DNA from: Octopus vulgaris
Lineage: Eukaryota
Assembly: GCA_951406725.2 (NCBI GenBank)
Contig: OX597831.1
Coordinates: 2,790,001-2,854,000, forward strand
Direction of reading: 5' to 3'
Length of the DNA: 64,000 bases
Part shown: one piece after another, positions 1 to 64,000 of the stretch
Position numbering within the stretch: position 1 is the first letter of the stretch
Layout: each line of letters begins with the position of its first letter
Position numbers and translations under genes: made by a program
The notes under the pieces: model-generated
What the model was told of the DNA's origin: nothing
Seen by the model: the letters and a program-made list of their open reading frames with translations, nothing else
Databases searched by the model: none

Positions 1-189
1 GGGAAGAAGGTCTGAATGTAGATGTAGTTAGTGCAAAATCTAAGGGCAGATGGTCGACACAATATGGGTGATGAGAGAATGAAAGATGAAAGGTGTAGTC
101 AATTTTGTCATTTGCCCTTTTAGAGGTCAATTAAATGAAGTACCAGTCATATATTGGGCTTGATGTAATTGTCTGAGCCTCTCAGAAAA

Positions 190-520
190 TTAAGTGTTTG
201 TTTTAAAATTTGAGTTTACATAGATAGTATTTTACATAGGATATGGGCAGTTCTCATAAGCACTATCTTTTGAATTTCTGCCATTTTGGGGTTTCCTGGT
301 ATCTGAGCTAGGTAGCAATCAGCCCCTTTTGCTATCATTCCTAGGATGTTGTTGTTGTTGTTATTATTTTACCGGGTATGATGGAAAGTGTCATCTGTCC
401 ACAGCCAGCAGACTAAGGTGACACTTGTTTACTGGTCTTGCATCAAGAACCCTGCAAAGAATTCTTGCAGTTCCAAGCAATGCTGATTTTTGTAGGTGTC
501 CTACCTTCACACTTGCACCA
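190..520 (-). mobile_element. Two short 3' fragments of R4/Dong-like (RLE) non-LTR retrotransposons
   Basis: The minus strand encodes C-terminal ..IQKIVLMRTAHILCK.. (about 230-350) and ..QKSALLGTARILCRVL.. (about 440-500); both lie next to (ATT)n. Confidence 0.6.
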
Positions 521-769
521 ATCTAGTGATATTATTATTATCATCATCATCATCATCATCATCATTATTTTTAAGGGAATAAGATGGTAGAATTTTTAGT
601 ACACTAGACAAGATGCCTAACAGCATTTCTTTCAGGTTTATGCTGTTTTCAAATGCCATCACGGCTGACTTTGCCTTTCATCAGCTGTCCTTAGTATAAT
701 TGACTGTTCCCTTTTCCTCATAAATGTACAGCCTTGTACCTTTATAAGACACATCTACCACCATCTTTA

Positions 770-1128
770 TTATACAAGACCAGACACTGTAACAGCTTAG
801 GTTTCAAGGACCCACAGCTCTTCAAGGACCCACAGCTCTTCAAGGACCCACAGCTCTTCATGGACCCACAGCTCTTCAGAGACCTGTAGTGGGTGGAAGT
901 AGGTGTCTTCAAACCAAAACTGGATCTTCTCCAGTCAAGAGTTCCAGACGAGCCTATATCACACGACAGGACACACAGACGAGAGCAGCAGCATCAAACT
1001 CCCTCATTCACCAAATGCCACATATATCAAAGGAGATTTCAAGTAGTGGAAAGCATAGCAAAAGCTGATGGCAGTGCCCCAGCATGGCCACAACTCTCGA
1101 ACTAAAACTAGTTAAAGAGTCAAAGAGA
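770..1128 (+). mobile_element. CR1/L2-like LINE 3' end with an internal 18-bp tandem repeat
   Basis: Encodes ..HCNSLGFKDPQLF..VEVGVFKPKLDLLQSRVPDEP; ttcaaggacccacagctc repeated 4x at 803-877; ends in gtgccccagcatggcc...aaagag. Related fragments at 24722-24880 (-) and 61355-61430 (+). Confidence 0.65.
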
Positions 1129-1529
1129 ATCATGTCAGAAATACATTAAGCAATTCCTTTCTTACATAAAACAATAAAAAAAAAAAGAAAATGGCTACAT
1201 GTTGCAAACATGTTTAATAATTGTCCAAGGTCAACAAATATTTGGTAAGAATGCATTACGTCTCTCTCTCTCTTCTCTCATAATATTTACACATTACGAT
1301 ATTGCTGCTTTCTGAATCATACCTCCAGGTAATCTGTCAATGTCTTTATATCAATGTTTGTGTATCACTGCCAGTTGTTCTAATTACAATCATTTGATAA
1401 ACACTGTTTATATGGGGTTTTTTTTTAGCTCAACAACAACAACAATTTAAGTCAGTGTAATTCCTTTGCTTTTCAGCTCTGCTTTTCTATGCAAACAGTC
1501 GCTCAATAATAATGCTATGCTGATTATTA

Positions 1530-1726
1530 ACGATGATGATAATAATAATAATAATAATAATAATAGTAATAGTAATAACAGTAATGGTGGTGATGATGGT
1601 GGTGGTGGTGATGATGATGATGGTGGTGATGATGATGATCATGATGATGGTGAGATTGTTGTCATTTCTGCCATGGAAAGTGATGTCAGGCTTGTGTTGT
1701 CAGTTTGATGGTGGTTTGTCTGTATG

Positions 1727-1773
<47 letters not shown>

Positions 1774-1778
1774 CATCA

Positions 1779-1838
<60 letters not shown>

Positions 1839-1970
1839 CAACACCACTACTACCACCACCACCACCACTACTACTACTACTACTGCTGCTGCTACTGCTG
1901 CTACTGCTACTACTACTATTGCTGCTACTACCACCACTACCACCACCACAACCACCACTGCTACTGTAGT
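1530..1970. repeat. Compound trinucleotide microsatellites (AAT/GAT/CTA/CCA)
   Basis: Direct inspection. Confidence 0.95.
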
Positions 1971-2382
1971 CAACATTGTCTTCCACTTTTATCTGTCTGG
2001 GACTGACAAAGTAAAGTACTAATCTGGTCCTGGAGGTAACGTACTCTACTCGCCCTCCCATCCCCCTCAGGATTGCTGGTTAAGGGCCTAAATAAAGGAC
2101 AGCAAGTGGATTGGGGGAATCATTAGAGCATAATGCAGAATTTCTGGTTCTTTACATTCCGAGTTCAAATCCAGATGAGGTCAGCTCTGGCTTTCATGCT
2201 ACCTGGGTCAATGAAGTACCAGTCAAATACAGTGATGGTGGTGGTGGTGGTGGTGGGGGGGTCAATATTATCAACTAACCTTCTTCCCCCTAACAAAATT
2301 GCTGGCCCAGTTGAGCACTGGCGCCAATGTAATCAACTTAACCCCTGCCCTGAAATTTCTGGCCTTGTGCCAAAATTTGAAC

Positions 2383-2485
<103 letters not shown>

Positions 2486-2508
2486 CATCATCATCATCAT
2501 CATCATCC

Positions 2509-2559
<51 letters not shown>

Positions 2560-3811
2560 CCATCATCATCCTCATCATCATCATTATTATTAATGTGGTG
2601 AGGCGGCAGAATTGTTAGCATGATGGACAAAATGCTGATTCTGAGTTCAAATGTCACCAAGGTTGATTTTTTGCCTTTCATCCTTTTGGGGTCGATAAAA
2701 CTGAAGTAATTGATTAGCCACCACCCCCCACTCCAAAATTTCAGGCCTTGTGCCAATAGTAGAAAGGTTTATTATTATCATTGTTATCATTGTTATTATC
2801 AAGGCAGTGTGCTGGCAGAATCGTTAGTATGCTGAATGAAATGCTTTGTGGAATTTTGTCCGTCTTTATGTTCTGAGTTCAAATCCATCAAGGTTCACTT
2901 TGATTTCCATTATTTGGGGGCCAATAAAATAAGTACCAGTTGAGCACTGGGGTCGATATAATCAACTTAGTCCCTCCCACAAAATTCCAGACCATGTGCT
3001 TATAGTAGAAACGATTATTGTTATTATTATTATTATTATCATTTTTCCTTCTTCTTTCAAATTTGCTTCCATTTCTTGCCGAGTGTCTTCCCGACTCCTA
3101 GGACAAAGAAACTCATAGTATACATTGGTAGGCCATTAAACTAAACTCACTAGTTCGTTAATTTTTTTTTTTTTTTTTTGATAGAAATAAAGTTAAATTA
3201 AAATACATGGGTAGTAATAGTTTTATTATTATTATTATTATTATGATTATTATAATTATTATTATTATTATTATAAGGTGGCGAGCTAGCAGAATCATTA
3301 GTGCACCAGGCGAAGTGCTAAGCAGTATTTCACTTGTCGCTATGTTCTGAGTTCAAATTCTGCCGAGGCCGACTTTGCCTTTCATCCTTTCAGGGTCGAT
3401 TAAATAAGTACCAGTTATGCACTGGGGTTGATGTAATGAGTTTAATCCCCTCTCCCAAGCTGCCCGTGTGACAAAAATTTGGCATCATCATTATTATTAT
3501 AATTATAACAATAATAATTATTATTATTATTAAGGTGACAAAATGGCCAAATCATTATTGTGTCAGGCAAAATGCTTAACGGTATTTCATCTGTCTTCAT
3601 GCTCTGAGTTCAAATGCCACTGGGGTTGACTTGACCTTTCATCCTTTTGGGTTTGATAAAATGAATACCAGTTGAGTACTGGGGTCAATGTAATCGGCTA
3701 TCCCTCTCCCCATAAAATTTCAGGCCTTGTGCCAATTAGTAGAAAGAATTATTATTATTATTATTATCATCATCATCATCATCATCATTATTATTATTAT
3801 TATTATTATTA

Positions 3812-4337
3812 TTGAGTGAGCGAGCAGAGCATGCCATCAAAGTGACACTGGGGTAAAATATACGAAGCCCAGTATACCCATCATGACTACCCGTCTGATA
3901 AGGGTACACCAGGCACATGCATCACAACCATATGTGCGCGACATGGTGATCTCATATCAAGATAAACAGCACATGACCTTGCAGGTGGAGCCCAGTTATA
4001 ATTTTCTTCAGATCGAGTAACCCATCCCGCTCAAAAGGTCCCTGAATAAGGGTTGTTTAAGGACGTTGAACGAAACACCTATGTTTCCAGAGGTGAATTA
4101 TTCAAACCCCAAAGAATCCTTCTCAACACATGGCTATGATGCTCCCACACTACTTCTGCTCGTGATCAGAGATGCACATATCGTCAGCCACTAAGGGACA
4201 TGCTCAACTGGTTAAGGTCAAACAACTGACAAGCAAATCTGTGGTATTGAGCAGAATATTTGCTGTAGCCCATCTTTTATACCAAGACAAAACAATGTAC
4301 ATGATAACACTTCCAATCAGTTAAGATCAGAAGCCAT
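3812..4337 (-). mobile_element. Unclassified ~525-bp non-coding repeat inserted in (AAT)n
   Basis: Complex-sequence block bounded on both sides by ATT arrays; no credible ORF. Confidence 0.4.
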
Positions 4338-4380
4338 TTATTATTATTATTATTATTATCATCATCATTATTATTATTAA

Positions 4381-4414
<34 letters not shown>

Positions 4415-4653
4415 ATTATTATTATTATTATTATTATTATTAAGGTGGCAAGATGTCAGAATTGTTGGCATGCTGGGCAAATTGCTTAGTGGCATTTCAT
4501 CTGTCTTTACATTCTGAGTTCAAATTCCACCAAGGTTGACTTTACCTTTCATCATTCTGAGGTCAATAAAACAAGTCCCAGTTGAGCACCACTGTCGATG
4601 TGATGGACTTATCCCTCCCCCAAAATTTCTAGCCTTGTGCCAAAATTTGAAAC

Positions 4654-6090
<1,437 letters not shown>

Positions 6091-6094
6091 TAGC

Positions 6095-6420
6095 CCACAT
6101 CTCTTTTCCTCATTCCCATGGCAAATATTGTTATAGGGATTGCTTCTCTGTCCAATCCCCATATTCTTGTTTCCTGTATATTCCAATCTTTATATTTGGA
6201 TAATTTTTCCATTTCTTTCAGGGATATATTGTCATCTTTTGGAATTGGTACATCAATTAGATGACATTTCCTTTTTTCTGATGGAATTCAGCAATAATAT
6301 CCAAACAATTTTTCCTTAATCTCCTTCTCTCTATAAATTGACATATCCCAGAGTCTGATCACTTTGTTATTCTTTGAGACCTTTTTTGGTGTGTGTTTGT
6401 GCTGTCTCTTTTTCTGCATG
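6095..6420 (-). mobile_element. R4/Dong-like LINE fragment, restriction-like endonuclease region
   Basis: Minus strand with frameshifts: KHTPKKVSKNNKVIRLWDMSIY...CHLIDVPIPKDDNISLKEMEKLSKYKD...RIWGLDREAIPITIFAMGM. Confidence 0.7.
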
Positions 6421-6689
6421 TATTATTAGGGGTCGGTGAAAGGGTGGTGAGTCGGCAGATTCATAGAGTATTGGAATAAATTCCTCGTGGTATTTCTTCT
6501 GGCTCTTTGTGTTGTAAGTTCAAACCCTGCTGAAGTCATTTTCATTTTCCATTCTTTCTGGGGTGATAAAATTAAGAACCAATCACAGTTGTGGGGGTCA
6601 ATTGTAACTATTAACCCTCTCCTCCTAAAATTGCTGGCCTTGTGCCAAAATTTGAAACCATTATTATTTTGGTTTAGCTCAGGTTTGGT

Positions 6690-6980
6690 CTTATTCGTGG
6701 TAGGAATTATGTGAGTATCAGGTTACTGCCTATAACCTTAAGTATCCCCAAATTTTCAGTAGCCTTTCAAGTGCTTAGAACCCTCCTGATAATCCTTGCT
6801 GCCCCTAAGAGACAAATGTTCTGCAGGAGCTCTACCAAGGATTCTATTCCAATCTCCTTCAGTCCATTTGTTCATATCTTTGCTTACTATTCCCAATGCA
6901 CCAATTATTATAAGCTTGACCTTTAATGTTTGCATGCTCCAAATTCTTCCTATTTCAAATTTTAAGGGATTGTATTTTTT
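6690..6980 (-). mobile_element. R4/Dong-like LINE C-terminal fragment
   Basis: ORF 6756-7085(-) KYNPLKFEIGRIWSMQTLKVKLIIIGALG, then LQNICLLGAARIIRRVL in a shifted frame. Confidence 0.7.
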
Positions 6981-6996
6981 GTTGTTGTTGTTGTTG

Positions 6997-7057
<61 letters not shown>

Positions 7058-7279
7058 GGCAGTGAGCTGGCTGAATCATTAGCATGCTGGATGAAATGCT
7101 TAGGGGTATTTCACCCGTTGCTACATTCTGAGTTCAAATTCCGCAGAGGTCAACTTTGCCTTTCATCCTTTTGGGGGTCAATAAATTAAGTACCAGTGAT
7201 CAACTAGTCCCTTCCTCCAAAATTTCAGGCCTTATACCTTTAGTAGAAAGGATTATTATTATTATTGTTATTATTATTA

Positions 7280-7648
7280 TTATTCTATGTTTGACTTTTG
7301 CTTTATGTCTGTACAAGTTGGCTCCAAGTCTCACCCAGAGACCTCAAGAGACAACAGGTTGGAAGTTCTGTGCCATATATTTGGGGTTTTTTTTTTTTTG
7401 GTGTTGTACTAGTGAATGTCTAATACATAAAAATAAAATTAAAATAAATAAATAAATAAATAAATAAAAAAAAGTTTGTTTTAAACCTTGGGATTACATA
7501 GAGAGTATTTTACGTAGGATATGAGCAGTTCCCATGAGCACTATCTTTTGAATTTCTGCCATTTTGGGGTTTCCTGGTATCTGAGTTAGGTAGCAATCAG
7601 TCCCTTTCGCTATCATTCCCAGGGCACCTATTATTATTATTATTATTA

Positions 7649-7692
<44 letters not shown>

Positions 7693-8035
7693 GTTATTAT
7701 TATTATGATTCAGTAGTTTTATTTTTATCACGTGCTTTCACTTCACTACCGAGCGCAGCTCTGTGTGCCTTGGGTATGTGCTGTGATTTGTTGTGATGCT
7801 CTGATGGTTATTGTATTGAAAGTGTTTTGCATAGGATGTGTGCAGTTCCTAGTAGTGCAATTTTCTGTATGTTGTATATATTTGTAAGTCCTGGTGTTTT
7901 TGCTATGTATTTGTCTGAATATTTTTTTATCATACCTAATGCGCCTACTATGATAGGAATTGTTTCTGTTTTCAGATTCCACATTCTGGTTACCTCTATT
8001 TCCAGGTCTTTGTATTTTGAAAGTTTCTCCATTAT
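7280..8035 (-). mobile_element. Two R4/Dong-like LINE 3' fragments in (TAA)n
   Basis: ORF 7808-8185(-) MEKLSKYKDLEIEVTRMWNLKTETIPIIVGALGMIKK...IQKIALLGTAHILCKTL; a second copy at 7480-7630 matches 190-350. Confidence 0.8.
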
Positions 8036-8049
8036 TACTGTTGTTGTTG

Positions 8050-8087
<38 letters not shown>

Positions 8088-8133
8088 GTTGTTGTTGCTG
8101 TTGTTGTTGTTGTTATCATCATCATTATTATTA

Positions 8134-8182
<49 letters not shown>

Positions 8183-8517
8183 CAATATTAAGGTGGCAAG
8201 CTGACAGAATCGTTAGCACACTGGACAAACTGCTTAGCAGCATTTTGTTTGATCATACGTTCTGAATTCAAATCATCTGAGGTCAACTTTGCTTTTCATC
8301 CTTTCAGGGTTTATAAAATAAGTACCAGTTGCATACTGGGGTCCATGTAATCGACTTACTTCCTTCCCCGAAATTGCTGGCCTTGTGCCAAAATTTGCTA
8401 CGAAGCATCTTGTCCGGCATGCTAAACTGGCGACATCTACAATTTCATGGAGCTTGACGTGTGTTTTCATGCGTAGCAAATCATGTATGTATGTTGTCAT
8501 ATATGTAAGTATGTGTA

Positions 8518-8660
8518 TCATCATCATCATCATCATCATTTAGCGTCCGCTTTCCATGCTAGCATGGGTTGGACGGTTCAACTGGGGTCTGTGAAGCCAG
8601 AAGGCTGCATCAGGCCCAGTCTGATCTGGCAGTGTTTCTACGGCTGGATGCCCTTCCTGT
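8518..8660 (-). mobile_element. RTE LINE 3' end (5'-truncated)
   Basis: Same (GAT)n tail and ccatgctagcatgg hairpin as the RTE copy at 48685-49966. Other copies at 16170-16585, 23815-23975, 27560-27781, 29679-30010, 40190-40470, 41482-41678, 50390-51008, 53205-53277 and 60908-61290. Confidence 0.8.
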
Positions 8661-9125
8661 CATTATTCAATTTCATTTCAAGATTTCTTGCCAAAAGAGA
8701 AAGAGCTGGTTTCTAATCTAGATCCAAGGCTCCTTCATTGGAATTTCACCAACATCAACAGGGTATTTGTGTATATATGTGTATATATGCAGTATTTGGA
8801 GTCAGTGCATGTGCAGATTTATATGTTTCGTTTTATGTATGCATTCTCATGCACATAATTGCATGTCTAGACATGCGCATATATACTTAAATGAAAAACT
8901 GGAAAGTTTTACAAATGTTTACAGCACTAATAACGGCTTGGATCTGTAGTCTTCGAATCAGCTTTCTCCCTGCTGGTTTTGAGAAGCATAATTTTTCAAG
9001 ATTGGTGCATAGGCAGTGTGTTACATTTGCCAGTGCCCCAATAATTACAGGTATAAACCTGAACTTGCAATCCAGGCAGAGTAACTGTAAATTTCTCAAT
9101 AGTTCAGGATAAGTGCTTTCTTTAT
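8660..9125 (-). mobile_element. RLE-type non-LTR retrotransposon 3' fragment
   Basis: ORF 8887-9099(-) LRNLQLL..KFRFIPVIIGALANVTHCL..LIRRLQIQAVISAVNICKTF; homologous copy at about 51740-52165. Confidence 0.6.
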
Positions 9126-9421
9126 GTATGCATGTATGTATGAATGTATATCATCATCTGTGTACATGCTCATGCATATATGTGTGTGCACGTGCCTGTG
9201 CATGTGGCCATGTGTGTGCACATGCACTCACAGTATAAACTTAGAGTAGCAAGAGACTGACTTAACCAAAATAGAAATAAAATTAATCTCTTCTGTGTTA
9301 CTGAGCATTCTTCACTTTCACAGTTCAACATTGAACTAATATATATATATATATGTATGTATATGTAAATATATGTATATGTATATATGTATATATATGT
9401 ATGTATATGTGTGTGTATATA

Positions 9422-9458
<37 letters not shown>

Positions 9459-9512
9459 GTATCGTGCTATCGCGGAAAACGGACGTTAAACGATGATGAT
9501 GATGATGATATG

Positions 9513-9647
<135 letters not shown>

Positions 9648-9692
9648 AGATGTAGAGCAGTATATATTAAAAATGGGGAAGGCTGGGTTTAT

Positions 9693-9753
9693 GGGATTAC
9701 CTTAGGTTTCCCATTCATAAATAATTTAGTTTTATAGCATATCATCAGATCCC
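9693..9753 (-). ncRNA. Putative type-I hammerhead ribozyme (short stem III)
   Basis: Minus strand: gggat-CTGATGA-[stem II, weak base]-GAAA-cct-a-agg-TA-atccc. Confidence 0.55.
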
Positions 9754-9795
9754 AAAAACCTGTTAGCCCACGTGGTCATGGGCCAACAGGTTTTT

Positions 9796-9856
9796 GGGAT
9801 CTGATGATATACCATAAAACTAAACCCTTTATGGTTGGGAAACTTAAAGTAATTCC
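9796..9856 (+). ncRNA. Putative type-I hammerhead ribozyme (short stem III)
   Basis: gggat-CTGATGA-tat-accataaa..tttatggt-tgg-GAAA-ctt-a-aag-TA-attcc. Confidence 0.55.
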
Positions 9857-9871
9857 ATGAACTGGCCTTGC

Positions 9872-9929
<58 letters not shown>

Positions 9930-10241
9930 TTTTATTCTATTATTTGTTTCAGTCACTTGACTGCGGCCATGCTGGAGCACCAACTGTAGTTGAACAAATC
10001 AACCCCAGGACTTATTCTTTGGAAGCCTAGTACTTATTCTATAGGCCTCGTTTGGTAAACCGCTAAGTTACGGGGACATAAACACACCAACATCAGTTGT
10101 CAAGTGATGTTGGGGAGGACAAATGCATATACATATATATATATATTTGTATATATATATTTGTATATATATATATATATATATACATACATGTGTGTGT
10201 ATGTGTGTATGTATGTGTATATAAGTGCATGTATGTGTATA

Positions 10242-10376
10242 TACAAGGTGGGCCAAAAGTCATGCATAAAATGATTTCAGTACACTCCAGAATTGTCAAA
10301 GACATACCTCAATTTTTCTAAAATTGAATAAAATATATAAAATAATGATAAATACACATACTTGTACATGATGAAC

Positions 10377-10453
<77 letters not shown>

Positions 10454-10512
10454 TGATGATGATGATAATGTAAATAAAATGTCAAATGTTTTGGTGTGTG
10501 ACTTTTGGCCCA

Positions 10513-10515
<3 letters not shown>
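10242..10515. mobile_element. Tc1/mariner-type MITE with internal (AAT)n expansion
   Basis: Inverted ends gtgggccaaaagtca (about 10248) and tgacttttggcccac (about 10499). Confidence 0.55.
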
Positions 10516-10553
<38 letters not shown>

Positions 10554-10734
10554 CACCCATGCCATCATGGAAAATGGACATTGAAGGACGATGATGATGA
10601 TATATAGATATAAAGGTGTGTGTATGGTTTGTGTGTGTGAGCGTTAATATGTATATCTGTGTGTTTGTACTTTTGTATATTTGTGCGTGTGTCTCTGCTA
10701 TCTATGTGTGTTTATCATTATGCATTTATCTATG

Positions 10735-10804
<70 letters not shown>

Positions 10805-11530
10805 TCTTTGTGTGTGTGTGAGAGAGTTTGAATGTGCATATGTGCGTGTGCATTGTGGTGAGTCATTAGACTTGTAATCCCTGAGGTTGTTGGCGAAGGT
10901 CAGAGTGACATCGGGAGCAATGTTTACATATTATGCTCCCACAGGAAACGGGGTTAAATGAGGAATGTAACGATCACCATTAGGTTTAGTGGCCTTATCA
11001 CAGTTACCGCAAAGGAATTCAATATCAGCCCTGCATAACTCTTCTGGGACCTTTCTTAATTCTTTTCTTATGTCTCTGTGGAAGCAGATGAAAGACAGCT
11101 CTGCCTTCCAGATCACAGAACATATTAGATTCAGTACCTGCCCTGAGATTCACAAAAAAAAAAAAAAAAAAAAAAAAAAAATTAAGGATCTGTATTTGCA
11201 CTGATATTGAACTCACAAACTAATAGGCTGGTAGACCAAAACCTTATGCACTCAGCCATATCATTTTGTTCTCTACATATAAATATGAGTGTGTGTCTCT
11301 GTATGCATATGCACATATATAAATATGTATGTATATATGTATAGCTAGCTTGCTGGATCAATAGATACAGACATACATAATATGTATGCTAAATGAAAAT
11401 GAAAATGAAAATATATCCATATGTGTATACACACATCACACATGCACACACACACACACACATATATGTAGTTATATATATGTATGTGTGTGTGTGTGTG
11501 TGTGTGTGTATGGATATATATATATATATA

Positions 11531-11800
11531 TAAATAATTTTTTGCTACCCTGAAATTTATTGATATATATATATATATCAATAAATTTCAGGGTAGCAAA
11601 AAAAAAATTATTTAGAGATTTTTTGGACTACCAGTGGTCTAGTGTGAAGAAAAAAACCAGTCAATAGACTATATATTATTCATATAAAAATACAGTGTAG
11701 ATTTAAACACATATGAGATGGCCATAATACTACTCCTTCTAGCAGGTTAGATGTCCTATTATGGCCATCTCTTATGTGTTTAAATGTACACTGTATTTAT
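11531..11800 (-). mobile_element. Penelope-like terminal fragment with two inverted-repeat structures
   Basis: Palindrome 11531-11614 centred on (TA)n; second inverted repeat 11688-11729 / 11757-11798; actaccagtgg motif shared with 24643 and 47578. Confidence 0.5.
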
Positions 11801-11937
11801 TATATATATATAGATGACAAAACAAATAAAAAAGCATCCGCTTCCAGATTTGTAGAGAAATCAAAGAAATTTTCTGTAAAACTTATGTCTAAAGAGACTT
11901 GGTAAATGAGACAAAAGTGCTAATAAAGAATTCCCCA

Positions 11938-12340
11938 CGTGGCTGTGTGGTAAGTAGCTTGCTTACGAACCACATGGTTCCGGGTTCAGTCCCATTGCGT
12001 GGCACCTTGGGCAAGTGTCTTCTACTATAGCCTCGGGCCGACCAAAGCCTTGTGAGTGGATTTGGTAGAACGAAACTGAAAGAAGCCCGTCGTATATATA
12101 TGTATATATATATGTGTGTGTGTGTATGTTTGTGTGTCTGTGTTTGTCCCCCTAGCATTGCTTGACAACCGATGCTGGTGTGTTTATGTCCCCGTCACTT
12201 AGCAGTTCGGAAAAAGAGACCGATAGAATAAGTACTGGGCTTACAAAGAATACATCCCAGGGTCGAGTTGCTCGATTTAAGGCGGTGCTCCAGCATGGCC
12301 GCAGTTAAATTACTGAAACAAGTAAAAGATTAAAGATTAT
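11938..12340 (+). mobile_element. tRNA-derived CORE-like SINE with internal (TA)n(TG)n
   Basis: gtggctgtgtggtaag..ggttcagtccc (A/B boxes), ccttgggcaagt core, tail ggcggtgctccagcatggccgcagt..gaaacaagtaaaag. Near-full copies at 26430-26853(-), 28950-29380, 35815-36184(-), 36350-36740(-), 48179-48600, 49968-50373(-), 51340-51725(-) and 58034-58470, plus many fragments. Confidence 0.9.
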
Positions 12341-12400
12341 TAAATTCTGAGTACCTCCTTTTTCTTAATACCCCCCCTACACACACATACACACTAGCTA

Positions 12401-12948
12401 CAAGGGTGAATCAAAAAGTTATGCCATTTTGTTTAGGACAGGTATAATTACCAACACAGGGACATGTATCATACATCAAAATGAAGCTGGTCCTCTGTGG
12501 ATCACATCCCTACTTCTCAACATAGTCACCGTTTCTCTCAATAGCAATGTTCCACCTTTGAATGAGAGCATATATCTCTGCCCCGTAAAATTCTGTTGAC
12601 TGTTCTTTGAGCCACTTCTTCACTACAGTTTTCACTTCCTCGTCACTGGACTATCATCTCTTCGGCCCCATGAAAGAGGGTTTGAGAGGCAAGCATTATT
12701 CCAGTGACGAGGAAGGGAAAACTGTGGTGAAGAAGTGGCTCAAAGAACAGTCAATAGAACTTTACGGGGAGGGATACATGCTCTCATTCAAAGGTGGAAC
12801 ATTGCTATTGTGAGAAACGGTGACTATGTTGAGAAGTAGGGATATAATTAAAAGAGGACCAGCTTCATTTTGATGCATGATACATGTTCCTGTTTTGGTA
12901 ATTATACCTGTCCTAAACAAAATGGCTTTACTTTTTGACTCACTCTTG
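12401..12948. mobile_element. Fold-back mariner derivative made of two 3' ends
   Basis: TA-flanked; inverted arms about 12401-12650 and 12700-12948; encodes the mariner C-terminus DYHLFGPMKEGLRGKHYSSDEE..RWNIAIVRNGDYVEK*. Confidence 0.85.
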
Positions 12949-13409
12949 TATATTACTTTCAATGGTGTAGCTAGTGTGTGTGTGTCTTCCTGGGTGACCC
13001 TTGATTTTGCTGCACCCCTTCATCACCCTGTGTTCATACAGGCTTATACAGCAAACCCAAAAATTCCACCCCAGTATTCTGTTTCATTTCACTGATGGAA
13101 CTTATGCCTCTCCTTTGCTGCTGCACCAGAATCTCTAAGTCTAGTCAGAACCCTGCAAAGTGATTATCCCACAAGCCCCCAGCAACCCTCTTTTGTTGGT
13201 TCACAATAAACCCACCAATCTAGACCTCTCCTGGTATTTAGCAAGTTTTCTCAAAGCCTGATCTTTTTTTCCTTTCGCTTTTATTGAGTTTTCTTGATAA
13301 TCATTTTACACAAAACAAAATTATTTTCATTATAAATGTAAAATATTTATACCTCTAATTACTGTAACAACTCATTTGTGCAAATTAGTTTTTAACCCTT
13401 TTGCTGCCA

Positions 13410-13720
13410 GTGGAGTTACAATGGCCTAGTGGTTAGGGCAGCGGATCACGGTTGGAGGATCGTGGTTTCAATTCCCAGACCAGGCGTTGTGTGTGTTTAT
13501 TGAATGAAAACACCTAAAAGCTCCACAGGGCTCTGGCAGGGGGTGGTGGCGACCCCTGTTGTACTCTTTCGCCACAACTTTCTCTCACTCTCTCTTCCTG
13601 TTTCTTGAGTAATGCTGCGATGGACTGGCGTCCTATCCAGCTGGGGTGAACACATACGCCACAGAAACCGGGAAACCGGGCCCACGAGCCTGGCGAGGCT
13701 TGAAAAGGGGTGACGTTTTA
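13410..13720 (+). mobile_element. tRNA-derived SINE (second family) with 13-bp TSD
   Basis: tggcctagtggttagg..ggtttcaattccc; TSD ccttttgctgcca at 13397-13409 and 13721-13733. Other copies at 14649-14950, 40545-40853(-) and 46508-46810. Confidence 0.85.
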
Positions 13721-13976
13721 CCTTTTGCTGCCAACCCATCTGAGATAACCGCTAGTTGTATGACACAAACTTTTCTATATTAAATTAAAACCTCCCATCA
13801 AAATTTCATGTTAATTTATGTTCCAAACATCAGCTTCATAATGAGAAAGTTATGATACTAAATTCTTCATTCTTAGCAAAATAAATTTAAACAAAGGCAG
13901 GTATTTTAGTAGAAATATGGTAACTAAAGTGTCAAAGTGATGTAAATTAAAACTTTCCATCAAAATTTCATGTTAA

Positions 13977-14196
13977 CCCTTTAGCATTCATATTACTCTG
14001 TCAAATGTAATGCTTATTTATTTACAGTGTTTTGAAATAATCATCTATAATCTCATAACTTCAAGATTTTGGTGATGTGACTGTATATTTTTAAAATGAC
14101 ATTGTAGAGTAGGTATAAGAGGCTAGATCTAACAAGTTTGTACTTAAAACATGTAGAATATTTGGGCCGGATAGGGACGGTTTAAATGCTAAAGGG
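13977..14196. mobile_element. piggyBac-type MITE
   Basis: TTAA|ccctttagcatt ... aatgctaaaggg|TCAA; same family as 62329-62549 and 63483-63703. Confidence 0.7.
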
Positions 14197-14227
14197 TCAA
14201 ATGATGTTCCAAATGTCAGCTTAACCT

Positions 14228-14455
14228 ATTTCTTTATTACCCACAAGGGGCTAAACACAGAGGGGACAAACAAGGACAGACATAGGTATTAAGTTGATTA
14301 CATCGACCCCAGTGCGTAACTGGTGCTTAATTTATCGACCCCGAAAGGATGAAAGGCAAAGTCGACCTCGGCGGAAATTGAACTCACAACGTAATGCAGA
14401 CGAAATACCGCTAAGCATTTCGCCCGGCGTGCTAACGTTTCTGCCAGCTCGCAGC
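14228..14455 (-). mobile_element. Meta-domain SINE, young subfamily
   Basis: Reverse complement closely matches 39697-39927(+) and 52203-52428(-); tail ccccttgtgggtaataaagaaata. Confidence 0.85.
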
Positions 14456-14459
14456 TTAA

Positions 14460-15024
14460 CCCTTTAACAGTTAATCCTTTTGATACCAACCCAACTGAAA
14501 CTGCTACTGACTCTGTAGTACAAATGTTTTGTTTTCATAAGTTTTGAATTAAAATCTTCCACCAAACTTTAGTCACGATTTGTGCTCTTAACTCTAGCTT
14601 AATGATAACTAAATTTATTTTACTAAATTCTTTGTTATATTTAAAAATGGAGGTGCATTGGCCCAGTGGTTAGGGTAGCGGACTCGCGGTCGGAGGATCA
14701 CGGTTTCGATTCCCAGACCGGGCGTTGTGTGTGTTTGTTGAGCGAAAGCACCTAAAAGCTCCACGAGGCTCCGGCAGGGGGTGGTGGTGACCCCTGTTGT
14801 ACTCTTTCGCCCCAACTTTCTCTCACTCTTTCTTCCTGTTTCTTGGGTAACACTGCGATGGACTGGCGTCCCGTCCAGCTGGGGGGAACACATACACCAC
14901 AGAAACTGGGAAACCGGGCCCATGAGCCTGGCTAGGCTTGAAAAGGGCGCATAAATAAAAAAAATATATTCAAAATGAATTGAAAGAAACAGAGCATCTC
15001 AAAATAAATACGGTAAGGAAAGGG
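14460..15024. mobile_element. piggyBac-type MITE interrupted by a SINE
   Basis: TTAA|cccttt ... aaaggg|TTAA with the SINE at 14649-14950 inside. Confidence 0.55.
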
Positions 15025-15632
15025 TTAAATTGACCATATCCAGCCAAAAATACTCTACCTGTTTTACATCCAAACTGACTAGAATCAGCCTCTTACACCT
15101 ATCCTACAATGCCATTCATTCTAAAACTTAACAATTACATAATTGAAACCTTGAAGCTACAAGACAATGCATGATAAATTCAAAACTGTGAATTTGATAG
15201 AGTAAAGTGAATGCTAAACGCTTAATAATGGACACAGATACTTTACTACATTCTTCATTCTTTTCAGTATTAACTGGGACAAAGGCAGCGTATTTCAATA
15301 GAAATATTATAATAAAAGGTTTGATTCTTTTTTTAAATGTTAATTTCAATGATTCTGACATTCTTGGAAAGTCTTTTGCAAAATAAATGGTGCCTATTTC
15401 GAGATCTTTGGTTTTTCAACTATTCGTTTACTCTTTTATTTGTTTCAGTCATTTGACTGTGGCCATGCTGGAGCACCACCTTTAGTCAAACAGATTGAGG
15501 CCTCCCCCAAAAGACTTATTCTTAGTATTCTATCGGTCTCTTTTACCAAGCCACTAAGTTACAGGGACATAAACACACCAGCATCGGTTGTCAAGCAATG
15601 GTGGGGTGACAAACGCAGACACACACACACAC

Positions 15633-16038
15633 GATGTCCACAGCAAGTTATGATTTTATCTCCTTTATCTTCCGTACCTCATAGAACATACATTCATTCG
15701 CCGCTACCGTTAAATGTTTGAACTTATACAGTAACTTGCTTTGCTTTCCTATCTTTCTCTATCTTCCGCCATTGGCGGTGCCTTCTTTTTCTTCTTCTTC
15801 TTCTTCTTCTTCTTCTTCCTCAAACCCGAAAATCGCCATTACCATCCCCAATCAAACTTCCTTCTTCTCCAACTCAAAACTTCCTGTCTGATGTCCACAG
15901 CAAGTTATGATTTTATCTCCTTTATCTTCCGTACCTCGTACAACATACATTCATTCGCCGCTACCGTTAAATGTTTGAACTTATACAGTAACTTGCTTTG
16001 CTTTCCTATCTTTCTCCATCTTCCGCCATTGGCGGTGC
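15633..16038. repeat. ~150-bp direct repeat pair
   Basis: gatgtccacagcaagttatg...ccgccattggcggtgc at about 15633-15781 and 15889-16038. Confidence 0.85.
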
Positions 16039-16878
16039 GCCCGCCCTTCCCACCCCCACCACCAATACCGGATATCTCTATATTTTTGCTCCATCTATAC
16101 CGGATGTCGCTTCTCCCACCACCATTATAGGTGTCTTCTATACGCTATTTCACCATGCATTACCCCTCTCGTGATATCCTACGTTCTACTTGTCTAGAAC
16201 CTGTCATCGCTCCTCCAAACACCCCTCCCCACTGGTGCTCCCCTATATTCCTGCACCCCCCCCCCACATAAAAAGCACCATCCGAACGTGGCCGATACAA
16301 GCACCGCCCCGACTGGCTTCTGTGCAGGTGGCACATAAAAAGCACCAACCGACCGTGGCCGATGCCAGACCCCTCTGGCACCTGTGCAGGTGGCACGTAA
16401 AAAGCACCCACTACACTCGCGGAGTGGTTGGCGTTAGGAAGGGCATCCAGCTGTAGAAACACTGCCAGACCAGACTGGAGCCTGGGGCAGCCCCTGGCTC
16501 CCCAGACCCCGGTCGAACCGTCCAACCCATGCTAGCGCGGAAAACGGACGTTAAACGATGATGATGATGATGATGATGATGATGATATATATATATATAC
16601 ACACAAGTGGCTTCTTTCAGTTTCTGTCTGCCAAATCCACTCACAAAGCTTTGGTTGACCCAAGGCTAAAGACACTTGCCAAAGGTGTCACGCAGTGGGA
16701 ATGAACCCGGAACCTTGTGGTTGGTAAGCAATGTTGCCCAGCAGGATGGCATCATTCATAAGGTGCAACAATGCAAGGAAGTGCACTGTAATCAGCAGTA
16801 TGTAACGACACCCAATAGTCTGGTCAATGACAGCGATATATATATACATATACATCAAATCAAATTCGCAAATTCGAT

Positions 16879-17716
16879 GAGTGGCACCCGTGCCAGTGGA
16901 GCACTAAGAGCACCATCCGAGCATGATCGCTGCCAGAACAGCTGACTGGCTTCCGTGCTGGTGGCATATAAAAAGCACCATTCGAGTGGCACCCGTGCCA
17001 GTGGAGCGCTAAGAGCACCATCCAAGCATGATCGCTGCCAGAACAGCTGACTGGCTTCCGTGCTGGTGGCATATAAAAAGCACCATTCGAGTGGCACCCG
17101 TGCCAGTGGAGCGCTAAGAGCACCATCCAAGCATGATCGCTGCCAGAACAGCTGACTGGCTTCCGTGCTGGTGGCATATAAAAGCACCATTCGAGTGGCA
17201 CCCGTGCCAGTGGAGCGCTAAGAGCACCATCCAAGCATGATCGCTGCCAGAACAGCTGACTGGCTTCCGTGCTGGTGGCATATAAAAAGCACCATTCGAG
17301 TGGCACCCGTGCCAGTGGAGCGCTAAGAGCACCATCCAAGCATGATCGCTGCCAGAACAGCTGACTGGCTTCCGTGCTGGTGGCATATAAAAAGCACCAT
17401 TCGAGTGGCACCCGTGCCAGTGGAGCGCTAAGAGCACCATCCAAGCATGATCGCTGCCAGAACAGCTGACTGGCTTCCGTGCTGGTGGCATATAAAAGCA
17501 CCATTCGAGTGGCACCCGTGCCAGTGGAGCGCTAAGAGCACCATCCAAGCATGATCACTGCCAGAACAGCTGACTGGCTTCCGTGCTGGTGGCATATAAA
17601 AAGCACCATTCGAGTGGCACCCATGCCAGTGGAGCGCTAAGAGCACCATCCAAGCATGATCGCCGCCAGAACAGCTGACTGGCTTCCGTGCTGGTGGCAT
17701 ATAAAAAGCACCATTC
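16879..17716 (+). repeat. Tandem array, 8 x 104-105 bp, derived from an RTE 3' UTR
   Basis: Units start at 16879, 16984, 17089, 17193, 17298, 17403, 17507 and 17612; homologous to the reverse complement of about 50735-50850. Confidence 0.9.
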
Positions 17717-18084
17717 AAACGTGATCGTTACCAGCGTCGCCTCACAGCCACTCAAGGCTTTTGGTCAGCCCAAGGCAATATATAATAGAAGACACTTGCC
17801 CAAGATTCCACGCAGCAGGAGTGAACCCAGGACCATGTGGCTGGGAAGCAAACTTCTTAACCACACAGCCATGCCTGTACCTATTTTCTCATATTTCTTT
17901 ATAGAACGGTTTATTATGTCACACTTTTTCGAGCTCTTCACTGACACAGTTCCACAATTCTGTTAAGAAGCACTGAAAGTGTGTTAGTGTTGTGTTTACT
18001 GAAGCATGACAAGACACTTTGACATAATAGATTTTGTATTATCAAGAAATAAGCAAAATATGGATATGTTATATAATAGTTTTG

Positions 18085-24230
<6,146 letters not shown>

Positions 24231-24573
24231 ACACCAACACTGATACACTCTTCAAAATTTGAGAGAAAATATAAAAGAATATATAATAATTCTGTATAGA
24301 AGTAGTGTAGAAAAGAGGACTGACAGGCGCATTGCAAAGGAATTGAAGTGTCCTGTTGGGGTTTTCTGGGGATGTTCAATTCTCTAAAAACCTCTGACTG
24401 AACTCAGAGTTACTGTCACAGCAAAGGTGATGGCTTTATGTTTGCTTACTGAGGTTGCAGTGAAGGTCACTAAATGGCTTTGGATAAAGAAGACAAACCA
24501 GTGCACATATATAGTATATTGGATAAGTATTATCCCTTAGATGGTTGGATCCACAACCCCTAACTTATTTGGT

Positions 24574-24611
<38 letters not shown>

Positions 24612-24721
24612 GATATAAACAAAAGGGTAATAATATAGATTACTACCAGTGGCTCAGCACAAAAGACAAATTAGTCATTAGACAAAATATTATTCATATA
24701 GAAAAATATTATTCATGTAGA

Positions 24722-24880
24722 AATATAATTTGGGACTCCCGACAAGAAGAGATCCAGTTTAGTTTTAAAGAAACCCACATCCACACCATGTAAGTCTTTC
24801 AGGCATTTAGGGAGGATGTTAAAGAGCTGTGGTCCTCTGAAACCCAAGTTGTTGCAGTATCTGGACCTGTATTTTGATGG
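24722..24880 (-). mobile_element. CR1/L2-like LINE C-terminal fragment
   Basis: SRYCNNLGFRGPQLFNILPKCLKDLHGVDVGFFKTKLDLFLSGVP. Confidence 0.7.
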
Positions 24881-24986
24881 TGATATATATATATATATAT
24901 ATAAAAAGTTTTGAATGGTACAGCAATGCACTATTATACAGACAATGGGTTATAAGAACTGTTGTAATTTAGTGATCCATAGTCTG

Positions 24987-25023
24987 ATATGATATTTCAG
25001 AATAATATTCCTTCTTCAGATAT
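24987..25023 (-). ncRNA. Putative minimal hammerhead ribozyme (mirror copy)
   Basis: Exact reverse complement of 25090-25126. Confidence 0.5.
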
Positions 25024-25089
25024 TCTTAGATGGAGTTGCCACTATAATCGGTTTTCTAAAACTGATTATAGCAGCAACTCCATCTAAGA

Positions 25090-25126
25090 ATATCTGAAGA
25101 AGGAATATTATTCTGAAATATCATAT
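25090..25126 (+). ncRNA. Putative minimal hammerhead ribozyme
   Basis: atat-CTGAAGA-aggaat.att.attct-GAAA-t-a-TC-atat; loopless stem III, AUC triplet. Confidence 0.5.
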
Positions 25127-25269
25127 CAGACTATGGATCACTAAATTACAACAGTTCTTATAGCCCATTGTTTGTATAATAGTGCATTGTTGTACCATTC
25201 AAAACTTTTTATTCTTTACAAAAAATACACCATGCTTCAAGCAAACTACAATACTCACATATATACATG

Positions 25270-25303
<34 letters not shown>

Positions 25304-26164
25304 TACACACACACACATATATATATATCAAAAGAATGTGTTATTATACTATTCCACATGTATAAAAACAGCCATACCAACAATCCAACATACCCCTATC
25401 ATCAGCTGCCCCACGTATATCATTATGGTTTTGACACCATAGATATTGTAATATTGTAAATATGATTATAAGTTTCCATTATATTAACTATAGAAAATTG
25501 TCTAATATTGAGGCATATAAACCCACGATGGGGGAAATTGAGTACTAGTACAAAAGTTTCGCTTGTGACCATTGTGTGTGTGTGTGTGTGTGCGTGTATG
25601 TAGAAGTAAAATACCTTGTGTTTCCCACGTTGAAATGTAGGCAGAAACGATACACAATGGCTGTTAATCAACACATATTCAATTCAATAGAATACGACTG
25701 TATTTCTCTTCAAATACATCTTTCATGTAAGAAATAAAATTGTTTTCCAATATATTTGTAGCAGTTTGGTGCCAACTACACTGTGCTACTGATAGATGTT
25801 CAATATCAGTGATATATTTCATAATTTAAGTATGTAAATGACATGTATCTAATTCAAACAGATTAAATAAGAATGCAGGATTGAGTAAATGTGAAATCAG
25901 CTTTTATCTCATTTGAAACTATTATGAGATATAATATTGTTATCTTTTTTTATTCTTGAAATCCTTAAAATAATTTGAGAAATGATTAGAAATTGAAATG
26001 TCAAGAAGTAACCCATCCGTAGAAATGGAATTAAGTAATTCTAATGAAATGTTGAAACCAGATTGCTCAGAGGAAACTTAAACATCTAAATCAGTGTTTT
26101 CCTATCTATTTTTACCCCACCCACATCCCCAATCTGACATTCCAGAAAAATGTATGCTCCACCA

Positions 26165-27751
26165 ATGGTTGGAAAAAACAACTTTATTTTTAATATTTTA
26201 TCTCAATTATTTAATACAAAAGAATCTACAGGTAACTCTTTTAAATACTGAGTCCCCCCCAAAAATGTACATTATTGACTAAGAAAAAAAAGAAGTGGAT
26301 CACTCAAATGAGAACCTTGTGCCTGGCAACTACAGCAGATATCTTTCCTCTCCAGTAAGTTCACCATCATCAATTCACCGTTTTTTACAATAAAATAGTT
26401 TTTAACTATTAATAGTGAGATACTATACTCTTTACTCTCTTTTACTCTTTTACTTGTTTCAGTCATTTGACTGTGGCCATGCTGGAGCACTGCCTTTAGT
26501 CGAGCAACTCGACCCCGGGACTTATTCTTTTTGTAAGCCCAGTACTTATTCTATCGGTCTCTTTTTGCCGAACCGCTAAGTGACGGGGACGTAAACACAC
26601 CAGCATCGGTTGTCAAGCAATGCTAGGGGAACAAACACAGACACACAAACACACACACATACATATATATATATACATATACATATATACGACAGGCTTC
26701 TTTCAGTTGCCGTCTACCAAATCCATTCACAAGGCATTGGTCGGCCCGGGGCTATAGCAGAAGACACTTGCCCAAGTTGCCACGCAGTGGGACTGAACCC
26801 GGAACCATGTGGTTGGTTAGCAAGCTACTTACCACACAGCCACTCCTGCGCCTATGGGTATATTTTGTCGGTAGACTTTCCTCGTGGTGAACTTTCTTCA
26901 CAGTGAATTGATGGCGATGAAGAAAGGCTGAAGACGCTCGACCTTTATTCCCTAGAAAAATGCTCATTCTTGCTCACAACATCATAAGCGGAAAGTGTAA
27001 CCTCTCGAAAGAGCTGTTCTTCACTCCTGCTCCAGAGCGTCGGCTGCGGGGTCACTCTGAAAAGCTCTATCTGCGACGATTTCATCTCAATCGAAGGAGA
27101 GGGGCTTTCTACGTCCGGGTTGCGGATCCGTGGAATAAGCTGCCGGACGAGATAGTGAAGATGCCGACGATCGCTCGGTTCAAAGTCTCTCTTGACCAGA
27201 AATGGCCTGAACTCTTTGCATGAACACCCTCCCTGCACATAACTCCATGTCCCCCTACATGGCCTTGCTTTTTGCTTTTTGAGCCAAAATTAACTTGACT
27301 TAACCTGTAATCAATTTCCTTGATTTGGGGAGACAATTTTGTTAGTTTCAGCTGTAAATCATCATGTTTTGTAATTTCAAGTTTGCTTCTCTTGGCTCAT
27401 AGCAAATCCTCAAGTCACATTCAACCAAACAAAACCTACGCAGAAATGGGTCAAAAGTTCCTTTGCTGAAATGGCAGTGTTAGAGTATTTCCTTTCAACT
27501 TCATCGCATAGCCACTTCTTAGCACCTTTCATTTTGAACAAAGTATTTTGTATTAAATGATGGCACATAAATGATGGCACGTGTCGGTGGCACATAAAAT
27601 CACCCACTACACTCTCGGAGTGGTTGGCGTTAGGAAGGGCATCCAGCTGTAGAAACACTGCCACATCTGACTGGCCTGGTGCAGCCTTCGGGCTTCCCAG
27701 ACCCCAGTTGAACCGTCCAACCCATGCTAGCATGGAAAGCGGACGTTAAAC

Positions 27752-27784
<33 letters not shown>

Positions 27785-27852
27785 TCCCATGCACCTCCAC
27801 AATTTTCCCAGGCTCCACCAGTCGGGCATATGCTCCACGTTGGAAATCACTG
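26165..27852 (-). mobile_element. Decayed hAT (Charlie/Buster-like) element with nested insertions
   Basis: Left end cagtgatttccaac (reverse complement at about 27839-27852); peptides LFKMKGAKKWLCDEVERKYSN (about 27470-27540) and ..CCSCQAQGSH (about 26307-26340). Confidence 0.55.
26917..27300 (+). mobile_element. CR1 LINE 3' fragment
   Basis: EERLKTLDLYSLEK..LRGHSEKLYLRRFHLNRRRGAFYVRVADPWNKLPDEIVKMPTIARFKVSLD. Confidence 0.85.
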
Positions 27853-27869
27853 ACTTGAATGATGGAACT

Positions 27870-28400
27870 AACAGGTTGAGCAAAAACTAAGCAACATTTT
27901 AAACCATGAAGATTTTTGAACTGGATTTTCTTTATAATACAGACATAGACTTGCCCAAATGCATCAATAAATTAACACTGATTTTTTTTTACTTCATCTG
28001 AAATGGAACTGTCAAAGCGTGATATTTGAGCAATTTTGCTATTCAACTTCAAAAAAGGCTGTAAAGAAGCTGAAACTGCTCACAATATCAATGAAATGTT
28101 TGGTGAGGAAATGACTAGTGAGTGGTCAGTTCGAAAATGGTTTAAACGATTTGCAGTGGAGACCTGAGCCTTGAAGATCGTGAGCATAGTGGACGCCACC
28201 CGCCTGTCATCGATGATGGTCAATTAAAGACTGTTATTGAGAAAGATCCATGTAAAACCACTCAAGAACTGGCAAAAGAACTTCAAGTTAGCCAGAAAAC
28301 TGCCTGCAATCATTTGCATGCGATTGGAAAATCAAAAGAGCTCGACAAATGGGTACCACACGATTTGAATGTAAATCAGAAAATGCACAGATATGAAATT
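27870..28400 (+). mobile_element. mariner 5' fragment (pseudo-transposase N-terminus)
   Basis: ATG at 28003: MELSKRDI*AILLFNFKKG..VRKWFKRF..SGR..KWVPHDL, with a stop and a frameshift. Confidence 0.85.
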
Positions 28401-29122
28401 TTATGAGGAGTGGGGCAAGTCAATTACTCTGACCCCCAGCACTCAGCTGCAGTCAGTGCCACATAGTATTTGTCTGGTGTGTTAATGATTCTGCCAGTTT
28501 ACCAAACTTACATACAATGATAATGAATTGACATTGGTGTCAAATTTTGGAACAAAGCCAGCAAATTTGGGGGAGAGGTTAAGTTGATTACATTGACCCA
28601 AGTGTTCAACTGGTACTCATTTTATCGACTTTGAAAGGATGAAAGGCAAAATCGACCTTGGCAGAATTTGAACTCAGAACATAAAGATGAATGGAATTCC
28701 ACTCAGCATTTTGCCCAGTGTGTTAATGGTTCTGCCTTGTTCACCACCTTTTGGTGAATCAATATCAAGAGTTGCAATGAGATCCAACTTTATATGATAT
28801 TACATCTGTCACCCATCGTAGCCCTAGCAGTTCTAAATATTGTCATGTCAACCCCACTGTTAAAATAAAGAGCACAAAAATCTATTTGAGACTTTAAATG
28901 CAAAAAGATCTATTCTTATTGTTTAACCAACCACATGGTTCTGGGTATAGGCGCAGGAGTGGCAGTGTGGTAAGTAGCTTGCTAACCAACCACATGGTTC
29001 TGGGTTCAGTCCCACTGTGTGGCATTTTGGGCAAGTGTCTTCTGCTATAGCCTCGGGCCGACCGATGCCTTGTGAGTGGATTTGGTAGACGGAAACTGAA
29101 AGAAGCCTGTCGTATATATGTA

Positions 29123-29185
<63 letters not shown>

Positions 29186-30299
29186 ATATGTTTGTGTGTC
29201 TGTGTTTGTCCCTCTAGCATGGCTTGACAACTGATGCTGGTGTGTTTACGTCCCTGTCACTTAGCGGTTCGGCAAAAGAGACTGATAGAATAAGTCCTGG
29301 GGTCGATTTGCTCAACTAAAGGCGGTGCTCCAGCATGGCCGCAGTCAAATGACTGAAACAAGTAAAAGAGTAAAAGAGTAAAATAAATGTTTTTGTTACT
29401 ATAAATAACAAAGGAATGATGTTTACACCAAAATAATTTGAAGTATGTGTGAGGTGTTGTTGGATCATTTGATGTCTTTGGTTAGTTTTACCAATAAGAG
29501 TAATCAAACAGAAGTTTATGGAGGTTTGCAACATAAAACAAGCCATTAGTAAAGTAGTGTTGCCCATGATGCCTTCAACCAATTGTCGGTGTTTGCTGTA
29601 AGGGTCTATTGATTGGCAAGGCAAAGCTTAGATGTTTTGGTAATGGAAACTCCTCAACAGAAAGGGTACAATTGGTGGCATCATCATCATCATCATCATC
29701 GTTTAACGTCCGTTCTCCATGCTAGCATGGGTTGGACGGTTCGACCGGGGATCTGGGAAGCCAGAAGGCTGCACCAGGCTCCGGTCTTATCTGGCAATGT
29801 TTCTACAGCTGGATGCCCTTCCTAACGCCAACCACTCCGTGAGTGTAGTGGGTGCTTTTTACGTGCCACCTGCACAGGTGCCAGGCGAGGCTGGCATCGG
29901 CCACGGTCGGATTGGTGCATTTTACGTGCCACCTGCACAGAAGCCAGTCGAGGTGGCACTGGCTTCGGCCACGATTCGGATGGTGCTTTTTACGTGCCAC
30001 CGACACGGAAATTCTGGCATGCTTGAAATTCTGGGATTGGTTGCTTCTCATCATTTGGCGTCGGCAGAGAAAATAGTGGTCTTGCCTTGATGATCGGTGA
30101 CACAGATTTCTTTACTATTTATCTTCAGCTGTTACATATCCATGATTAATTCAAAATTACACAGCAGTATTGTGTATGTCAGTATGTATGTGTGTGCATG
30201 CATGTATATATATGCATGTGGTGTGTGTGTGTGTATGTCTTTGTGTATGTGTTTGTGTGGGTGTGTGTGTATATGTGTATGCGTGTGTGTACAATTGTA

Positions 30300-31333
30300 T
30301 GAGGTTGTTCGGAAAATATTGTCCGATTTTTTGAAAACATTTTTTTCATATTCACTTTAAGATATTATTTTTGTAGTGTTTTAAGCGAAATTTTACATGC
30401 TTAATAATTGATGTGTACACCTTAATAGATTTTTATTGATTTCTTTCAGAATATAATTTTGAAGTATAGAAATCCTTAATTTCAAACATGAAAAAATAAG
30501 AAATGCATTTACTTTTTTTGCATGATTTCAAGCTTCAACATAATGCTTCCCAAAAAGCTGTCAATATGAACAGAGCATGGGGTGAAGGGTCCACTAGTGA
30601 TCAGACAGTATGACGGTGATTTGAGAGATTCTGTAGTGGGGATGAGAGCCTTGAAGATCAAGAAGGTAGAGGACATCCATTCACTCTTGAACATCAGCAT
30701 TTGGAAGTTTACTGTAAGCATCTGGAAGAAATGCATGTTCACTTGAGCAAAATGAGATCTGAACTTGTTAATCGAAGTAGTCCAATTCTGCTCCATGACA
30801 ATACTCAACCGCACATTTCCAGGATGACGCTGCCGAAGCTCACAGACTTGGTATGCACCCATTTTTATCTTCCATAATTTCTTGATCTTTCACCCACTGA
30901 CTACCACTTTTCCAAGCATCTGAACTTGTTAATCGAAGTAGTCCAATTCTGCTCCATGACAATACTCAACCACACATTTCCAGGATGTCGCTGCCAAAGC
31001 TCATAGACTTGGTATACAAGGCCTTACCACATCTTCCATATTCTCCTGATCTTTCACCCACTGACTACCACTTTTCCAAGCATCTAGACCCATTTTTAAG
31101 GCAAAAAAACCCCCTTCCATTCCAAAACTGAGGTCAAAATCGAATTCAAGGGTTTCTTGACATCAAAACCTTTGGATCTTTATCAAAGAGGCATAAATTA
31201 CCTTGTTAATCAATGGGAGTAATGCATAGCTATTCAGGGATCATATTTTGAATAACTAAACCTTTGTATAAGTTCGGTGTTTCAAGAATATAGGCTTATT
31301 TCTAAAATCGGTCTTTCTTTTCTGAACAACCTA
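30300..31333 (+). mobile_element. Degenerate mariner element with internal duplication
   Basis: Imperfect TIRs (aggttgttcggaaaa / ttttctgaacaacct); LHDN and YSPDLSPTDYHF motifs; about 160 bp duplicated at about 30758 and 30919. Confidence 0.8.
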
Positions 31334-31584
31334 ATAGATTGCCTAAATTCAAAACGAAGATGGATTACCAATATTTTTAACGGAACACTTGATAATGGTA
31401 ACGTTTTGGCAGGAAACCAGTCAGTGACAGTAAGGGCATTCTGCTGTAGAACAATGAAACAATGCCTCAATACATATTTGTCCAAACCATGTAGCATGGA
31501 AAAATGGATGTAGATCAAATATGTACATGTGTGTGTGTGTGCCTGTTTGTATGTGTGTGTGTGTGTGTGTGTGTATATCTTTTA

Positions 31585-31908
31585 AAGACTCCGCCGGTTA
31601 CGACGACGAGGGTCCCAGCTGATACGATCAACGGAACAGCTTGCTCGTGAAATTAACGTGCAAATGGCTGAGCATTCCACAGACACGTGTACCCTTAACG
31701 TAGTTCTCGGGGATAATCAGCGTGACACAGAGAGTGACAAGGCTGACCCTTTGAAATACAAGTACAACTCATTTTTGCCAGCTGAGTGGACTGGAGCAAC
31801 GTGAAATAAAGTGTCTTGCTCAAGGACACAACGCGTCGCCGGGAATCGAACTCACAACCTTACGATCATGAGCCGAATGCCCTAACCACTAAGCCATGCG
31901 CCCTCACT
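31585..31908 (-). mobile_element. tRNA-derived CORE-like SINE (third family)
   Basis: Reverse complement tggcttagtggttagg..gagttcgattccc..gtccttgagcaagacacttt; diverged relative at 60318-60605(+). Confidence 0.75.
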
Positions 31909-32028
31909 GTATATATATATAGTGTGTGTATGTATATATATATATATATATACATACACACACACACACACACACTCACACATGTCTTTTATTGTTATAT
32001 ATATATATATATATATATATGAGTAATA

Positions 32029-33194
32029 TCTATTATATAAAAGTCAATGTCTGTGTGTTTGTGTGTTCGTGTGTTACTTATAGACTCGAAAGCTACTGGA
32101 CTGATCCTAATGAAATTTGGAACACAAAATCCAAGCCTTGGGAGAAGGGTAATGCTGTATGTTTCATACAATTTTGAGGGGGACATAAAACAGGCGGGGA
32201 GATCCCCTGTGAAAATTCATATGCTTCAGATTTTGATGAAATTTGAACCATAGATACTGGAAATAAATTAAAAAATATAACCCAAATTTCCATTTCTTTG
32301 GATAATTCTAAGACCCCCTAACAGGGGCTTAACCGCCAAATTTTTGTTATTTTTCATGGACCAAAATTACGAAATGGATCCTTATGATATTTGGAACTTA
32401 GATTCAATGCATAAGGGCGGATATAATGCAGTATGCTTAGATTGAATTTGAGGGGGCTTAAAGGGGGTAGAACCCTCCATGAAAATTCATAAATTTCCTA
32501 TGCTGATGAAATTTCAACCATAGGTAATTGACACAAATCAAAAAGTATTCCCAAAGTTTCTACTTTTCATGAGGATTCTAAGACCCCCTAATGGGGACCT
32601 TAACTCCCAAATTTTAGTAATTTTTTATGATCCAAAACAAGGGCAAAAGTACTGAATGAATCTTTATGAAATTTGGATATTATATTCTATGTATAAGGGT
32701 GGATATAATGCAGTATATGTTTGAAAGTGGTGGTGGAGCATAGATGAGGCCATAACCCCCATAAAAATTCATATATTTCCGATTTCAAAGAAACTTGAAT
32801 AACAGATATAAGACACAAATTAAAACATATTTCCACCAATTCAACTTTTCTGGTTGACTTTAAGACCCCAACTAATAGGGGCCTTAACTCCCTCATTTTA
32901 GAGCTCTATGTGCTCCATGTGCTCCATTTTTCAGGAGCAAAAACCTTTGAATGGGTTTGATAAGATTTAGATTTTGGAATCTGGGCGTAAAGATGAATAG
33001 TATCTGGTAAATATTTCCTGATTAGAATTTTTGTTAGTGTGTGTAAAGAGGGAAAGAACTTCCATTAAAACTCTTAATCTTCAATTTTGATGAAATTCGA
33101 ATCATAGTTATTCCAGTTCATTAGAGAAAATATATAAGTAAAGTCTAATTCTTCAATTCCATGTGATGCGGGCAACGCTGAGTATCTCTGCTAG
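32029..33194 (+). mobile_element. Non-autonomous Helitron with ~3.5 internal ~280-bp repeats
   Basis: A|TCTATTATATAAAA start; 3' gcgggcaacgctgagtatctctgCTAG|T; repeated atgaaatttgg..ctaagacccccta units. Confidence 0.75.
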
Positions 33195-33214
33195 TATATA
33201 TCTATATATATGCA

Positions 33215-33341
33215 TGAAGAGCGTAGGCTTGAAACGTAAAAGACTTGTTTTATTTATATTCCTGAGTGCCATACTAATACAATTGTTTGTTTGTACTCCA
33301 CCTGCCTTCGTCTTTTATTTATTTTCATAAAGCTTCCCATT
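33215..33341 (+). mobile_element. Truncated copy of the hammerhead-like element at 46826-47010
   Basis: tgaagagcgtaggcttgaaacgtaaaagac...ccacctgcctt..(TA)n. Confidence 0.65.
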
Positions 33342-33477
33342 ATATATATATATATATAGATAGATAAAACTTGGAAAAGGATGCGTGGCATTCGATCATA
33401 TAATAATATATAAATATATGCATATATACATACATATATATACATACCTACATATATATGTATATATACATGCATAT

Positions 33478-34125
33478 ATGGGTACAGGACATCAAAAAAA
33501 CATTGAACACAATGAGAAACGAAAACATAAAGGCAAAAACATGGAAACAAACTTTTTTTTCAAACAACAAAAAAACAAAGTACATGATATACAACACAAG
33601 GAATAATCCCCTTCTTCAGTTGTCCCTGTTTCGTCTATTCCATGTTTCGAAGGTAAGGACAAGACGTGGCTTCGTGGAAACAGTCCTTCCCGCAAAAGCA
33701 AATTAAATAAAAATTGGGATTTTTTTGCGGTGGGGTAAAAGGGGTAACAAGAACAGGAGAGTAAGAACAAAACAAGACAATAAAAACAATACAAATAAAA
33801 ACAGTAAAAGACAGAATAAAGAGAATAACTCAGTAAAAACAAACGATGAGGGCTGTTAAGCCAAGACGATGGAAAAATTATTCTGAACGCTTGAGGAGAC
33901 AACTTATGAGAGAGATAGGATAAGCGGTCTGGTCTAGGTGAAGATAGCAGTTGGAAAGAGGGCTTCTCTCTGATCACGTGTCTGTGACGAGAGAGTCGAG
34001 GAGGAGGAGGAGGAGGAGGAGGAGGAGGAGGAGGAGGAGGAGTAAGAGAGAGGGAACGGTGGTTGCATCTTGTCCTCACCTTCGGAACGCGGAGTAGACG
34101 AAACAGGGACAACTGAAGAAGGGGA
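33478..34125 (-). mobile_element. Penelope-like fragment with ~60-bp inverted partial duplication
   Basis: 33608-33665 is the inverse of about 34068-34124 (cgaaacagggacaactgaagaagggga); adjacent to TA-rich tracts. Confidence 0.5.
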
Positions 34126-34668
34126 ATATGTCCTGGGGTTGATTTGTTTGACTAAATCCCTTCAAGGCGGTGCTCCAGCATGACCGCTGTCAAATGACTG
34201 AGACAAGTAAAAGATAAAAAAATAAATGTATGTGTATGCAAAAGATGTGAGCAGATATGTGCGTGTGTGTGTGTGTGTACATACATACACAAATACATGC
34301 ACACATGCATATACACATAAACATGCACACATAGTCATACGTACATTCATACATACACACATGCATACATACATACGCACATACATACATTCATACTTAC
34401 ATACACACACATGCAAATACTCACACATACATACACATTCATATTTATATGTACACACATACATACACACATACACACACACACATATATATATATACAT
34501 ACATATACACATCCATACATACACACACGTTCATATATATACATGTACATACATAAACACACATATACATACATACATACATACACATACATCCATGCAT
34601 ACATACACACATACATACATACACATCGATACATACACACATAACGCATATACACACATTCACACATT

Positions 34669-34708
<40 letters not shown>

Positions 34709-34786
34709 CATACATACACATACATACACACATACATACACATACATGCATGCATATATACATACATGCATGCATGCATACATACA

Positions 34787-34820
<34 letters not shown>

Positions 34821-35761
34821 CATACATGCATGCATGCATGCATACATACATACATACATACATACATACATACATACATACATACATACATACATGCATG
34901 CATGCATGCATGCATACATACATACATACAAATACATACATACATACATACATACATACATACATACATACATACATACATACATACATACATACATACA
35001 TACATTCGTACGTACGTTGTTTGCGTCAGCATGTGTACACATGTGAGCGCGTCCGCAGGCGCACTCGCGTGTGTGTGTGTGTATGTGTGTATGTTTCGCA
35101 ATCATGTGGTTCCAGAGTCAGTCCCATTTCGTGACACTTTGGCCAACGAGGGCCTTGTCTCTGAATTTGGTAGACGGAAGCCCTACGCCCGCGCGTATGA
35201 ATGCGCGCACACACACGCACACACACACACAATACAAGCACATACACATGCATGCATACATATGTGTGTGTGCGCACGCGAGTTTATTGTCTGCCTGTGT
35301 TCCAGCGCAAGTAAATAGCATGTATGCCTCTGTGTGTGTGTGTGTGTGCGTGTGTGTATTAGAGAACTAGATCTGCAGAGTCAAAGACATCTACGCTCAG
35401 AACTGACAGTTTTAATCTTAGTAATTTGACAATGCGAAAAAACACGTTCGAAAATAACGGGGTTATCTCCCTTACAACTTTCATAAGCAGCTGTCTAATT
35501 CACACACCCGCAAACACTGCACAGAGCAGTATATATATATATATATACATACATAATAGTATATGTTATATATATTTTTGAATACATATATGTGTGTGTG
35601 CGTGTGTATATATATATATATATATATATATTACGGAGATGTACTCGCATAGCTTTTGTGTGTTTCTTAAATGGCTTACAAACACCTTCCACGCTGCAAT
35701 TATATATATATATATATACATACATAATAGTATATGTTATATATATTTTTGAATACATATA

Positions 35762-35798
<37 letters not shown>

Positions 35799-37199
35799 TC
35801 TTTCTTTTTCTTTTATTCTTTTACTTGTTTCAGTCATTTGACTGCGGCCAAGCTAGAGCACCGCCTTTAGTCGAGCAAATCGACCACTGGACTTATTCTT
35901 TGTTAGTCTAGTACTTATTCTGTCAGTCTATTTTGCTGAACCGCTAAGTTATTGGAGCATAAACACACCAGCATCGGTTGTCAAGCAATTTTGGGAGGGG
36001 ACACACACACACACACACACATACGACGGGCTTCTTTTCAGTTTCCGTCTACCAAGTCCACTCACAAGGCTTTGGTCAGCCCGAGGCTATAGAAGACACT
36101 TGCCCAAGGTGCCATGCAGTGGGACTGAACCCAGAACCATGTGGTTGATAAGCAAGCTACTTACCACACAGCCACTCCTGCGCCTATGCATATATATATT
36201 CACATGTACATCTATATGTGCGTATGTATCCTTGTTCTTCTTTTAGCCTTTACTTGTTTTGATCATTGGACTGCAGCCATGCAACATTAACCAACTTAAA
36301 AGGTTTTAGTCGAACACATTCACACCAGTGCTTACTCTTTTATTCTTTTTTTTTACTCTTTTACTTGTTTCAGTCATTTGACTGTGGCCATGCTGGAGCA
36401 CCGACTTTAGTCGAGCACATCGACCCCAGAACTTATTCTTTGTTAGCCTAGTACTTATTCTATCTGTCTCTTTTGCCGTACCACTAAGTTACTGGGACGT
36501 AAACACACCAGCATTGGTTGTCAAGCGATGTTGGGGGAACAAACACAGACACATATATTTATATACATATGCATATATATACGACGGGCTTCTTTCAGTT
36601 TCTGTCTACCAAATCCACTCACAAGGCTTTGGTCGGCCCGAGGCTATAGTAGAAGACACTTGCCCAAGGTGCCCAGCAGTGGGAATGAACCCAGAACCAT
36701 GTGGTTGGTAAGCAAGCTACTTACCACACAGCCACTCCTGAGTCAAAGGAAAAGTCAACCTCAGCGGAATTTGAACTAAAAATGTAAACACAGACAAAAT
36801 ACTGCTAAGCCTTTAGCCCAGCACCCTAACGTTTCTGCCAGCTCGCTGCCTTATTTCTAAAGTTTAGTACTTATTCCACTGGTCTCCTTTTTGCAACCCG
36901 CTAATGTTACGGGGGTGTAAACAAGCCAACACCACTTGTCATGCAGTATTGAGGTCAAAACACAAAGATGCACATGTGTACACTCACACACATGTATATA
37001 TCTCCCCCCCACACACACACACAGAAGGAGAGATCTACACCAACATGAGTTTGGTCTTTGTTTATTGTCCCTGAAAGGCTCAAAAAGCAAAGCTGACCTC
37101 AGTGAGATATGACCTCAGGGTGCAGAGAGCTGGAGTAAATATTGCAATGTATTTCATCCATTGTGCTAATGACTCTGCTAACTGAATGCATGTACACAA

Positions 37200-37650
37200 T
37201 GTTTTGGGTGGAGCACCTCTAGCGGCACAAACAGTCAGCGCCATATTGGATGAGATTTCGCGGCCGCCAGTTGCCATCTCCAAGACTGGAGCGAGACCTC
37301 ACCTGCATCCATTTGCCATGCGCGAGATCACAACAAGGCTTGCAATGGCAAACTGTATATAAGGGCAAAACAGAAACAGATTCAATATCTTTCTCCACTT
37401 CTACGTAGCAACGCTTGCTGAGCACACTTCACTGGCTGGGCCTGTCTGCATGTTGTGCCTCCGGAGGCAATGTGCCCGCACTAATGGAGATACAACACCA
37501 CTCACACAGCTTGAGATGGTTGCTGAGAGCAACACACTTCACCTGTTCTGTGAAACTTGTAAATAAACCGGTTGTAAATTGCATTTGTACTTAAAGAATT
37601 CTTTCTTCGCCTGCCGGAACCTGAACTACATCTGAAGAACAAGATATAAT
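37200..37650 (+). mobile_element. Probable solo LTR
   Basis: Starts TGT, GC-richer than its flanks, TATATAAG at about 37356, AATAAA at about 37562; no TSD identified. Confidence 0.45.
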
Positions 37651-37719
37651 GGAAGAAGGCAATATTCTCCCTATATCGTAAACCTTGCCTTCCATTATAT
37701 GCCTTTGGTCATAACTTTC

Positions 37720-38035
37720 CCATAACTTTCAGAAACATTTTTTCACACTAAGAGTTGCTGAAGTATGGAACAAACTGCCAGCATCAGTTGTTAGTTGTCG
37801 GAGCACTGCATTCTTCAAAACTTCCATGCTTTCTGAGATTCCCCAACACTACACCTGATTTTCTCCCCTCCATACACACACAAGAATGTATCTGACTCAT
37901 ACACTGTTCACTTTCCAGACATTTGTACATTACTGCATGTAATTTATATGCACTTTCTGACAAGTTGTGGTGCACCTGAGCACTGTATACAATAATTTCA
38001 TTATTATTATTATTATTATTAATATTATTATTATT
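37720..38035 (+). mobile_element. CR1 LINE 3' end with (ATT)n tail
   Basis: FTLRVAEVWNKLPASVVSCRSTAFFKTSM; the tail gtggtgcacctgagcactgtatacaataatttcatt also occurs at 40488-40528(-). Confidence 0.75.
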
Positions 38036-38675
38036 ATAAGCCTGATCAATGAGGTCAGACAAAGCAACAACAATATTAGTTTCAAATTTCGGCACAAGGC
38101 CAGCAGTTTGGAGGGAGGAGTAAGTCAGTGACATTGACCCCAGTGTTTAAATGGTACTCATTCTATTGACCCTGAAAGGATGAAAGCCAAAGTCGACCCC
38201 AGCAGCATTTGAACTCAAAACATAAAGCCAGTGGAAATACCACTAAGAATTAGTCAGGTACTGCAAGACTAATTACTAATAACCTGGTGTAGAACTCAAT
38301 ATAAATATGCTTCAGAATGATGTGTTACATGAGTATAGAGGAGTAAAAAGAAAAAGAGATGACAAAGGAAGAAGCTATTATCTTATGACAATATATTTGA
38401 GGCTCAAATGAAGCTAAAATGTGTTACTCAGCCACTGAGCTATGAGTCCACTGTGTTTATCTTTTATTTCTTACTTGCTTCAGTTGTTAGACTGCAACCA
38501 TGCTCGGGCACTGCCTTGTAGAATTTTTCTTGAATGAATTGACCCCGGGGCTTATTTTTTTTAAAACCTAGTACTCATTCTGTCGATCTCTTTAGCTGAA
38601 ATGCTAAGTTATGGTGACATGAATACACCAACAACAGTTGTCAAGTAATGATGGAAGACAAATACAAACACAAAG

Positions 38676-38712
<37 letters not shown>

Positions 38713-39143
38713 ATAGGCTTATTTCAGTTCCTCTCTACCAAGTCCAATCACAAGACTTAGGTCAGCTCAAAGCTATAGCTGAAATACGGCAGGATCCAAA
38801 AGAAACCTGCTTTATTTTGCTGAAAATATCGCTTTTTGAAGGTCTTGAAATTTGTGGAAGTCAGAGGACGTAATAATGGCTTCTACAAATGTGTGTGTGT
38901 GTGTGCATATATCAATCATTTAGTTGTTTCTTTTTATCAGTGATCCCATGGGTTTTACTTACCTACAAAGTTCAAATCATCAAACCAGTATGAATTCTTT
39001 TCAATCGCATCATGGAACATATATATATATATGGAGGTCAGGTTACTCTGTACTTATGTAGAGTAAAAATGTATTATTCTTAAACAAGAAAATTGTTGAT
39101 TGTGACTTCGAAGTTTTGGCTAACTAAGCCATTATTGAACCGC

Positions 39144-39185
<42 letters not shown>

Positions 39186-40188
39186 CACACACATACACAC
39201 TTGCAGATGTTGTCCTGATTTTATGCCAGTTTGATTTGTGTTGATTGACAACAATGTCACTTTGAAATTTGCCCAAGTTTGTCATATATGTACACTGTTT
39301 GTACCATTGGCATTATTTCAGCTTGTCACCACAAACTTCCCTGGTTTTATGACAGTCTCAAGAATGCAGAGAAAATAAAACATTCAATGCGGCATGCTAC
39401 CAAAAACAAGTGGGAAATGAGGGAATTTATTCTCATGGTAAATTTCTGAAGCAAATCATCTTTACTTTTCCATCTCTTATTTCTTTCAGTCGTTTGACAG
39501 TGGCCATGCTGGGGCACCACCTTGAAGAGTCTAGTCAAGTAAATTGACTTTGGTACTTATTTGTTAAAGCTTGGAACTTTTTGCTGAACCTCTAAGATAC
39601 AAGGTTGTACACAAACCAATGCTAGCTGTAAAGCAGTGGTGGGGTGGGCAAACACAAACACAGAGACACATATACATACATACATACATACATATAGGGT
39701 GGCGAGCTGGCAGAAACGCTGGCGCGCCAGGCGAAGTGCTTAGCGGTATTTCGTCTGTCGTTATATTCTGAGTTCAAATTCCGCCGAGGTTGACTTTGCC
39801 TTTTATCCTTTCGGGGTTGATAAATAAAGTACCAGTTTCGCACTGGGGTCGATGTAATCGACTTAATCCCTTTGTCTGTCCTTGTTTGTCCCCTCTATGT
39901 TTAGCCCCTTGTGGGTACTAAAGAAATACATACATACATACATACATACATACATACATACATACATGCATACATGCATACATACACACACACATACTAT
40001 AACAAGGTTCAGTTGAATGGAGTGCTTAAAGGTGAGGCACTCAGATCGGAATAAAATGCACACATAACAATTATAGATGAATACCAACCTTGGTTCAGAA
40101 GTACTGGCAGAATGATATTCAGGTAATGCATGCAGTTAAATTGGACCCGACTGAGTATATAATTCGCTCTTCAGCTATTCAGACATGT

Positions 40189-40236
<48 letters not shown>

Positions 40237-41059
40237 GTTTAACGTCCGCTTCCCATGCTAGCATGGGATGGACGATTTGACTGAGGGCTGGCGAACCAGA
40301 TGGCTGCACCAGGCTCCAATCTTGATCAGGCAGTGTTTCTACAGCTGGATGCCCTTCCTAACGCCAACCACTCTGAGAGTGTAGTGGGTGCTTTTTACGT
40401 GCCACCTGCACAGGTGCCAGACGAGGCTAGCAAACGGCCATGAACGGATGGTACTTTTTATGTGCCACCATATATATATAATAAAATAATAATGAAATTA
40501 TTGTATACAGTGCTCAGGTGCACCACAATATATATATATATATTCTTTTTTGCCCTTTTCAAGCCTAGCCAGGCTCATGGGCCCGGTCTCCCGGTTTCTA
40601 TGGCGTATGTGTTCCCCCCAGCTGGACAGGACGCCAGTCCATCGCAGCATTACTGAAGAAACAGGAAGAGAGAGTGAGAGAAAGTTGTGGTGAAAGAGTA
40701 CAACAGGGGTCACCACCCACCCCCTGCCGGAGCCTCATGGAGCTTTTAGGTGTTTTTGCCCAATAAACACACACAACGCCCGGTCTGGGAATCGAAACCG
40801 CAATCCTCTGACTGCGAGTCTACTGCCCTAACCACTGGGCCACTGCGCCTCCACACACACACACACATATATATATATATACATATATTAGAAAGCATGA
40901 ACAGGCAAAACATGTGGAATCACTTTAGAGTATGTTCATGCCAAAGCTTTTACAAGTAAACCAATCTGAGCATCTATTGTATATGCCTATTACATTCTGC
41001 CCTTCGATATACAATTTTATGTGTACTCTGTCTCTCTTTCTCTTTATCTTTTTCTCTTG

Positions 41060-41095
<36 letters not shown>

Positions 41096-41113
41096 TGTAT
41101 GTGTATATATGTG

Positions 41114-41154
<41 letters not shown>

Positions 41155-41314
41155 CAAATATATACGTTCATTTATTATTTTGCACATAACTTAATCATCG
41201 TTATATGTTTTATCTTATATTTAATCTTTCTATAAGATGTAATTTTTCTAAATGGTATAATTTTATTTTTTCATAATTGAATTGATAAAAGGTGGGTTTT
41301 TTTCTAATTTATAT

Positions 41315-41348
<34 letters not shown>

Positions 41349-41441
41349 TATATTATATTTTGTGAAATTTGATTTAGTATTTCTAAATTGAATTTTTCCT
41401 GTATGTTTAGAATAATATTCCCTGATATTATGATTATTATT

Positions 41442-41482
<41 letters not shown>

Positions 41483-41702
41483 GTGCTGGTGGCACGTAAA
41501 AGCACCCACTACACTCGCGGAGTGGTTGACGTTAGGAAGGGCATCCAGCTGTAGAAACACTGCCAGATCAGACTGGAGCCTGGTGCAGCCCCTGGCTTCC
41601 CAGACCTCGGTCGAACCGTCCAACCCGTGCTAGCGTGGAAAACGGACGTTAAACGATGATGATAATGATGATGATGATTATATATATATGTGTGTGCGTG
41701 TA

Positions 41703-41769
<67 letters not shown>

Positions 41770-42049
41770 AATATATGCACATATATATATATATATATAT
41801 CTATATATATACACATATATATATATGATGGGCTTCTTTCAAGTTCCATCTGCCAAATATCCTACAAGACTTAGTTCAGTCCCAGGCTGACCAAAGACAC
41901 TTGCTCAAGGTTCCATGCAGTGGGATTGAACCCAAAACCACATGATTGGGAAGTGGGAAGCAAGTCTCTCAACTGCACAGCCATGTTTGAACCTACAAAT
42001 GGAGAGATTATAAAGATCCGTGAGTTGAAGAGGACCTGAAGCCGGAAAG

Positions 42050-42335
42050 CATTCATTTGAATTGAGCAATCATTTGTGCTAAGACAAATGTCTTGTTTTG
42101 ATGAACTGAAGGAAAAAGAAGGTGAAGATGAAGCGTTTGGCTGATTGCAGAGGCTGCTTTGCAGGCTACGAGAGAGTCAAGCTAAACGTTGTAGTGTTAA
42201 GATGGCTTCAAACTGACATTATTGGCAATTAGCAAGAATCAAATTGGCATAAAATCGCACACACAGCTTGTGCGTATGCGCATGTGTGAGTGTGAGTGTT
42301 TGCTTGTGTGTGCGTGTATGTGTATGTTTGCATGT

Positions 42336-42393
<58 letters not shown>

Positions 42394-42404
42394 GTGTGTG
42401 TGTG

Positions 42405-42437
<33 letters not shown>

Positions 42438-42561
42438 ATGTGTGTGTGTGTGTTTGCGTGTGTGTCTGTGTGTGTCAAGGTGTGTTTGCATGTGTGTGTG
42501 TGTGCATGTGTGTGTGTGTATGTGTGTTTGCGTGTGTGTGTGAGTGTGTGCTTGTGTTTGC

Positions 42562-42597
<36 letters not shown>

Positions 42598-43035
42598 GTT
42601 TGCATGTGTGTGTGTGTTTGCATGTGTGTGTGTGTTTGCATGTGTGTATATGTGTGTTTTTGTGTGTGTGTGTGTGTGTGTTTGCATGTGTGTATGTGTG
42701 TGTTTGCATGTGTGTGTGTGTTTGCATGTGTATGTGTGTTTGCGTGTGTGTGTGTGTGTGTTTGCGTGTGTGTGTGTGTGTGTTTGCGTGTGTGTGTGTG
42801 TGTATGTGTTTGAGTGTTTGCGTGCGTGTGTGTGTTTGCATGTGTGTGTGTGTGTGTGTGTATCAGATATCAAGTGTGGATTATCAAAGCAGTCAAAGAA
42901 TTCCTTGCAGATTTCCAAGCCATCAATTCAGAATTGCAATCATCTGAAGATCTCGCTTTCAATGTTGCTGAGACAAGGTTATATTACAAGAGAATGTCAT
43001 CAAGTTCCTTTCTTACCATTGAAAAACAATTTGCA
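42050..43035 (+). mobile_element. pogo/Tigger transposase remnant split by a (TG)n expansion
   Basis: AVKEFLADFQAI..AFNVAETRLYYKRMSSSSFLTIEK resembles the FN.DETGL..KRMP motif; upstream ..FDELKEKEGEDEAF. Confidence 0.6.
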
Positions 43036-43200
43036 TGCGTAGGAGTGACCATACGGTCAAGAAGTTTGCTTCTAAACCACATGGTTTGGGGTTCAGTCCT
43101 ACTAATTGCCTTCTACAATAGCCCCAGGTTGACCAAAGTGTGTTGTAAAGATAAGGAAAAACTGATGCTCTTAAACAATTTCTTAAAAATAATTAAATTA

Positions 43201-43760
43201 TTGGGTTGTCCGGAAAGTTCATGCCGATTTTTAAAGGAAAAAAAAATGTCAATAAATACCTGCCATTACCTAAGCTTTACCAGGTGCTCATGAACGACGG
43301 ATTTTGATAGGTTGAGGCTTTCTGCCAATTCATGGGTTGTGCAATGTGGGTTATTCGCAATTAATGACTTGATTTGGTCATCATCTATAGTCGATGGTCT
43401 GCCTGATTGCTCTTTATCAATAAGGCTACAATCTCCATCTCGGAACCTTGCGAACCACTTCCGTACAGTTCTTTCGGATAAAGAAACATCACCGTAAACT
43501 GCGCATATTTCTTTGGTTGCTTGTGAGGCATTTTTCCCTTTACGGAATAAGAAAAGCATCAAGTGCTGAAAATGAACTTTCTTATCTTCCAATTTAAAGG
43601 GTTACAGAATTAACACAGGTTATAGGAACATAAACCTTCTTCCACAAAAAGATAGCTTAAACTGTGCTCTAAATGGAGGTGTAAATGGACTCAAACATGT
43701 TCTAAAATAAGTCGAAATGTAAGCTACTATAAATCGGCATGAACTTTCCGGACAACCCAA
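43201..43760 (-). mobile_element. mariner internal-deletion derivative with perfect 30-bp TIRs
   Basis: TA|ttgggttgtccggaaagttcatgccgattt ... aaatcggcatgaactttccggacaacccaa|TA; open frame 43266-43592 encodes only the HTH DNA-binding region. Confidence 0.9.
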
Positions 43761-44309
43761 TATATATGATAGACTTCATTCAGTTTACATTGACCAAATC
43801 CACTCGCGAGGCTTTGGTCTGCCCAAGGCTCTAGCAGAAGACACCTGCCCAAGGTGCCACACAGTGGATCTGAACCTGGAACCATGTGGATGAGATGCAA
43901 ATTCCATAAAACACAGCCACGGCTGCACATAGTAATTTTTCATCATCAACTTTGGCTCTGACTCGCTTGATGTATACACAATCTCCAATATTCTTTTTAG
44001 TAATTCAAGTAGCATGTTTTCAATTGTTATTAAGCATTTATTCTATATATAACAATATCAAATTGATATTATATTTATTTGTAAAAATGTATGTTAACAT
44101 GCTTTTATTGGAGAAAATAATAAATTTTGATTCCTAGAATGCTTCCCCATTTATTTCATAATATAATGGATTTTTGTTCCAAAGTTATATACGCTGTGTT
44201 CTCTAGAAGCATATGCATAAAATCATCCAACAAAATCCATTCACAGAGAATTGGATGCACAGGTGGATAGATAGATAAGGAGATAAATAGATGGATAGGT
44301 AGATAGATG

Positions 44310-44381
<72 letters not shown>

Positions 44382-44634
44382 TATAGATAGATAATTCGAT
44401 AGATAGGCGAGTAGATAGATAGACGAGTATTCAAGGGCACGTATATAATTATGCATCTCCACACTCACATGCATATACACACACATGTCGACAAACAATA
44501 AAACAAACACACATTAACAAAAACATTATATATATATATATATATATACATACATACTGACACATATATATATATATACATACATGCATGTATATATAGA
44601 TATATATATATACACATATATGCACATACATACA

Positions 44635-44667
<33 letters not shown>

Positions 44668-44812
44668 ATATATATATATATATTTATATATAAATATATA
44701 TATATACATACATACATGCATACATACATACATACATACACATGTACATACATACATACATACATACATATATACGCATACATACATGTATACATCACTC
44801 TCTCTCTCTATA

Positions 44813-44903
<91 letters not shown>

Positions 44904-45447
44904 CACACATATATATATATATTGTTTAAATTTCAATGGGAAGTCGTATGTATACACACAAACGAAACACAACACACGAGTAAAGAAAGTAAGAAGGAAA
45001 GAGAGATTCAGTCTCACACACACAACTGCATTACCATCTTTTACACAGAACACACACACACACAGAACACACCCCCCACACACACACACACACTTGTATT
45101 TCCGCTCACATGAGAGGTTGTAGACTGAAATGGTCACAGTGGCCCCTAACGCATTGATTCTCAGGGTGAAACCCCTTCGCTAAACAGAATGATGATGCCA
45201 AAAGTCTGAGAGTATTTTGGAATGTGCCAATCCTTGTGGTGCTCAAAGTTGATTGAAGTCTGTGGAGAATATTCTGACTTGTATCAAACTGAGAACATTG
45301 CTTGGAGAATGGAATATTTCCATATTGAGGGTTGGATACATTGGAATGTTCGGATCTATTCCCTCTACACTGGTTATGACAGACATGTTTATATTTATAT
45401 ATTATATATATACATAGCATACATACATACATACATACATGCATACA

Positions 45448-45483
<36 letters not shown>

Positions 45484-45544
45484 CATGCATACATATATAT
45501 ATATATGTATGTATAAACACACAATTAATATAAGTGTATATGTG

Positions 45545-45634
<90 letters not shown>

Positions 45635-45695
45635 AGTTTCTGAGTTTTGCTCATCATCAGTCTAGAGTAGCATGGCTTGCTTCTAAGTCTTGCTC

Positions 45696-45821
<126 letters not shown>

Positions 45822-46053
45822 ATAGATATCCATATACATATGCATACACAGATACATATATATCTATACACATACGCACATATATTTATTTATGTAGTAG
45901 GTGAAATAATAGTTGTGTGGTTTAGAAGTTCCTTCCTAACCAGAAAGTTTGGGGTTCTTTGCACATGCCTTCTGCCATAGCATCAGTTTACCCAATGTGT
46001 TGCAAGTAAAATTTGGTAGAATTTACTCAATAGAAACTATACAGAATCCTGTC

Positions 46054-46096
<43 letters not shown>

Positions 46097-46196
46097 GATA
46101 ATGATAATAATATTAATAATATTAATGATATTAATTAATATTAATGATAATAATATTAATAATAATAATAATAATGATAATAATAATAATAATAAT

Positions 46197-46232
<36 letters not shown>

Positions 46233-46880
46233 TATAATAATAAGAAATAACAACCAAAGAACAAGACCGCAATTCTAGAAATAGATGATTATTTATAAAT
46301 GTTATAATTTAGAACAAACAGTAAAAGTTGTCGTTATAGTACTCGGAGTTTATACACACAACCATATTCTCACAATACATAGACATAAACCTCCTGCGTT
46401 CACAACATCTACATATGTACACACTCACACAAACATGCATATGTACATGCACATACACACACAAAAACATATCCACTCACACACGCATGTATATATATAT
46501 ACATATGTGGAGGCGCAATGGCCCAGTGGTTAGGGCAGCGGACTCGTGGTCGTAGGATCGCGGTTTCGATTCCCAGACCGGGCGTTGTGAGTGTTTATTG
46601 AGCGAAAACACCTAAAAAAAGATGCACGAGGCTCTGGCAGGAGGTGGTGATCCCTGCTGTACTCTTTCACCACTCTTTCTCCCACTCTTTCTTCTGTTGG
46701 CCTGCTTGCTTAGCCAGTGGGGTGGCGTCATTTGAAGGCTAAAACAATGTGAACGCATTGTGACCAGCGATGTGTAACTACATCTGATGGACTAGTCGGT
46801 CACGTGATATATACATATATGTTAGCTCCTACACGCATTCTTTTCTCTCCTTGTTTCTCTCCTTGTTTTTTTCTGTGTAT

Positions 46881-46916
46881 CTTTCTGTCGAAGAGCGTAG
46901 GCTCGAAACGTAAAAG
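46881..46916 (+). ncRNA. Hammerhead-like motif with variant core
   Basis: cttt-CTGTCGA-a-gagc.gtag.gctc-GAAA-c-g-TA-aaag; A6 is replaced by U. Confidence 0.4.
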
Positions 46917-47005
46917 TCTTTTTCTATTCCTGAGCGCTATACTAATACATTTGTTTGTTTGTATTCCACCTGCCTTTGTCTTTTGTTTATTTTCGTAAAC
47001 TTTCC

Positions 47006-47045
<40 letters not shown>

Positions 47046-47313
47046 GTATATGTGTATGCAACTTCATCCTCATATACATATAGGTGCTTACATACATACA
47101 CATGATACATAACATGATACATATATATTTGGACATGTATATGTATAAATATACGTATATATATGCAGACATACATTCGCACTCCCGCATATATACATAC
47201 ACACACATATCCGTATAAATGAAGGGCTAAGATCTTCCAGTAAATACTTATACACACGCGTGCGCACACACACACACGCACACGCACATATGGTCATATA
47301 TATTATATATATG

Positions 47314-47347
<34 letters not shown>

Positions 47348-47448
47348 GAAAATTATATATGTATGCATATATATATATACACATATTATATTAAAACTGT
47401 ATGTATATATATATACTTTATTTAAAGCAGCAGAAAATTCAACAAAAC

Positions 47449-47486
47449 CTGTTACTCTGAGTTTCACGTTGCCGTTCGTCGGACAG
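47449..47486 (-). ncRNA. Putative minimal hammerhead ribozyme (mirror copy)
   Basis: Reverse complement: ctgt-CCGACGA-acg.gcaa.cgt-GAAA-ctc-a-gag-TA-acag. Confidence 0.55.
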
Positions 47487-47495
47487 TTTTTGCTA

Positions 47496-47533
47496 CTGTC
47501 CGATGAACGGCAACGTGAAACTCAGAGTAACAG
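47496..47533 (+). ncRNA. Putative minimal hammerhead ribozyme (U4C core)
   Basis: ctgt-CCGATGA-acg.gcaa.cgt-GAAA-ctc-a-gag-TA-acag; all three stems pair and stem II has a GNRA loop. Confidence 0.6.
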
Positions 47534-48343
47534 GTTTTGTTGAATTTTCTTCTGCTTTAAATAAAGCATATTACTCTACCACTGGTATTTGAGTACTCTT
47601 TTTTTCCACCTTGTTTCACATTTATGTGTTTACTCCGGTGTGTATATATATATATATATAGCTTTCATTGTATTCCTCCCCATTTGACATCCCTGGGCTG
47701 AATTATAAACCAGTACAATCTACAAACCAAATAGGGTGCATGTCTATAAATACATATTAAAGTATGTGTCTGTGTATGCGTGTAGGAGTGTGTCTGAATG
47801 TTTAAAACACACACATAAACTAACTTGCAACCACACACACACACACACATAAACTAACTTGCAACCACACACACACACACACATACACGTGTGCACACAC
47901 ACACATAAAGAAAGAAAAAGAGAAAACAGCAACAAACAACAGGAAAAATGAGGACAGGATATGTTTGTGATCAAAATTATTAGTTGAATGCTCAGAGAAG
48001 TGGAAAGAGTTAATTATGATGCTTTTGACAATGTCCTTCTTTGGAATACAGCTTTACCGAGGAAAGAGGGGGTGGGGGAATAAGAGGGGGGAAAATGTAG
48101 AAATGAGTGAAAATATCCAGGTGAAGAGGCCAACGTAGTCTTGTCTTTTATAGTAGCTTTTGACTATATATATATATAGGCGCAGGAGTGGCTGTGTGGT
48201 AAGTAGCTTGCTTACCAACCACATGGTTCCGGGTTCAGTCTCACTGCGTGGCATCTTGGGCAAGTGTCTTCTACTATAGCCTCGGGCCGACCAATGCCTT
48301 GTGAGTGGATTTGGTAGACGGAAACTGAAAGAAGCCTGTCGTA

Positions 48344-48381
<38 letters not shown>

Positions 48382-48684
48382 TGTGTGTGTATATGTTTGT
48401 GTGTCTGTGTTTGTCCCCCTAGCATTGCTTGACAACCGATGCTGGTGTGTTTACGTCCCCGTCACTTAGCGGTTCGGCAAAAGAGACCGATAGAATAAGT
48501 ACTGGGTTTACAAAGAATAAGTCCCGACTAAAGGTGGTGCTCCAGCATGGCCGCAGTCAAATGACTGAAACAAGTAAAAGAGTAAAAGAGTAAAAAGAGT
48601 ATATATATATGTATGTGTATATATATCTGTAAGTCGATGATTGAAAGGAATCTGTTCCTCCATTTTCTTATTTGTATTATGTAT

Positions 48685-49966
48685 ATCATCATCGTTTAAC
48701 GTCCGCTTTCCGCGCTAGCACGGGTTGGACGGTTTGACCGGGTCTGGGAAGCCAGGGGCCGCACCAGGCTCCAGTCTGAATCTGGCAGAGTTTCTACGGC
48801 TGGATGCCCTTCCTAACGCCAACCACTCCGTGAGTGGATTGGGTGCTTTTACGTGCCACCTGCACAGGGGCCGGAGGGTCCGGCATCGTCACGATCGGTT
48901 CGAGCATTTTAACGTGTCAGCGGCACGGGGGCAACGAGGTCCGGGGTACTTTGGGGATCGGGGTACTTTGGGGATCCAGGGTACTTTGGGGATCCGGGGT
49001 ACTTAGAATGGGTAGGGAGTATGTGGAATTGCTGCAGAAAGCAGCCCGGGTCTTTGTAGTCACAGCATATCTCCAGAGATCTCGGTCCTTCGCCATTGCC
49101 TCAGTGAGGCCCAATGCTCTGAGGTCATGCTTGACCACCTCATCCCATGTCTTCCTGGGTCTACCTCTCCCCCTGATACCTTCAACTGTTTGGGAGTGGC
49201 ACTTCTTCACACATCTCTCTTCATCCATCCGCAGCACATGACCATACCATCGCAAGCGTCGCTCTTGCACACCACATCTGATGCTTCTTATATCCAGCAT
49301 TTCTCTCAGGATACTTACACTCTGTTTTGCGTGCACACTGACACTACACATCCAGCGGATCATGCTAGCTTCATTTCTTTCAAGTCTACGCATGTCTTCT
49401 GCAGTCACAGCCCATGTTTCATTACCGTGAAGCATGGCAGTTCGCACACATGCATCATACAATCTACCTTTTGCTCTGAGGGAGAGACCTTTTGTTGCCA
49501 GTAGGGGTAGGAGCTTTCTGAACTTTGCCCAGGCTATTCGTATTCTAGTGGTGATACTCTCTGTGCATCCACCTCCGCTACTAACTTGGTCTCCCAGGTA
49601 GCGGAAACTATCAACTACTTCTAGTTTCTCTCCCTGGAGTGTGATGGAATCTGTTTTCTGAGTGTCTGTTGTGTCTATTGTCCCTGTGCATCTGCCGCAC
49701 ATGAAAGCTATCTTATCTGTTAATTTCCCTTTAATGTTGCTGCACCTCTTATGTGTCCATAACTTACATTGGGTGCATCTTATGGAGTTTCTACCTGTAC
49801 CTTTCCTACAGGTTGAGCAGGGCCACCTACCCGAGGGGATGTGTGCTGAGTACCTCTTGCTGCTTACTAATACTTTGGTCTTTGCTACATTTATTCTAAG
49901 GCCCTTTGATTCCAACCCTTGCTTCCACACCCGAAATTTCTCTTCTAGTTCCGGTAGTGATTCTGC
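48685..49966 (-). mobile_element. RTE-clade LINE, 5'-truncated, with an open C-terminal ORF fragment and 3' UTR
   Basis: ORF 48917-49930(-): KGLRINVAKTKVL, LEVVDSFRYLG, RIRIAWAKF, RRLRWYGHVLRM, RGRGRPRKTW; ends ggacgttaaac(gat)n. Confidence 0.92.
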
Positions 49967-51020
49967 TTATTACTCTTTTACTCTTTCACTTGTTTCAGTC
50001 ATTTGACTGCGGCCATGCTGGAGCACTGCCTTTAGTCGAGCAAATTGACCCTGGGACTTATTCTTTGTAAGCACAGTACTTATTCTATTGGTCTCTTTTG
50101 CCGAACCGCTAAGTGACGGGGACATAAACATACCAGCATCGGTTGTCAAGCAATGCTAGGGGGACAAACACAGACACACAAACACATACACACACACATA
50201 TACATATATACGACAGGCTTCTTTCAGTTTCCGTCTACCAAATCCACTCACAAGTCATTGGTCGGCCCGGGGCTATAGCAGAAGACACTTGCCCAAGATG
50301 CCACGCAGTGGAACTGAACCCGGAACCATGTGGTTGGTTAGCAAGCTACTTACCACACAGCCACTCCTGCGCCTGATATATGCATATTATCATCATCATC
50401 ATCATCATCGTTTAACATCTGCTTTCCATGCTAGCATGGGTTGGACAATTTGACTGAGGACTGGTGAACCAGATGGCTGCACCAGGCTCCAATCTGATCT
50501 TGCAGAATTTCTACAGCTGGATGCTCTTCCTAATACCAACCACTCCAAGAATGTAGTGGGTGCTTTTATGTGCCACTGGCACGAGGGCCAGTCAGGCCGT
50601 ACTGGCAACAGCCACGCTCGAATGGTGCTTTTTACATGCCACCTGCACAGAGGCCAGTCCAGCGGCACTGGCAATGACCTCGCCTGAATGATTTGTTCAC
50701 ATGCCGGTAAGGCAACATTGGTAACGATCACACTCAAATGGTGTTTTTTACGAGCCACTGGCACGGAAGCCAGTTAGCCACTTTGGCAACGATGATGCTC
50801 AGATGGTGCTCTTAGTGCTCCACTAGCACGGATGCCAGTCATCGAATTTGATTTCAATTTCGATTTTATTTGCCTCAACAGGTCTTTGCAAGCAGAGTTT
50901 AGTGTCCAATGAAGGAAAGGTATGCATAAATGGGCTGGTTACACCCCTGGCATAGGCCACGAGGTTATGGTCTCACTTGGGCTTGCCAAGTCTTCTCAAG
51001 CACAGCATAATAAATTAAAT

Positions 51021-51131
51021 TCTCTGAAGAGGCCGTGGGGCATCCTTGTTAATGTCTCATTTATACCTGCCTTATATGGCTTATAGGTTAAATGAGGCAT
51101 GCTTGCCCTTACGGCCGAAACAGCTGTCAGA
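51021..51131 (+). ncRNA. Type-I hammerhead ribozyme, canonical core, extended stem II
   Basis: tct-CTGAAGA-ggccgt..(74 nt, paired)..acggcc-GAAA-c-agct-g-TC-aga; GUC triplet; palindromic acagctgt stem III. Confidence 0.8.
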
Positions 51132-52160
51132 TATGATATAATTATATATTATATTTTATATTTTATATGTCTATTTCATTGTCTAATTATATTTACTATA
51201 TATTTTGTATAATGCCTTTACTGTTATGTAATGGTGTAATAAAGTATTGATCGGGTATCATCTGATGGTTGATATTTGATTGATTTAAGTATGTTTCTCC
51301 ATTTTCTAATTTTGTTGTATATATATATATATATATATATCTTTTATCTTTTACTTGTTTCAATCATTAGACTGTGGCCACGTTGGGGCATTTCCTTGAA
51401 GAATTTTTAGTGAAATGAATTGACCCCAATATTTTATGTTTCAAAATCTGGTCCTTATTCTATTACTCTTCTTTGCTAAATTGTTATGTTATGGGGAACA
51501 TAAACACCCCAACACTGGTTGTCAAATGGTGGTGTAGGACATACAATCACACACACACACATACACACACATGATAGACATCTTTCAGTTTCCATCTTTC
51601 AAATCCACTCACAAAGCTTTGGTTGGCCTGAAGCTATATCAGAAGACACTTACCCAAGGTTCAATGCGGTGAGACTGAATCTGGGACCGTGTGGTTTGGA
51701 AGCAAGCTTCCTACCACACAGCCCTGCCTTATAAATCTTAAATGCCATTTGTGTTTTCCTTTTATACCTATGTCTCACCTAGAACCAAATCCCAGAGTTG
51801 GAATCTATGGTTTAAATTGCATTTTATACTTACATATCTGCAGTATCCTACTAACACGTGATACCATCATTGTTGTTTACCTCACAGTTGCATATCTAGA
51901 CATGCTCGTATATATTTAAATGATAAACTTCTGGAAAGTTTTACAGATTTTTACAGTTCCAGTGATGGATTGGATATGTAGTTTTCGAATTAGCTTTCTC
52001 CTTCTGGTTTTGAGAAGCCTAATTTCTCAAGATTGGTATCTAGGCGGTGTGTTACATATCCCAGGACCCCAATAATTACAGGTATAAACCTGAACTAGTA
52101 ATCTGGATAGAGTAACTGCAGATTTTTCAATAGTTCAGCATAGGTATTCTCTTTTCACTG

Positions 52161-52191
<31 letters not shown>

Positions 52192-52794
52192 TGTATGTAT
52201 ATATTTCTTTACTACCTACAAGGGGCTAAACATAGAGGGGACAAACAAGGACAGACAAAGGGATTAAGTCGATTACATAGACCCCAGTGCGAAACTGGTA
52301 CTTTATTTAATCGACCCCGAAAGGATGAAAGGCAAAGTCGACCTCGGCGGAATTTGAACTCAGAACGTAACGGCAGACGAAATACGGCTACGCATTTCGC
52401 CCGGCATGCTAATGTTTCTGCCAGCTCGCATATATGTATGTGTGTGTGTGCACGTGCATGTATGCATGTATGTGTGCATGCATGTGTGTATGTATGCATG
52501 TATGTATGTATGTATATTTATTGGTTTAAAACCCCAGTTAACGAGGTCAAATGATAAGGAACAAAACAAAAGCTACAGAATAGTTGAAAGAGGATTGAAA
52601 TCATGACTGTCTGGTCTGCATTGATCAAAATATTCTCATTAACTTGAATTAGATATTCTCATTAATTTGGATTCTGTACTCATTAACTGAGAACTTTGCA
52701 TGAAGATAGCAAGCCTGACTAACACTGCACAATATATTTAATAACAACTTTTCTTGAAGACATGAATTTAAAAGACTAGCTGACAGTTATTATG

Positions 52795-52825
52795 GTTCCT
52801 CCTCGTCCTCCTCCTACTACTACTA

Positions 52826-52857
<32 letters not shown>

Positions 52858-52900
52858 TCTTCTTCTTCTTCTTCTACTACTACTATTACTACTACTACTA

Positions 52901-52933
<33 letters not shown>

Positions 52934-53014
52934 CTTCTACTACTACTAGTACTACTACTACTGCTACTGCTGCTGCTACTACTACTACTACTGCTACTTC
53001 TTCTTCTTCTTCTT

Positions 53015-53069
<55 letters not shown>

Positions 53070-53125
53070 TACTACCACTACTACTACTACTACTATTACT
53101 ACTACTACTATTACTACTTCTTCTT

Positions 53126-53171
<46 letters not shown>

Positions 53172-53180
53172 CACAACCAC
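52795..53180. repeat. (CTA)/(CTT) compound microsatellite
   Basis: Direct inspection. Confidence 0.95.
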
Positions 53181-53724
53181 CAGTTTATTAATCCAGCAGC
53201 TCTATGAGTAAAAGCATGCAGGTCGTGATCCACCCTAGCATGGAAAGTGGACGTTAAACGATGATGATGATGATGATGTGAGCTGGCAGAATCATGAGCA
53301 CAGCAGCCAAAATGGCATTATGTCTGCCTTTACATTCTGAGTTCAAATTCCACTCTGGGTCAACTTTACCTTTCATCCTTCAGGAGTTGATAAAATAAGT
53401 ACCAGTTGGTCACAGGGGTTGATGTAATTGATTTACCCTCTCCTTCCAACCTTGCCCACCTTGAACCAAAATGTGAAACCATTATTATTCATGCCACCTA
53501 AGATGGCAAGCTGGCAGAATCGTTAGCATGTAGCGCAAAATGCTTAGCAACATTTCATCTCTCTTTATGTTCTGAGTTCAAATTCTGCTGTGGTTGACTG
53601 CTTTTCATCCTTTTGGGGTCGATAAATTAAGTACCTGTGAAACTCTGGGGGGTCGATGTAATCGACTTGACCCCCTCCCCCAAAATTTCAGGCCTTGTGC
53701 CTTTAGTAGAAAGGATCATTACTT

Positions 53725-54470
53725 ATGTGACCTTCAGAGGAGTTCTCCATCGGTATCTTCAGCCATCGCAGTTTCCTCGTAGGATCTACAACAGTTGTTA
53801 AGATTTTACAGTATTGTTTAAGGACTTGTCACGGCCTTGCTCAAGCTGTCTAAAGCATATGCCCTTAACCATGCATTACTCCAAAACCTTGAGGTGACAT
53901 ACAATGTGTATGCTGTACCCAATGATATTTGTAAGGAGTGACTTCCTCTTGCCATTTACAGCTGTGCTTTGTCTGACCTTGCTATAAACAAGTCAGGGGT
54001 AATGTGCAGTCTGCGAGACTTTCTGAAAGGCATGTCTAATGAAAAATTACCTCAAACTATTTAGCAGTGCAGCCTGTCAGTAGATCAGATAAGTCCCAAG
54101 CAGCCTATGTCATGAAGACAGTTGCCCATTTCTGCTATGAACCATGGCTGGGACAGCAACTGATTCATGTCATGGCATATTCACAGATCTGTGAGTCTGG
54201 ATATCTTCTTTCTTCAGCTCGCTATGGCTCCAAAATCTCCTATTCTTTGACCTGGAATTGCGAAGCTTCTCAGTTATCAGGAATGGCCATATAAACATTT
54301 TTGGTGATGGAGAAAGACCGTATGTCAGCAGAAGAAGACTTACATACTCTGCTTTTCTTTTTACTCTTGGAAAGAGGTTTATTAGGTGACAGCAACTGAA
54401 AGCAGAGGGTACGAAGCGAAAAACAGCATGTGATGACTGCAAAAACAACCATCGCAATACTACAACACAG
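53725..54470 (+). mobile_element. Possible ancient LINE reverse-transcriptase remnant
   Basis: YLQPSQF.. and LLKLSKAYALNHALL weakly resemble the Q.GF and DLSKAFD..H motifs. Confidence 0.3.
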
Positions 54471-54529
54471 ATGCTTCATACGCTCTCTGTGTACAAAACA
54501 CACACACACACACATGCACATATATATAT

Positions 54530-55475
54530 ATACATCCACAGTTGCCTCACATGCACATGCATACACACCCATGCACATCCACAAATCCACAGTCGTTTCA
54601 CATGCACATGCACACACATACACACTTGCACATATACATATACACGGTCTCACAAACACATGCATACATACACACATATGCACATACACGCATACACAGT
54701 TGTCTCACATGCACACACATACATAGACAGTCGTCTCACATACACATACACACACACATGTGCACATACACACACATTTGCACATACACATATACACGGT
54801 CTCACAAACGAATGCATACACACACACACATGCACATACACGCATACACAGTCGTCTCACATGCACACACATACATAGCCAGTCGCCTCACATACACATA
54901 CACACACACATGTGCACATACACACAAATTTGCACATACACATATACATGGTCTCACAAATACATGCATACACACACACACATGCACATATACGGATACA
55001 CAGTCGTCTCACATGCACACACATACATAGACAGTCGTCTCACATACACATGCATACACACACACGTGCACATACACACATCCACAGTCGTCTCACATGC
55101 ACATGCACACACATACAGTCGTCTCACATGCACACGCATGCCCACACACATGCACATACACAAATAGACAGTCGTTTCACATGCACACGCATACACACAT
55201 ACACATACACACATCAACAGTCGTCTCATATGCACATGCATACCCACACACAAACAGTCATTTCACATGCACACACATACACACACACGTGCACATCCAC
55301 ACATCCACAGTCATCTCATATACATACACAGTTGTCTTACATGCACATGCATATCCACACACATGCACATACACAAATAGACAGCCGTTTCACATGCACA
55401 CGCATACACACATACACACATATACACACACATATCCACAGTCGCCTCGCAGGCACACACACACACATACACACA
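54530..55475. repeat. CA-rich complex minisatellite
   Basis: Recurring cagtcgtctcacat anchor; ~152-bp higher-order units at about 54720, 54872 and 55024. Confidence 0.8.
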
Positions 55476-56057
55476 TGCATATGTCAAATAACGGAATAAA
55501 AATTATGACTTCACAACAAACATTTAAATGTAAATATTACAGGACATTATAAAAACAGAAATCGGGAAGAAAGACGACAGAAAGGGTGGACCTTGTTTCT
55601 TTTCCCATCTCATATTGGAGGGGCAGGGGCTTATAATTGCCTCAGATGATGATGATGATGATGATGAAGAAGTATGTGTCTGTCTTCTCCTCTGATCTGC
55701 CATGTCTCCTACTTGCTGACATTATCTGCGACTTCTGTAGAAATCCTTAATAATATTTATTAGATATTATATGTTAGATTCATGTCCTTGCTTTGAAACT
55801 TAGGGGTTTGGGGGTTTTTCTTTGGGTTTTTTTTTTATCTGCTACCAGACATATGGTTGACTTCATTAACTGGACATATGGTCCTCCTTTTATTTCAACA
55901 TGCATAAACATTTGTATACAAAACATATGTACATGCCTACTCACACAAATACACACAAACGCACACAGACATACACACATGCACACACACACATACACAT
56001 TATTCAGTATATATTTCTCTGAGTGTACTATGTGAATGAGTGTGTGTTGTGTGTGTT

Positions 56058-56358
56058 TATATATATATATATAAAAGTGAAGTTGTGTGTCTGTCTCCTA
56101 CGATTTAGATTCATAACTACTCCCACATTTTGCGGTGCAGTGTAACCAAAACCGGGTATCTTATAGTCGTGATTCATATCGAGCCCTTCTGGGTATTAGC
56201 GTGCGTCTACGATGAGTCTACGATTTTAAAAAAAATTTACCATAATTTTTTTTCCATTTTTAATGCATTTTTTTGCTATTTTTTGGCTATAACTCTCTAA
56301 AAATGCTTATATAGTTATTTCCCTTACAAACCCGAGCAACGCCGGGCAATACTGCTAG
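56058..56358 (+). mobile_element. Short non-autonomous Helitron
   Basis: tatatataaaagtgaag..gtctgtc start; 3' hairpin cccgagcaacgccggg followed by CTAG|T. Confidence 0.7.
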
Positions 56359-56508
56359 TATATATATGTTTATATATATATATGCATGTGTAGTAGGTAT
56401 TCATTTATGCCTATGTATATGCATGTGTGTGTTTAATATACATAGATATGTATTAGAAAACATGCACAATCACCTACAGAAAGAACTTTCAAAAGAACAC
56501 ATACACTC

Positions 56509-56546
<38 letters not shown>

Positions 56547-56884
56547 TTGATATTTGTTTGTGTGAGTGTACTGTGTCAATGAGCGAGCGTCGTGTATGCT
56601 TATATATATATATGTGCAAGTGTAGTGTGTGTTTATATATGCATGTGTGTGTGCATGCATATGCGTGTGTGTGTGTTGGTGTATGTGATTAATAATATCT
56701 TTTTTTTATTTTCTTTCAGTTTTAGCCATTAGACTGGAGCCATGCTGGAGCATCACCTTGCGGAATTTAAGTTGAATTGACCCCAGTACTTTCTTCTTTT
56801 TAAGCCTAGTACTTATTCTATCAGTATCTTCGCCAAACTGCTAAGTTACGAGAACATGAACACACTAACATATATATATATATA

Positions 56885-57721
56885 TGATCTGATCAATAAG
56901 GATCTGGACTGTTGCCATAGTAACAAAGCTAAAGCATGCAAAGTGAAGCCACTTGGCACTTCCTCTGTTTACAGCAATGCTTTGAAGGAAGATGTGTAGC
57001 ATGTGTTCATTGCATTGACCATGACAGAGAAAGTTGAGCAGAGAATCTGCATCAAAGTTTTCCAAAAGCCTGGCTATACCTGTTCAGAGGCCTACACCAA
57101 GTTTCCAAAAAGTTTTCATTGTTTTCAACACAATCAAGGAGATTTTGTGCAACTGAAGCCTGGGTGTCTTCTTGGTCAGCTGAAAACAGTTTTGGCACAA
57201 ACTTGGCAGACACACGTCTCATTCCCAAATCTTCAGTGATAATGTACTGAACTGAACCGTAACTAATCTGCACATCCTCTGATAACTCACCAATGGTGAT
57301 TCGATGATTTCTCCTCACAACTGCACACACACCTGCAATGTTTTTCTATTCTGTTGGTTGCAGGTGTCCCAGAATGTTCATCACTATCGATATTTTTTCG
57401 GCCATTTTGGAAACGTCTGAACCACTTGTACACTTGTGTATGGCTCATACACTCCTCTCCATACACTTTCTGTGACTTTGCATTGGCCTCTGAGCAGGTA
57501 TCGCCATGACGACTTTCTCTGTCTTAGTCAATGTGATGATCACACATGCTACACACCTTCCTTCCAAGCACTGCTGTAAACAGCAAAAGTGAGCTAGAAT
57601 GTTAAAACTTAGTGCACATGTACAGCAGAGTTCAAGGTCAATATGTGCCAAGTGGCTTCACTCTGCGTGCTTTAGCTTCGTTACTATGGCAACTGTCAGG
57701 ATACTTACTGATCAGACCTCA
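56885..57721. mobile_element. Fold-back mariner derivative made of two 5' ends
   Basis: Inverted arms (gttgccatagtaac..gtgaagccacttggcac); + strand MTEKVEQRICIK, - strand ..KWFRRFQ..LGMRRVSAKFVPKL; inserted in the TA tract of a SINE. Confidence 0.8.
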
Positions 57722-58194
57722 TATATATACGACAGGCTTCTTTCAGTTTCCCTCTACCAAAACCATTCACAAGACTTTGGTCGGCCTGACGCTATAGAAG
57801 AAGACACTTGCCCAAAGTGCCACGCAGTGGGACTGAACCCAGAACCATGTGGTTGGGAAGCAAGCTTCTTACCACACACCCATGCACCGACTGTGTGGAT
57901 GAGTGTGAACTGTGCCTCTTTATATACGTGCATATGTGTAGTGTGTGTTTATATATGCATGCGCGTGTGTGTGTATGTGTGTGTGGGTGTGGGTGTATGT
58001 GTGTATGTGAATAATATATCTAAATATGTATATAGGCGCAGGAGTGGCTGTGTGGTAAGTAGCTTGCTAACCAACCACACGGTTCCGGGTTCAGTCCCAC
58101 TTCGTGGCATCTTGGGCAAGTGTCTTCTGCTATAGCCCCGGGCCGACCAATGCCTTGTGAGTGGATTTGGTAGACGGAAACTGAAAGAAGCCTG

Positions 58195-58256
<62 letters not shown>

Positions 58257-58681
58257 TTGTGTGTCTGTGTTTGTCCCCCTAGCATTGCTTGACAACCAAT
58301 GCTGGTGTGTTTACGTCCCCGTCACTTAGCGGTTCGGCAAAAGAGACCGATAGAATAAGTACTGGGCTTACAAAGAATAAGACCCGGGGTCGATTTGCTC
58401 GACTAAAGGCGGTGCTCCAGCATGGCCGCAGTCAAAATGACTGAAACAAGTAAAAGAGTAAAAGAGTAAGGAGTATAAAAGAATCATGTATGGTCACCTA
58501 GAGTAAGAACTCTCTAAAGAACACAAACTCTCTCTCTTTCTCTCACTCTCTCACACACACACCCACACACACATACATATACAGATGAGTAAGTGCATAT
58601 GCACTTTAGCTTCTCCTTTACTTAGACCTGCTTATTCAAAATCTACCAGTTTCTTTGGCTGTGACAGACACTTTACTTTAA

Positions 58682-58797
58682 GCTCTATGAACTGATGTCC
58701 AGTCTGCTATTCTATGAACTAATCTCCAGTCTGCTGTTCTATGAACTAATGTCCAATCTGCTGCTCTATGGACTAATGTCCAGCCTCTTGCTCTATG
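58682..58797. repeat. 27-bp tandem repeat, ~4 copies
   Basis: tctatgaactaatgtccagtctgctgc-like units. Confidence 0.8.
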
Positions 58798-58799
58798 CT

Positions 58800-58831
<32 letters not shown>

Positions 58832-59109
58832 TTTTTCTTGTGACATACAGCTATTGCTTGATATGTGATAGGAAGTTTTATCCACTTTCCTATAGTGCTT
58901 AATTTTTTATATTTCCTGTGTAACCTTTGCTTATCCATGTTTGTGTTTCTCTCACTGAAATCTTTAGGATTTTATCCTCAAGCACAGCCCACACATACAT
59001 TCACATGTACACACACACACATGCATGCATTTGTATAAATATATATGGTGATATTTATAAATATATGCACATATATTTCTATCAGTCAGTCTATCTATCC
59101 ATCTATCTA

Positions 59110-59182
<73 letters not shown>

Positions 59183-59208
59183 ATTATATATATATATATA
59201 TATCTATC

Positions 59209-59250
<42 letters not shown>

Positions 59251-60004
59251 ATCTATATATATATATATATATATATATATCCATCCATCTATCTATCTAT
59301 CTATCTATCGATCTATCTATATATATATATATACACACACACACATATATATATATACATAATATGTATACATATATGTAAATATATGTATATATATATA
59401 TATATATATATAATATGTATACATATATATACACACACATATATATGCATATAGATATGCTTATATATTTGTGTGTGTGTGTGTGTGTGTATGGGTGAGG
59501 GAAGGTGTGCACGTGCGTGAGAGCATGTGTGCACTGACATAATTTGAATGGAACATGCTACAAGATAATTACCGTCAAGGTATTCAGTATGTGAAATCAT
59601 TCTTAATGTTTATAACATAGCCCTGAAAGGTATTTAAATTCTCTGAAATTCTCTGAAATGATATTGAAGGCAGAAGCTCTGAATATCTTTGGTAAGTCAA
59701 GGATAGCAATTTCAAAACCACTTTCTCCAACTGGCCGTGATATCTTGGAGTTAGAAATAATAACAGTAAAAACTCATACATAGGCAATCTAATTGCAGAT
59801 AGTATAAATGTATATGTGTATATAAATATGTAAATATATACTAGGCAGAAGCATGGCTGTGTGGTAGAAAGATTTCTGGTTCTGGGTTCAGTTCCACTAT
59901 GAGGTACCTTGGGAAATTGTTTTCTATTATAGCCCTGGGCAGACCAAAACCTTGTGAGTCGATTTGGCAGACAGAAACTGAAAGAAGCCCATTATAATAT
60001 ATGC

Positions 60005-60036
<32 letters not shown>

Positions 60037-60232
60037 AAGCTGTCTCAAAGTCCATAAGTCAGGGAAAAATAAACCCCATAATGGCTACCTCTGAAGAGTG
60101 CAAGCTTACATAGTTGGGCTGTTGCCTAACACTCCATTGAAACTTAGTGTGAAACTGATTGGTAAGATCAGCTGTAATGGGTATATAATACTGTGCACTT
60201 CGATTACTATATGTGTTTGTGTGTGTGTGTGT

Positions 60233-60286
<54 letters not shown>

Positions 60287-60606
60287 AGTGTATGGCCTGA
60301 GAGAGAGAGAGAGAAGTGTATGGCCTAGTGGTTAGGGTGGTTGCACTCACAATTGGGCAATCATGGTTTCAATTTCTAGACCGGGTGGTGCATTATGTTC
60401 TTGAGCAAAACACTTCACCTCACATTGCTCTACGATCACCTTGATACCTCACACATGGTACACTGTGCACCTGTTCAGACAACATCGATTTGATGGAGGG
60501 AGTGAGATTAAGGTACAGCACATACATTTGACCCCTATAAACAAATCATTTCTGCAGGTCTTTCAGCAACAGCTGAACACACATACATTGTCTCCAACAT
60601 GATAGT

Positions 60607-60649
<43 letters not shown>

Positions 60650-60666
60650 GGAAAACCTATATAAAA

Positions 60667-60752
60667 TTAGCTGAAGATTACTCGACATCTTAAATCTGCT
60701 GTAATATTTACAGCTTTTAATAAAATGTTGTAGTATGAAACAATTGTACTAA
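60667..60752 (+). ncRNA. Type-I hammerhead ribozyme, canonical core, extended stem II
   Basis: ttag-CTGAAGA-ttact.cgacat..gctgtaa.tat.ttacagc..atgttg.t.agtat-GAAA-c-aatt-g-TA-ctaa; the host element 60647-60886 is flanked by (TA)n. Confidence 0.72.
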
Positions 60753-61453
60753 GTTACCGGATTCATTCTTGTTGCTTATTTTTTTAGTATAATCACCCCG
60801 CATATTTTTATAGGTAACACCATAAAAAATTCTGGTGCATCTAAATTAAGTGTCATATTCATTGTATCTAAATTGTTGCTGAACTTATATATATATATAT
60901 ATATATATCATCATCATCATCATCATCATCATTTAACGTCCGCTTTCCATGCTAGCATGGGTTGGACGGTTCAACTGGAGTCTGGGGAGCCCGAAGGCTG
61001 CACCAGGCCAGTCAGATCTGGCAGTGTTTCTACAGCTGGATGCCCTTCCTAACGCCAACCACTCCGAGAGTGTAGTGGGTGATTTTATGTGCCACCGACA
61101 CAGGTGCCAGACGAGGCTGGCGAACGGCCACGCTCGGATGGTGTTTTTTATGTGCCACCGACACAGGTGCCAGACGAGGCTGGCAGACGGCCACGCTCGG
61201 ATGGTGTTTTTATGTGCCACCGACACAAGTGCCAGATGAGGCTGGCGAACGGCCACGATCGGATGGTGTTTGTTACGTGCCCACAGCACGGATATATATA
61301 TATATATATATACACATATATATATATACATACATACATGTATATACACATTTTGAAGATGTGTAGATGACTTCACAACTAAGCTGGATCTCCTACTGTC
61401 AGGAGTCCCAGATGAGCTAACTTCATGGCATTCACTCCATTATATTTATATAT

Positions 61454-61560
61454 GTACTAGCTACAGTGGTACATATTCTAAAATTGGAACGATACAGAGA
61501 AGATTACTATGGCCCCTGCCCAAGGATGACATGCAAATTCGTGAAGCATTGCATATTTTT
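61454..61560 (+). pseudogene. U6: U6 snRNA pseudogene (full length, decayed)
   Basis: aaaattggaacgatacagagaagatt..atggcccctg.caaggatgaca.gcaaattcgtgaagc.tt.catattttt; the ACAGAGA box is intact but the AGC triad reads ACT. Confidence 0.9.
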
Positions 61561-62328
61561 CTAGGGCATAGGAGTGGGTGTGTGGCAAGTAACTTGCTTA
61601 TGAACCACATGGTTCCGGGTCCAGTCCCAGTGTGTGGTACCTTGGGCAAGTGTCTTCTACTATAGCCTCGGACCGACCAAAGCCTTGTGAGTGAATTTGG
61701 TAGATGGAAACTGAAAGAAGCCCGTCATATATGTGTACATGTATATGTATGTGTGTGTATATGTTTGTGTGTCTGTGTTTATCATCCAACATCGCTTGAC
61801 AACCGACGCTTGTTTGTTTGCCAGTTTGCTCTGCTTCAAGGAATTTTGGGCAACAGTCATGGAATTTGGTAGATAAAAACTATAGAAGCCTGTCATATGT
61901 GTGTGTGTGTGTGAATGGACAGTTCTGCCAATGAAGAATTCATTTTAACTCACACAAAACTCACAAATCTATTCTAAAGAATTCCATGAAATATTGAAAT
62001 ATTTAACAGTTTCAGAGTTGTGTGTATCATCTATGTGATAGACATGAAATGGAATGGAAAAAAAGCAAAAGTTCTCCCATACAAAACAGACAGGGTAAAT
62101 ACCTTATTTATTCCAGAACTATGCATAGTTTAAACAATTCTTTTTTTTGTTTCATCAGCTGGACTACAAAGAGAAGAATAAGTTAGCCAGCTTGCTTTAT
62201 ATGTGTGTGTGTATGTGTTTGTATGTAGGTGTGTGTGTGTGTGCCTGCATACATATATAGACATATGCATGAATATATGGAACCAATGGACATGTTTTGC
62301 CATAGGCAGTGTCTCATCTAATGTTTAA

Positions 62329-62549
62329 CCCTTTAGTGTTCAGAATACTCTGTTGAATTTAATACTTTTTCATTCAAATTGTTTTGAATTAATCATGCAT
62401 TATCTTATAGCTTTGAGGTTTCAATGTTGTGATTGTTAATTTTCAGAATGGCATTGTAGGTTAGGAGTGAGAGGCTAGATATCGTCAGTTTGAATATAAA
62501 ACATGTAGAATATACTGGGCCGGATTTGGCCGGTTTAAAGACTAAAGGG
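62329..62549. mobile_element. piggyBac-type MITE
   Basis: TTAA|ccctttagt...actaaaggg|TTAA. Confidence 0.8.
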
Positions 62550-63482
62550 TTAATGTCTAAATACTCTCTGTTTTATGCTGCTGCCATCATCTTTGTTCAT
62601 TAACCGATAATTTTATTCAATGTTTAGAAGTATCCAAGAAGTATTTTACTCAAAATTCTTGCTAGGTTTAAGTGTGGATGAGTGGCAAGAAGTTTGCATC
62701 CCGACCACAAGGTTCCACATTCAGTTCCATTGCATTCAGTTCCATTCCGGGTTCAGTTCCATTAGGCTACTGTTTTTTGCTGTAGCCCCTATTGCTCCCA
62801 GGCCAAACGAAGCCTTGTAAGTGGATTTAGTTGACAGAAACTGAAAGAAGCTCAACACACACACACACACACATAAATCTTTTACTTGTTTCAGTCATTT
62901 GACTGTGGCCATGCTGGGGCAGTGCTTTGAATACCTTTAACCTCTTTTATCTTTTACTTGTTTCAGTCATCAGACTGGGCCATGCTGCAGCACCACTTTG
63001 AAGAATTTTAGTTGAATGAATCGACCCTAGTCCTTATTTTCATTTTAAACCTGGTATTTATTCAATCGGTCTCTTTTTGCCAAACCGCTAAGTTACAAGG
63101 ACAGAAACGCACCAATACCAGTTGTAAAGCAGTGTTGGGGGACAAACACACACACACATATGACAGGCTTCTTTCATTTTCTGTCTACGAAATCCACTCA
63201 CAAGGCTTTGGTCGGCCCTAAACACTATAGTAGAAGACATTTGCCCATGGTGCCACACAATGGGACTGAACCCAAAACCATGTGTTACCTATATGCTTAT
63301 ATCTCTATGCGTTTGTCTTTGTGGTTGTGGTTGTGTTTGTGCCTTACTATTGCTAGACAACCAGTGTTGGTTTGTTTACATCCCTGTAACTTAGCAGTTT
63401 GCTAAAAAGAGACTGACAGAATAAATAACATGCTTTTATAAAACCAAGTATTGGAGTTAGTTTGTTCAGTCAAGTCATTTAA

Positions 63483-63703
63483 CCCTTTAGTATTTAAACC
63501 GGCCATATCAGGCCAAAAGTATTCTGCCTGTTTTATGTGCAAACTGGCCAGATCTGGTCTCTCACACCAATCCTACAATATCGTTTTAGAAATTAACAGC
63601 TTCCTCATCAAAATCTCATCGCTACAAGATAATGCATGATTAGTTCAAAACAGTATGGATGAAAAAGCATAAATTTGGGCAGAATAATGCGAACACTAAA
63701 GGG
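63483..63703. mobile_element. piggyBac-type MITE inserted into a SINE tail
   Basis: TTAA|ccctttagt...actaaaggg|TTAA; SINE sequence resumes with ggtggtgctccag. Confidence 0.8.
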
Positions 63704-64000
63704 TTAAGGTGGTGCTCCAGTGTGGCCACAGTCCAAAGACTGAAAGAAGAAAAGGATAAAAGATAAGACACTTCAAGGAAAATCAATTATCTGTATAAGT
63801 CATTGTTACAAGCAACAACAGCAGCAGCAACAACAAAACCCTCCAGAAAAAAGATGTAGTTACAAAAGAAACCATGAAACCTAGAGATTGTAAACAGCAG
63901 TGCATTGACAAAGTTGTTTGTATTGAATTAAAATGGCCTTGTGGTATGTGTTCCAATTCTCTGTGCTTGTAGTTCAAAGTTCAAATCCTGCCAAGGTCAG

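Follow-up and report, generated by a model that had tools for sequence, protein, structure and literature searches.

A type I hammerhead core with an 86-nt stem II in a truncated repeat copy carrying hallmarks of Penelope-like elements

The window, i.e., the whole stretch of 64,000 nt from Octopus vulgaris that was analyzed, contains on its forward strand a hammerhead motif (51021-51131) inside a short repeat copy, which we assign with near certainty to the Penelope-like elements (PLEs). The features of this copy, together with two related stretches elsewhere in the window, are as follows:

51007..51317, forward strand: pLTR (3' end), truncated on its 5' side, of a Penelope-like element of Hydra type (subfamily A1), based on relatives at 96-100% identity and on the RT-EN in longer copies
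51007..51009, forward strand: ATA microhomology at the 5' junction, which lies in an older repeat whose usual continuation is different (L122 and L276 run past the junction point)
51021..51023, forward strand: stem I 5' strand (TCT), the same in 127 of 133 copies
51024..51030, forward strand: hammerhead core C3-A9 (CUGAAGA; in the DNA CTGAAGA)
51031..51116, forward strand: 86-nt stem II, based on fold and covariation
51031-51037/51110-51116, 51038-51042/51104-51108, 51052-51063/51089-51100 and 51065-51068/51085-51088, forward strand: predicted helices of stem II
Between 51038-51042/51104-51108 and 51052-51063/51089-51100, forward strand: predicted 9x3 internal loop of stem II; its predicted apical helix is 51069-51071/51078-51080
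51117..51128, forward strand: GAAA (51117-51120), palindromic stem III (ACAGCUGU) and GTC/GUC (51126-51128)
After C51128, forward strand: predicted cut site, placed by the hammerhead consensus and not by observation
51129..51131, forward strand: stem I 3' strand (AGA)
51238..51243, forward strand: AATAAA, a possible polyadenylation signal
51318..51340, forward strand: (TA)n target at the short 3' terminus
48623..48686, forward strand: 64-nt 3' end of the sister subfamily E, longer copies of which carry a hammerhead with a 97-101-nt stem II
24521..24561, forward strand: relative of the twin hairpins of the element tail (see below), ahead of (TA)n

In a first-pass annotation, the motif had been read as a hammerhead with CTGAAGA, GAAA and GTC, and each of these was found exactly where it had been placed, as were the palindromic stem III (ACAGCTGT at 51120-51127) and the 86-nt insert with GGCCGT (51031-51036) opposite ACGGCC (51111-51116). 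The reading as a hammerhead was right, but its location in the pLTR of a Penelope-like retrotransposon had been missed. With CUGANGA, GAAA and an NUH triplet all present, a canonical type I hammerhead core is supported. Rfam returned no hammerhead match for the motif, neither at the gathering score nor at E-values up to 10. The motif region folds at −48.7 kcal/mol (z −5.58), and none of 200 shuffled sequences folded as well. The 86-nt insert between CUGAAGA and GAAA forms a single long interrupted hairpin of approximately 31 pairs; the helices listed for it in the first-pass annotation are those of both the MFE and the centroid structure, and their pair probabilities in the monomer fold are 0.94-1.0. 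For stems I and III, the pair probability in the monomer is at most 0.01, and the active fold costs 6.7 kcal/mol. As an intermolecular self-duplex, the ACAGCUGU palindrome would form 8 bp at −11.1 kcal/mol. Stem I had been described as being only 3 bp long in this copy. The length is correct, but it is not copy-specific, as it was found family-wide in 133 distinct copies, whose stem I 3' strand reads AGA (108), AGT (21), AGC (3) or AGG (1).

The copy is 311 nt long and starts 122 nt upstream of the cut site. Both AATAAA and a terminal (TA)n had been claimed and are present (51238-51243 and 51318-51340), and the “similar 3' end” noticed near 48650-48685 could be reproduced, as 48653-48686 aligns at 82% over 34 nt. 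A genome search with 51010-51325 yielded 2340 candidates, of which the best 40 of 2340 were scored and showed 96-100% identity. Among the 30 closest loci examined, 28 share further upstream sequence, from 29 nt to more than 1500 nt; the other two, one of which is the window copy, end just short of the core. In one close copy, L033, an inverted truncated pLTR is followed by an RT-endonuclease frame interrupted by a single stop, then by a 3' region of 2.6 kb, the hammerhead and (TA)n. L068, a full-length copy of a younger subfamily with a unit length of 5579 nt, consists of a 5' pLTR with hammerhead, an open 947-aa ORF, a 3' pLTR with hammerhead, a 190-nt tail and (TA)n. A hammerhead in both repeats flanking the RT-EN ORF, the mark of a PLE pLTR, was found in L068 and L078. 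The 14-nt stem II/III junction occurs at 3037 exact sites in the genome (control: 1). Of the first 70 sites examined, 66 are members of the element family, 50 with a complete hammerhead and 16 that are truncated or have core damage, and four are seemingly unrelated. In a sample of 100 copies, 65 end in a TA/TG repeat at the short 3' terminus and 34 extend into the tail; inverted and tandem copies of the element occur in the genome as well. The family was also found in contigs of three out of four sequencing runs, from three other organisms, these contigs carrying no end or strand information. The window copy itself is a solitary truncated fragment, most likely inert.

Longer copies encode a telomerase-like RT together with a C-terminal GIY-YIG domain with Hydra-clade motifs in one ORF. 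Using the predicted fold of the 947-aa ORF (pLDDT 74.5), Foldseek ranks 1-7 were all telomerase RTs; the endonuclease call rests on motifs, not on a fold match. Pfam searches with the element proteins and four homologs, and a PDB sequence search with alignment, gave nothing usable. The Hydra clade has been defined by RWK, DKT, a CxCX5C linker, the lack of CCHH, CxxC/CxH around E and N, and insertion into (TA)n (Craig et al., 2021, PMC8557442). The element protein P0003 contains IRWRIF (RWK with K changed to R; RWK is present in 14 of its 21 homologs), SDKTNN and the linker CNCRNKNKC (CxCX5C), and its endonuclease region reads CSLC..E..N..CIH, i.e., CxxC and CxH flanking E and N. There is no CCHH motif, and a single unconserved C lies between the GIY and YIG strands. 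Insertion occurs into (TA)n as in Hydra; the unit of 5579 nt exceeds the length of generally <3 kb given for this clade, a descriptive property, and is roughly twice as long as usual. Two long Asn-rich inserts of low confidence (residues 505-630 and 714-804 of P0003) make the ORF approximately 250 aa longer than its roughly 700-aa homologs. The element has the Hydra-clade motifs, named Hydra sequences having been compared with it by eye, and a Nematis/Neptune assignment was dropped in favor of Hydra after the motif comparison with section 11 of Craig et al.

Hammerheads in PLE pLTRs with a short stem I and a dimer-type stem III are known; the unusual part is the long arm. Stem II measures 85-88 nt in subfamilies A1-A3 and intermediates, approximately 100 nt in subfamily D and 97-101 nt in E (overall 85-104 nt), whereas the published Hydra hammerheads have 12-24 nt (26 Hydra rows, File S2, PMC8557442); the longest stem II in this file, 53 nt, belongs to a plant PLE-X flagged as deviant. 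The arm is about four times longer than in published relatives. The published descriptor allows a stem II of 3-7 bp with a loop of 3-10 nt (Cervera and De la Pena, 2014, PMC4209133) and, because of these limits, would miss the window motif, which is therefore filed as a variant rather than a descriptor member. A literature search for long stem II in PLE hammerheads found none, “long helix II” meaning 6-8 bp there; Lunse et al. (2016) or Arkhipova et al. (2017) may show longer variants. Three short motifs of the element family and one of a second clade described below were not found in the supplement of PMC8557442, in which line breaks could hide a match.

The Hydra-clade C-terminal EN+ PLEs (Hydra-1_Obim, Penelope-2_SK, Penelope-1_NV; PMC8557442) resemble the window family in RW(K/R), DKT, CxCX5C, CxxC/CxH, GIY-YIG and (TA)n as well as in a hammerhead in sense orientation, located 100-200 nt ahead of the 3' end, whose stem I is short and whose stem III is palindromic. 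Apart from stem II, they differ in being generally <3 kb long, whereas the window family reaches 5.58 kb with its 947-aa ORF and a 3' region of 2.2-2.6 kb. Metazoan PLE pLTR hammerheads (PMC4209133) share with the window motif the pLTR location, a 2-5-bp stem I, G10.1-C11.1, the palindromic stem III and predicted dimer activity; unlike them, the window motif has no extra nucleotide after A9. The Poseidon PAc hammerhead (Frangieh et al., 2024, PMC11167929) likewise lies in a pLTR, with an internal RT start defining the “tail” and an AT-rich target, but PAc belongs to another clade, its stem II is short, and its ORF starts inside the hammerhead rather than about 515 nt after the cut as in the window family. 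Finally, animal non-LTR retrozymes (PMC7229834) also have type I hammerheads with a weak palindromic stem III; these are non-coding, form short tandem units and show the canonical contacts between loops 1 and 2, whereas the window motif lies at the end of a coding element.

Via an EN of only approximately 37% identity, a second clade was reached in the same genome; 16 of the 20 loci examined there have an arm of 56-60 nt with a different sequence, and one 93-nt motif was found in addition. The palindrome of this clade is preserved through a two-sided change, ACGATCGT to ACAATTGT. Stem I and the stem III palindrome covary in this clade (L113-L132), and in most copies AATAAA lies within the 3' strand of the long stem II, approximately 50 nt before the short 3' end. 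In L121, a hammerhead with a 93-nt branched, AU-rich stem II is found at sense position 1662, directly past another PLE end.

Covariation among genomic paralogs had been proposed as a check in the first-pass annotation, and stem II passed it, since the long pairing is conserved among paralogs. Two sets were used, one of 24 representatives (500 shuffles plus slid controls) and one of 125 of the 133 distinct copies, lacking arm indels, from a sample biased toward the best hits and the contig-1 sample. In the 24 representatives, 91% of the cells pair, and at four pairs both partners are replaced in several sequences, in each case via a G-U intermediate (e.g., 51055/51097 with U-A, U-G and C-G). 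Cells with a two-sided change number 31, compared to 12.3 in shuffles (0/500 as high) and no more than 18 in slid controls; counted as pairs (5), such changes were not above shuffles (310/500). The compensatory changes amount to about four events in one lineage, all of them transitions. For 17 distal pairs, pairing was kept in 12 of 14 states common to at least three copies and in 6 of 25 rare states (Fisher p = 5e-4). Of the 16 subfamily representatives, 15 have arms that fold with z-scores between −2.9 and −8.4, and the fold is poor in one rare copy (z −1.3); arm identity to the window subfamily drops to 53-64% in D and E. In large subfamilies, pairs close to the core erode: 38 of 125 copies have a C-U mismatch at the fourth pair, stem I measures 2 bp in 25 of 133, and 44 of 133 carry U4C, a known natural variant with lower activity (PMC3088659). 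The distal arm has thus been preserved no worse than the helices supporting catalysis. Based on these results, we consider selection on the arm quite probable.

The claim that this copy is the best candidate for an active ribozyme was not supported: stems I and III are not predicted in the monomer, the copy stands alone, a stem I of 3 bp is found throughout the family, and in most copies reverse transcription passed through uncut sites. Thirty near-full-length copies were collected, of which 29 could be mapped. The whole upstream hammerhead is traversed uncut in 23 of these 29, and none of the 29 has a 5' end within 2 nt of the cut; therefore, the templates were mostly uncut or re-joined. An R2-like 5' processing of full-length RNA at this position was rejected, given the lack of such starts (0/29). 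Along contig 1, 100 consecutive copies were evaluated, and the frequency of 5' ends per nt is 0.46% between 0 and +28 from the cut, 0.11% between +29 and +150, 0.09% between −28 and −1, and 0.30% between −105 and −66, where the 5' arm of stem II lies. With each inverted pair taken as one event, the excess at 0 to +28 comprises 7 of 18 events (p = 0.04, for an interval picked after viewing the data). Among 637 young copies across the genome, five have their 5' end precisely at the cut, with approximately 0.5-0.7 expected from the downstream rate and 2-3 from the local rate, and all five have 1-2-nt microhomology or (TA)n adjacent. The 5'-end excess is a weak hint that fits the cutting of a minority of RNAs just as well as RT stalling at a dimer helix. 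PLE pLTR hammerheads with a 2-5-bp stem I and palindromic stem III have low activity and depend on dimers (PMC4209133; review, PMC6765202), and in the reconstituted Poseidon element the hammerhead cut only with protein, cutting being dispensable for insertion (PMC11167929). On balance, we lean toward a weak, dimer- or protein-assisted cutting of the family RNA.

The strongest reading of the first-pass annotation was that the long arm provides a tertiary contact to stem I and, in this way, a fast monomer ribozyme. The perfect core and the very stable stem II would suit such a ribozyme, as would the approximately fourfold enrichment of 5' ends at 0 to +28 and the young copies starting exactly at the cut (5/637). 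A possible distal, AU-rich extension of stem I also recurs in one register in 14 of 23 flank types. However, its median P is 0.37, it is significant in 3 of 23 flank types only, and it is clear in some older subfamilies but weak in the window subfamily (P = 0.65). No base-paired contact between the arm and the stem I flanks exceeded shuffles, by a method to which non-canonical contacts are invisible, and complementarity of loop and leader (a pseudoknot of the stem II internal loop) was not above shuffles in 16 representatives (P = 0.34-0.99). Further, stems I and III are unformed in the monomer, both sides of the cut are retained in thousands of copies, and a similar excess of 5' ends exists at the 5' arm of stem II, so that structure alone may produce such peaks. 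A fast monomer is, in our view, quite unlikely.

It is also unlikely that the hammerhead is a decaying passenger whose arm derives from a fold-back or inversion, its pairing being retained just weakly or to stabilize the RNA. Inverted joins are frequent in the family, some of them within the arm, stem I measures 2 bp in the youngest subfamily, which also carries a mismatch close to the core, hammerheads may parasitize PLEs (Craig et al., PMC8557442), and Poseidon cleavage is dispensable in vitro (PMC11167929). Against decay speak core letters, palindrome and arm pairing that persist even where arm identity falls to 53-64% (D and E), shared changes that preserve pairs while rare ones break them (p = 5e-4), and a second clade (approximately 37% EN identity) that also has a long arm, of different sequence. 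Spread as a non-autonomous retrozyme via a small circular RNA appears highly improbable. The window motif is a type I hammerhead with a palindromic stem III, and retrozymes derive from PLE pLTRs (bioRxiv 10.64898/2026.07.22.740005), but the window copy is solitary without a short tandem unit, 5' ends are staggered, and at 28 of the 30 closest loci the element extends farther upstream, as far as the RT-EN ORF. The continuity of the hammerhead sequence with the ORF contradicts this reading.

The preferred reading, for which we estimate a probability of about 0.7, is that 51007-51317 is a 5'-truncated, likely inert pLTR copy of a PLE with Hydra-clade motifs, whose type I hammerhead is predicted to cut weakly after C51128 as a dimer or with the element protein, the long arm likely being a structural handle. 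The element RNA would start in the upstream pLTR and continue through the next pLTR and the tail, to be copied at (TA)n by target-primed reverse transcription from one of two internal start points; in the case of the window copy, reverse transcription presumably stopped after 311 nt. In a tandem transcript, the two pLTR hammerheads may pair via the ACAGCUGU palindrome and build the active core, and a minority of RNAs would be cut. For the chemistry, the long arm is likely dispensable. Most probably, it serves the element's own ribonucleoprotein as a handle selected in the parent elements; alternatively, it may act as a folding aid fixing the core-proximal helix in a very AU-rich RNA. A SECIS-like reading of the arm was rejected by eye against the SECIS consensus.

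In subfamilies A, D and E, twin hairpins (GGAT..ATCC, then GGTT..AACCCC) with changed loops close the 190-nt tail beyond the pLTR. Long 3' termini end 9-18 nt past them, and we regard these hairpins as a candidate RT-start signal. In the youngest subfamily, the best partner of the 3' arm within the 518-531 nt from the cut to the start codon is the tail end, where long copies terminate. This pairing reaches −16.2 kcal/mol vs. −21.0 kcal/mol for the own hairpin of the arm, and 10 of 240 shuffled arms were as good, in a post hoc comparison of four near-identical copies. It is weak elsewhere (−7 to −12 kcal/mol in D, −8 to −11 kcal/mol in A1) and is a lead, not a result. The sequence likeness between the 5' arm of stem II and the tail end was not significant in L068 (121 and 177 of 1000 shuffles). 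Stem II could be imagined as a switch, in which the 3' arm would bind its own 5' arm or, alternatively, the tail end, leaving the element protein to choose between cutting and copying; the 5'-end excess would then be a fossil record of PLE hammerhead cleavage in vivo. We hold this speculation to be rather improbable.

PLE hammerheads show weak activity in vitro, and the only element reconstituted so far could dispense with cutting. Thousands of dated copies, a subfamily ladder, intact ORFs and an arm that keeps its pairs while stem I weakens provide a natural mutant set, and its variants (U4C, 2-bp stem I, arms of 56-104 nt) could separate a role in cutting from that of a protein-binding structure. 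Further, standard descriptors and Rfam overlook a large class of animal hammerheads.

A scan of the window kept four hammerhead-like motifs, and only the one at 51021-51131 has a long stem II. Two others lie at 24900-25213, one in each arm of an inverted pair of 131-nt arms (127/131 identical); they are minimal, with cores at 25019 (minus strand) and 25094 (plus strand) and a 14-nt stem II. This structure is likely the inverted end of another PLE family. The remaining motif, at 45630-45670 on the minus strand, is small and lies between microsatellites. It has its core at 45660, a 13-nt stem II and the palindromic ACTAGT, and (CT)n replaces its stem I 3' strand. A full-length U6 snRNA match (97.4 bits) was detected at 61454-61560 (plus strand) and represents a gene or pseudogene. 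At 48917-49966 (minus strand), a stop-free frame of 349 aa resembles the C-terminal part of a LINE RT, which we take to be RTE-like, and is broken by SINE-like repeats. Finally, 16879-17716 comprises a 105-nt tandem array of eight copies (98% matches), which is related to the repeat upstream of 51007-51317.
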